The position numbers and the translations under genes are program-made. The notes under the pieces were generated by a model. The model did no database searches. It had not been told where the DNA came from and worked only from the letters and a program-made list of their open reading frames with translations. A stretch of DNA of 49,225 nt from an uncultured Chloroflexota bacterium (GTDB lineage Bacteria; Chloroflexota; Dehalococcoidia; UBA2979), in NCBI GenBank assembly GCA_913051185.1, contig CAJXBM010000005.1, positions 1 through 49,225 on the forward strand, in the 5' to 3' direction. Shown in pieces: positions 1-49,225 of the stretch; position 1 is the first letter of the stretch; the number at the start of each line of letters is the position of its first letter.

Positions 1-69
1 AGTCTCTGAGAATTATAGAAATGTTGCCAAGGTTGACACATACAAATTCGGAACCGGGAGAATACATTT

Positions 70-504
70 CTACTCCCGACCCAGATCCCCACTTTCTAAT
101 TCATTCTTCGTACGTCCGGCTGCAGCTATGCGCGCTGCGGCGGCTTCTTCCTCGGCAGCTGCCAACACCTCGTCACGTTTCCGCTGCTCTCCGTAACAAT
201 CGGAGCAAAGTACCGGCCTATCATCTCGTGGACGAAAAGGAACCTCTGTAAGCTTCTTACATTGTCCGCATTCAGCCACAAACAATTGACGGGGCGTCCG
301 TCCGCCGTACGAGGCATACACGCCATATCGTGGAATATCTGTTGACTCCATTCCACTAGACGTCTTCTTTTGTTGACGACAATTTGGACAACGAACAGGA
401 TCATGTTCTAGTCCCTTGCTTGAATAAAATTCCTGCTCTCCAGCAGTGAATGTAAATTCGTCCGGACAATCTCTACACTTTAATTTTCGATCAGTAAATG
501 ACAT
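70..504 (-). CDS. Zinc-ribbon (zf-trcl) plus CxxC-x17-CxxC domain protein
   Basis: N-terminal CRDC...FTFTAGEQEFY..KG....P.RCPNCR and C-terminal CGQC-x17-CSDC (VPFRP...RPVLCSDC). Confidence 0.85.
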   Translation of the reverse strand: MSFTDRKLKCRDCPDEFTFTAGEQEFYSSKGLEHDPVRCPNCRQQKKTSSGMESTDIPRYGVYASYGGRTPRQLFVAECGQCKKLTEVPFRPRDDRPVLCSDCYGEQRKRDEVLAAAEEEAAAARIAAAGRTKNELESGDLGRE

Positions 505-586
505 AACACCCCCACATGTACCGCAAAAACACGATACCTCTAAAAAATATTCACCATAATCTTATTGATGAAGATTTAGCATAATG

Positions 587-1135
587 CTAATCGTCGAACT
601 CTTCAGCGTCGAGACCAAATTGAAAAATAGGCAACTCTAAGGAGTGCCCATTTTTCTGTGGACAAATTGTCGCCTCACAGACCTCTAACGGTGACTTGCA
701 CAAAGGACACAATGGTCGACCTGATGCCACTAGTCCAGAAATATTTTTAATAAACGCGACAGCCTGCCCCCGGCTAATCTCCATTCGAAAAGTAGGTGAT
801 GATGCTCTGTCATCTGCCGTCTGCTCGTCTGCTATAAAAATCAGGTGTTCACGCTCGGAATTATAATCAAAGCCCGCTCGCGCAATTTGGAAATCAACCT
901 GCGGTTCTTCCGGAAAAGAATGAATAGAAACACTTCTCTCCCTTGCTCTGCCGATTTGACGAGATCTCTCGGCCAACAATCGAGAAAATATCCTACCAAT
1001 CTCTATCAGCTGCTCTTTCTCTAGCCATAATGAGGCGTATTGATCTCCTACACGCGCACGTAACCTAAAGTGCCGTTGTCCTGGTGGCCCGACAGCATCA
1101 GCATCTACCGCATCTACTAAACCGAAATCGATCAT
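587..1135 (-). CDS. DUF3090 family protein
   Basis: DAVGPPGQRHF.L, LEKEQL and C-terminal GRPLCPLC...CP.KNGH motifs. Likely start is the ATG at 1135 (MIDFG) rather than 1186. Confidence 0.75.
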   Translation of the reverse strand: MIDFGLVDAVDADAVGPPGQRHFRLRARVGDQYASLWLEKEQLIEIGRIFSRLLAERSRQIGRARERSVSIHSFPEEPQVDFQIARAGFDYNSEREHLIFIADEQTADDRASSPTFRMEISRGQAVAFIKNISGLVASGRPLCPLCKSPLEVCEATICPQKNGHSLELPIFQFGLDAEEFDD

Positions 1136-1219
1136 ACTAAGAAGCGTAGAGGGTGAACCTCTTGAGGTACAACCCGACCTACACATTCCACATGAAATTG
1201 CGAGTATTATTTACCAATA

Positions 1220-2689
1220 ATGGATAACAATATCTCGTTTGAAACTGTCAAAAAACTGCGTGCGCTTTTAGATACTGGCAAGATAACTGCATCAGAACTT
1301 TTGGATCAGACGTTATCCGAAATTTCTCGTACAAATCCCATTCTTAACTCATTCGTATTAGTAACTGAGTCGCTAGCCCGAGCTCAAGCTGAATCCGCTG
1401 ACGCACGAATTGAACAAGGGAAACCTACTAGTCCGATCGACGGGATTCCAATAGCAGTAAAAGACTTGTACGATACTGCTGGCATAGTCACCGCGGGCGG
1501 AACTGCAGCATTCGAAAATAGAATACCGGACCACAATTCATACGTGATTGATAAATTACAGCAGGCTGGAGCAGTAATAGTAGGTAAAACAAATACGCAT
1601 GAACTAGCTTTAGGAGGAACAACTAATAACCCGCACTATGGACCTACTCACAACCCTTGGAATTTAAAAAACGTTCCAGGGGGCTCGTCGGGTGGATCTG
1701 GTGCGGCCTTGGCCTCAGGGCAGGTACCCCTCGCACTTGGAACTGATACCGGGGGGTCAGTACGTATTCCCTCAGCATTTTGCGGAGTCACGGGACACAA
1801 GCCGACATACGGGCTCATAGGGAAAAGTGGAATAATACCTCTCTCAAAAACACTTGATCATGCTGGTCCCATGGCCAGAACAGCTTTCGATTGTGCTCTG
1901 CTACTCAACCAAATGACCGGCAAAGATATAAATGATCCCCATAACATCAATTTCGATTCTTCTACGGACTTCACTAGAAATATTGAAGGGAACGTTAAAG
2001 GGACTACATTAGCTGTTATTCCATCTTTGCTGGTTGACAGTGATATCGGGGTAATTGAATCGTTTACAAAGTCAATCGCTGTTCTTGAACAAATGGGTGT
2101 GAACATAACAGAAATTGAACCGACGTCGAATAACCAAACAAAAATAAAAGACTCGAGAAGATATGATTCTGAAATTAGTTGGGGAGATCCACTCCCTTCT
2201 ATTATTCGGAACCTATCCCCCATCCTTTTATCCGAAGGATCTACATACATAGAAAATATTCTTCGAACTAATCCTAATTTGATTGGCCAGGCAGTAAGAG
2301 AGCGAATGATGAAAGGCATTGATATTTCTGTTCACGACTATATTCGTGCACTTGATTGGCGTAAGGAAATTGAGGGTAGATTTGAGAGCTGTCTGCTTAA
2401 TTCAACCATCGACGGATACGTCGTCCCCACTTCTCCACAAGTAGCAGAACCTATCGCGAGTGATCCTCACGTGGGTATGGAACCCGACGTAAAATTTCGT
2501 AATACAAGCGTATTCAACCACACTCGACAACCATCTATTTCCATGCCAAATGGCTTCAACAGCGAGGGACTTCCGACAGGTCTAATGATCACAACCGCTC
2601 AGAAAAACGATGCACTTGCACTTCGACTAGCACATCAATACCAACTAAATACTGATTTTCACTTGTCGAGACCTGGCATGAACGGTTAA
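1220..2689 (+). CDS. Amidase signature family enzyme (GatA-like, probably catabolic)
   Basis: Catalytic Lys (AVKDL), GGSSGGS and GTDTGGSVRIP (Ser-cisSer-Lys triad). No gatB or gatC adjacent. Confidence 0.9.
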   Translation: MDNNISFETVKKLRALLDTGKITASELLDQTLSEISRTNPILNSFVLVTESLARAQAESADARIEQGKPTSPIDGIPIAVKDLYDTAGIVTAGGTAAFENRIPDHNSYVIDKLQQAGAVIVGKTNTHELALGGTTNNPHYGPTHNPWNLKNVPGGSSGGSGAALASGQVPLALGTDTGGSVRIPSAFCGVTGHKPTYGLIGKSGIIPLSKTLDHAGPMARTAFDCALLLNQMTGKDINDPHNINFDSSTDFTRNIEGNVKGTTLAVIPSLLVDSDIGVIESFTKSIAVLEQMGVNITEIEPTSNNQTKIKDSRRYDSEISWGDPLPSIIRNLSPILLSEGSTYIENILRTNPNLIGQAVRERMMKGIDISVHDYIRALDWRKEIEGRFESCLLNSTIDGYVVPTSPQVAEPIASDPHVGMEPDVKFRNTSVFNHTRQPSISMPNGFNSEGLPTGLMITTAQKNDALALRLAHQYQLNTDFHLSRPGMNG

Positions 2690-2699
2690 ATAAATAAAC

Positions 2700-3593
2700 A
2701 TGGTCAATGTTACAGCAAATAAATCACTGATTGGTTACACATATCTTCGAATTGGTGGACCAGCAGAATGGTTCGCTGAGCCAAGGAACATTCATGAACT
2801 TCGTGAACTGATTAGTTGGGCCGATGAGAAAAATTTGTCCGTACGAATAATTGGGGCTGGATCAAATATCCTAGTCGCTGACGAAGGTGTAAAAGGATTG
2901 GTCATTTCACTAAAGACAGCATGTGCCGCCATCGAGGTAAATGGGACCAATATCATCACTGGATCAGCAGTAATGCTACCTGCCTTGGCAAAGAAAGCTG
3001 CAAGTTCAGGCTTGTCGGGGGCAGAGTTTTGCATAGGAATACCAGGAACTGTGGGAGGTGCACTCCAATCAAACTCTGGTACGACCGTCAATTCAGACAT
3101 GAGCACTATCGTCGAACAGATAACCGTTTTAAAAAATGGTGAACTTCGAAACTATGATCACAACGATATTATTTGGGGCTATAGAGAGACGTCACTTAAA
3201 CGCAGTGGCAATATCGTTATTGAGGCTAGCTTCAATCTTGTAAACAAGTCGAGTGACGTTATTAACTCGGATATGCGCGCGCTACTTGCGTCTCGAAAGG
3301 CGACTCAACCGACGGCTGAACCGAATGCAGGCTCCATCTTCAAAAATCCTGAAGGTGATTACGCAGGACGATTAATCGAAGCCGCAGGATGTAAAAAACT
3401 TGGCACGAAAAATGCCTCAGTCAATCAATTACACGCAAACTTTATCACCCATAACGGAAATGCGAGTTCAGACGAAATCGTATATCTGATCACAGAAATT
3501 CAACAAAAGGTACGGGCATCATTCGGGATCGAACTCACTCCAGAAATTGAGTGGTGGGGTCCTGAAGTTCAACCACGCTGCTTCAATAACTAA
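2700..3593 (+). CDS. murB: UDP-N-acetylenolpyruvoylglucosamine reductase
   Basis: RIGGPA, GAGSNILV.D.G, GIPGTVGG, YRET, AGSIFKNP, HANF and LTPEI motifs. Confidence 0.93.
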   Translation: MVNVTANKSLIGYTYLRIGGPAEWFAEPRNIHELRELISWADEKNLSVRIIGAGSNILVADEGVKGLVISLKTACAAIEVNGTNIITGSAVMLPALAKKAASSGLSGAEFCIGIPGTVGGALQSNSGTTVNSDMSTIVEQITVLKNGELRNYDHNDIIWGYRETSLKRSGNIVIEASFNLVNKSSDVINSDMRALLASRKATQPTAEPNAGSIFKNPEGDYAGRLIEAAGCKKLGTKNASVNQLHANFITHNGNASSDEIVYLITEIQQKVRASFGIELTPEIEWWGPEVQPRCFNN

Positions 3594-3594
3594 T

Positions 3595-4776
3595 TCATAT
3601 CATCGTCATATTGTTGCGATGTATGATTTCCTCACCATACTCATAACCGAGTGTACGAAGAATTTCCGAACTTTGGATTCCTTTGATTCGCCCTAATTCA
3701 TCGGTGGAATAATTTGTAATACCTACGCCAATGCGCGTTCCTGAAATGGAATGTATATCGACTACATCACCACGTTGAAAATACCCATCACAGCCTACAA
3801 CTCCCACCGGTAGGATAGATGAACCTTTTCTTAAGGCGTTCTCAGCGCCATTGTCGACTGTCAAGCGACCTTTTATGACCACGTTCGAAAGTAAATACCG
3901 TCGGCGGCTTTCGATTCTACTCGACTGAGCTGGAAAAAAAGTGCCTTTTTTTTCATTAGATACTGAAGATAAAACACAATCCTCTGAATTTCCATTTGTG
4001 ATTAATACATCTGTTCCACTTTCCGTCGCAATTTTTGCCGCTGATACCTTGCTTGCCATCCCTCCCCTACCTCGCTCACCAGCAGATCCAGCAATTGACA
4101 GTATGTAATCGTCGACCGATTCCACTTTACTAATCAAAAGGGCTTCTTCATTTATCCTAGGGTCTGACTGATACAGTCCCGATACATCACTTAGAATGAC
4201 TAATAGGTCAGCATCGACTAAATTTGAAATAAGGGCCGAAAGATGGTCATTATCGCCTATATTGACCTCAGCTATTTCATCTATAGCAACGACATCATTC
4301 TCATTAATAATTGGAACGATATTAAGCTCCAAGAGCTTCAGCAAAGTGTTTCTAGCATGCAAATAAGACAATCTATCACTCACATCGCGACGGGTAATTA
4401 ACGCTTGCGCAGAGAGAATATCTAATTGATTGAACGCCTGTTCCCAACCACGCATGAGCGGAACTTGCCCAACCGCTGCCAACACTTGTTTGGAAGCAAC
4501 ACTCCCAGATTCACTAGAAAATTGATTGTTTTTAAATTTCGCTAAAAGAGATTGTCCCTCAGTAATTGCACCACTCGTGACCAAAAGTACTTCATATCCC
4601 TCACGTTGGAGTACAGAAATTTGGCGAACTATATCTCGCATCTTCTCGTAAACGATTTTTTTTCCACCCTGAGTGAGTACGTTCGTTCCAATCTTAACCA
4701 CAACTCGGTATAAATCTGAATTATTTTTAGCCACGGTTTCACAACTTTCATTTAGTCTTGTAATGATAAAAACCAT
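3595..4776 (-). CDS. proB: Glutamate 5-kinase with PUA domain
   Basis: VVKIGT, VTSGAI, PIINENDVV, GDND.LSA, GGM.SK and a C-terminal PUA domain. The start may be the GTG at 4734. Confidence 0.95.
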   Translation of the reverse strand: MVFIITRLNESCETVAKNNSDLYRVVVKIGTNVLTQGGKKIVYEKMRDIVRQISVLQREGYEVLLVTSGAITEGQSLLAKFKNNQFSSESGSVASKQVLAAVGQVPLMRGWEQAFNQLDILSAQALITRRDVSDRLSYLHARNTLLKLLELNIVPIINENDVVAIDEIAEVNIGDNDHLSALISNLVDADLLVILSDVSGLYQSDPRINEEALLISKVESVDDYILSIAGSAGERGRGGMASKVSAAKIATESGTDVLITNGNSEDCVLSSVSNEKKGTFFPAQSSRIESRRRYLLSNVVIKGRLTVDNGAENALRKGSSILPVGVVGCDGYFQRGDVVDIHSISGTRIGVGITNYSTDELGRIKGIQSSEILRTLGYEYGEEIIHRNNMTMI

Positions 4777-4819
4777 CTTACGGACTAGAGATTGATCTAC
4801 TAGAGTTTAAAGTAATAAT

Positions 4820-5665
4820 ATGCAATCTCGATACATAACATCGGAAAACGGAAAAAGTCTTATTCGACTTCTTTATTCCAGTGGTAAACGGTTTGTGCGC
4901 GTTCACGGACCTCAGCATGCTGCAGCAACTGCTTATTTCGGAATTTTTTCTTTATTTCCACTAACTTTGTTGCTAAGTAGCGTCTGTGGAATTCTGTTCG
5001 AGAGTGATGCTCAGGAATTAACAATCGAGCTACTTGTTAATCAGTTACAAATGAACGACTCTTCAGTTGAATCTGCACTCAAAAATTTCCTTCAGCTTGG
5101 ACCCGCAGTACTGGTTGCGTCCGCACCTGCATTAATTTTGACATCAGGTACTATGACTTCATCGTTGCGAAAGGGCTTGGATGAAACTTTTGGGCCCGTA
5201 AGAAACAGATCATTTCTCAGATCAAGATTAATCGATTATGCGCTCATACCATTCCTGGCTCTGCCCTTAATCGGTGGTTTTATAACAACCGCAATATGGA
5301 GCTTGTCGACAAATGGTCGTGGCGATATTTCTGTTCTTGACATCGATCAGTACTTGATAACTCCTGAATTAGCGATTGGCCCAGTAATATCGCTATCCCT
5401 CACACTACTGTCAGCCATGCTTTGGTATCACTTTGTACCTACTAGAAAGCCAGCTATACAAACCCTCTGGTTTGGGGCCACAATTTCATCCCTTGGGTTT
5501 GAAATTTTAAAGTACGGATTTACTTTCTATATTTCTCGATCTATCACTTTCGACCTAATTTATGGTCCGTTGACATCAATAATGGCTATTATGCTTTTCA
5601 TATTTATTTCTGCATACATTTTTATTTTTGGCGCAGCTGTGTGTACTCAAAAATTTGGTGAATAA
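4820..5665 (+). CDS. YihY/virulence factor BrkB family membrane protein
   Basis: AAA.AYFGIFSLFP, about 6 hydrophobic helices, IYGPL...FIFGA. Confidence 0.85.
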   Translation: MQSRYITSENGKSLIRLLYSSGKRFVRVHGPQHAAATAYFGIFSLFPLTLLLSSVCGILFESDAQELTIELLVNQLQMNDSSVESALKNFLQLGPAVLVASAPALILTSGTMTSSLRKGLDETFGPVRNRSFLRSRLIDYALIPFLALPLIGGFITTAIWSLSTNGRGDISVLDIDQYLITPELAIGPVISLSLTLLSAMLWYHFVPTRKPAIQTLWFGATISSLGFEILKYGFTFYISRSITFDLIYGPLTSIMAIMLFIFISAYIFIFGAAVCTQKFGE

Positions 5666-6400
5666 TTATGACCGTGTAGGAGGACCATGAGGAAGCTCTA
5701 ATTTTGACCTTAACAAAGTAATTGTGGCGTCCGCAAGCGGTCTAATCAAAATTTGTAAATCCCAATCTAAATCTTGAAATTTAGACATAAATTCTTCAAT
5801 AGAATCTAACGACTGACCGAAACGAATCCTTTCATGATGAGCATCAATGGCTTTAAATCCCTGCAATTTCCTCGGACCTTCGCGTCCTCCCTCAGAAATA
5901 TACCAATCCTTAAACGCAACACCGCATCCGATACTAAACATCATGGACCCCAGTGGAGTGATAATTGGTGGAACCCCAGCGCTGAGTGCCCGAGCAGTCG
6001 TCTTTCTTGGAATAGAATCATATTCAATCATCAGATGACCACCATTCGGCACTATCTCTGATAGCACCGCAATGATATTTAAATCGATGCTTTCGGGAAT
6101 TTTCACCTGGCCATCATCAAATTCCAACACGTCAGTAAAATATGTTATCTCCAACCAATTAAATCCTGGAAATTTACCTGAATTCTGAAGTCCCCTAACA
6201 ACCGGAAAACGTGCCCGACCTAACTTTTTAGAATCCAGAAATATTTGAAAATTCGAGGAGCCTACTTTGCTCTTTGGCCCAAGTTCGATTTCTAAAAAAA
6301 CACCGTCTCCGACTTCACGACCATTAGCAATAAAAAGCTCATGGTCCGCTTCGTCTGATATAGGTTTCCACACACGTGTACCCTGACTACTTCCTGACAT
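5666..6400 (-). CDS. DUF1122 family protein
   Basis: NWLE, GGHLMIEY, GVPP..TPLG and FKDWYISEGGREGPRKLQG signature. Confidence 0.75.
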   Translation of the reverse strand: MSGSSQGTRVWKPISDEADHELFIANGREVGDGVFLEIELGPKSKVGSSNFQIFLDSKKLGRARFPVVRGLQNSGKFPGFNWLEITYFTDVLEFDDGQVKIPESIDLNIIAVLSEIVPNGGHLMIEYDSIPRKTTARALSAGVPPIITPLGSMMFSIGCGVAFKDWYISEGGREGPRKLQGFKAIDAHHERIRFGQSLDSIEEFMSKFQDLDWDLQILIRPLADATITLLRSKLELPHGPPTRS

Positions 6401-6459
6401 ACGATGAGTTCATACAAATCATAATTCTAATTCACTATTTAGCAGGAATCATCTGGTTT

Positions 6460-7842
6460 ATGTCTTCTACACATGAGAAAAGGTTAGAGCAATACGCCAC
6501 GAGCGAGGATAAATTCTATGTCACGGCACTAAAAAAACTATTAATGAGAGGTAAATCTCAAAATAGCATAACCAAACAAAATAATGATGATGACCGGTTA
6601 CAGCTTATATGGAACTACCTAAATGACCACGAGAGACCCGATAGTCGACATACCGTGCACATCGCTGGCTCAAAAGGTAAAGGATCAACTGCATCAATCG
6701 TTGAAATAATTTTAAGGTTTGCCGGTGCGACCACCTGTTTATTAACCTCTCCTGATTTGCATAGCGCTAGGGAACGCATCCGAATAAACGGCCAGTTGAT
6801 TTCAAAACCAGACTTCACCCGACTAGCAAATAAGCTTCTTGACGATCCCATTACAGCTGACTGGTCTTATTTTGAAATGATGACAGTAATCGGTTGGTGG
6901 GCCGCGCATGATTTTCAATCTGATTGGCAAGTGATTGAAGTCGGGCTCGGTGGAAGACTCGACACGACTAATGCCGTACTAAAAAAAGAAGTCTCTGTAA
7001 TAACAGCGATAGACCTAGAACACACCGATATACTTGGTTCCACAATTAGAAAAATAGCTGCCGAAAAAGCTGGAATTATTAAACGATCTGCACACTTGGT
7101 GTTAGCAACGATGAACAAATCTGCACGCGATGCAATTAGAAGCAGAGCGAGATTGCCGGATGATCACATACATGATGCCTCAACAGACTGCACGATTACT
7201 TCCAGAACTGTAAGTCTAGATAAACAGATAATTACACTCAAAACTCCCGACCATCTATATAACGATCTCACTTTTTTATTGCCCGGAGAACACCAGCTAG
7301 AAAACATCTGTAGTGGCATTAGAGCTGCCGAAATAGCTTGGTACGCAGTGAACGAGACCAAACTGCCTAAAAAAGCTGTTTTCGAAGGACTAGCCTCGCT
7401 CACTATTCCTGGGCGATTTGAAGTCTTAAGCCAAAAACCACTCATGATCACGGATGGTTTACACACCCCTCTTGCCGCAAAGCGATTTTCGGAAAGTCTG
7501 AAAGCATTAGGGATCACCAAAAACTTAATTTGGATCTTTGGCTTCCTCGAAGGTAAGTCTATTTCTAAAATTATTGATCAGTTAGTGATGCCCTCGGATA
7601 CAACTATCGCTACAGAGCTTTCGGGCTTGCGAGCGTTGCCGTCAGAAGCGATTGCACATGAACTGAGAAAACGATCACACCAGGTCAGCGTCCAGCCGAA
7701 TATTTCTAGCTCAATTGAATATGCAAAACAAATCTCGGGGCCCGATAGTACGATACTAATTGTAGGGAGTCTCTATACCGCAAGCGAAGCCCGAGCATTT
7801 GAGCTCGAACTAACTAATGAAACGAAAGAAAAAACTAGGTAA
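6460..7842 (+). CDS. folC: Folylpolyglutamate synthase/dihydrofolate synthase
   Basis: HIAGSKGKGST P-loop, TSP.L...RERI, EVGLGGRLDTTN, EKAGII, PGRFE. Start moved to ATG 6460 to avoid overlap with the divergent gene. Confidence 0.92.
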   Translation: MSSTHEKRLEQYATSEDKFYVTALKKLLMRGKSQNSITKQNNDDDRLQLIWNYLNDHERPDSRHTVHIAGSKGKGSTASIVEIILRFAGATTCLLTSPDLHSARERIRINGQLISKPDFTRLANKLLDDPITADWSYFEMMTVIGWWAAHDFQSDWQVIEVGLGGRLDTTNAVLKKEVSVITAIDLEHTDILGSTIRKIAAEKAGIIKRSAHLVLATMNKSARDAIRSRARLPDDHIHDASTDCTITSRTVSLDKQIITLKTPDHLYNDLTFLLPGEHQLENICSGIRAAEIAWYAVNETKLPKKAVFEGLASLTIPGRFEVLSQKPLMITDGLHTPLAAKRFSESLKALGITKNLIWIFGFLEGKSISKIIDQLVMPSDTTIATELSGLRALPSEAIAHELRKRSHQVSVQPNISSSIEYAKQISGPDSTILIVGSLYTASEARAFELELTNETKEKTR

Positions 7843-7855
7843 TAATTCGATAACT

Positions 7856-9121
7856 TCAAACCATACCCCTGAGGACTAACACTGAATTTTGCCCTCCAAA
7901 CCCAAACGAGTTATTCAGAACGATCCTCGATTTCACATCACGGGCTTGATTAGGAACATAGTCAAGATCGCACTCCTCATCAGGACTCTCGAGATTAATT
8001 GTTGGCGGAACAATAGAGTGTCTAAGGCCTTCGATTAAAGCAATCGTTTCTACCGCCCCGCTAGCCGCCAACATATGACCCGTCATAGATTTCGCGGCAT
8101 AAGTCGGTATATGCGCAGCGTGGTCCTGAAATACCGAGTGTAATGCCCGCGTCTCCGCGATGTCTCCTACTCCAGTAGATGTCGCGTGAGCTGAAACTAC
8201 ATCGATATCTTCGGGATTTATTCTTGCGCTGTCTAAAGCCAATCCAATAGCCCTGGCCGCGCCAGATCCGTTCTCGGCTGGAGCCACCAAAAAGCTCGCG
8301 TCAGCAGAGCAACCAAATCCAATTATTTCGGCGAGTGGCTCTGCCCCCCTCTGTCTCGCATGATCAAGAGACTCAAGAACAAGAATGGCTGCTCCCTCTG
8401 CAGGTACAAATCCAGATCGATTCTTATCAAACGGTCTTGATGCTTTAGTTGGATCATGATTGAAACCAACCGAAACAGCCTTCATGGCGGAAAATCCTGC
8501 CAAACCAAGCTTGCTAATTCCCGCCTCTACACCGCCGGCAAGCATTACATCACATGAGCCACGTTTAATTATTTCAAACGCCTCTCCCAAAGCTTGAGTA
8601 CCTGCCGCACAAGCGGTGACCAAGGTGCCATTATAGCCAAGCAATCCAAATTCAATCGCAATATTAGCCCCGGCCATATTACCTAAACGTTTGGAAATAT
8701 AAAAAGGATCGACGCGGCTCGGGCCCCTGGAATAAATCGTTTCCATAGACTTTTGGTCTTCATCAATTGCTCCTCCACCATTGCCTATCAACACCCCAAT
8801 TCTTTGTCGACTTGACTCGTCCATGTGAGGGATATCAATTCCAGCGTGATCCAATGCCATGCGACTAGCACCCACCGCAATTTGTGAAAATCGAGCGATT
8901 CTTCTCCCTGCTTTCTTGTCCATATATTCTGAGTAATCGAAATCTTTTATTTCACCCGCTATTTGACAATCATATCCAGACGGATCAATTAAAGTCATTC
9001 TAGAAACGCCAGACTCACCAGAAATCAAGGCATTCCAAAATGATTTAATGTTATTTCCCAATGGATTGAGTGTTCCCATTCCCGTCACGACCACGCGTAT
9101 CGAATCATCATTATTAGTCAT
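7856..9121 (-). CDS. fabF: 3-oxoacyl-ACP synthase II (paralogue 1)
   Basis: RVVVTG, TACAAG (Cys), AHATST, KSMTGH, NNSFGFGGQN. Confidence 0.92.
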   Translation of the reverse strand: MTNNDDSIRVVVTGMGTLNPLGNNIKSFWNALISGESGVSRMTLIDPSGYDCQIAGEIKDFDYSEYMDKKAGRRIARFSQIAVGASRMALDHAGIDIPHMDESSRQRIGVLIGNGGGAIDEDQKSMETIYSRGPSRVDPFYISKRLGNMAGANIAIEFGLLGYNGTLVTACAAGTQALGEAFEIIKRGSCDVMLAGGVEAGISKLGLAGFSAMKAVSVGFNHDPTKASRPFDKNRSGFVPAEGAAILVLESLDHARQRGAEPLAEIIGFGCSADASFLVAPAENGSGAARAIGLALDSARINPEDIDVVSAHATSTGVGDIAETRALHSVFQDHAAHIPTYAAKSMTGHMLAASGAVETIALIEGLRHSIVPPTINLESPDEECDLDYVPNQARDVKSRIVLNNSFGFGGQNSVLVLRGMV

Positions 9122-9158
9122 ATTCCAAGCTGCTTTCTTGTCTTACCTAGACACGCTC

Positions 9159-9959
9159 TTAATTATCTATTTTTAAGAATCTCATTGCGTTTCCACCTAT
9201 AAATTTTTCAATATAAGTCGAACCTGAAAGATTCTCTCTTACATCATTAAGATCATTCAGCTGCGAACGAAGAGGAAAATCTGACCCCCAGCAAACAGAC
9301 GAATCGCCGACAAGAGTTGGTATTAATTTATAAATATCAGATCTATACAAGTACTTACTTGCCGCCGAGTCAAAAACAATTCGACCAGAATCTATCAATT
9401 TTTGAACTTCCGGCATCAATGCATAAAAAGGTAAACCACCACCCCAATGTGCAGCAATGACCCGTAAATTTGGGTTATTTGACAGCAAAAGCCACAATTC
9501 TCCGACTGTCAATCCTCCACTCTTTCCAGAATACTGATGACCAACTTCTTCACTGACATGGACCAACACTACGCCTCGGAGATCTGTAACTGCACCCAAA
9601 TCAGCTCGTTGATTTTTTCGAAGTTCGCCAACGCCTAAAGAAAAGTCCGGCGGGTCAGTTTTTTGAACTGGTACAAATGGAATAATTCTCGAAATTGCTG
9701 ACTCTTGAGATTTCCTTTCTGCCTCGAGCAAGTAGTCCGCATGTTCTTGTGCAAGGCCAGCGTCTGACCACCAAAACCCGCATGCAACTGAAATGTCCAC
9801 TCCTGCAGTTGACATGGAATCGAGTAGATCTTCAGCGGTTGCCATCTTGGCACTAGAATCGCCATAAATTTCACCGAACTGCATCTCCGTTTTTATGAGA
9901 GTCTTCCTTGCTTTAATAAAGCTTGGAGGGAAAATATGAGTATGTATGTCTACTAACAT
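9159..9959 (-). CDS. Amidohydrolase family protein (Amidohydro_2)
   Basis: DIHTH, GVGEL, LVH, AAHWGGG and WGSDFP metal-binding motifs. Confidence 0.85.
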   Translation of the reverse strand: MLVDIHTHIFPPSFIKARKTLIKTEMQFGEIYGDSSAKMATAEDLLDSMSTAGVDISVACGFWWSDAGLAQEHADYLLEAERKSQESAISRIIPFVPVQKTDPPDFSLGVGELRKNQRADLGAVTDLRGVVLVHVSEEVGHQYSGKSGGLTVGELWLLLSNNPNLRVIAAHWGGGLPFYALMPEVQKLIDSGRIVFDSAASKYLYRSDIYKLIPTLVGDSSVCWGSDFPLRSQLNDLNDVRENLSGSTYIEKFIGGNAMRFLKIDN

Positions 9960-10045
9960 AGATCTACCTTACCCCCTCGACGAAAACGGTATATGTATCT
10001 TAGGATCTAAGAAGGCGGGGTGCACGATAGATTGGGTTCTGCACC

Positions 10046-10756
10046 ATGACAACAGAGGAAATCACCGAAGTAGAGCAGCGCACTCTCGACTTCGAAAAAA
10101 TTACAACCGACCCTAAGACTCAGCTTATGCAAGCAATTGAGGCTATTTTGTTTGTTGCAAACGAACCTGTGGAAATAAGAACTCTTGCACAAGCACTTCA
10201 AACATCTTCAAAAGAGGTGGCAGGCTCCGTTGACCTACTCACAAGGGATCTTCGTCAATCGGCTCGCGGAATCCGCATACAAAGCGGTCCGGACGGAATA
10301 ACTCTCGTGTCGGCTCCCGAGCAATCAAAGCACGTTGAACACTTTATGGGCTTGGCTGCGCACCGAAAGCTATCGAGGTCCGCGCTAGAAACTCTGTCGA
10401 TTATTGCGTATCGCCAACCGGTGACAAGGGGGCAAATAGATGAAATTAGAGGCGTAGGATCAGATTCAGCCCTGGCAACCTTGCGTCTTCGAGGTCTAGT
10501 CGAACCTTCTGGTCGAGCGAATGGGCCAGGAAGGCCTCTTCTATTCAAGACTACTCAAAAATTCCTCTCGCACTTTGGTCTTGAAAAAGCAACAGACATG
10601 CCAAATTTACCAGACTACATCGAGATACCGATTTCAGAAATTGCAGTGCAATTGGGAATGGATGAATCAGTAATTGGAGAAATTATAAACACCGCTGATA
10701 AAGAATCGACAGACGTCTCACAAACTAAATATGGAGAAGCTGCCGGAGGGGCCTAA
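10046..10756 (+). CDS. scpB: SMC-Scp complex subunit ScpB
   Basis: IEAILFV, LSRSALETLSIIAYRQPVTRGQIDEIRGV, GRP.LF.TT.KFL..FGL. Confidence 0.95.
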   Translation: MTTEEITEVEQRTLDFEKITTDPKTQLMQAIEAILFVANEPVEIRTLAQALQTSSKEVAGSVDLLTRDLRQSARGIRIQSGPDGITLVSAPEQSKHVEHFMGLAAHRKLSRSALETLSIIAYRQPVTRGQIDEIRGVGSDSALATLRLRGLVEPSGRANGPGRPLLFKTTQKFLSHFGLEKATDMPNLPDYIEIPISEIAVQLGMDESVIGEIINTADKESTDVSQTKYGEAAGGA

Positions 10757-10829
10757 AGGTCACCAATTCTATAAATACCCTAATCAAATCACTCTTGCTG
10801 AAACTTATTTACCACCACTTCAAACTTGC

Positions 10830-12083
10830 CTAAATTGATGTCTGATCGCTATCTACAGCATTTACAAGAATCGACATATTCCCTGGAGCGTGACGATTTT
10901 CCATCATTGCTTGATGTGCTTCACCTATCTCATCGAACTGATAAACATCTGATAAAACAGGATCCACCGATCCTGAGATAACCATATCATTTAGTCCTGA
11001 ACATTCTTCGGTAGTAGCGAAATGGGACCCCTGCAAACGTTTTTGCCGCATCCAGAGATACCTTAAGTCTACGTCGGCATTGTATCCAGTCGTGCCAGCG
11101 CAAATAACAACCATCCCACCGTTATCACAAAGAAATACAGATGTGGGAATAGTTCCCTCACCCGGATGCTCAAACACAATCTTTGGCGATCGTCGATCGC
11201 CAAGAACTTCCCAAAATTTCTTTCCAAAAGCACGAACTCCCTGCATCCATTTGCCGAAAGCTTCGGCATCATCGACATCTGGTAAGCGACCCCAGTGAGT
11301 AAATTCAGGATCTTTTCTATTGATAACGCCGTGCGCACCCAGCTCATAGCACATATCGTATTTGCTCTCATCTGACACAACGGCTATCGGAATACCGCCA
11401 CGTGCCTTCACAATCTGCAAGGCCATTACTCCTAATCCGCCTGTTGCACCCCAGACCAACACCGGATCACCCTCATTTACGACATGCGGCTCCCAAGAGA
11501 GTAGCTGCCTATATGCGGTGGCTCCAACCAACATGTATGCGCTCGCCGCTGCCCAGGTGTGCTGAGGAGGCTTAGGAAAACACTGATAATGATCTACTAG
11601 TGCAAACTGCGCAAAAGACCCATAATTTAATTCATAGCCCCATATCTTAAAAGTGGGCGAAAACGCGGGATTACCGCCAGATACGATGTCAGGATCACTC
11701 TCATCCCAGCTGCCACAGGATAAGACAACTTCATCACCAACTTTCACGGAGGACACTGCATCACCAACTGCCCAGACAATTCCGGACGCATCTGACCCAC
11801 CAATATGAAAATCTTCTTGCGCTCCCTGCTTCTGGCGTGCTCCAATTACATCAACTGGCGTCCCCAAAGCAGCCCAGACATTGTTGTAATTAACACCCGC
11901 CGCCATAACCCACACAAGAACCTGGTTGGCTTCCGGTGTAGGAACATCTACAACCTCCACCTCAAATGCGTCAGAAGGATCTCCAAACCGTTCTGGGCGT
12001 ATTAATGACGCATACATCTGTTTAGGCACATGGCCTAACGGAGGCGTCTCACCAAGCTCGTATAAATCCTTAGTTTCAGTCAT
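10830..12083 (-). CDS. ccrA: Crotonyl-CoA carboxylase/reductase
   Basis: [20 protein letters not shown]-terminus, [43 protein letters not shown]. Confidence 0.93.
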
Positions 12084-12140
12084 AGATTCCTCCAGGGCTC
12101 ATCAGTTTAGAAATAAACATTTTATCTCCGACTTTATTTT

Positions 12141-14492
12141 TTATAACTGTACAGCACGATAAACGGCCTCGCGCACAGGCGCTAGATCTAAATCATCTTG
12201 TAACTTACTTTCCAATTTAGAAAGATAAAAAATATCAACTACTTGATTTCCGATAGTGTCCACTTTTGCTAGATGAATGTTGAGGTCGAGGTCTGACAAA
12301 GCTTTAGTTATTTGATACAAAAGAGTCGGACGATCTCTAACACTAACTTCTAGAATTGTGTATTGTTCTGAACTGACATTGTCAAAGTCTATAGTCACCG
12401 GCAACTCATCAAAGTATGTGTTTTGATATCTAGATAGGACTTGGGTGACCCTTTGCTCGATATTATTGATCATCCCAGCATCTCGCGGGAATTCCTCAAA
12501 CAACCTGTCCCAGCGCGTCTGGTCAATCTCATGACCTAGTGCATCAGATACATGCCACACTTGTATTGCTAAACCGTCATCACGGGTATGTGCCACTCCA
12601 GAAAGTACACCCATGTTAAAGCCGGCCAAGAGTCCCGCGATATCACGTAACAGACCGGTTCTATCACGAGACACAATACTAAACTCATACACATCACCTA
12701 AGGATTCATATTTTAGTGATACCTGTTCGGTGGAACCAAGCAATGCGTCGATCTGAACAATGTGTTGTGCGATGAGTTCATACCGGGTTCCAAACAAATA
12801 GCTCTCATCCACTAAATTTAGATGACTCTCGATAACCTCAGAATCGTAAAAATCGGCTAGATAGGCCTTTACCTGATGTAACCGCTCTACAAGTTGTGAA
12901 GAACCATCAATTTGGAAATACGCCTCGACTCGCTTGTAGAGTGTCGAAATCAGTTGTGATCTCCATTGATTCCATGCCTTTCCACCTGTAGCACGAGCAT
13001 CGGCCGCAGTGACTAAATAAAGTAATCGCAGCGTTGGAAGATCAATCAGCTGAGTAGCCACATCAGCTACTACCGACTCATCTGAAATATCTCGACGAGT
13101 GGCGGTCTCGGGCAAAAGGAGATGATATCGAACTGCTCTGACTATTCGATCGCGCGCATCAGCAGAAATCTTAAACCGCTCACAAATCACCTCTGCAAAC
13201 TCTGCACCCAGAGGACTGTGAGTAGAGCCCCTACCTTTACCGATGTCGTGCAAAAGAGAGGCTATAAGGAACTCATACGCATTTTCGAGTTTCTTATATA
13301 TAAGTTGAAGAGACTTATCAAATTCGTCTCCGCTCTCGATAATCCGATGTGCTTCCAAGACTGCTCTAGCGTTATGAACATCAATTGGATGTGTATGAAA
13401 AGAGACTCTGTGGGGCCTTGCACGCAAAGGTTCCCATTCCGGCAGTAGCTCGGCGAAATAGTCATCCGTTGGAAGTGGTTCCAAATCACCTCTATCCATC
13501 CGCTTTTTCATTCGATCTATTCCCTCCAAGAACACATCAAGGCTGGGCTCTTGTCGAGATGGAAATTCGTCATTCGAATTCGCATCAATAACAGCAGGAT
13601 TAACTCTCAATAAATTGGAAAGGCACAAATCAACATCCCGCATAGCAGAGAACAGATCCCGCTGCCACTGAACAATATCTACTTGTAACCAATCACCCAC
13701 TCGTGGCGCTATATCCGGATGCAGTAAATTAACCGTCCTAGACGAACTGCGATGTTGAGCATGCAAAGCGTTTCGAGTGGCCAAAAGAACTTCGCGGGCA
13801 TTCGTAAGCATCCCGACGTGATCATCTCCAAGCTCAAATTCAGGGTCAACATAGCGCTGAATTGCATAAATCCAATATATCGAACTCAGTGTCCGTAGAC
13901 CACCTCGACCAGACTTGATATCAATCGCTAAAGTTTGCCAGGGCTCATTATCGCGTTGAATTTTGTAACGTTCGGCGAGTTCACTAACAAAAGCCTCTCC
14001 ATGAACATTCATAATCCGCGATCTTTCCTTCTCAAAAGATCGCCACAATTCTTCTGAACCAGCTATAAATCTTGCGTCAATTAGGGAGGTAGCTGTTTCG
14101 ATGCTTTCTAATGATTGGCGCTCCAAATCCCTAATTTCCCGCACTGAATATCCAAGCTTAAAATTAGCATCCCATAACGGGTATAAGATTTTCGCTGCAG
14201 AATCTGTTGAGTCTTCATCGACCAAAATCATCAAATCAATATCAGAAAAACGCGTCTCTTCAAACCGCGCATTACTACCATGAGCAATTAATGTGAAAGT
14301 ATTATTTTCCGTTCCAGATTTCGCTTCATTAACCACTGCTCGCAATGCCTCATCCAAATATCGGGTAAGCTTATCTGAGGTCTTAAAACCTGCAAGTTCT
14401 ACCGATACCGGTAGAATTTCATTCCTCAAATTCTGAAACTTTGTGAGTAATTCACTGGAAGACATTATGAGCTCAGATTTCTTATAGATCAT
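12141..14492 (-). CDS. glnD: Bifunctional PII nucleotidylyltransferase/removing enzyme
   Basis: NTase SDIDL, DIKSGRGGLR, HD domain (H..D.H and LLHDIGKG), two ACT domains (DRTGLL, DRPTLL). Follows amtB-glnK. The start may be ATG 14465. Confidence 0.9.
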   Translation of the reverse strand: MIYKKSELIMSSSELLTKFQNLRNEILPVSVELAGFKTSDKLTRYLDEALRAVVNEAKSGTENNTFTLIAHGSNARFEETRFSDIDLMILVDEDSTDSAAKILYPLWDANFKLGYSVREIRDLERQSLESIETATSLIDARFIAGSEELWRSFEKERSRIMNVHGEAFVSELAERYKIQRDNEPWQTLAIDIKSGRGGLRTLSSIYWIYAIQRYVDPEFELGDDHVGMLTNAREVLLATRNALHAQHRSSSRTVNLLHPDIAPRVGDWLQVDIVQWQRDLFSAMRDVDLCLSNLLRVNPAVIDANSNDEFPSRQEPSLDVFLEGIDRMKKRMDRGDLEPLPTDDYFAELLPEWEPLRARPHRVSFHTHPIDVHNARAVLEAHRIIESGDEFDKSLQLIYKKLENAYEFLIASLLHDIGKGRGSTHSPLGAEFAEVICERFKISADARDRIVRAVRYHLLLPETATRRDISDESVVADVATQLIDLPTLRLLYLVTAADARATGGKAWNQWRSQLISTLYKRVEAYFQIDGSSQLVERLHQVKAYLADFYDSEVIESHLNLVDESYLFGTRYELIAQHIVQIDALLGSTEQVSLKYESLGDVYEFSIVSRDRTGLLRDIAGLLAGFNMGVLSGVAHTRDDGLAIQVWHVSDALGHEIDQTRWDRLFEEFPRDAGMINNIEQRVTQVLSRYQNTYFDELPVTIDFDNVSSEQYTILEVSVRDRPTLLYQITKALSDLDLNIHLAKVDTIGNQVVDIFYLSKLESKLQDDLDLAPVREAVYRAVQL

Positions 14493-14570
14493 GATGTTTA
14501 TCTAAACAATCAGATCAACATTCGGCCAATGCTAAGTTTAGTAGAAATACAGCAATTTCAGTCTGCAGCA

Positions 14571-14909
14571 CTAAACAGCATCCTCTCCTCGCTCACCAGT
14601 CCGTATTCGTACTACATCTTCGACATCGAGAATTAGTACTTTTCCATCACCTATCGAACCCGTGTGAACCACTTCTTCGATCATACTCATTGTCTCTGGA
14701 GCCATAATATCGTCGATCAAAATCTCAATACGTACTTTTTGAACCAGATCAACCTCATACTCCGCACCACGATATACCTCTTGGTGCCCAGCTTGTCTAC
14801 CAAACCCTTGCGCTTCCACCACGGTAAGACCACTGATTTCAGTGGTCCTTATTGCTTCAATTATGTCGTCTACTCGGTAGGGATTGACGTAAGCTAATAC
14901 AAGTTTCAT
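14571..14909 (-). CDS. glnK: Nitrogen regulatory protein P-II (GlnK)
   Basis: 112 aa, GFGRQ.G, T-loop YRGAEY (modifiable Tyr51), GDGK, RIRTGE. Adjacent to amtB. Confidence 0.95.
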   Translation of the reverse strand: MKLVLAYVNPYRVDDIIEAIRTTEISGLTVVEAQGFGRQAGHQEVYRGAEYEVDLVQKVRIEILIDDIMAPETMSMIEEVVHTGSIGDGKVLILDVEDVVRIRTGERGEDAV

Positions 14910-14939
14910 TCACATCAATCCCCACCAAGAAGAAAGTAC

Positions 14940-16160
14940 CTACTCAGTCAGTCGGTATCCTTGTTCATTATGTAAGCTAAGGTCCAGTCCCTGTCGCTCT
15001 TCGTCTTCTGTAACCCGTAAGCCAATAAACTTACTAATTAATAGGGCAAGTATAGCCGTCATCGCACCAGACCAAACAATTGCAATCACAACCGATATAA
15101 TTTGTTTAACTAATTGACTTCCACCTGCGCCATCCACAGCCAAAACTCCCAGGAGTACGGATCCAATAATTCCGCCTACCAAGTGCACCGCAACCACATC
15201 AAGCGAATCATCAAACTTAAATATTGCTTTAAGTCTCAAAGCATAGAAACATACGGCTCCAGCCACAGCACCAATAACTAGGGCTCCGAATGGATCAACG
15301 AATCCGGCTGCCGGGGTGATTGCTACGAGTCCTGCAACCGCTCCTGAAGCAAACCCAAGCGTAGTCGCACGGCCTTGAACCATTTTTTCAACAAGCAACC
15401 AAACTGTTGCAGCCGTTCCTGCAGCTACTTGCGTTGCCATGAAAGCATCTGCAGCTGCCTGATCAGCAGCCAGAGCAGAGCCCGCATTAAAACCAAACCA
15501 ACCAAACCACAGCAAGCCAGCTCCAATTAATGTCAATGGCAGCATATGCGGTCTAATCGCGCTTGTTCCGTAACCAAGTCTTGGTCCAATCATTATCGCT
15601 AGCACTAAAGCTGCAACACCGGCATTTATATGTACAACCAGTCCACCCGCGAAGTCCAGTGCTCCGAGATTTTCACCGATATATCCCCCGCCCCATACTG
15701 CTGTAGCGAGTGGCACATACACCACGATTGACCAAAGAATAATGAACAGGGTCCATGCGCCAAACTTCATCCGTTCAGCAACAGCTCCCACAATCAGGGC
15801 AGGAGTGATAATTGCAAACATTAACTGAAACATCATGAACGCGGAATTTGGAATCCCACCCACAATACTTTCAGTTCCATCTCCGTCAATCCCGCGAAGT
15901 CCAAAATAATCCAAATTACCTAGAATGGTCGTACCAGAAATTTCAAATGCACTGCCACCAACCAGGTGGCCAAATGCCAAAGTTCCGCCAATCAGAGTCC
16001 AAACAATAGTGATTACTCCCATGGCAATATAGTTCTTCAGCAACATTGCCAAAATGTTCTTGCCTCGAACCATTCCTCCATAAAAAAGTGCAAGACCAGG
16101 TGTCATTAATAACACCAAGGCACTGCTCGTCAGAATCCAAGCTGTTGCTCCGCTATCCAT
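14940..16160 (-). CDS. amtB: Ammonium transporter
   Basis: PGLALFYGG, FQLMFAIITPAL, DFAGGLVVH and DDSLDVVAVH (twin His), WFGWFGFNAGS. Confidence 0.97.
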   Translation of the reverse strand: MDSGATAWILTSSALVLLMTPGLALFYGGMVRGKNILAMLLKNYIAMGVITIVWTLIGGTLAFGHLVGGSAFEISGTTILGNLDYFGLRGIDGDGTESIVGGIPNSAFMMFQLMFAIITPALIVGAVAERMKFGAWTLFIILWSIVVYVPLATAVWGGGYIGENLGALDFAGGLVVHINAGVAALVLAIMIGPRLGYGTSAIRPHMLPLTLIGAGLLWFGWFGFNAGSALAADQAAADAFMATQVAAGTAATVWLLVEKMVQGRATTLGFASGAVAGLVAITPAAGFVDPFGALVIGAVAGAVCFYALRLKAIFKFDDSLDVVAVHLVGGIIGSVLLGVLAVDGAGGSQLVKQIISVVIAIVWSGAMTAILALLISKFIGLRVTEDEERQGLDLSLHNEQGYRLTE

Positions 16161-16243
16161 GAGTACAATTCCTCTCTTTATTAATCAACTACAAAATTAG
16201 CTTGCGGTTTCTCAATATCTACTTCCTTAGGGTCTATCGGAAT

Positions 16244-16263
16244 TGTTACAAATATATTACAAA
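16244..16263 (-). promoter_or_regulatory. Putative GlnR-like (OmpR-type) nitrogen regulator box upstream of amtB
   Basis: TTACAAA direct repeat at 16246 and 16257 (11-bp period). The minus strand reads GTAAT-N6-GTAAC. Confidence 0.45.
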
Positions 16264-16271
16264 GAAAATAA

Positions 16272-16319
16272 AGCTCAATGAAATACGCTTTAAGCGCAGG
16301 TAACCCTGCACCATGAGCT
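16272..16319 (-). terminator. Structured element or possible terminator downstream of the dam gene
   Basis: Outer stem AGCTCAATG/CATGAGCT encloses two small hairpins and is followed on the minus strand by TTATTTTCTTT. Confidence 0.35.
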
Positions 16320-16348
16320 CAAAAAAACTAATCGACCCACAAGCTTTA

Positions 16349-17206
16349 TCAGTAGTTGGAAACGAGAATCTCTTTAATCTTAGATCGACCTGCTTTATCA
16401 GAGTTGATAGACCTTCGAGCATCAACTTCAGATATAGCGTAGTCCCGCAGAGCACCGTCAAATAACCCCCTGATATAGTCATGAGCTGAGTTGGAGAGCA
16501 AAAATTTTACTTCATGATCAGTGAGAAAATCACAAATCGACCTCAACCTAATCTGCTCAACACGACCAAAGCCACCTGAGTTATATGAAGTAAACGACGA
16601 CGTCACGGATAAGGGTTCAAACGGGGGATCGAAGTAAACAAAATCATTGCTGGAAAAATCAGTCAAGCATTCTGCATAATCACCGTGAAAAATCTCTGTT
16701 CTGTTAAGTAAGTGTGAGGCTGTCCTTAACACTCCTTCGTTTACAATTTTTGGATTCTTATATCGACCATGTGGAACATTAAACACGCCCTTTTTATTTA
16801 CTCGATACAAACCATTGAAACATGTCTTATTGAGAAACAAGAATTGAACGACCCGATCGATTAATTCTTTGTGCTCGCTTGCACGTTGCTCATAATAAAA
16901 GCTCGATCGATCTGCCTCCCCCAGCGACAAATACGCTGTCTCGACCACCGCCAACTTCTCAAGAAGCTCATCTAATCGATCGCGCACCACAACAAACGAA
17001 TCCATCAAAGTCATATTGGAGTCATTAATCACAACTCGTTCAGGAGGTGATTCTCGATCAAGTAACGCAAATGTAAAGGCCGCTCCTCCACACATAGGCT
17101 CATAGAAAGTAGATATTTTCACCGGCGCTCGCGCAAGAAGCTCAGGTAAAAGTTGCCTTTTTCCACCTGCCCACTTTAAAAATGGCTGACCAATTTTATC
17201 TGCCAT
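16349..17206 (-). CDS. dam: Dam-family (D12 class) DNA adenine methyltransferase, orphan
   Basis: PFLKWAGGKRQL, EP.CGG, LNKTCFNGLYRVN..G.FNVP.G, DPPF catalytic motif, LSNS, RRSIN. Confidence 0.88.
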   Translation of the reverse strand: MADKIGQPFLKWAGGKRQLLPELLARAPVKISTFYEPMCGGAAFTFALLDRESPPERVVINDSNMTLMDSFVVVRDRLDELLEKLAVVETAYLSLGEADRSSFYYEQRASEHKELIDRVVQFLFLNKTCFNGLYRVNKKGVFNVPHGRYKNPKIVNEGVLRTASHLLNRTEIFHGDYAECLTDFSSNDFVYFDPPFEPLSVTSSFTSYNSGGFGRVEQIRLRSICDFLTDHEVKFLLSNSAHDYIRGLFDGALRDYAISEVDARRSINSDKAGRSKIKEILVSNY

Positions 17207-17212
17207 GGCTAA

Positions 17213-18280
17213 TCAAAAAGACTGTAAGGGCGAAACCCCGACACTTGTCGCAGCTTCTGATATCTGTTTCCAGGTCTCTTCGTCGACTGGGATACCTGAT
17301 CGAAGCCTCTCATTCATCTGTATTCTTTCGGGTTCTCCTGCTGTAAGCACCTCTGTAAAGTTCTCCGCGTACGGTGGTTCCTTAACAAAATTCAACAATT
17401 CCGTGACCTCGTGCTTCCAATCTTCAGGATCAAGGAAGTTTGCAATATTAATTGCCATCAACCAAGTGCCATTCGTCCCGCGCACCGACTCTTTGGCCGA
17501 TCCTGATCCAGATAATATTCCGCCCAGCGCTTCCATAGCTAAGCTTAAACCAAACCCTTTGTACCCACTTAGCAATCCACCAAATGGCAAAAGTGCGCCG
17601 CGTTTTTCATTTTCACCAGTCCCATACAGGTCATTAGGATCCACAGTTGCTTTGCCATCCCCATCGATTAACACACCCTCAGGAACTGTCACACCTTTAT
17701 TCACCGCAACCTTCATTTTGCCTTCAGCAAGCACGGAAGTCGCCATATCCAACACAAAAGGGGCGTCCTCTCTATCTGTAGGCAACGCGAACATAATCGG
17801 ATTAGTCGCAACCCTTCGATGGCCACCTCCATATGACGCAACTATCTGACCACCGGGCACATTTACTCCGGCCATACCGATCATGCCGGCCCTACAGGCT
17901 ATCTCACCATAATGACCTAAGCGCCCAATATGACCAGTTCCGCGAACGGTAACAAGTCCAATCCCGCTTGTGGTGGCTTTTTTGACAGCTAGATGCATCC
18001 CATGGTGAGCGGCAACTTGACCCAAGTTCATCCCCCCATCTGTGACCGCTGTAGATGGAGTTTCCTTTACGATTTCAAAATCTGCTCCGGCCACAAAGCG
18101 TTTTTCCATTAAACCAGTCACGTAACCAAGGGTTCTAATGATGCCATGAGAATCATGCCCACGAAGATTAGCACCAACCAAGTGGTCAGAAATTATCTCC
18201 GCCTCAGCAGCCGGACTCCCAGCCGATTGAAAAATTTTTTGAATGTAATCTTTAAGAACTAGTGCATCAATTGTAATCAT
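17213..18280 (-). CDS. Ldh_2 family NAD(P)-dependent 2-oxoacid/hydroxyacid oxidoreductase
   Basis: ANLRGHDSHG, HIGRLG.Y, TNP, LDMATS, LLPFGG..GYKG.GL. Confidence 0.9.
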   Translation of the reverse strand: MITIDALVLKDYIQKIFQSAGSPAAEAEIISDHLVGANLRGHDSHGIIRTLGYVTGLMEKRFVAGADFEIVKETPSTAVTDGGMNLGQVAAHHGMHLAVKKATTSGIGLVTVRGTGHIGRLGHYGEIACRAGMIGMAGVNVPGGQIVASYGGGHRRVATNPIMFALPTDREDAPFVLDMATSVLAEGKMKVAVNKGVTVPEGVLIDGDGKATVDPNDLYGTGENEKRGALLPFGGLLSGYKGFGLSLAMEALGGILSGSGSAKESVRGTNGTWLMAINIANFLDPEDWKHEVTELLNFVKEPPYAENFTEVLTAGEPERIQMNERLRSGIPVDEETWKQISEAATSVGVSPLQSF

Positions 18281-18329
18281 TTAAAAAATACCTCTTTAAC
18301 CTACAAATTCTTTTAGCAAACCTATTTTC

Positions 18330-19133
18330 CTAGTAAAAAGCATTTCCCTCGGGTAAGGTCGATTGTGTACCGGTTTCCTCCCGGGTGTCATTGAGATCAG
18401 ACAATGCACGTGCACGCATGAAGCCAGAATCAGTCCCAAGGGTGACCATCTGAAAACCCGCCTTCAGCCACTTTTGAGTGAACTCAGCACTGCCTGTGTG
18501 TATACCTGGTGTGACACCATGCTTCCGACATGCATCATAGATCTCCATCACTTTTGCTTCATGATTTGGGTCTGTATTATCACCCGTCGGTTCCATGCCG
18601 AGTGCATAAGCGAGATCCGACGGTCCAATATACGCCGCATCTACGCCCGGTGTGGAGAGAATCTCATCTAATTTTTCCAACGCTTCGGCCGTCTCTATCA
18701 TACAAATAACAGCAATTTCATTATTTGCTTTCTGTTGATAGTCCGTTCCGCCATATATCGCAGCCCGCGTTGGGCCCGATGATCTCCCCCCCTCGGGTGG
18801 ATATTTCGCAGCCCAAACTGCTCTTTCGGCTTCCTCTCGGTTATTAACCAACGGGACAATCACACCGTAGGCACCGGCATCCAAGGCTTTCATTATGGTG
18901 GCCGGGTCATTCCATGGAACACGAACAAATGGAGTTGTTGCAGTGGTAGAAATAGCTCGAAACATTTCAATCGAATCAGCATAGTCAATTGCACCGTGCT
19001 GCATATCAACACAAAGCCAATCGAAACCAATATTCGCCATAATTTCTGCACTATGTCCATCAGGAATGGCTAACCAGGCCCCAACCGTTGGCTTGTCATT
19101 TCGCCAGGCTTCTAAAACTTTATTTGTTCGCAT
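18330..19133 (-). CDS. HpcH/HpaI class II pyruvate aldolase family protein
   Basis: GFDWLCVDMQHG, VRVPWN, LDAGA.G...P, MIET, IGPSDL. Confidence 0.92.
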   Translation of the reverse strand: MRTNKVLEAWRNDKPTVGAWLAIPDGHSAEIMANIGFDWLCVDMQHGAIDYADSIEMFRAISTTATTPFVRVPWNDPATIMKALDAGAYGVIVPLVNNREEAERAVWAAKYPPEGGRSSGPTRAAIYGGTDYQQKANNEIAVICMIETAEALEKLDEILSTPGVDAAYIGPSDLAYALGMEPTGDNTDPNHEAKVMEIYDACRKHGVTPGIHTGSAEFTQKWLKAGFQMVTLGTDSGFMRARALSDLNDTREETGTQSTLPEGNAFY

Positions 19134-19177
19134 TTCTCACCTCACAATACTCAGCACACCAATCTATTAGTTCCAGC

Positions 19178-19204
19178 ACGTTAACTGATCTGGAGAGTTA
19201 ACGT
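19178..19204. repeat. 9-bp perfect inverted repeat (hairpin or operator)
   Basis: ACGTTAACT-N9-AGTTAACGT in the intergenic gap. Confidence 0.5.
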
Positions 19205-19214
19205 CTTGTAATCA

Positions 19215-20231
19215 CTAGATTAATCGCTTTTTAGGAATAACCTGATCTCTATTGGGGACTGTAGCAACACTTGTCGGCCATTTCCCCGCTATCACTTGGG
19301 CAACAGTTTGCCCTACTCGGTTTTTTATATTTGTGTTGGATCTCTCAGAATAAAAGGCTGAGTGCGGAGTTAGCACAACATTGTCCATAGAAATTAATTT
19401 TGAGTCTGCAGTCAATGGTTCTTGCTCAAATACATCAAGGCCTGCACCTAGTATCTGTCCTGATTCAAGCGCATTAACCAAATCTTCTTGACTGTGAACC
19501 GGTCCACGAGATGTATTAATAAAGATCGCAGTTGATTTCATTCTTCGGAAGGCGGCCTCGTTCATGAGACCTCTTGTTTCGTCATTCAACGGCGTGTGAA
19601 CCGTTACATGATCGGCAAATTCTAAAAGCTCTTCCATTGAACTAGCACGGACTACACCTGTTTCGTCGAACACAGAATCAGACAGATATGGATCAAAAGC
19701 CATAACATTCATTCCAATTCCCTTGGCACGCACTGCCATCTCACGACCAATGTTTCCTAGCGCAATAATCCCCAGAGTTTCACCCGTAAGAGGAGGAGAA
19801 TACCCTAGCGGAACTGCTCTGTAATTACCCTCCCGAATCGAACGATCGTGTGTTATGACCTTTCTCGCAACTGCGAGCAATAAAAGTAACGCGTGATTAG
19901 CCACCTCTGGCTGGCAAAAGTCAGGGTAATGTGCCACCACCACACCCCGTTCCGTAGCAGCTGGAATATCCAAGCTATCCAATCCGACACCATATCTAAT
20001 TATTAGTTGTAGATCTGGACACTGATCTAGGAGGTCTCCATCAATCTTTGCTCCTCCGACTAATACCGCGTTCGCTGACCTCAGCAGATCCACGCGTTCT
20101 TCTTGATTCAAAGCTTTTTTTATCAGGATAGAACCGCCAGCGGCCTCTATTATTTCTCGCTCAATCTGAAAAAAAGCCGGATCGTCCGATTCGGTCTGAA
20201 CTGCCAAAAATTTACTTGCATTCGAAGTCAT
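19215..20231 (-). CDS. D-isomer-specific 2-hydroxyacid dehydrogenase (CtBP/SerA-like)
   Basis: RYGVG.D, LGNIG, H.PL..ET, INTSRG, DVFEQEP, TPHSA (Arg/Glu/His catalytic set). ATG at 20231 follows a GGGGA SD. Confidence 0.9.
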   Translation of the reverse strand: MTSNASKFLAVQTESDDPAFFQIEREIIEAAGGSILIKKALNQEERVDLLRSANAVLVGGAKIDGDLLDQCPDLQLIIRYGVGLDSLDIPAATERGVVVAHYPDFCQPEVANHALLLLLAVARKVITHDRSIREGNYRAVPLGYSPPLTGETLGIIALGNIGREMAVRAKGIGMNVMAFDPYLSDSVFDETGVVRASSMEELLEFADHVTVHTPLNDETRGLMNEAAFRRMKSTAIFINTSRGPVHSQEDLVNALESGQILGAGLDVFEQEPLTADSKLISMDNVVLTPHSAFYSERSNTNIKNRVGQTVAQVIAGKWPTSVATVPNRDQVIPKKRLI

Positions 20232-20330
20232 TCGTATCCCCACTTTCTAGCCAAACTCTGCAGACCCAGCATACATCGATTCAGAGCCTAGGCCCGTTGA
20301 AGTTAACTCCCATTTTCGTAACATGTGCCA

Positions 20331-20339
20331 TGCTACACT
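20331..20339 (+). promoter_or_regulatory. Extended -10 promoter element for the fbp operon
   Basis: TG-c-TACACT about 40 nt upstream of the fbp ATG. Confidence 0.4.
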
Positions 20340-20378
20340 CGTTCTTGGCAAATATAAATACTTAGATTGGAACTCAAA

Positions 20379-21473
20379 ATGACGCAAACACTTAGCGTAA
20401 TCAAGGCAGATATTGGTGGAATGGTCGGACATTCATCGATGCATCCTGATGTTCTCGATCATGGACGAGAACAAATTGAGCAAGCTGTACAAAATGGCCT
20501 ATTAATCGATGGTCAGGCGCACGCTTGTGGTGACGATATGTTCCTAATAATGTCACATGATCGAGGAGAGGACGACGAAACTCTACACAAATTTGCGTGG
20601 GATACTTTTCAATCTGGCACAGACGTGGCCCGAAAGCTACATCTCTACGGCGCAGGACAAGATTTACTAGTGGATGCATTTAGTGGCAACATTCGAGGCG
20701 CCGGTCCGGGTTCAGCTGAACTCGAACTTATTGAACGACCTTCGGAACCGGTAATCGTATTCATGGGCGATAAGACGTCTGCCGGCTCGTTCAACCTACC
20801 ATTCTACAAAATGTTTGCCGATCCTTTCAACACAGCTGGACTCGTTATAGCTGAAAGCCTTCATGAGGGATTTGCATTCGAGGTACATGACATAGCTAAC
20901 AATAAGAAGGCTGTATTCCAGTCTCCAGAAGAAATATATGACTTACTCGTGTTCATTGGGTCACCCGCTCATTATGCAGTTAAACGAGTTGTAGCTAGAT
21001 CAACTGGTGAAGTTGGTGCCGTCTCGTCAACCGACAAACTCTCGCTGATTGCGGGAAGATACGTCGGTAAGGATGATCCGACCTCTATAGTCCGATGCCA
21101 GGGAGCCTTTCCTGCAGTGGGAGAAGTCCTTGAAGCATTTACCACCCCATGGATAGTAGAGGGTTTTATGCGTGGCTCCCATTACGGGCCATGGATGCCT
21201 GTGTCACTTGAAAATGCAAATCCCTCAAGATTTGATGGTCCGCCTAGAATAGTTGCGCTCGGCTATCAACTTGCTGAGGGTAAGCTCGTTGGACCAAGAG
21301 ATATGTTTGATGATCCATCATTCGATCCGGCACGAGCTGAGGCAAATGTTATTTCCGACATTCTGCGCAAGCATGGTCCGTTTGAGCCACACCGCCTACC
21401 ACTCGATGAAATGGAATACACAACGATGCCTGTTGTTGCGGCCAAAATGGCAGACAGATGGACTGATTTGTAA
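20379..21473 (+). CDS. fbp: Bifunctional fructose-1,6-bisphosphate aldolase/phosphatase (FBPase class V)
   Basis: LSVIKADIGG..GH, CGDD, LYGAGQDLL.DAFSGN.RG.GPG, ADPFNTAGLVI, YVGKDDP (Schiff-base Lys), MRGSH, FEPHRL, EYTT. Confidence 0.96.
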   Translation: MTQTLSVIKADIGGMVGHSSMHPDVLDHGREQIEQAVQNGLLIDGQAHACGDDMFLIMSHDRGEDDETLHKFAWDTFQSGTDVARKLHLYGAGQDLLVDAFSGNIRGAGPGSAELELIERPSEPVIVFMGDKTSAGSFNLPFYKMFADPFNTAGLVIAESLHEGFAFEVHDIANNKKAVFQSPEEIYDLLVFIGSPAHYAVKRVVARSTGEVGAVSSTDKLSLIAGRYVGKDDPTSIVRCQGAFPAVGEVLEAFTTPWIVEGFMRGSHYGPWMPVSLENANPSRFDGPPRIVALGYQLAEGKLVGPRDMFDDPSFDPARAEANVISDILRKHGPFEPHRLPLDEMEYTTMPVVAAKMADRWTDL

Positions 21474-21507
21474 GAGGTTATTGCTCATCGACGAATGCGA
21501 ATTTATT

Positions 21508-22119
21508 ATGACAATTCCTAAGCTCGTCGTTGCGTCCACTAACGCAGGAAAAGTCAAAGAATTCAAAGAAATTCTAAAAGAGTCATCATTTGAAGTGATA
21601 AGCCAAGGCGAATTAAAGGTTGAATCCGCGGACATTATTGAAACCGGTAGGTCGTACACAAGTAATGCGATAGCAAAGGCTACGGCCATAGCAAAGCTCA
21701 CGGGCCTGGCCACAATTGCCGATGACAGTGGCCTAGAAATTGACGCTCTCAGAGGGGCTCCCGGACCTGTTTCAGCCCGTTACGGAATGAATCTCTATAA
21801 CCAAGGCATACAAACTGACCATGACCGCAATATGCTAATCTTGGACCGGCTAAGAGATATACCGATTTCTGGTCGCTCAGCCCGATTTCGAGCCTGTATA
21901 GCCCTAGTCTTGCCGGGCAATCTTCCTGCTACCCGAGAGGGAATATGTGAAGGACGAATCGCCCTCGAGCCCAAGGGAGACAATGGTTTTGGTTATGACC
22001 CAATATTTCTAATCCGTGATGGTCGTTCTTTTGCAGAGCTCGGATCTTACAAAAATGAGATATCGCATCGCGCTCGAGCACTCTTCGCTATCCGATCAGT
22101 GCTTGAAAAATTTAACTGA
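21508..22119 (+). CDS. rdgB: Non-canonical purine NTP pyrophosphatase (RdgB/HAM1)
   Basis: ASTNAGKVKE, ADDSGLEIDAL.GAPG..SARY, GFGYDPIF, KNEISHR. Real start is ATG 21508; the ORF-track extension overlaps fbp. Confidence 0.93.
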   Translation: MTIPKLVVASTNAGKVKEFKEILKESSFEVISQGELKVESADIIETGRSYTSNAIAKATAIAKLTGLATIADDSGLEIDALRGAPGPVSARYGMNLYNQGIQTDHDRNMLILDRLRDIPISGRSARFRACIALVLPGNLPATREGICEGRIALEPKGDNGFGYDPIFLIRDGRSFAELGSYKNEISHRARALFAIRSVLEKFN

Positions 22120-22128
22120 GAGGTATTA

Positions 22129-22923
22129 ATGGAAAATCATCTCGACCGAATGTTTAAAGAATTAAAAAGAAATAAAAAAACGGCCGTAATCCCGTTTCTG
22201 CCTGCTGGTTGGCCGGAGCTAGATTCCACTGAGAAAATAGTTAGTGCGGCGGTCCGAGGTGGAGCGACTGCTGTGGAACTGGGCTGGGCTTTCAGTGATC
22301 CGCTTGGAGATGGGCCAGTAAATCAAGTTGCTTATGACCGCGCAATAGAGAACGGCAGTAACGGAACTAGCATACTGCGAGCTGCTGCCGCAATAAGAAG
22401 CAACCACAATCATTTACCCATAATTGTGATGGGCTATGCTAACCCGCTCCTATCCTATGGTGTCGAAAAATGGGCAGCTGATGCTGAAGCAGCGGGTGTA
22501 GACGGTTTAATTTGTGTTGATCTACCCCCACAAGAGGCAATCGAGATATCCCGTATCCTAAGGCGATCAAACATACACCCAATATTTCTGCTGGCACCAA
22601 CTTCAACCGATGAAAGAATTTCATTAATCGCCGAACACGGCACCGGTATGATTTACTGTGTATCTGTCGTCGGAATAACTGGTGCACGCCGGGCTTTATC
22701 TTCTGAACTGCCAGATTTTATCAAGCGAGTTAAAGAAAAAACTAACACTCCACTTGCTATTGGATTTGGAATATCGGAGCCTGAACACGTCGCCTCAGTT
22801 GGAAATATCGCTGAGGCTGCGGTAGTAGGGAGTGCATTTGTTGGAGCAATATCAAGTGCACAAGGGACTGATCATGAATCAGCCGCTGAAAAATTCATAT
22901 CGAGACTAGTCAACGGAGGATAG
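22129..22923 (+). CDS. trpA: Tryptophan synthase alpha chain
   Basis: ELG..FSDPL.DGP..Q, MGYANP, DLP, LAPTS, VS..GITG, GFGIS, VVGSA. Confidence 0.95.
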   Translation: MENHLDRMFKELKRNKKTAVIPFLPAGWPELDSTEKIVSAAVRGGATAVELGWAFSDPLGDGPVNQVAYDRAIENGSNGTSILRAAAAIRSNHNHLPIIVMGYANPLLSYGVEKWAADAEAAGVDGLICVDLPPQEAIEISRILRRSNIHPIFLLAPTSTDERISLIAEHGTGMIYCVSVVGITGARRALSSELPDFIKRVKEKTNTPLAIGFGISEPEHVASVGNIAEAAVVGSAFVGAISSAQGTDHESAAEKFISRLVNGG

Positions 22924-22925
22924 TT

Positions 22926-23291
22926 ATGAAAGTACGAGGTGTCAGGGGTGCGACCACAACATCATCCAATACCCAAGAAGAAATTCTCCAAGCCTCTCAA
23001 GAACTCTTGACTGAGATAGTCAAGAGAAACGGAATAGAGATTGACGACGTTGCCTCGATTTTCTTCTCGACAACTCCGGACTTAAACACTGAGTTTCCTG
23101 CTGTCGCTGCGCGAGAAATAGGTTTTACGAACGCCGCGCTTGAATGCCTAGTCGAAATGAATGTCCAAGGCTCACTACAAAAATGCATACGAATCCTGAT
23201 GCACATTAATACGGACTTAACTCAACAGGAAATACAACATGTTTACTTAAAAGATGCAAAATCACTGCGCGTCGACTTATCTGAAAAATAG
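22926..23291 (+). CDS. aroH: Chorismate mutase, AroH class
   Basis: VRGVRGATT, F.TT.DL..EFPA.AAR, EM.V.GSL.KCIR, HVYL..A.SLR.DL. Confidence 0.95.
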   Translation: MKVRGVRGATTTSSNTQEEILQASQELLTEIVKRNGIEIDDVASIFFSTTPDLNTEFPAVAAREIGFTNAALECLVEMNVQGSLQKCIRILMHINTDLTQQEIQHVYLKDAKSLRVDLSEK

Positions 23292-23309
23292 CCTGATCGT
23301 CGGTAAATT

Positions 23310-24098
23310 ATGATAGACAGCGAAACACACCATAATGAGAATTCGCAAAATTCACTTGAAACGGAAAATCTCTTTCTGATTGACAGTGCGGAGTATAGTG
23401 GTCCCCTTCACGCACTCTTGGAAATTGTTGAACATCATGAGTTAGATATCAATGTTGTCTCACTCGCGTCAGTCGCATCGCAATTCACAGAGTATGTATC
23501 ACGGGTGAAAAACAAAGGCGAAATATCTGTAGAACAAATATCTCAATATGTACTGATTGCATCCCGCCTCTTATTACTTAAGTCACGTTCTCTCCTCCCA
23601 GACCTAGTCGAAGTAGAAGAAGAAGACGAAGCACCAGATATTCTAGCTCTAATTGATGCCTTGAAAGAATACCGAAAATTTGCTCAAGCAGCTGACATAC
23701 TAAGCACTAAAGAAGGCTCTGTCAGCTATCCCAGGTCCCCTAAACCAATTATTAATTCAACGGAACTAGAAATTCCAACAGGTTTAGATGGGATTACTTT
23801 GCAATCATTGGTTGAGATTATAGGAGACGTGCTCGAGAGACTCCCTGAAGACGAGGCTTCTATAGAGTTCGAGCGCGACCCTATCATTCTTGCCGACAGA
23901 ATAAATAGAATTAAGGAATTTTTTGGCGATTCCATGAAATCCAAGATATCATTTCGCTCAATAATTGAATCTGCGACCACACGAGCAGAGGTAATTGTGG
24001 ACTTCCTAGCAGTGTTGGAACTAATCAAATCTCAGGCTATCGCTGCTGGCCAATCCGAAAGATTTGGTGAAATCTATCTAGAACGGTTGTTCAAATAG
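23310..24098 (+). CDS. scpA: Segregation/condensation protein A (kleisin)
   Basis: YSGPL..LL.., QF.EY, AS.LL.LKSRSLLP, FLAVLELIK, Q.E.FGEI. Confidence 0.92.
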   Translation: MIDSETHHNENSQNSLETENLFLIDSAEYSGPLHALLEIVEHHELDINVVSLASVASQFTEYVSRVKNKGEISVEQISQYVLIASRLLLLKSRSLLPDLVEVEEEDEAPDILALIDALKEYRKFAQAADILSTKEGSVSYPRSPKPIINSTELEIPTGLDGITLQSLVEIIGDVLERLPEDEASIEFERDPIILADRINRIKEFFGDSMKSKISFRSIIESATTRAEVIVDFLAVLELIKSQAIAAGQSERFGEIYLERLFK

Positions 24099-24215
24099 AA
24101 TCTTTAATTATTTATGTGCAACTTACGGTAATCAGTTTCTAGGACTTTATCAGAAGGCTTCGGAAGATTAACATCGTACATCCAAACTGAATTGGGACAA
24201 GATTAGGACATTTCT

Positions 24216-25160
24216 GTGTTGAAAACTCGCAAAGAGTTACGCGAAACCGCAACCGCTGGAAAGCATGCCATCTCTATCGGGGTGTTTGATGGAGTTCACA
24301 AAGGCCATCTCGCGCTAGTCAACAAAATGTTATCCGAAGGAAATACAAGAGGTCTTTCCGGCGGCGTAGTAACGTTCTATCCGCACCCTGTAGCTGTAAT
24401 ACGGCCAGATATTGAATTCACCTATCTAACATCATTACAAAATCGAATTGAGCTACTTCAGACAGTCGGTGTTGAGTTCGTTTCAGTGCTCGAGTTTGAT
24501 GAACAATTACAGAGAGTATCCGCCAAAACTTTTTGTGAAATGCTAGTTGAAGAAGCTCAAATGGAACTTCTTGTGGTCGGAGAAGATTTTAAACTGGGCA
24601 GAAATGGCGAAGGCGATATTAAAATTTTAGAAAATATTGGATTGGAACTTGGATTTGAGGTTATTAGCGTTCCACTGGTTCAAGAAAGCACATCAAAGGT
24701 TTCATCTACTCGTATTCGTGAAGCACTTAACTCCGGTTCCATGGAAGAAGTTGGTTCTCTAATGGGACATCGTTATCAACTTGACGGTACAGTCATTCTG
24801 GGAGATCAGAGGGGGCGAACTATTGGATTTCCTACGCTGAACGTAGATATAGAAAAAGATCGTCTAATTCCGCCAAACGGCGTTTATATAACTGAAACAT
24901 TTATCAAAAACGAAAAATACGCTTCCGTCACGAATATCGGTTCCCGACCGACGTTTACTATAGACTCAAAGAATCATCTTGAAACTCATCTTTTGGACTT
25001 CAATGAAGATGTGTATGGCGAGCATGCCACTGTCGAATTCATTTCACGCCTAAGAAATGAAAGGAAATTCAACTCGGGAGATGAACTAGTACAGCAAATC
25101 AAAAATGATGTGAAAAATACTGTGGACCATTTTACTAACCGTCAGGCAGAAACCTCATGA
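24216..25160 (+). CDS. ribF: Bifunctional riboflavin kinase/FAD synthetase
   Basis: IGVFDGVHKGH, TF.PHP, VGEDF..G, SSTRIR, GRTIGFPT.N, NIGSRPT, ETH.LDF, LR.E.KF. Confidence 0.96.
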   Translation: MLKTRKELRETATAGKHAISIGVFDGVHKGHLALVNKMLSEGNTRGLSGGVVTFYPHPVAVIRPDIEFTYLTSLQNRIELLQTVGVEFVSVLEFDEQLQRVSAKTFCEMLVEEAQMELLVVGEDFKLGRNGEGDIKILENIGLELGFEVISVPLVQESTSKVSSTRIREALNSGSMEEVGSLMGHRYQLDGTVILGDQRGRTIGFPTLNVDIEKDRLIPPNGVYITETFIKNEKYASVTNIGSRPTFTIDSKNHLETHLLDFNEDVYGEHATVEFISRLRNERKFNSGDELVQQIKNDVKNTVDHFTNRQAETS

Positions 25161-26383
25161 ATAAGCCTAGAACGATGACTCCAGTTGCTGATCAACTGAC
25201 TATCCTGATGGACGGCGTAGATCTCGGCTCACCTACTTTGCAAAAAGCTATGGAAAGTGAACTGATAACTCTACTCGAAGAGGATCGACCTCTCACTGTA
25301 TATTGTGGGTATGACCCGACCGCTACCGATCTCCATTTGGGCCATATCCCTACGATGGTTAAACTCCGTCAATTTCAGAATTTCGGTCACAGAGTAATAT
25401 TTCTTATAGGTTCATTTACGGCTCAGGTCGGGGATCCAACCGGGAAACAATCAACTCGACCTATGTTAGATGAGAAGGCAGTTCAGACTTTTAGCCAATC
25501 ATATATCAACCAAGCCTTCATAATTCTTGATGCTGAAAATACTGAAGTTCTCTATAACCACGAGTGGCTCGCACCCTTAAACTTTGCTGATGTGATCAAA
25601 CTAGCGGCTGAATTTTCAGTAGGCCATTTCCTGCAGCACAGTACATTTCGAGATCGAATGCAAAAAGGGGACTCAATTAGAATTAGTGAGTTTATGTACG
25701 CTATCCTCCAGGCATATGACGCCCTACATCTAAAAACGGATATACAAATCGGCGGCAGCGATCAAATTTTCAATATCGTGGATGTCGGACGCTCCCTGCA
25801 AGCATCAAGAGGGCAAAAACCTCAAGTTGCCCTAACACTGCCAATATTAGTTGGGACAGATGGCAAAGAAAAAATGTCGAAATCTCTGGGCAATACTATC
25901 GGATTACAAGACGCACCTAATGATATGTTCGGGAAAGTCATGTCACTACCCGATCAAGCTCTAGATTTATATGCTCGCCTGGTAACAGATTTACACCCGA
26001 CGGAAGTGAATAAACTTCTAAAAAATATAGAAGAGAAGAAAATAAGCCCTATAGAGGCTAAGAAAAAAGTGGCCACAGAAGTCGTAACACTTATCTATTC
26101 AAGAGAGGAGGCGCTCGCCGCAGAAAAATATTTTGAGAATACCTTCCAAAAAAGACAGGAGCCCGTCGATGATGCTCCAGAGTACGTGTTACATGAGGAC
26201 AAGCGGCTGATCAATGTCATTATGCAAAGTATGAATTATAGTGGCGGCGAGGCTAGACGTATGGTGAGTCAAGGTGCAGTAAAAATAAATGATCAGAAGG
26301 CCGAAGATATAAATTTTACCCTTTCAGACGGGGACTTCATAAAAATTGGTCGACATACGTTTCTTCGAATTAGAGAAAATTAA
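25157..26383 (+). CDS. tyrS: Tyrosine--tRNA ligase
   Basis: YCGYDPTA.DLHLGH, GDPTGK, LQAYD, GGSDQ.FN, KMSKS and a C-terminal S4 domain. Confidence 0.97.
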   Translation: MNKPRTMTPVADQLTILMDGVDLGSPTLQKAMESELITLLEEDRPLTVYCGYDPTATDLHLGHIPTMVKLRQFQNFGHRVIFLIGSFTAQVGDPTGKQSTRPMLDEKAVQTFSQSYINQAFIILDAENTEVLYNHEWLAPLNFADVIKLAAEFSVGHFLQHSTFRDRMQKGDSIRISEFMYAILQAYDALHLKTDIQIGGSDQIFNIVDVGRSLQASRGQKPQVALTLPILVGTDGKEKMSKSLGNTIGLQDAPNDMFGKVMSLPDQALDLYARLVTDLHPTEVNKLLKNIEEKKISPIEAKKKVATEVVTLIYSREEALAAEKYFENTFQKRQEPVDDAPEYVLHEDKRLINVIMQSMNYSGGEARRMVSQGAVKINDQKAEDINFTLSDGDFIKIGRHTFLRIREN

Positions 26384-26395
26384 TAAAAAATAAAT

Positions 26396-28093
26396 TTACC
26401 AACTGGCACGACGCTGCAAATCAATAATCTCCAATTCCAAAGAAGATCCATATAGCCGTCCGTACGTCGCTACATTTCTCTTGAAGTTATACGCCAAGTC
26501 AAAACGTTGCCCTTCAAAAACAGAATATTCTCCAAAGCCCCACCCGACTGCCCGCCATGTTTGAGTACCACTCGTAAATGTGGCTCGGAGGTGTCGGGAA
26601 TCTTTGCCCATCGTCCTAGAACTACTCATCAAAACATCAGACGCGTAAAACACAGGCTTCTTATTACCAATTCCGTGTGGTTCAAATAACGCGAGGTACT
26701 GTAGAAGTTTTTCATCAATAAAATCAAATGGAAGATTAAGATCAATGGCTAATTTTGGAGTAACTAAGTCGCCTGGCTGCGCAAACAAATCAAGTGCGCC
26801 AAGCCTCTCCTCCAAAGCAGTGAGGTTTGATTTGTTTATAGAAAACCCCGCTGCAGCTCGATGTCCGCCAAATTTTAACAGAAGATCTGAGACTGCCCGC
26901 AAAGGTCTCAACATGTCAAAGCCATCTATTGACCTACATGAAGCCCGAGCCTCGTCGCTAGAAGAATTAACGACTATTGCCGGTCTGTTGTACATGTCCG
27001 CCAGGCGTGATGCACATAAGCCTATAATGCCGGCACTGATATCATCCGAGGCCACAACTAAAATTTGAGGCAGTTCGTCACGATATTTATTTTGGATAAT
27101 GTCATCACTAATTACCAACGCTGCCTCGGTTTCCTTCCGGCGAAACTTATTGAGGTCTTCAAGCTGTCTGGCCAACTGAACAGAATTGTCAGTATTCGTA
27201 GAAATAAGTAACTCAAATGCCAAATCTGCATGTGCCATTCGCCCAGCAGCATTTAGCCTAGGACCAAGAATCCAACCAATACTTTCGGCATCAATATCAA
27301 TCTCTGCTAAACCAGCAGAGCCACACAGAGCTTTAATGCCAGACCGTGACGTCTTACGAAGCGCATTTATACCCAAGCGAACAAGATCACGACTCTCGTC
27401 TCTCAAGGGAGCCATATCACAGACCATCCCTAAACCGACTAAATCAAGAAATCTGTCGGCATCAAATGTTACCTGCATCCTATGAAACAACTCTTCTAAG
27501 ACTTTATAGGCGACTCCGACTGCTGCCGGCTCTGACCCATACAAATTATCGAAAAGTAGTGGGTTAACTATTGCATATGCCTCAGGGAGCTCACTTGGGA
27601 TTGCGTGATGATCAATCACAACGACATCCATATCTAAACTGTTGGCTTCTCGAACCTCTGCCACAGCAGATGTACCGGTGTCTGCAGTCACCAGAAGACT
27701 CGTACCCATATCCGCAATGCGCCGAATCGACCTGGAGCTTGGCCCATACCCATCTATATTTCTATCTGGAATATATGATTCCACCTTGGCACCAAGTTCC
27801 CTCAGACCTTCTACGAGAAGGACTGACGCCGTGACTCCATCTACATCATAATCTCCAAAGACAACAATATTTTCAGAATTTTGACAGGCCTGCAAAAGCC
27901 GGTCAACTGCTGGGCGTAAATTGGGCATTAAATCCGGATCCGTAAGTCCTTTGGGCGAACCCAAGAAAATACGAGCTTTCTCCGTTGTATCTATATCTCG
28001 CAGCGCCAATAATTTTCTTATTGCTACAGGCAAGTCAGGACCTGCATTTTCAAAACCACTAAGGTCTGGCTCCGGTGCTAAAATCCAGTCCAC
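26396..28093 (-). CDS. recJ: Single-stranded-DNA-specific exonuclease RecJ
   Basis: GDYDVDG, YIPDR..DGYG, IDHH, PRLNAAGR, FGGHRAAAG, EPHG.GN..P. Confidence 0.95.
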   Translation of the reverse strand: MDWILAPEPDLSGFENAGPDLPVAIRKLLALRDIDTTEKARIFLGSPKGLTDPDLMPNLRPAVDRLLQACQNSENIVVFGDYDVDGVTASVLLVEGLRELGAKVESYIPDRNIDGYGPSSRSIRRIADMGTSLLVTADTGTSAVAEVREANSLDMDVVVIDHHAIPSELPEAYAIVNPLLFDNLYGSEPAAVGVAYKVLEELFHRMQVTFDADRFLDLVGLGMVCDMAPLRDESRDLVRLGINALRKTSRSGIKALCGSAGLAEIDIDAESIGWILGPRLNAAGRMAHADLAFELLISTNTDNSVQLARQLEDLNKFRRKETEAALVISDDIIQNKYRDELPQILVVASDDISAGIIGLCASRLADMYNRPAIVVNSSSDEARASCRSIDGFDMLRPLRAVSDLLLKFGGHRAAAGFSINKSNLTALEERLGALDLFAQPGDLVTPKLAIDLNLPFDFIDEKLLQYLALFEPHGIGNKKPVFYASDVLMSSSRTMGKDSRHLRATFTSGTQTWRAVGWGFGEYSVFEGQRFDLAYNFKRNVATYGRLYGSSLELEIIDLQRRASW

Positions 28094-28163
28094 ATTTCAC
28101 TCTCGATTTACTACCAGTCGACCCAATTAAAAAAAGGAGACTAGTGTTGATGTTAACTATCTA

Positions 28164-29429
28164 CTACCCACGATACTTGGAAAATACCAATGAAGAGTTG
28201 TGTCCACCAAAACCAAGTGAATTTGTCATTGCCACATTAACCGAAGTTACGCGCGCTTTATTTGGCACATAATCCAAATCACAGTCCAGATCTGGCGAAT
28301 TTAGATTGATCGTTGGATGCACTATGTCATCCTTAATCGACAATGCCGTCACTACTGCCTCAATACCACCTGCAGCCCCTAACGTATGGCCGACCATAGA
28401 CTTGGTAGATGAAATAGGTACGGAATAGGCCTGTTCGCCAAAAACTGATTTTATGGAAAGCGTTTCAAACTTATCGTTTAAAGGTGTTGAGGTTCCGTGC
28501 GCATTAATATAGTCCACGTCCAAGGGTTCTATTTCTGCTTTAGTCAAAGCAATATTCATTGCCCGCGCGGCCCCTTCCCCCTGCTCGGATGGCTGGGTTA
28601 TATGATAAGCATCAGCAGATTGACCATATCCTCGATACTCACAAATAATATCTGCGCCTCGCCTCTCCGCGTGCTCTTGATCTTCCAAAATCAAAATCCC
28701 CGATCCCTCGCCTAGCACGAAACCATCTCGTTCCTGATCGAATGGTCGCGACGCGGTAGATGGATCATCATTTCTCGACAACGCACGGCTATTAGCAAAA
28801 GCGGTAATCGACATCCGTGTGACTGCTCCTTCTGCTCCTCCCGCTATCATTGCAACAGCATCACCACGCCTAATCACTTCAGCAGCAGTTCCAATCGAGT
28901 CTGCACCAGATGCACAGGCTGAAACAGTATTAAAGTTTGGTCCCTTGGCGCCATATCTAATCGACACTTGCCCAGCGGCCATATCGGGAATGAACATAGG
29001 TACCAAAAAGGGACTCACGCGACCCGGACCTTTATCAAAGAAATTCTTGAATTCACGCTCGAGGGTTTCCATCCCACCAATACCAACACCGATCATACAG
29101 CCTATCTGCTCGGCTTCACTATCAATGTCCAGTCCCGACTGATCTATCGCTTCTCCAGCCGCCATAATCGCAAGATGTGTGAATCGATCCATTCTACGAG
29201 ACTCTTTTTTATCTAAATATGTCGATAGATCGAAATCTGGAACCTCACCAGATACCTGAGAAGCCAAATCACTTACATCACATCGTTGCGTAAGACCTAT
29301 GCCATTCACTCCAGATCTCAGCGCATCCCAGGCAGCATCTCGTCCTACACCGTTCGCAATTATCAGTCCAACACCAGTAACCACTACCCGTCTTAAATTA
29401 GATTGACTATCAGTATTGTTAAATTCGAT
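28164..29429 (-). CDS. fabF: 3-oxoacyl-ACP synthase II (paralogue 2), start codon uncertain
   Basis: SACASG, NAHGTST, KSMVGH, NSLGFGGHN. The conserved RRVVVTG begins upstream of the first GTG (29384), and the open frame extends past an ATC at 29429. Confidence 0.9.
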   Translation of the reverse strand: MEFNNTDSQSNLRRVVVTGVGLIIANGVGRDAAWDALRSGVNGIGLTQRCDVSDLASQVSGEVPDFDLSTYLDKKESRRMDRFTHLAIMAAGEAIDQSGLDIDSEAEQIGCMIGVGIGGMETLEREFKNFFDKGPGRVSPFLVPMFIPDMAAGQVSIRYGAKGPNFNTVSACASGADSIGTAAEVIRRGDAVAMIAGGAEGAVTRMSITAFANSRALSRNDDPSTASRPFDQERDGFVLGEGSGILILEDQEHAERRGADIICEYRGYGQSADAYHITQPSEQGEGAARAMNIALTKAEIEPLDVDYINAHGTSTPLNDKFETLSIKSVFGEQAYSVPISSTKSMVGHTLGAAGGIEAVVTALSIKDDIVHPTINLNSPDLDCDLDYVPNKARVTSVNVAMTNSLGFGGHNSSLVFSKYRG

Positions 29430-29461
29430 GTTAGAGCTCCATTCTTACTGAGTTAAATTTC

Positions 29462-30721
29462 TCATCCTGCCCATTGACTAAATATCATTGCACTATTGTG
29501 TCCACCTAAGCCAACCGAAGTACTAATAGCATTTCGTATCTCGCGAGGCCGAGCTGAATTAGGCACATAATCTAGATCGCATTCTGGATCAGGACTTCTG
29601 TAATTCAAGGTCGGTGGCAATATATTATTTTCTATCGCTAAAACCGTTAGAGCTGCTTCAACAGCACCCGCTGCCCCCATTAAATGCCCTGTGGCTGCCT
29701 TCGTAGACGACACCGCCAACTCATATGCGGATTCGCCGAAAACTGACTTGATCGCCTTTGTCTCGACCTTGTCATTAAGAAGTGTCCCTGTGCCATGAGC
29801 ATTGATATAGTCAATATCTTGTGGAGAAAGTTCTGCCTGCTTCAAAGCTTCGGCCATTGCATTTGCGATACCTGTTCCATCTGCAGCGACCATATCAAAA
29901 GCATCAGAAGAAGTTGCCGCGGACTTACATTCAGCATAAATATGAGCGCCTCTGGCCACGGCTCGTTCTGACTCTTCCAAAACAAGAACCGCCGCACCTT
30001 CACCTAGAATAAACCCATTCCTATCACTATCAAAAGGTTTGACTGCTTCAACTGGATTATCAGATACAGCAAGAGCCTTCATCGCATTGAAACCTGCGTA
30101 GAAAACCGGCTGTAGCGGCGCCTCATGGCCGCCCGCCAAGACAATATCGGCTTCCCCTCGCTGTATAACGGAAATGGCCTCGCCAGTGGCCGCACCCCCT
30201 GTGGCGCACGCAGCTGTCACGGCAAAGTTAGGCCCCTTCAATCCCAAATCAATCGCAATCAATCCTGATGCTGTATCCGCGAGCATGTTAGTTATCAAAA
30301 AAGGAGATACTCGCCTTGGCCCTTTCTCATCCAAAACACGCTGAGCTTCAACCATTAAATGGCCGCCGCCGATACCAGTGCCTACAACTATTCCCGAGCG
30401 ATTCGGATTTACTTCAGATTGTTCTAATCCCGCATCAGACCATGCCTGTCTCGCTGCCACCATTGCGAAGGATGTCGACAAATCAATCCTTCGCTCTAAT
30501 TTTGGATCTAAAAATTCTGCAGGCTGAAAGTTTTTCACCTCGGCAGCTATTGGATATTCATAATCTTCAGCGGAGAATCTTGAGATATACCCTAAGCCTG
30601 ATTCTCCAGCAATTATCGATCTCCAACTGGAGTCCAAGTCATTCCCTACCGGAGATATAAGTCCAATACCTGTGACCACGACACGCCGCTTTGATAAATC
30701 AGCTGAGTTTTTGGATGACAT
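29462..30721 (-). CDS. fabF: 3-oxoacyl-ACP synthase II (paralogue 3)
   Basis: RRVVVTG, AACATG, NAHGTGT, KAATGH, SVGLGGHN. Start ATG 30721 (MSSKN). Confidence 0.9.
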   Translation of the reverse strand: MSSKNSADLSKRRVVVTGIGLISPVGNDLDSSWRSIIAGESGLGYISRFSAEDYEYPIAAEVKNFQPAEFLDPKLERRIDLSTSFAMVAARQAWSDAGLEQSEVNPNRSGIVVGTGIGGGHLMVEAQRVLDEKGPRRVSPFLITNMLADTASGLIAIDLGLKGPNFAVTAACATGGAATGEAISVIQRGEADIVLAGGHEAPLQPVFYAGFNAMKALAVSDNPVEAVKPFDSDRNGFILGEGAAVLVLEESERAVARGAHIYAECKSAATSSDAFDMVAADGTGIANAMAEALKQAELSPQDIDYINAHGTGTLLNDKVETKAIKSVFGESAYELAVSSTKAATGHLMGAAGAVEAALTVLAIENNILPPTLNYRSPDPECDLDYVPNSARPREIRNAISTSVGLGGHNSAMIFSQWAG

Positions 30722-30737
30722 AGGCAGCTCGTCTAAA

Positions 30738-31742
30738 CTAATTAATTGATTCGGTCGCGAAGATAGAAATAGGAATCGGATCCTGTCGAGCATCATCGAG
30801 TGACACTGCTATCGACGTCGAGTTAATGCGCCGAATCATTCTTGAAAGAGAATGTCCTGGACCAGCTTCAATAAATAGCTCTATCCCCTCTGATATCATT
30901 TTTCTGACATTACTCGCCCACATAACTGGTGATTTTAACTGATCTTCAAATTCATTTCTGACTTCAATTCCGGACACCATTAGGTGAGAGCCGATGTTAC
31001 TCACGATAGGAGCACACGGTGATTTGAAATCGACCTTACGGACAATTTCCGCAAATTCACTTGCCTGAGATTCGTGTAACGGAGTATGACTACTCACCTT
31101 AAGCTTCAACCGAATTGCCTTACCATGCTTGCCCTTAACGATGCCCATCGCTCGTTCTAAAGCAGCCACATCACCGGAAATTACAGTTTGCAAATCTTCG
31201 TTATGATTTGCTACATCCACTCTATTTTCAGGGCCTGAAGTCGCAGTCGAACAAACCTCAGCTACTACGTCATATTCCAACCCTATGATTGCTGCCATCC
31301 CCACAGGTCGTGCCTCATTGAAACTTCCCATCAATCGAGAACGTTCAAGAATCAAGCCTAACGAATCTTTAAAAGATAAGGCACCCGAGGCGACAGCAGC
31401 GGTAAACATACCCATTGAGTGACCTCCAAAAAATTGGGGGTCGATTGTGAAATTAATTTCGTTTAATTTTTCCTTCATTGCACGATACGTGGCGAGAGAA
31501 GTTGTGAGCACCGCGGGCTGAGTATTATGAGTGGACGCCAACGCATCTTCATCTGACTCAAAACAAATCTTAGCTAGATCTACACCAACAATTTCAGAAG
31601 CCTCCGAATACGTATCTCTCGCAGCCTGTGAAGCCTCGTATGCACGTCGGCCCATTCCGCTCGACTGGGCACCCTGTCCTGGAAATACCACCGCTGATCC
31701 ATGTGCACCAAGCTTGGCCACCCGAGAATCGATCATAAACAC
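30738..31742 (-). CDS. fabD: Malonyl-CoA:ACP transacylase
   Basis: FPGQGAQ, TQPA, GHSMG (catalytic Ser), R..LM, Q.VISG, SSH, E.GPG. Confidence 0.92.
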   Translation of the reverse strand: MFMIDSRVAKLGAHGSAVVFPGQGAQSSGMGRRAYEASQAARDTYSEASEIVGVDLAKICFESDEDALASTHNTQPAVLTTSLATYRAMKEKLNEINFTIDPQFFGGHSMGMFTAAVASGALSFKDSLGLILERSRLMGSFNEARPVGMAAIIGLEYDVVAEVCSTATSGPENRVDVANHNEDLQTVISGDVAALERAMGIVKGKHGKAIRLKLKVSSHTPLHESQASEFAEIVRKVDFKSPCAPIVSNIGSHLMVSGIEVRNEFEDQLKSPVMWASNVRKMISEGIELFIEAGPGHSLSRMIRRINSTSIAVSLDDARQDPIPISIFATESIN

Positions 31743-31768
31743 CCAACCATCGCTCTCTGCCTGTCCTC

Positions 31769-31795
31769 ACGGAAGGCTGAATTCAGCGGCACCGT
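31769..31795 (-). promoter_or_regulatory. Palindrome/hairpin in the leader of fabD-fabF-fabF
   Basis: Perfect 12-bp palindrome GCTGAATTCAGC (31776-31787) flanked by ACGG/CCGT, downstream of a TACAAT -10-like hexamer on the minus strand. Confidence 0.35.
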
Positions 31796-31845
31796 TCCCC
31801 GTAGTTGAGATTGTACTCTACACCAGCATTATTAAGACAGATTAC

Positions 31846-33453
31846 CTAAATATTAGCGGTCGGAGGATCCAAAACCTTGCGAGCCTCGGGTAGTGCACGA
31901 ACAATATCTGACGCCAGTGTCGCCGCATCACCGTAGACTTCACTTACCTGACGTGCAGCCTCTGCATGCATGTAAACCGCAGCACTAGCCGCATCGTATG
32001 AATTAATTTGCTGAGCCAAAAAACCGCCAGTAATTCCCGCAAGCACATCGCCCGTACCTCCGTGAGAGAGCGCAGAGCTCGCAGTATCCGAAAGTCTGGC
32101 TTCACCATTAATGTTGGAAATCACCGTGCCTGGACCCTTAAGAACAACTGTGGATTTTGATCTCTGAGCATAATCCGCAGCGACTTTTAATTTGTTTTGT
32201 CTAATATAATCGACTTCCAATCCGGTAAGGGTAGCCATTTCGCCAAGGTGTGGAGTGATAATAACTACTTGTCTAGTCAGTGATCGCCAATCTTCAATAC
32301 GCGCGAGCGCATTTAAACCGTCTGCATCAATTACTACACCTTGAAAGTCGACTGATACAACTTCATCTAATCCGGACAGAAATATCCTCACAAAGTCGAC
32401 AGTATTTTCATTATTACCGATCCCCGAACCCAGTAATATCGACTTAAACGAACGAGTTTTTAACTCATTCAATAACCCCTTCGCTGCCACCTCCCCGCCT
32501 AAATAACCATCCACATCGAAAGTAGGCAAATGGGAAATATCCGGAAGTGAAACTAGCAAAGATTGAATACTTTCTGGGGCAGCGAGTGTTACGGACCCAA
32601 CGCCAGTTCGAGCGGCGGCTTCAATCGCCAAACGAGCAGCTCCTGGATAGTTCCTAGATCCAGCAATAACTAGCAAGCGGCCGAATGTCCCTTTGTGACC
32701 ATCATTTGGTCTGGTAGGTAAAGCCCTGCGCAGGTCATGAAGTCTCAAACTTTGATACGGAATATCAACAGATTCTATGGCTGGTCCTGGGATTCCAATA
32801 TCAACTTCAACAGTTCTTCCACTATATTTTCTGCCGTCGCCCACGTAGTGACCAACTTTGCTGAATCCAAAAGTTACAGTCATTTCTGCAGGCACAGCGC
32901 AAACATCTGCCTCACCTGTGTCCGAATTTAATCCACTAGAAATATCAACGGCTATAACTCTGACTGGTGGGACTGCCGCAGCTGCCGCCTGCAATCGATT
33001 TAAAATCTCCGCATAAATGCCATCGATTGGTCTTTTTGTTGTATCAAAACCAATGCCAAAGATCCCGTCAAGCACAATGGTTGCTCGTTCCAGCAAAACC
33101 TCTAATTCCTCAAATTCACCATCTGCATTGGCAACCGCAAATGGTATTCCAAGTTCTTCAACGGCCGCCCATGATCTATCGGATTGATCTCGCGGACCGG
33201 TCAAGTAAACGAACACTGACGCGCCATAACCGTGAAGATGACGCGCAGCGATAAGTGCATCAGATCCATTAGTTCCCGGACCACAAATTACAAGAACAGG
33301 CCGGCCTTCCATAGTTCCCATTGCCATCCAACATTCTTGCGCTACAGCTAATCCGGCAGACTCCATCAGATCTTCATTGGTAACACCCTGTTTCAAGGCC
33401 TCGCGCTCTAAAGACTGCATTTGCTCTGTAGTAACGATCTGTCCACTAGCCAT
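31846..33453 (-). CDS. nnr: Bifunctional NAD(P)H-hydrate epimerase/dehydratase
   Basis: LMESAG, CGPG.NG.D, DGIFGIG, AVDI.SG, HKGTFG, Y.GAA.L, DADGLN, TPH.GEM, LKG, GGTGDVLAG. Confidence 0.93.
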   Translation of the reverse strand: MASGQIVTTEQMQSLEREALKQGVTNEDLMESAGLAVAQECWMAMGTMEGRPVLVICGPGTNGSDALIAARHLHGYGASVFVYLTGPRDQSDRSWAAVEELGIPFAVANADGEFEELEVLLERATIVLDGIFGIGFDTTKRPIDGIYAEILNRLQAAAAAVPPVRVIAVDISSGLNSDTGEADVCAVPAEMTVTFGFSKVGHYVGDGRKYSGRTVEVDIGIPGPAIESVDIPYQSLRLHDLRRALPTRPNDGHKGTFGRLLVIAGSRNYPGAARLAIEAAARTGVGSVTLAAPESIQSLLVSLPDISHLPTFDVDGYLGGEVAAKGLLNELKTRSFKSILLGSGIGNNENTVDFVRIFLSGLDEVVSVDFQGVVIDADGLNALARIEDWRSLTRQVVIITPHLGEMATLTGLEVDYIRQNKLKVAADYAQRSKSTVVLKGPGTVISNINGEARLSDTASSALSHGGTGDVLAGITGGFLAQQINSYDAASAAVYMHAEAARQVSEVYGDAATLASDIVRALPEARKVLDPPTANI

Positions 33454-33486
33454 AAATTTGCCTTCCTGCATACCCCATCACTTTAT

Positions 33487-34005
33487 TTAGAAACGACCCA
33501 CACCATCTACCCCAACCTCTTCGGGCGGATCACCTTCGGTCGCTCCGAGCAATCCACGTTCTCTGAGTCTGTACAATAATTTCTCCCGAGCATCTCCATG
33601 ACGTTGCTCTGGAGAAGTCTGAAAACTCACTACAACTGCCACGGCAAAAGACATTAAATGAGTTAACGAGATATCTATCGCTGTCAGGCCGATAACGTTA
33701 GCTCTCGCTCTCGCGCCTCCGTAAAGATATACCAGTGGCTTACCGCGCTGATCTGGAAGTACTTCAATTTCCCGCCATCCTACTGACCTTGCTCCCGTAC
33801 CCAAGGCTTTCATCAAAGCCTCTTTTGCTGCAAATCTGGCCGCTAATTCAGCTACTCTCCCCCTACAAAAAGCTATCTCTGCCTCGGTATAAACACGCTT
33901 AAGGAATCTCTCCGGATGTCGTGCGAGAACACGACCAACCCGATCAGTCTCGATCATATCTACTCCAACTGCATGGGAGCCAGCTTTTGAAGTTTCTAGC
34001 ATCAT
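33487..34005 (-). CDS. acpS: Holo-ACP synthase (4'-phosphopantetheinyl transferase)
   Basis: GVD.IE..R, LAARFAAKEA..KALGTG, GKP, ISLTH, plus a C-terminal extension of about 45 aa. Confidence 0.93.
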   Translation of the reverse strand: MMLETSKAGSHAVGVDMIETDRVGRVLARHPERFLKRVYTEAEIAFCRGRVAELAARFAAKEALMKALGTGARSVGWREIEVLPDQRGKPLVYLYGGARARANVIGLTAIDISLTHLMSFAVAVVVSFQTSPEQRHGDAREKLLYRLRERGLLGATEGDPPEEVGVDGVGRF

Positions 34006-34892
34006 TCGCCATCCAACATTACAGCGGCAGAGAGCGTGTTTGATAACAGCATAGCAACAGTCATTGGGCCGACCCCGCCCGGAACGGGCGTGACTGCACC
34101 TGCCACACTCTGCACGCCAGCAAAATCGACATCACCAACCAAACGACGACCGCTCTTTCGAGTGCTATCCGAAATCCAATTAGTGCCTACATCAATGACG
34201 GTAGCTCCCGTTCTGACTAAATCAGTGGTGATCGTATTCACCTGTCCAGTAGCAACGATAAGAATATCCGCAAATCTTGTGAAGTCTCCAAGTGACTGCG
34301 CACCTGTGTGTACTAAGGTAACAATCGCATTAAGGCCCGATCCACGCTGCGAAAGCATAATCGATAATGGTCGCCCTACTAACATAGACCGTCCTACTAT
34401 TACTACATGAGAACCCTCTGTCGAAATCTTTGATCGTTTAAGAATTTCGATTATCCCTGCAGGTGTAGCTGGCGAATGAACTGGATCTCCCCTGCTCAAT
34501 CTACCTAGACTTGCGTCGGTCAAACCATCTACATCCTTTTCTAGACATATATTGGAAATTGCTGCAACTTCGTCCAAATGAGCGGGAATAGGTAGCTGCA
34601 AAATAATACCGTGTACATCAGATCGATCATTCAAGTCCCGCAAAATAGCTGCCAATTTCGAATCACTTGTAGATTCAGGAACCACGACAACATCGGACTC
34701 CATTCCTACATCACTCGCCGAACGAGATTTATTCCTGACATATGTCCGAGAAGCAGGATCGTCACCGACTACCACCGCCACAAGTTTTGGAATGCTTTTA
34801 CCGCTGCGCCTCCGGTAGGTAATTCTAGCTCGCAGCTCGTCGAGGATATCGTTGGCAATGGCTCTTCCGTCAATAATTTCCGCACTCATCAA
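34002..34892 (-). CDS. folD: Methylenetetrahydrofolate dehydrogenase/cyclohydrolase
   Basis: IIDG, Y...K, HGIILQLP, KDVDG, GRS..VGRP, IDVG, GDVD, TPVPGGVGPMT. Confidence 0.96.
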   Translation of the reverse strand: MMSAEIIDGRAIANDILDELRARITYRRRSGKSIPKLVAVVVGDDPASRTYVRNKSRSASDVGMESDVVVVPESTSDSKLAAILRDLNDRSDVHGIILQLPIPAHLDEVAAISNICLEKDVDGLTDASLGRLSRGDPVHSPATPAGIIEILKRSKISTEGSHVVIVGRSMLVGRPLSIMLSQRGSGLNAIVTLVHTGAQSLGDFTRFADILIVATGQVNTITTDLVRTGATVIDVGTNWISDSTRKSGRRLVGDVDFAGVQSVAGAVTPVPGGVGPMTVAMLLSNTLSAAVMLDGE

Positions 34893-34979
34893 ACTAGTTT
34901 ACTGCCTCACCTACTATGAATAAGATGCACACCATTAATACATACGAGCACTCAACCAAATTTCCTATAAAATGCATAT

Positions 34980-36090
34980 ATGCATAATCTAATCCAACGT
35001 TGCGAAGAATTGTCAGCACGTGTTCATGACGTACAGGTGCGACTTTGACCTCCCAACGCAACAAGTGACCCTAGATGCTCTTCGCGAAAAAACACAACAA
35101 CCTGATTTTTGGGCTAACCAAGACACTGCAAAAACAATAATGCGTGATGTTGCAAGAATTGAGCGCGAGATCCAAACTTGGCAATCCTTGGAAGAATCAT
35201 TAGCTGAAAATCAGGAATTAATCGAACTTTTCGTTGATGACTCGTCTGAGGAGCTTGAATCTGAAATAATTGCTGCACTCGATCAGATTGAAACTCAGTT
35301 TAAGACTCTCGAACTCCGACTGAAATTAGGAGGAGATTATGACAACCGCCCTGCTGTCATTTCAGTCTATGCCGGCAGCGGCGGAACAGATGCTCAAGAC
35401 TGGGCCGAACTCCTTCTACGAATGTACATTCGATGGGCGAATTCACAACAAATGAAGACAGAAATAATCTCTATTACGAATGGTGACGAAGCTGGTATCA
35501 AATCCGCTGATATCAAAATTACCGGTGACTTCGCCTACGGACTATTGCAGTCTGAAAAAGGCGTACACCGACTGGTTCGCATATCACCCTTTGACTCCGC
35601 TAAGGCCCGGCATACCTCATTCGCACTAGTTGAAATAGTACCCGAGGCACAACATGGTGAACTAGTGATAGATATAAAAACTGATGAACTTCGCATAGAT
35701 ACTTTTAAAGCCTCAGGTAACGGCGGACAAAATGTTCAAAAAAATGACACTGCCGTGCGAATAGTGCATGAACCTACTGGAATAGTCGTGACGTGCCAAA
35801 ACGAGCGTTCGCAAGGACGAAATCGGGAACAAGCAATGCTCGTATTAGAATCACGACTTCTAGACATAGAAATAAAACGTCGGGAGGAAGAAGAGGCTAA
35901 GCTGCGCGGTGAACACATTGAAGCTGGCTGGGGAAACCAAATCAGATCATACGTCCTACATCCATATCGAATGGTCAAAGATCTTCGCACAAATTATGAG
36001 ACGTCTGCTGTTGATGATGTTCTCGATGGAGAGCTCATGCCTCTAATAAATTCATACCTCGACGAGAAAGTGGGGAAATCAGTTGGCTAA
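34980..36090 (+). CDS. prfB: Peptide chain release factor 2 with programmed +1 frameshift (join 34980-35045, 35047-36090)
   Basis: Frame 0 MHNLIQRCEELSARVHDVQVRL ends in CTT-TGA-C (35043-35049). The +1 frame has GGTDAQDW, SPF, GGQ and WGNQIRSY. Confidence 0.96.
35035..35049 (+). other. prfB +1 ribosomal frameshift site
   Basis: Internal SD-like AGGTG, 3-nt spacer CGA, then CTT TGA C. Confidence 0.93.
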
Positions 36091-37474
36091 TTTAAAAATC
36101 AACAAAGCTTTAGTCGTATCCTTGCTTCTATCAATTCTGACGATTTTGCTAGTGACTGAAAAATCAGCAAGCGTGGCTCAAGCTCAAACCAATAACGACA
36201 TAAACCTTATCGAGTCGAAAGCCACAGGAATAGACCCAAAAAAAATTCTGTTCCAAATCACCCTTGATACATCTTCTTCGATCCAAGAAATTGAGCTCAA
36301 TTATGTTGTTGAATCACCTGAAACAAATGTGGGTGGAACTCAAATTATCGACGCTCAGGGGAAATCTGGTTATCAGGTTTTCAGCACGGAGTTATCAACT
36401 AATGATAGCTCTAGGTACATCCCAATTGGAGTTACCATCACGTATCACTGGATCATAAAAAGCGACACCGGCGCTCTGCTCACAACTGGACAACAAACCT
36501 ATGTGTTTCTTGATGGACGTTTTGATTGGAAGAAAAAACAATCAGACAACATTGTAGTGTTCTACTACGGCGATAACCAACGAGGAACAACAGGAATTGG
36601 GGCTACAAAAGATGCTTTAGAGAGTGTTAGCGACCTTCTGCAAGTAAAGGTGCCTTATAAAGTTACAGTGGTCATATGGGATACCGAACGCAATGGCGAA
36701 GCAGCTCAAAGATCTCGTGGTTCAACCTTTGACGCAGCCGTGTCCACATTAGGAACCCGAGTAGCGACGGATCTAGTCCATATTTACGAAACACGTGGTG
36801 ATTATGCGGATACTACTCGACATGAAATAGCTCATATAGTCACACACGTAGCAGGAGATGGATCAATTGGGAAAATTCCATCGTGGTTAGACGAAGGCAC
36901 AGCAGTGTACGCTCAAAAAAATACCACTGGAAGAAAATTTGCTTTGGAGCAAGCTGTACGCCAGGACAATCTCTTCAGGCCAAAAACAGAGGGAGTTGGC
37001 GCGCCGAATACAAGCGAAACTGTAGATGCATTTTATGGTCAGTCACACGCAATGGTTGTTTTCATGATCAACACTTGGGGTGAACAAAAGTTTTCAGAAT
37101 TATTTAGTGTAATCAAGGCTGGGTCCAAACCCGACGGGGCATTCCAAACGGTCTACGGAATTGATCTCGATAACTTCTATAACCAATACCGAATTTATGA
37201 AGGACTTTCGCCGATTGAATTTAAAAAGATTGAAATCAAATCCCCGCCAAAAACAGCAGCTACGCAAGTGCCCTACACAATTGCCACAGGAACAAAAATC
37301 ACAAGTGACACTAAAGCTAACAAAGAAAATTCATCAACGGGAGTTTCTGACACTTCCACAAGCAAAGAAACTGGAGCAAACAGCAATAGCACCCGCGCAC
37401 TCGTGGTAGGACTCATAACCGTTGTCCTGGCTCTAACCTTAGGATTTGTGTCCTACCGGTTAGTGAAACGGTAG
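36083..37474 (+). CDS. Exported, membrane-anchored peptidase MA-like (gluzincin) metallopeptidase
   Basis: N-terminal hydrophobic signal, HEIAH plus downstream WLDEG, Ser/Thr-rich linker, C-terminal TM helix and basic tail. Confidence 0.82.
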   Translation: MANLKINKALVVSLLLSILTILLVTEKSASVAQAQTNNDINLIESKATGIDPKKILFQITLDTSSSIQEIELNYVVESPETNVGGTQIIDAQGKSGYQVFSTELSTNDSSRYIPIGVTITYHWIIKSDTGALLTTGQQTYVFLDGRFDWKKKQSDNIVVFYYGDNQRGTTGIGATKDALESVSDLLQVKVPYKVTVVIWDTERNGEAAQRSRGSTFDAAVSTLGTRVATDLVHIYETRGDYADTTRHEIAHIVTHVAGDGSIGKIPSWLDEGTAVYAQKNTTGRKFALEQAVRQDNLFRPKTEGVGAPNTSETVDAFYGQSHAMVVFMINTWGEQKFSELFSVIKAGSKPDGAFQTVYGIDLDNFYNQYRIYEGLSPIEFKKIEIKSPPKTAATQVPYTIATGTKITSDTKANKENSSTGVSDTSTSKETGANSNSTRALVVGLITVVLALTLGFVSYRLVKR

Positions 37475-37480
37475 GCTGAG

Positions 37481-38101
37481 ATGATTAAGTCTAATTCTAT
37501 TGTCAGCAATATTCGAGATTCTGGGCGAAGTCTGCTCAGTCGAATTATCGCGCCCGTTATTGATGGGATGATTGCACTGCGTATCACGCCATCAATGATT
37601 ACCATCGCCGGATTAATCGGGTGTATCCCAGCAATGATTCTTGTTGCACAAGGCAACCTCCTTCTAGGTGGAATAATTTTCTTTGTCAGCTCACTCTTAG
37701 ATCTATTCGATGGGGCGTTGGCAAGAAAAAGTAACTCAAGCTCTGATAGAGGGGCACTATTGGACTCAGTTGCTGACAGGGTATCGGAAGTACTTATCAT
37801 GGCTGGTATCCTCTATTTTGGCTGGTCAATTCAAGACAAAAGCATAGTCCTGTTCTCTTTCGGATCCGTTGTAGGATCTCTTCTTGTGTCCTATATTCGA
37901 GCTCGAGCAGAAGGGCTTGGCTTAAACTTGAGTGACGGCTGGTTTACAAGACCTGAACGAGTCATTCTCATAAGCGGATTACTTCTCTTCAATCTTGTAT
38001 CACAGGGTTTAATTCTTTTAACGATACTTACGTTCTTCACTGCACTCCAAAGATGGAAACTGGCGGACGAAAAGTTAAAAATGATAAATGACAAATTCTA
38101 A
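37481..38101 (+). CDS. pgsA: CDP-alcohol phosphatidyltransferase, PgsA/PIP synthase-like
   Basis: TP..IT, DLFDGALAR...GALLDSVADR, LVSYIRARAEGLG and R.ER, all typical of the PI(P)-synthase-like subgroup. Inositol genes are adjacent. Confidence 0.8.
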   Translation: MIKSNSIVSNIRDSGRSLLSRIIAPVIDGMIALRITPSMITIAGLIGCIPAMILVAQGNLLLGGIIFFVSSLLDLFDGALARKSNSSSDRGALLDSVADRVSEVLIMAGILYFGWSIQDKSIVLFSFGSVVGSLLVSYIRARAEGLGLNLSDGWFTRPERVILISGLLLFNLVSQGLILLTILTFFTALQRWKLADEKLKMINDKF

Positions 38102-38112
38102 AGGCTAGGTAT

Positions 38113-39000
38113 ATGTCAAAAGAAACAGAATCCACCATGACTGACAATACCAAAAGTGCGGAAAATCCATTATCGAGAGAGGCCGAAGCACAACTTGCCT
38201 CAACTTTGCAACAAAATATTCAAAGAAGACTCTCACTCGACGTCTGGTCCCGCCCATCGAGTTCAATTTATCGGAGTGATCGCGACGACGCCCGCCATGG
38301 TCTCGAAATGATAAATCTCGTCAGACAAATTACCTCACTGCATCCGGCTATATCTTTCACGCCATACAACATTGACACTTTTGCCGAAAGAGCCAAACAA
38401 GATTTTGTCACTGTAGCGCCAACAATAGTTGCTCGATCTGCCGGACACTCTGTCCGACTCGTTGGCATTCCAGCTGGGACATTATTTCCTGCATTCATCG
38501 ACGTAATAGTTTCTCTCACCTATCTGAGTCTGCCTTTAGATGATGAAATTTATCAAATAATCGAAAAAATCGAGTCAAACGTAGATAACAAAGCACCTGT
38601 TGAGGTCGAGCTATTCGTGACGCCCTATGACGATGTGTCCAGCCGACTTTATGGAATTTTTGGTGTCTTGGCCGCGGCTACAAAGTCGGTAAGGGTAACC
38701 ATTACTGAAATTGCCGAGTTCCCAATACTGGCGAAAAATAGGCTTATCGAGCAAGTTCCTGTCGTAACACTTAATGGGCATCGATTTATCGGTGTTTGGG
38801 CGCTACACGAGATACTTCATCAAATTTTACACATAGCTAAATCTGAGGATGACATCGTTGTACGTCAAGAATCTTTTTCTGGACCCTATGTTAGCGAGGA
38901 TGAGGCGTTAAGATTAGTCAGTGAGCAATCTCAATCTGACTCCAATACCGGTGATCCAGACCTAAAGGAAACTGATAGCGGCTTGCTCATTCCCCGATAG
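38113..39000 (+). CDS. Tandem-thioredoxin-fold protein (PDO/AhpF-NTD-like) lacking all cysteines
   Basis: APTI, GIPAG..F..FI, VELFVTP, EFP.LA....EQVP...LNG. The CxxC positions are replaced and there is no Cys in 295 aa. Confidence 0.7.
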   Translation: MSKETESTMTDNTKSAENPLSREAEAQLASTLQQNIQRRLSLDVWSRPSSSIYRSDRDDARHGLEMINLVRQITSLHPAISFTPYNIDTFAERAKQDFVTVAPTIVARSAGHSVRLVGIPAGTLFPAFIDVIVSLTYLSLPLDDEIYQIIEKIESNVDNKAPVEVELFVTPYDDVSSRLYGIFGVLAAATKSVRVTITEIAEFPILAKNRLIEQVPVVTLNGHRFIGVWALHEILHQILHIAKSEDDIVVRQESFSGPYVSEDEALRLVSEQSQSDSNTGDPDLKETDSGLLIPR

Positions 39001-40156
39001 TTTTGACGCAGCACTTCTTAAGCAATAAATCTCGATAATAATTTTCAATACGAACGGAAATACGAGACCAATCGAATTCAGTCACGCGTACCCTACCATT
39101 TTGTCCTAAATGATTTCTCAGAATAGGATTGTCGATTAGTCTAATCATCGCCGCCGACAACGCGGCCACATCCTGTACAGGGACTAGAATACCCTCCTCT
39201 TCATCACGAACTACATATGAGTAACCCGCGATATCAGAGGCAATCACAGGTAAATGAGCCGACATGGCTTCCAGCAACACATATCCTTGACTCTCATTGC
39301 CTGTAGCAGGAGAAACAAATAAGTCAGCACTTCTATAGTATCGCGGCAACTCCTCATTCGTAGGATTCGTAATCCAAACAATATTGTCCCGCAACTCACT
39401 AGCGCGCATACTATCTTCTTGATATTTTCGACGCTTTGCAGAGTCAGGACCTACCACGATTAAACGAGCAGACGGACGGACACGGGTAACAGCATTAAAA
39501 GCCTCGAGCAGCACCCCAAGACCCTTGCGTTTCTCTGCACGGCCAACATAAAGAATATTGACCCGATCATCACCTCGCAAAGAATTTATCGGAGACAGAT
39601 GCGGACTATCCCACTCATCGGGCTCTATGCCATTTGGAATTATTTCATAAGACTCAGTGAAATATTTCGAAATATAATCTTTAGCTGAAGAGGATACTGC
39701 GATCTTTCCGTCAAGCCTCTCCATATGTTTTCGAAGAAACCTACTACTTAGAGAATACAGCAGATTTCCGTTCTCTCGAGTCGCATGAAACGTGCCAATA
39801 TTTACAGCATGCGGGATGACTTTCTTCGAATAATGTAAAGCCATTAGTGATAGCAGAGGCATAAAAGGTTCGTGGTAATGTATTACATCAAACTGACGTG
39901 AAGAAAAAATATCTTTAATAGACATAATCTCCCTGGGGTTAACAGCGATTCTAACTTGCGATCCGGAAGCGGGAATTGGGATAGGTTTACCTAAAATACG
40001 TACTGTTTTACCCGCGCTCGAGTGACTCGCGGGCGCGATGATATCTACTTGGTGGCCTAACCCACGCATGATCTTTGCGAGCTTAAAAATATGATTGTTT
40101 ACACCACTGGGAACAGACCAATCATATGGTGAAATATATGCAATTTTCAAAAACAC
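38987..40156 (-). CDS. pimA: GT4 glycosyltransferase, PimA-like phosphatidyl-myo-inositol mannosyltransferase
   Basis: SPYDWSVPSGV..H, HEP..P.LS, GTFH, IAVS, IPNG, GR.EKRKG, G.ES.G.VLLEAM, ASDI. Confidence 0.78.
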   Translation of the reverse strand: MFLKIAYISPYDWSVPSGVNNHIFKLAKIMRGLGHQVDIIAPASHSSAGKTVRILGKPIPIPASGSQVRIAVNPREIMSIKDIFSSRQFDVIHYHEPFMPLLSLMALHYSKKVIPHAVNIGTFHATRENGNLLYSLSSRFLRKHMERLDGKIAVSSSAKDYISKYFTESYEIIPNGIEPDEWDSPHLSPINSLRGDDRVNILYVGRAEKRKGLGVLLEAFNAVTRVRPSARLIVVGPDSAKRRKYQEDSMRASELRDNIVWITNPTNEELPRYYRSADLFVSPATGNESQGYVLLEAMSAHLPVIASDIAGYSYVVRDEEEGILVPVQDVAALSAAMIRLIDNPILRNHLGQNGRVRVTEFDWSRISVRIENYYRDLLLKKCCVKTIGE

Positions 40157-40174
40157 GCCCCTTGATTTTCAAAG

Positions 40175-40945
40175 TTATTTCGCGCTGAAGCGCCTAATCG
40201 TCTTTTCGACAATCTTTCTTGGTGTAACGGCTATGCCTTTAGCCTGTTGGGCAACTAAACGTCCCAATCCGATCTCTAAAAATGAAAATTCGTCGTCAAT
40301 CAATCCAATAGTTGTACGACTAGTTATTGCTCGTCTCAAAGAGGCCTCATCTCGACCATAAAATAGTGTATACCCGGTCCCAATAGCCTCTTTAAAATGC
40401 GCGTCAGAGCTACCCGTCTCAGCAAGATTCCATCTCTCATGATTAAGTATCGGCACTCTCCACCCGGAATGAACACCGGCAAACTTATGCATCGATGTTG
40501 GGTTTCCAACCTCTATCGCATCTGGTCGAAAAATCCCGTCAGATTGTCCCATTAATTTATCAAGAGCTCGATAGCCAACTGATCGAGTTAAATGTGAAAA
40601 AGGATGAGGAATTATCACAATTCCACCCAGCTCATGCACATATTCAATGGTCCTGTGTAAGGATTTAAAAGAGGGCACCGGCTCATCGATCCAAAGAGCT
40701 AATATGTGACCCGATAACGTAGTTATTTCTATACCTGTTACAAAATCAAAGGAGTAGCCACCTCTTGTATGTGTGTCTCGAGCCTCAAGTGCTCCGCGAA
40801 TGTCATCATGATCGGTAATAGCTATGACATCAAGAAATCCTGAACGCTCAGTTGTATCAAAAATAACTTTTGCGCTATCCATACCGTCTCCAAATGAGCT
40901 GTGCACTTGTAAATCGGCACGGCCATATAACGCAGAATTGATCAT
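40175..40945 (-). CDS. PHP domain metal-dependent phosphoesterase
   Basis: DLQVHS..GDG, AITDHD, G.EI.T..GH, PHP, DAIEV.N, GSSDAH. Confidence 0.88.
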   Translation of the reverse strand: MINSALYGRADLQVHSSFGDGMDSAKVIFDTTERSGFLDVIAITDHDDIRGALEARDTHTRGGYSFDFVTGIEITTLSGHILALWIDEPVPSFKSLHRTIEYVHELGGIVIIPHPFSHLTRSVGYRALDKLMGQSDGIFRPDAIEVGNPTSMHKFAGVHSGWRVPILNHERWNLAETGSSDAHFKEAIGTGYTLFYGRDEASLRRAITSRTTIGLIDDEFSFLEIGLGRLVAQQAKGIAVTPRKIVEKTIRRFSAK

Positions 40946-41001
40946 TTCTAAATTATAGAGGTCAGGTCGAATTCAACTTTTTTAATACCTTGTCAAAATT
41001 C

Positions 41002-41895
41002 CTACGTATCTTTATTCAACTCGTCCACCCATATCGGATTAAGAGGAAACCACTGATTTGGCCACCGCGTGATTCCGTCCTCCAGTTCCGATATCAAGGA
41101 TTGCATATTCTCTAACCGCTCCTGTACTGAATCGCTCCCGTGAAAATTAAAATGAACTTTTTTGAAATGGATTCCGTAATGTCCAGGTCTTGTCCTAGGA
41201 GCCCAAAAAATGAGGACCTCAGCGCCCGTAGATTCAGCCAACTGCAAAGCTCCCTCAGGAACAGGTGCCTTTGACGAAAAAAAATCAAATAATCTTGCAG
41301 TACCAACCACGTCACGATCGGTTAAGAGTGCAAGTAGCCCACCAGATTTAAGATGCTTGTGCGCGCGCCTGAGGCCAGAAAAGCTAGTCGGAAAGAAACA
41401 TACGCCAGTTCTTCGACGAATTCTATTCATAAACTTCTCAACCGAGTCTGACGGTAGTGATTCTGAAATTACTCCGGTATTCAATCCGAATCTACCTATA
41501 GCCTGACCGACGATCTCTGGATTCCCAAGATGGGCCGAAATGACGATTACCCCTTTTCCTTGATCCAACGCTTCAAACAATAGGTTTAAACCAACAAATT
41601 CATCTATATATTGTGCAAAGTCTTCTCCAGCTAGACGTGAATATCTTGGTAAGTCCGTGTAATAACGTACAGCTGTAAGCAAACAGCCCCGAGCCGTTGC
41701 CTCAATCAAGCTTTCAGATACAGTTCCACTCAATACCTGCTGAATACGCTTGATAAGTACATCCTTCAATCGCGCATTGGTCAACCATAATATCGAGGTC
41801 ACTAACCTTGCAACGCAATCAAGTATCCTGTCGGGCAGAAATCGACCGAAGCCGACCAACATTCTCAGTGCTATAGATTTAATCACTCCTGACAC
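41002..41895 (-). CDS. Lysophospholipid/lipid A-type acyltransferase, PatA-like (copy B)
   Basis: GKGVI.ISAHLGNPE (Hx4E), LL.DR, FF, P.G...LA, I..WP.QW...PIW. Confidence 0.82.
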   Translation of the reverse strand: MSGVIKSIALRMLVGFGRFLPDRILDCVARLVTSILWLTNARLKDVLIKRIQQVLSGTVSESLIEATARGCLLTAVRYYTDLPRYSRLAGEDFAQYIDEFVGLNLLFEALDQGKGVIVISAHLGNPEIVGQAIGRFGLNTGVISESLPSDSVEKFMNRIRRRTGVCFFPTSFSGLRRAHKHLKSGGLLALLTDRDVVGTARLFDFFSSKAPVPEGALQLAESTGAEVLIFWAPRTRPGHYGIHFKKVHFNFHGSDSVQERLENMQSLISELEDGITRWPNQWFPLNPIWVDELNKDT

Positions 41896-42808
41896 GGATT
41901 CGTATACCCCCCCCTATATGAAATCTGTCTTTGCTCCAAAAATATCGATACATATGCCATTGGCTCAGATCATTTCGGATTAATTTTTCGATCGCATTCA
42001 TCATGCTCTGAGTCAAAAAAGCAACATCTGTGTCCATGTTGCCAGTAGGTTCAAAAGTAACTGGCTCAATCAATAACAAGGCTTTATCAGAATATGGACC
42101 AGTACGCATCGGAAAGCCAGCAATAATTGGAGCTCCGGATAAGAGTGAGAGTCTTGCTGGGCCATCATGAATTAGAACTCTCTCTCCAAAAAATGTTACC
42201 TCGACGGCCTCCTCGACTACAGGTGGCACGTCAATCAAAATACTCACCAAATTGTTTTGCTTGAGCTGTCTGTGAATTTGAAGTGCATGGCCTTTTGCTG
42301 GAATCAGATCAAATCCTAAGCTGTGTCTGATCTTTTTGACCAGAAAATCAAAGTTTTGATTTTTGAATTCGTCTGCCACGACCGAAGTTGGTATTCCTAA
42401 AAGTTGAGTCGCTGCAGCCGGGCCAAAATCCCACATGCCAGCATGAAGGCCTATGGCAATCACCCCGTTGCCTCGTCTTAACCCATGAACAATATTCGCG
42501 TCCAGTATCTTAACTCGACTACTAACATCCCGAACCTCCCTCTTACGAGCTTGGCGTAACAGTCGAAGTAAATCGACTACGTACATTCCATAAGACCGAA
42601 ATGATTTCTGAGCCAGCTGATGTGCCTGCTCAGTATTACCCCCCGTAACGCGCATCATATTCGCGATCGTAATTACTCGTTTCGCAGGCATGAAATGGTA
42701 AGCCAGACTACCAATAAATGACGCGAGTCTGTAGCTAATTTGAAGGGGAACTAAATCAACTGGTAATAAAAAAATATAGACCAGTGCCGAAATAATTGTT
42801 TTATTCAT
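41879..42808 (-). CDS. Lysophospholipid/lipid A-type acyltransferase, PatA-like (copy A)
   Basis: GVI....HAGMWD (Hx4D), IL.D, V.FFG, GPARL....GAPI, QWHM...FW. Confidence 0.82.
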   Translation of the reverse strand: MNKTIISALVYIFLLPVDLVPLQISYRLASFIGSLAYHFMPAKRVITIANMMRVTGGNTEQAHQLAQKSFRSYGMYVVDLLRLLRQARKREVRDVSSRVKILDANIVHGLRRGNGVIAIGLHAGMWDFGPAAATQLLGIPTSVVADEFKNQNFDFLVKKIRHSLGFDLIPAKGHALQIHRQLKQNNLVSILIDVPPVVEEAVEVTFFGERVLIHDGPARLSLLSGAPIIAGFPMRTGPYSDKALLLIEPVTFEPTGNMDTDVAFLTQSMMNAIEKLIRNDLSQWHMYRYFWSKDRFHIGGGIRIRVRSD

Positions 42809-42822
42809 TCAGGTACAAAGAT

Positions 42823-42859
42823 AACGTAGAAGAGATCGATTTTCAGTCTCTTCTACGTT
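42823..42859 (-). terminator. 13-bp stem hairpin after ino1 (terminator, attenuator or mRNA stabiliser)
   Basis: AACGTAGAAGAGA-N11-TCTCTTCTACGTT perfect inverted repeat, followed on the minus strand by a weak U tract (ATCTTT). Confidence 0.65.
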
Positions 42860-42892
42860 CCCTTCATCAATAAAACAAACTCAGCTAGCTTA

Positions 42893-43993
42893 CTATTTAG
42901 CTTCTATAAAATCCTCAAGCGCTAATCGAGCCACCTCATCCCGCATTTGCCGCGGTGGTGACTTCATAAAGTATGCGGACGCTTCAAATACAGGTCCACC
43001 AACACCTCGATCTAGTGCTAATTTCGCACACCTGACCGCATCAATAACTACGCCAGCCGAGTTAGGTGAATCCCAAACTTCTAACTTAGTCTCAAGATTC
43101 AAAGGAACATTTCCAAAGGTAGTACCCTCAACTCTAATATGACACCATTTTCTGTCTAAAAGCCATGGTACGTAATCGGACGGACCAACATGAACATCAG
43201 CGTCTGGCAAGTCATACTCAATCTGACTCGTCACGGCAGATGTTTTAGAAACTTTCTTAGACTCAAGCCGTTCGCGTTCGAGCATATTCATGAAGTCCGT
43301 ATTGCCGCCAAAATTCAATTGATAGGTTCTATCAATTTGCACGCCTCTGTCCTGAAACAGTCGCACTAGTAATCGGTGCAATATCGTCGCGCCAACTTGA
43401 CTCTTAATATCGTCTCCGATGATCGGCAAATTGGCCTTTTCAAACCGGTCAGCCCAATAATTGTCTTTCGCTATAAATACAGGAATGCAATTAATAAATG
43501 CGCAGCCTGCTGCAATCACCTGCTCTACATACCATTTGGTAGCGTTCTCACTACCAACAGGAAGATAGGAAATTACAACGTCCGTCTTAGTATCCTTGAG
43601 TATCTGTGCAATATCAGCAGTTTGCCCAGGTGCTTTATCAATCACCTCAGATAGGTATTTTCCTATCCCATCGTGAGTCATTCCTCTTTCAACCGTAACG
43701 CCTGTCTTTGGAACTTCCGTAAACTTAAGAGTATTGTTCTGACCACTAAATACGGCTTCCGAGAGATCCTTTCCCACTTTATCGGCATCAACATCAAACG
43801 CGGCCGTAAACTCGATGTCATTAATGTGATACCCACCAAGAACGGGATGCATTAATCCTGGAATATCGTCACTAGCTTCGGCTGACTTATAAAATTCAAC
43901 CCCCTGAACTAAGGATGAGGCACAGTTTCCAACACCAATAATAGCCACGCGAACTTTAGGATTAGTCGAACTTGTATTCTTTTTCTTTGCCAT
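42893..43993 (-). CDS. ino1: myo-inositol-1-phosphate synthase
   Basis: [73 protein letters not shown]. Confidence 0.96.
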
Positions 43994-44016
43994 CTATTGA
44001 TCCAATCTCTTTAAGC

Positions 44017-44100
44017 TGATTTAAATCAATAATCGGCTACTAATATTGATAAGTCAAATTAATATTAATAATATAATATATAATTATTCTTAATATTTAC
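44017..44100. promoter_or_regulatory. AT-rich divergent ino1/lysR promoter region with LysR-type T-N11-A boxes
   Basis: Palindrome TGATTTAAATCA (44017-44028), ATAAT-N5-ATTAT (44073-44087) and ATAAG-N5-TTAAT (44049-44063). Confidence 0.5.
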
Positions 44101-44110
44101 TGGAGTACAT

Positions 44111-44971
44111 ATGGAATTCTCTTCAAAGCAACTTTTATATCTTGACATGATAAATAAAAAAGGAACCTTAGCTGCCGCGGCCGACGAACTCCAAATAACA
44201 CAACCAGCCCTATCGTTCGCAGTCACCGAACTAGAGCGCAAGATCGGATTGCAATTATTTGAAAAAAAAGGCCGACGAAAAGTACTTACTGCTTCGGGTC
44301 AACTCGTTACTGAATTTGCCAAAGAAACACTATATAGGGCAAGAGAATTATCAGAACTACTCTCAATGGATAACCGTGGTAAAGAAGGTTCACTGCGTAT
44401 CGGTATGATCGACGCTGCCTCACTCTACCTTTTACCAACCGCAATCGAAGCCTTCAAAAATGAAACTCCTGATATCAAGTTGTATATCACTGTTAACGAT
44501 TCAGACACGTTAACTGAGCAGCTGGAAAACTTCGAAATTGACATCGCATTTGTGGTTTCAAAACACGAAAATAGCTTACCCCTCTCCAAACTAACCTCAA
44601 CTCTTATCCTAGAAGAATCTCTATTGCTCTGTAACCCGCTGGCAAATAGAGCACAACCCATGAAAGAATGGGCTCTCTATCCCGAAAAATCCAGGACTAG
44701 AGCGCTAATAGACGAGGGAATTCAATCGCTTGAACTTGAATCAAACACCATAGTTCAATCTTCGAATCCACAAATTCTGCGACAGTTAGTCGTACTTGGC
44801 CTTGCTACAAGCATACTTCCAGAACAAGTAGCCAAAGAAAACAAAAATATTTACGTGGGTAAGGAGATTGCCCGGCGCAGTATTATCGCACTACGCCGAG
44901 CAAATTCTCCATTCGACCCAAAAGTAGCAAGCTTGATCTCACTTGCTCTTAAGTTTTACAACAAGGTCTAA
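44111..44971 (+). CDS. LysR family transcriptional regulator
   Basis: AAADEL.ITQPALS.....LE...G..LFE..GR...LT..G HTH and a substrate-binding domain (GSLRIG). Confidence 0.93.
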   Translation: MEFSSKQLLYLDMINKKGTLAAAADELQITQPALSFAVTELERKIGLQLFEKKGRRKVLTASGQLVTEFAKETLYRARELSELLSMDNRGKEGSLRIGMIDAASLYLLPTAIEAFKNETPDIKLYITVNDSDTLTEQLENFEIDIAFVVSKHENSLPLSKLTSTLILEESLLLCNPLANRAQPMKEWALYPEKSRTRALIDEGIQSLELESNTIVQSSNPQILRQLVVLGLATSILPEQVAKENKNIYVGKEIARRSIIALRRANSPFDPKVASLISLALKFYNKV

Positions 44972-44972
44972 A

Positions 44973-45242
44973 TTAGACCATTGCTTTTAGCTTGGCACCA
45001 GCCTTAACTTTCACCGCTGCTCGAGCGGGAACGTTGACCGTTTCCCCAGTTTGTGGATTTCTTGCCGTCCGAGCACTGCGCTGCACTTTCTCGAACGAAA
45101 TCCACCCTGTAAGAGTTGCCTTATCACCACGTTTAACGGCTTCACCAATGCTCTCAAGAAGCCCGTTCAACGCCGCCTCTACCGTCGAGGCCGGTAAATT
45201 TGCTCTCTTGGCAGCATCACTAACTAAATCACCTTTATTCAT
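44973..45242 (-). CDS. hup: DNA-binding protein HU
   Basis: MNK.DL, G...F....R.ART.RNPQTGE...VPA, 89 aa, AGGAG SD. Confidence 0.93.
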   Translation of the reverse strand: MNKGDLVSDAAKRANLPASTVEAALNGLLESIGEAVKRGDKATLTGWISFEKVQRSARTARNPQTGETVNVPARAAVKVKAGAKLKAMV

Positions 45243-45283
45243 TTAACACTCCTAATCTGTTCACATGCATAAGCGTTATAACA

Positions 45284-45312
45284 GTTGTAAGGCCTCTTCA
45301 GCGCCATGTCTA
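45284..45312 (-). promoter_or_regulatory. Sigma70-type promoter for HU
   Basis: Minus strand TAGACA-N17-TACAAC. Confidence 0.5.
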
Positions 45313-45348
45313 CCCCCCACCACCTTAAATCTCTTGCTAGATAAAGAA

Positions 45349-46308
45349 CTATTTACCCAAATACTTAAAAGATTTCCACAGTCCGACGCCAAAATCTCGC
45401 TCCAAAATCGCGACTAATTTTCCGGTAGGATCATATGCGCGTAACAAATCTGCATCGAAAAAAGTCGATACATATCGTCGATAAGGAGACAAAATAATAG
45501 ACTGGCCATATCCGAGAGCGCGGACGTCTGAGTCACGAAGTATCACGGCAGGCCAAGATTCAAGAATTTTATCGATGGGCAGTATTAACTTTTCTACTGA
45601 ATTATTAGAACCATAAAGAGTAAACTCTTCTAAATCAACCGATTCATTTATCACAAAATCCCCCACCTTCATGCGACGTAAATCAGTAAGATACGCTCCG
45701 CATCCCAGCAATTCACCCAGATCATGGACTAACGAACGAACATAGAAACCTCGGCCACATTCAATCTCTATTGTCACCTGACGCAACCCATCAATCGTTG
45801 TCGTCAGCCCACCAGCCTTCCAGCTATAAATTGAAACTCGTCGGGAATCAAGATCTATCGGCGTGTTTTTTCTGGCTAGCTTATGGGCCGCTATTCCACC
45901 CTTCTTCAATGCACTAAAGATCGGAGGCTTCTGCATTATTTGAGTTTCTGTGTCAGAGGACTCAATTCTCTGAGATATAACTAATTGATCTAACGTCTCA
46001 GATACTAGGCGCTCACTAATCTTATTAATCTGATGAGTGTCTGCCCGGAACGTGCTAGTTCCTTCCGAATCATACGAATCGGTCGACATACCAAGAATCA
46101 CACTAGCCAAATACACTTTACGCATCCCTAGAAATTCCTCAGAAAATCTCGTTGCTTTACCGATTACGATGGGAAGAATCCCGGTAGCAATAGGATCCAG
46201 AGTTCCGCCGTGACCAACTTTATGAGGCCCTATAACTTTCTTTACGCGCCTGACAGCCTCAGCAGATGAAATCCCTTTGGGCTTATCTAAATTCAAAAAT
46301 CCATGCAT
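45349..46308 (-). CDS. truB: tRNA pseudouridine(55) synthase
   Basis: DKP.G.SS, KVGHGGTLDP.ATG.L, K.Y, TDSYD.EG, Q.PP.FSA.K, C..G.YVRSL..DLG..LG.GA...LRR. Confidence 0.95.
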   Translation of the reverse strand: MHGFLNLDKPKGISSAEAVRRVKKVIGPHKVGHGGTLDPIATGILPIVIGKATRFSEEFLGMRKVYLASVILGMSTDSYDSEGTSTFRADTHQINKISERLVSETLDQLVISQRIESSDTETQIMQKPPIFSALKKGGIAAHKLARKNTPIDLDSRRVSIYSWKAGGLTTTIDGLRQVTIEIECGRGFYVRSLVHDLGELLGCGAYLTDLRRMKVGDFVINESVDLEEFTLYGSNNSVEKLILPIDKILESWPAVILRDSDVRALGYGQSIILSPYRRYVSTFFDADLLRAYDPTGKLVAILERDFGVGLWKSFKYLGK

Positions 46309-46389
46309 TGTTAAAACACTATATAACTCTAAAATCTATTTGGATCATCGCAAGTAGAGAGAAAATCAGAGTTGACCGGTACTTAGACA

Positions 46390-46728
46390 TTACAGATTTT
46401 TTAGCAACTTGCCTATTTTGTCAGCCTCATCAAAAGACTCATCTGCAACAAATTCTAGCCTTGGAATCCTGCGCAATCGCAGCTCACTCCCTAATTCTCG
46501 CCTAAGAAAACCAGCCGCTCTCTGTAAGCCATCCATAACCAGCGCGAAGGTTTCTTCATCTCCCTGAACCGTGACAAATACCTTAGCTGAAGCCAAATCA
46601 CTTGAAACATCCACTCCTGTGATTGTATATATCGAGTCACGAACGCGCGGATCTTTAATTCGCCTAGGTGCAATCTCAGCTAGGGTGCGCTGAATCGTAT
46701 CTTGAATACTCTCAATTCTTCGGGTCAG
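46390..46728 (-). CDS. rbfA: 30S ribosome-binding factor A (probable CTG start)
   Basis: The frame reads (L)TRRIESIQDTIQRTLAEIAPRRIKDPRV...ITGVDVSSDL..AKVFV...AAGFLR.EL...LRLRRIPRLEF. The only start candidate before these conserved residues is CTG at 46728, 8 nt after AAGGAG. Confidence 0.9.
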   Translation of the reverse strand: MTRRIESIQDTIQRTLAEIAPRRIKDPRVRDSIYTITGVDVSSDLASAKVFVTVQGDEETFALVMDGLQRAAGFLRRELGSELRLRRIPRLEFVADESFDEADKIGKLLKNL

Positions 46729-48503
46729 CGTACCTGCTCCTTATGATAAGTAACTATTTCATCGCCCTCTTCAAAAGACTCATAGCCGCTCACTGTTATT
46801 CCGCACTCCAGGCCAGTAACAACCTCCCGCGCATCGTCGCTTTCGCGTTTCAATGTATCAAGATTCGACTCGTGAAGAACTGAACCATTACGCATTACTC
46901 TACAAAGAGAACCTCGCAAAACCGAACCTTCACGTATATAGCAACCCGCAATTGCGTTACGCCTACCCTTTCGAAATACAGCTCTAACCTCAGCAATACC
47001 GTCTTGCATGTCCTCAAATATCGGGTCTAATAAACCCTGGACAGCCTTCTCAATATCTTCCACGATGTCATAAATAACTGAGTATTCACGAACCTCTATG
47101 TGATCTTCCGAGGCCAATTTGCGAGCACCTGGCTCTGAAGTAACATTAAAAGCTATAACAACACCTTGGGACGCGGTTGCAAGCTGAATATCGGACTCGA
47201 CTACAGATCCGACAGCAGCATGAATCACGCGAACGTTAACCTCCTCGTGAGACTGCGCCTCAAGCACCTGAACCAGCGGCTCAATAGAGCCTTGCACATC
47301 CGCCTTCACAACAAGATTGAAGTCCTTAACATTCCCACGGTGTATCTCACCAAACAAAGTATCTAACGTAACTGGCTGAGTAACACCGTCAGCATCAACA
47401 CCTCGTAATCGGCTATCTGCTTCTATTCTTGCCGATCTCGAGTCCGCCCGAACCTCAAACACTTCTCCTGCTTGGGGCACAGCCGATAGCCCAAGTATCT
47501 CAACAGGCGTCGATGGGCCCGCTGATTCAATTTTGTCACCGTCTGATCCGAACATTGCCTTGATACGCCCAAACGCGGTGCCCGCGAGTACAATGTCGCC
47601 TGACCGAAGAGTTCCAGTCTGCACTAACAATGTAGCCGTGACTCCTCGTTGCCTATCGTTCTTAGCTTCGAGAATAATTCCCTTAGGTTGGTTATCCGGA
47701 TTAGCTTTAAGTTCCTCCAAATCAGCAATTAACAGCACATTTTCAAGTAAATTATCAACGCCAAGACCCTCGAGCGCTGAAATTTCTACGACGATTTGAT
47801 CACCGCCAAGATCTTCAGGAAGCAAGTCTACCTCCGTTAGCTGTCCCTTGATCTTTGCTGGATCTGAATTAGGCAAATCAATTTTATTAATGGCAATCAC
47901 CAGCGGTACTTGAGCCGCTTTAACATGAGCAATCGCCTCACGAGTCTGTTGCATCAATCCATCGTCTGCTGCGACCACCACTATACCTACATCAGTCACA
48001 TTGGCTCCTCGGGCTCTCATCTGAGTAAAGGCCTCATGGCCAGGGGTATCAAGGAAAGTGATAACTCGACCGTCATCCACTTTTACCTGATAGGCACCTA
48101 TGTGCTGTGTGATACCACCAGCTTCACTTTCTTGCACATTTGACGAACGAATATGATCCAAAAGCGTCGTTTTTCCATGGTCAACATGACCTAAAACTGT
48201 GACGACTGGAGGTCGTGCCACGGCGTCAGGATCATCTTCAACCAAGCGCAACGATGTCGACTCCATAGTCTTTTCGGGATCTGATTCAGGCTGCGCATCC
48301 TCGGCTTCAGTGTCGACACTAAATCCAAAATCCTCCGCTATAATTGCGGCTGTCTCAAAATCAATAACTTGCACAACTGTGGCCATCACGCCATTTTGCA
48401 TTAGGGCCTTAACTACCTCGACAGCGGACGTGTCAAGAATCTCCGCCAAATCGCGAACAACTATTGCAGATGGAATAGATATCTTCTGCTGATCAAGTGT
48501 CAT
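46725..48503 (-). CDS. infB: Translation initiation factor IF-2 (short form)
   Basis: RPPVVTVLGHVDHGKTTLLD, GGITQHIGAY, DTPGHEAF, NKID, KADVQGS.E, ECG. Short N-terminal region. Confidence 0.97.
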   Translation of the reverse strand: MTLDQQKISIPSAIVVRDLAEILDTSAVEVVKALMQNGVMATVVQVIDFETAAIIAEDFGFSVDTEAEDAQPESDPEKTMESTSLRLVEDDPDAVARPPVVTVLGHVDHGKTTLLDHIRSSNVQESEAGGITQHIGAYQVKVDDGRVITFLDTPGHEAFTQMRARGANVTDVGIVVVAADDGLMQQTREAIAHVKAAQVPLVIAINKIDLPNSDPAKIKGQLTEVDLLPEDLGGDQIVVEISALEGLGVDNLLENVLLIADLEELKANPDNQPKGIILEAKNDRQRGVTATLLVQTGTLRSGDIVLAGTAFGRIKAMFGSDGDKIESAGPSTPVEILGLSAVPQAGEVFEVRADSRSARIEADSRLRGVDADGVTQPVTLDTLFGEIHRGNVKDFNLVVKADVQGSIEPLVQVLEAQSHEEVNVRVIHAAVGSVVESDIQLATASQGVVIAFNVTSEPGARKLASEDHIEVREYSVIYDIVEDIEKAVQGLLDPIFEDMQDGIAEVRAVFRKGRRNAIAGCYIREGSVLRGSLCRVMRNGSVLHESNLDTLKRESDDAREVVTGLECGITVSGYESFEEGDEIVTYHKEQVR

Positions 48504-48593
48504 TCGTGAATCCGACCCCTTCCGTGCATCCTTACAGTATGTATTCTATTAAATCCAACTCGTAAAGAATCTTCTATTCAAACTTTACTAAAT

Positions 48594-49225
48594 CTAGATT
48601 TCGAACAAATCATCATCATCATCATAAAGATCATCCTCGTCCTCATCATACTCAAACCGTCGCGACTGAGTCTGCTTTTGTGGGCCCCGGTCACCACCCC
48701 GCTTACGACGATTCTGATTTTTCTTATTCTGTCCGCCGCTGGAGTCTTCTTCTTCGTCTCGTCGAAGCTCAGCAATTTCATCACCGAATCGCAAACCACC
48801 ACTCGCTGATTTGTTTTCTACAACCGGTTTTTCAACTATTTCCTGCGCTGTAGCCTCTAGTTCAACACTCTCCTCTACTGCGCTTACCTCGTCTGAGGCA
48901 AACGCAGCCATCACTTCCTGCTCAGGAGTGAGTTGTTTTACCACCGCGGGGTCAGCACCAGCGGCCTTGAGATCTTGACTATCTAATGGCGCTGTCGAAT
49001 CTAGTGTGAGATCTGTTGCTTGATCATCTCTCTCAGTACTTGTAACTGATGCTGTCCTAGCAATAGGAATAGCCTCTAAATTAGGTTCTGGTGGCGGTAC
49101 TAAATCCGCTCCCGACTCCATAAGCACACTCTCAGCATTCAAGGACACTCGTCGACCTATAAGTTGAGCCGCAAGACGTGCATTTTGACCTTCTTTTCCA
49201 ATAGCTAGGGCCATCTGCTTATCTG
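48594..49225 (-). CDS. nusA: Transcription termination factor NusA, C-terminal part (truncated by the window edge)
   Basis: KH2 motif LAIGKEGQNARLAA.L.G, upstream of infB, followed by a long low-complexity tail. Confidence 0.88.
   Translation of the reverse strand, partial: DKQMALAIGKEGQNARLAAQLIGRRVSLNAESVLMESGADLVPPPEPNLEAIPIARTASVTSTERDDQATDLTLDSTAPLDSQDLKAAGADPAVVKQLTPEQEVMAAFASDEVSAVEESVELEATAQEIVEKPVVENKSASGGLRFGDEIAELRRDEEEDSSGGQNKKNQNRRKRGGDRGPQKQTQSRRFEYDEDEDDLYDDDDDLFEI

Follow-up and report, generated by a model that had tools for sequence, protein, structure and literature searches.

Whether the early phosphatidylinositol mannosides of Actinobacteria, PIM1 and AcPIM, have counterparts in Chloroflexota is a question raised by a group of genes in a 49,225-nucleotide stretch of DNA (hereafter the window) from an uncultured bacterium of that phylum. 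As judged from sequence, the locus most likely encodes (probability about 0.7) a pathway for acylated glycosyl-phosphatidylinositol lipids whose products would resemble PIM1 and AcPIM, that is, acylated sugar-inositol lipids of the membrane, comparable to the mycobacterial ones, in a marine member of the Dehalococcoidia. In the proposed route, Ino1 would convert glucose-6-phosphate to myo-inositol-3-phosphate, which a membrane phosphatidylinositol-phosphate (PIP) synthase would then join to CDP-diacylglycerol, the putative source of the lipid backbone, to yield phosphatidylinositol phosphate. A PHP-family phosphoesterase may subsequently release phosphatidylinositol (PI), and this is the least certain step of the route, with roughly equal chances of being right or wrong. 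A PimA-type GT4 glycosyltransferase would place a hexose, probably mannose, on the inositol of PI, and two acyltransferases of the LpxL/PatA family would attach one or two more acyl chains, one of them probably acylating the sugar in the manner of PatA and the other working at a different position. Homology, key residues, phylogeny and the conservation of gene order are documented below; the enzyme substrates (that of the PHP protein included), the sugar donor, the lipid backbone and the sites of acylation are predictions.

At the level of gene organization, the open reading frames lie exactly where the sequence-only reading had placed them (positions 37481-43993), in the same order and with Pfam and NCBIfam families as described there (Table 1). 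The minus-strand operon ino1-acylA-acylB-PHP-GT4 is tightly spaced, acylA lying 84 nt from ino1 and overlapping acylB by 17 nt, with 56 nt between acylB and PHP and 18 nt between PHP and the GT4 gene, and is convergent with the CDP-alcohol phosphatidyltransferase gene. That reading had left out the gene for a thioredoxin-fold protein, which sits between the transferase and GT4 genes and whose 3' end overlaps that of the GT4 gene by 14 nt. Its product reaches 67 bits with the NCBIfam model PDO_seleno_TRX (cut-off 185), and in same-family relatives, too, the gene comes 3' of the one for PIP synthase; it has no match in the 37 Chloroflexota loci described below.

Table 1. Features of the inositol lipid locus and its neighbours in the window
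Feature	Coordinates	Strand	Evidence
ino1, myo-inositol-3-phosphate synthase, operon gene 1	42893..43993	-	Pfam + NCBIfam
Acyltransferase A, LpxL/PatA family, more PatA-like of the pair	41879..42808	-	Pfam Lip_A_acyltrans
Acyltransferase B, LpxL/PatA family, second, older paralogue	41002..41895	-	Pfam Lip_A_acyltrans
PHP-family metal phosphoesterase, putative PIP phosphatase	40175..40945	-	Pfam PHP_C
PimA-type GT4 glycosyltransferase, final minus-strand operon gene	38987..40156	-	Solved PimA match, tree
Phosphatidylinositol-phosphate synthase (CDP-alcohol phosphatidyltransferase), 206 aa	37481..38101	+	Pfam CDP-OH_P_transf
Thioredoxin-fold (PDO-like) protein, 295 aa, cysteine-free in the window copy; predicted co-transcribed with PIP synthase	38113..39000	+	NCBIfam
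LysR-family regulator, divergent from ino1	44111..44971	+	Pfam HTH_1 + LysR_substrate

The homology of the enzymes predicted to supply PI phosphate is established by family models and by residue conservation. Ino1 matches Pfam Inos-1-P_synth at 127.6 bits (cut-off 27) and covers positions 1-355 of the 355 of NCBIfam TIGR03450 at 562.8 bits, below the cut-off of 638, and it shares 64-97% identity with the copies of related clusters. For the transferase, all NCBIfam models score below their cut-offs; those for archaetidylinositol-phosphate (AIP) synthase (archin_ph_syn, 133.3 bits against 180) and PIP synthase (PIPSynth, 125.2 bits against 170) both reach about three times the 42.5 bits of pgsA, and the DIPP synthase model gives 52 bits. 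Among solved structures, PgsA1 (6h53) is matched at E 1.8e-24. In an alignment of 26 Dehalococcoidia, 29 other Chloroflexota and 15 actinobacterial sequences, the CDP-alcohol motif DxxDGxxAR...GxxxDxxxD is invariant throughout (D74, D77, G78, A81, R82, G91, D95 and D99 in Chloroflexota), and the same holds for the positions matching PgsA1 R94, S132, Y133, R152, R155 and R195, with the single exception of a proline at S132 in one actinobacterial protein. The inositol-phosphate pocket of PgsA1, made up of R94, S132, R155 and R195, corresponds to R100, S137, R160 and R191 in the window protein, R191 being paired with R195 from the alignment of C-terminal invariant residues and not from structure. 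Every inositol-phosphate-binding residue described for PgsA1 in the available part of PMC6506517, from which these roles are taken, is kept. The earlier assignment of the gene as PgsA/PIP synthase-like is thus borne out by the kept pocket and by the scores of the PIP and AIP synthase models.

The best of these models, AIP synthase, is archaeal, whereas the source genome is bacterial and has a CdsA-like gene. With AIP synthase and IPCT/DIPPS the transferase would share its reaction chemistry, in which inositol phosphate is the acceptor. It also matches a solved IPCT/DIPPS chain (4mnd, E 4e-8), and together with the 52 bits of the DIPP synthase model and a superficial fit of the enzyme classes to the di-myo-inositol phosphate (DIP) route (MIPS, CDP-alcohol transferase, phosphatase) this might suggest that Ino1, a DIPP-synthase-like transferase, the phosphatase and the glycosyltransferase make DIP or a mannosylated form of it, a soluble solute and not a lipid. 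Such a product is very improbable: the transferase, of merely 206 residues, carries no fused cytidylyltransferase domain and favours the PIP/AIP synthase models (125-133 bits), the operon holds two lipid acyltransferases, and the GT4 is orthologous to PimA, which acts on a lipid. DIP is, moreover, a solute of hyperthermophiles, and the sequence is present in marine metagenome runs.

The glycosyltransferase displays a two-domain GT-B/GT4 architecture, with Pfam Glyco_transf_4 (17-180) and Glycos_transf_1 (196-355) both above cut-off. When compared with solved chains by phmmer against the PDB, it matches PimA (2gej/4n9w) over its full length at E 2.5e-52, the next chain at 5.2e-24, MshA at 4.5e-14 and PimB' at 4.5e-13. 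In a 56-row tree, one clade (SH-aLRT 97) unites 30 GT4s of Chloroflexota clusters with 10 actinobacterial PimAs, the latter picked by operon and synteny and not by experiment, and leaves out 4 MshA-like and 12 other GT4 sequences. These results agree with the previous proposal that the enzyme is PimA-like and not MshA. That the GT4 is instead MshA-like and uses inositol phosphate, in a mycothiol-type thiol synthesis, could be suspected from the 79.5 bits that the NCBIfam MshA model gives on its C-terminal half and from the best NCBIfam model of Ino1, 'mycothiol_INO1'; this is nevertheless extremely improbable, as MshA-like sequences from five actinobacterial genomes group on their own (SH-aLRT 98), well away from the cluster GT4s, the solved PimA is the far closer match, and 33 of the 37 loci link the GT4 gene to that of PIP synthase.

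At the residue level, the window GT4 keeps the equivalents of PimA Y9, G16, R68, H118, R196, E199, R201, K202, E274, S275 and E282, and those of G16, H118, R196, R201, K202, E274, S275 and E282 are invariant in an alignment of 28 Dehalococcoidia, 30 other Chloroflexota and 20 actinobacterial sequences. According to the donor-phosphate/catalytic and critical acceptor-side roles given in the available part of PMC9202250, the acceptor-side set Y9, Q18, Y62, N63 and R68 is kept at Y9 and R68, and three of the ten PimA residues reported there as critical differ in the window (Q18N, Y62A, N63S). For each of Q18 and Y62, just 10 of the 20 actinobacterial PimAs retain the residue, so that neither defines the family, and even within the actinobacterial proteins there is variation at D252, D253 and K256, which contact guanine.

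The identity of the sugar is a separate matter. The mannose-contacting F276, a phenylalanine in 20/20 actinobacterial PimAs, is a glutamine in the window and in 14/28 Dehalococcoidia; the source genome (83% complete) and five near-complete relatives gave no match to a GDP-mannose pyrophosphorylase of the GMP_PMI type, and the lone sugar-1-phosphate nucleotidyltransferase seen is similar to RmlA-long and archaeal GlmU. This would fit a pathway that operates as described but with glucose, GlcNAc or a uronic acid, for example, leading to a non-mannoside glycosyl-PI lipid. We consider this unlikely, given that the GT4 falls inside the PimA clade and retains E274, S275 and E282 as well as R196 and K202, which bind phosphate; besides, the missing pyrophosphorylase match says little because the model used, TIGR01479, also fails in the Corynebacterium glutamicum control. 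Mannose is the probable sugar, and GDP-mannose its putative donor. Higher PIMs are unlikely since just one strong GT4 was found in the source genome. The sequence-only reading had proposed a complete route from glucose-6-phosphate to acylated inositol glycolipids; the pathway is supported, those of the suggested checks that were carried out having gone in its favour, but completeness is a weaker claim, as no GDP-mannose gene could be assigned and the PHP protein is a candidate for the PIP phosphatase step.

Both acyltransferases exceed the Pfam cut-off for Lip_A_acyltrans (A, 120.9 bits; B, 71.8 bits) and stay below that of the NCBIfam PatA model PRK07920 (103 and 97 bits against 209). Among solved structures, acyltransferase A matches PatA at E 3e-11 and B matches LpxM at 7e-9 and PatA at 3e-8. 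The catalytic histidine is kept in the two proteins and its acidic partner E200 is Asp in both. A retains the equivalents of PatA H126, R164 and H284, with E149 also replaced by Asp, and B those of H126, E149 and R164, with Phe at H284. In the acyltransferase tree three separate groups are formed, B constituting its own, with similar mean path lengths (3.57, 3.71 and 3.76). Orthology of A or B to actinobacterial PatA is not supported by the PRK07920 scores or by these separate groups.

Conservation of the gene order was assessed in 20 Dehalococcoidia loci, 37 Chloroflexota loci, each from a different genome, and 20 actinobacterial pimA loci. The commonest order in Dehalococcoidia is ino1-acylA-acylB-PHP-pimA-pips on a single strand, where pips is the PIP synthase gene, and in most other Dehalococcoidia the cluster genes form one co-directional operon. 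Of the 37 Chloroflexota loci, 33 have pips directly 3' of pimA, 25 contain ino1, 26 contain one acyltransferase or more, and 13 have the PHP gene immediately preceding pimA. The grouping therefore exceeds chance, since the same genes adjoin in both samples, and the trait is phylum-wide, with related clusters over much of Chloroflexota, and not peculiar to the source organism. In Actinomycetota the best match sits in a pips-acyltransferase-pimA set in 15/20 loci. Like the early PIM pathway of Mycobacterium and Corynebacterium (operon pgsA1-patA-pimA), the Chloroflexota system clusters an orthologous PimA, a PIP synthase whose inositol-phosphate pocket is identical, and an acyltransferase of the PatA family that keeps the catalytic His and also the Arg. 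It differs in gene order (pips-patA-pimA in the former, ino1-acylA-acylB-PHP-pimA-pips here), in the inclusion of ino1 within the operon, in having not a single acyltransferase but two, of ancient divergence, and in the PHP phosphoesterase. Within about 8 kb of pimA, the 20 actinobacterial loci had one acyltransferase and neither PHP nor ino1, for which reason the claim of two extra enzymes relative to the mycobacterial operon holds for this sample. Across 81 Actinomycetota genomes, PHP homologues are weak, unlinked and confined to eight.

The function of the PHP protein as a PIP phosphatase has about even odds. Its AlphaFold model (pLDDT 89.9) retrieves PHP phosphoesterases as top Foldseek matches (E down to 5.6e-12), and a profile of 28 cluster-linked homologues matches RNase AM/TrpH-type PHP chains at 1e-23. 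The metal ligands H15, H46, E73, H80, H114, E145, D181 and H183 are invariant in the 28 sequences. With TrpH/RNase AM-type enzymes (9etk, 7ug9, 2yb1) and the uncharacterised TM0559 and BVU_3505 the protein shares the PHP fold and the metal-binding His/Asp/Glu set; it differs from them in a structural-alignment identity of 17-21%, in the family-wide glutamine (Gln13) at the first His of the HxH motif, in a basic C-terminal helix and in being encoded within a lipid operon. The charge of this C-terminus (net +2 to +13 in the last 45 residues across the 28 homologues) suits an anionic membrane surface and favours the phosphatase role, as does the position of the gene 5-56 nt upstream of pimA in 16/20 Dehalococcoidia loci and at the same place in 13 loci of other Chloroflexota classes. 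The pathway also needs a phosphomonoesterase, and the Bacteroides-type PIP phosphatase PgpA (PF04608) was not found in 5/5 Dehalococcoidia genomes (G000, G009, G011, G012, G142), five control genomes giving matches. Nearly as probable, at slightly less than even odds, is that the protein is a nucleotide or oligonucleotide phosphoesterase of the RNase AM kind, or an inositol-monophosphate phosphatase, PIP being dephosphorylated by an unlinked enzyme or never. The glutamine at the first metal-binding histidine speaks against the phosphatase role, the solved proteins nearest to it are enzymes of the RNase AM/TrpH type together with uncharacterised PHP proteins, and the nearest characterised relatives act on nucleotides (RNase AM, pAp phosphatase). 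Furthermore, the gene is missing from 24/37 Chloroflexota clusters, including all seven Dehalococcoidia loci with only ino1-pimA-pips or pimA-pips, and G142, which lacks it, carries a PAP2 phosphatase above cut-off.

A dedicated phosphatase would have a precedent in the inositol lipid cluster BT_1522-BT_1526 of Bacteroides thetaiotaomicron, where, according to the available part of PMC9246714, MIPS and PIP synthase are likewise clustered with such an enzyme. There, the phosphatase (BT_1525) is PgpA-like and the pathway continues to inositol sphingolipids, whereas here the candidate is a PHP protein and the cluster adds a PimA-type GT4 and acyltransferases. The window synthase matches the BT_1523 model at 118 bits.

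The transferase is the sole PF01066 gene found in the source genome (83% complete), and 38/61 Dehalococcoidia genomes contain one CDP-alcohol transferase only. Were PIP synthase the sole such enzyme in many Dehalococcoidia, inositol lipids and not phosphatidylglycerol would be their main CDP-diacylglycerol-derived phospholipids. It may be conjectured that this is so, that the PHP protein represents a novel kind of PIP phosphatase freeing the inositol hydroxyl, and that acyltransferase B acylates that hydroxyl, although the three together are unlikely. If true, these Dehalococcoidia, bacteria which have been reported to lack peptidoglycan, would have acylated glycosyl-PI as a major lipid of the envelope, and it would be a possible marine biomarker, and acyltransferase B would represent the inositol-acylating enzyme of Ac2PIM, for which, to our knowledge, none had been identified as of 2016.

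Contigs from 4/4 RNA libraries compared cover ino1, and fragments cover acylA, pimA and pips, although such contigs do not prove transcription. The LysR-family protein is a possible regulator of the operon: its gene has no match in the 37 Chloroflexota loci and adjoins ino1 on the opposite strand in 10/20 Dehalococcoidia loci.

At the level of gene organization, the cluster is a real and conserved operon, and its sequence is best read as that of a Chloroflexota variant of the early phosphatidylinositol mannoside (PIM) pathway, to which ino1, a second acyltransferase and a PHP-family metal phosphoesterase have been added. The coordinates of the sequence-only reading were exactly reproduced by ORF calling, which gave the six ORFs in question, and the gene families that it named were all confirmed by Pfam and NCBIfam. 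Its list of six genes holds and is extended here by an ORF that it did not mention, located between the CDP-alcohol transferase gene (pips) and the gene for the PimA-like glycosyltransferase (GT4). The minus-strand genes are closely packed: ino1 and acyltransferase A are 84 nt apart, acyltransferases A and B overlap by 17 nt, and PHP is separated from acyltransferase B by 56 nt and from the GT4 gene by 18 nt.

Genes of the cluster and the adjoining regulator
Feature	Position	Strand	Remarks
ino1	42893-43993	-	ORF call
acyltransferase A (acylA)	41879-42808	-	Lip_A_acyltrans
acyltransferase B (acylB)	41002-41895	-	Lip_A_acyltrans
PHP	40175-40945	-	PHP-family phosphoesterase
GT4	38987-40156	-	PimA-type
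CDP-alcohol transferase (pips)	37481-38101	+	
thioredoxin-fold ORF, 295 aa	38113-39000	+	starts 11 nt after transferase gene
LysR regulator	44111-44971		divergent from ino1

The distribution of the GT4 supports the conservation across Chloroflexota that the sequence-only reading had proposed to examine, as 38 of 41 Dehalococcoidia genomes (the window's own included) have a match at E <=5.4e-71 and 149 of 201 Chloroflexota genomes have one at E <=1e-40. Among 20 Dehalococcoidia loci, one of which ends at a contig edge, the PIP synthase gene is present in 18, PHP in 16, ino1 in 15 and one or more acyltransferases in 15, the commonest order being ino1-acylA-acylB-PHP-pimA-pips-(thioredoxin-fold gene) on one strand. 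The pips-thioredoxin pair is inverted in the window and in two loci of its genus, and this inversion produces the convergent layout noted in the sequence-only reading. Another 37 loci, each from a different Chloroflexota genome, have pips directly after pimA in 33 cases and upstream of ino1 in three. Of these loci, 25 contain ino1, 26 have one or more acyltransferases and 13 carry a strong PHP homologue immediately ahead of pimA; all seven Dehalococcoidia loci within this set consist only of ino1-pimA-pips or pimA-pips. The tallies of 81 Actinomycetota and 201 Chloroflexota genomes include the unpublished genomes G043, G060, G090, G110, G159, G281 and G300, none of which contributes loci or tree rows. 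An apparent PimA-PIP synthase fusion in one fetched locus (L098, a 591-aa read-through) was rejected on account of an in-frame stop between both genes. In the family of the window, the cluster is bordered by prfB and a Peptidase_MA_2 gene (window 35020-38101, where they precede the transferase gene, compared with loci L019-L029), and after the inversion 6 nt separate pips from the preceding peptidase gene. The thioredoxin-fold gene encodes a PDO-like protein and was seen only among the 20 Dehalococcoidia loci, with no match in the 37 further Chloroflexota loci. It contains zero cysteines in the window and is also cysteine-free in L037, L038 and L019; a CxxC motif is still present in six of 14 homologue rows, two of the rows being fragments.

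The assignment of the GT4 as a PimA orthologue draws on sequence matches to solved chains, phylogeny and conserved residues. Among all PDB sequences its best match is PimA of Mycobacterium smegmatis, aligned along the entire length with E 2.5e-52 (181 bits); the second-best chain reaches 5.2e-24, MshA 4.5e-14 and PimB' 4.5e-13. In Actinomycetota, 52 of 81 genomes have a GT4 match at E <=1e-25, which is single in 51 of them, and in 20 actinobacterial loci the match lies beside a PIP synthase and an LpxL-family acyltransferase gene in 15, beside the acyltransferase alone in two and beside neither in three; because of these neighbours, the actinobacterial matches are identified as the classical pgsA1-patA-pimA operon. 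For a maximum-likelihood tree, 94 GT4 rows were reduced to 56 by keeping alternate members of the three large groups; the tree recovered the grouping suggested in the sequence-only reading, with 30 Chloroflexota cluster GT4s and 10 actinobacterial operon PimAs in one clade (SH-aLRT 97) and four MshA-like rows found with TIGR03449, together with 12 other GT4 paralogues, outside it. In this unrooted tree Chloroflexota (97) and Dehalococcoidia (97) each form one side of a branch, a pattern that fits vertical descent of the cluster GT4 across Chloroflexota rather than recent transfer. The window GT4 keeps the donor-phosphate and catalytic residues of PimA (G16, H118, R196, E199, R201, K202, E274, S275 and E282) as well as Y9 and R68, with changes at Q18N, Y62A, N63S and F276Q (residue roles as described in PMC9202250). 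The guanine-contact residues D252, D253 and K256 were rejected as a test of the sugar donor, since actinobacterial PimAs vary there too. GDP-mannose pyrophosphorylase (TIGR01479) had no match in the window's genome or in five relatives, a result rendered uninformative by a Corynebacterium control that also gave no match. Two NTP_transferase matches were found in the genome of the window, an RmlA-long-like fragment and a nucleotidyltransferase-CobD fusion. The latter is a 629-aa ORF (L042:37-1926 (-), on contig C4 of the same genome, G000) that joins a sugar-phosphate nucleotidyltransferase-like N-terminus to a CobD-like threonine-phosphate decarboxylase or aminotransferase domain.

The CDP-alcohol transferase is predicted to be a PIP synthase. 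Its best solved chain is PgsA1 (6h53, 1.8e-24), and its NCBIfam scores, all of them below the equivalog cut-offs, are 133 bits for archaetidylinositol-phosphate synthase, 125 for PIP synthase, 118 for the BT_1523 type, 52 for DIPP synthase and 42 for pgsA. Across 26 Dehalococcoidia, 29 other Chloroflexota and 15 actinobacterial sequences the CDP-alcohol motif does not vary, and neither do the equivalents of the PgsA1 inositol-phosphate pocket residues R94, Y133, R152, R155 and R195; the equivalent of S132 is replaced in a single actinobacterial sequence (pocket roles as described in PMC6506517). A DIPP synthase is disfavoured by the absence of a cytidylyltransferase domain from the window transferase. 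The PIP synthase gene is the sole PF01066 gene detected in the window's genome, which is 83% complete; among 61 Dehalococcoidia genomes, all at least 92% complete except the window's own, exactly one such gene is found in 38 and two in 23. In eight single-copy genomes cross-checked by coordinates the only PF01066 gene is the one beside pimA, and the genomes checked yielded no additional PGP or PS synthase from this family. If this pattern holds, Dehalococcoidia with a single PF01066 gene may lack a PGP synthase.

Both acylA and acylB carry the Pfam domain indicated in the table and match solved PatA (3e-11 and 3e-8, respectively), acylB being slightly closer to LpxM (7e-9). The equivalents of PatA H126, R164 and H284 are kept in acylA, in which E149 and E200 are replaced by Asp, and those of H126, E149 and R164 are kept in acylB, in which E200 is Asp and H284 is Phe (roles as described in PMC4792965). 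In a tree of 54 rows, acylA, acylB and actinobacterial PatA form three groups with similar mean path lengths (3.57, 3.71 and 3.76), singling out neither acylA nor acylB as the PatA orthologue. As of 2016, according to PMC4792965, no enzyme had been identified for the acylation of inositol position 3 in Ac2PIM2.

The PHP protein would act as a phosphomonoesterase converting PIP to PI, a role proposed from its position, its chemistry and the missing PgpA, and for which the odds are about even. Such a step is required by the pathway. In PMC9246714, the PIP phosphatase of Bacteroides is PgpA-like and that of other bacteria is given as unidentified. No PgpA gene was found in any of the five Dehalococcoidia genomes searched; PAP2 gave weak sub-threshold matches in the window's family and one strong match in G142, five genomes being too few for a displacement argument. 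A profile of 28 cluster-linked homologues matches PHP chains of the RNase AM/TrpH type (1e-23 to 1e-13), and the AlphaFold model (pLDDT 89.9) is similar to uncharacterised PHP phosphoesterases as well as to RNase AM. No variation is seen in the metal ligands apart from the first His of the HxH motif, for which the window's family has Gln (DLQVH); DLHxH is retained in less closely related cluster-linked homologues in the alignment (A1). A helix is predicted at the C-terminus, and the final 45 residues have a net charge of +2 to +13. Homologues in Actinomycetota are weak (<=66 bits), occur in only eight of 81 genomes and, where both positions are listed, sit on contigs other than that of pimA; lacking a close homologue there, the PHP protein does not identify the mycobacterial enzyme. 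A PHP-PimA fusion, suggested by open frames of 580-670 aa, was rejected, as none of 16 loci has a shared open frame and the long frames proved to be runs with few stops in a different reading frame.

Glycolipids of the PIM type count as a hallmark of Actinobacteria. Phosphoinositides are bound by the eukaryotic GPP34 family. The open-access literature searched contained no description of the cluster in Chloroflexota. PI is reported as a major polar lipid of the cultured Chloroflexota Dictyobacter, in addition to unidentified glycolipids (PMC12453558), and a table on 75 sponge-associated Dehalococcoidia genomes gives 97.33% in its first GPP34 column (PMC11706023). The core genes, for PIP synthase, PimA and PatA-family acyltransferases, form an apparently vertically inherited operon across much of Chloroflexota, including abundant uncultured marine Dehalococcoidia. 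If their products exist, these may act as envelope lipids and membrane anchors in bacteria that are reported to lack peptidoglycan (PMC13721041), and could serve as intact-polar-lipid biomarkers; PHP and the second acyltransferase would then be candidates for PIP dephosphorylation and second acylation, two steps without an assigned enzyme in this lineage.

Regarding the setting of the window, its G+C is 0.41-0.48, the three closest database contigs belong to Dehalococcoidia bacterium MAGs (GT4 identity 88, 78 and 76%), and 13 marine or aquatic metagenome runs contain the stretch at half or more of the sampled words. Contigs from four metatranscriptome libraries, each of a different study, cover ino1 at >=95% identity, and short contigs of such libraries also map to acylA, pimA and pips; acylB, PHP and the thioredoxin-fold gene are mostly uncovered, gaps that carry no meaning. 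These contigs are only a weak sign of transcription, as they can contain DNA. Promoter and terminator scans did not exceed chance (11 against 14.7 +/- 3.8 expected and 5 against 5.6 +/- 2.4, respectively). At a distance of 3.5-9 kb from the cluster (28164-34005, minus strand) there are genes for fatty-acid synthesis, which encode two beta-ketoacyl synthases, an acyl transferase domain protein and a 4'-phosphopantetheinyl transferase of the AcpS family.
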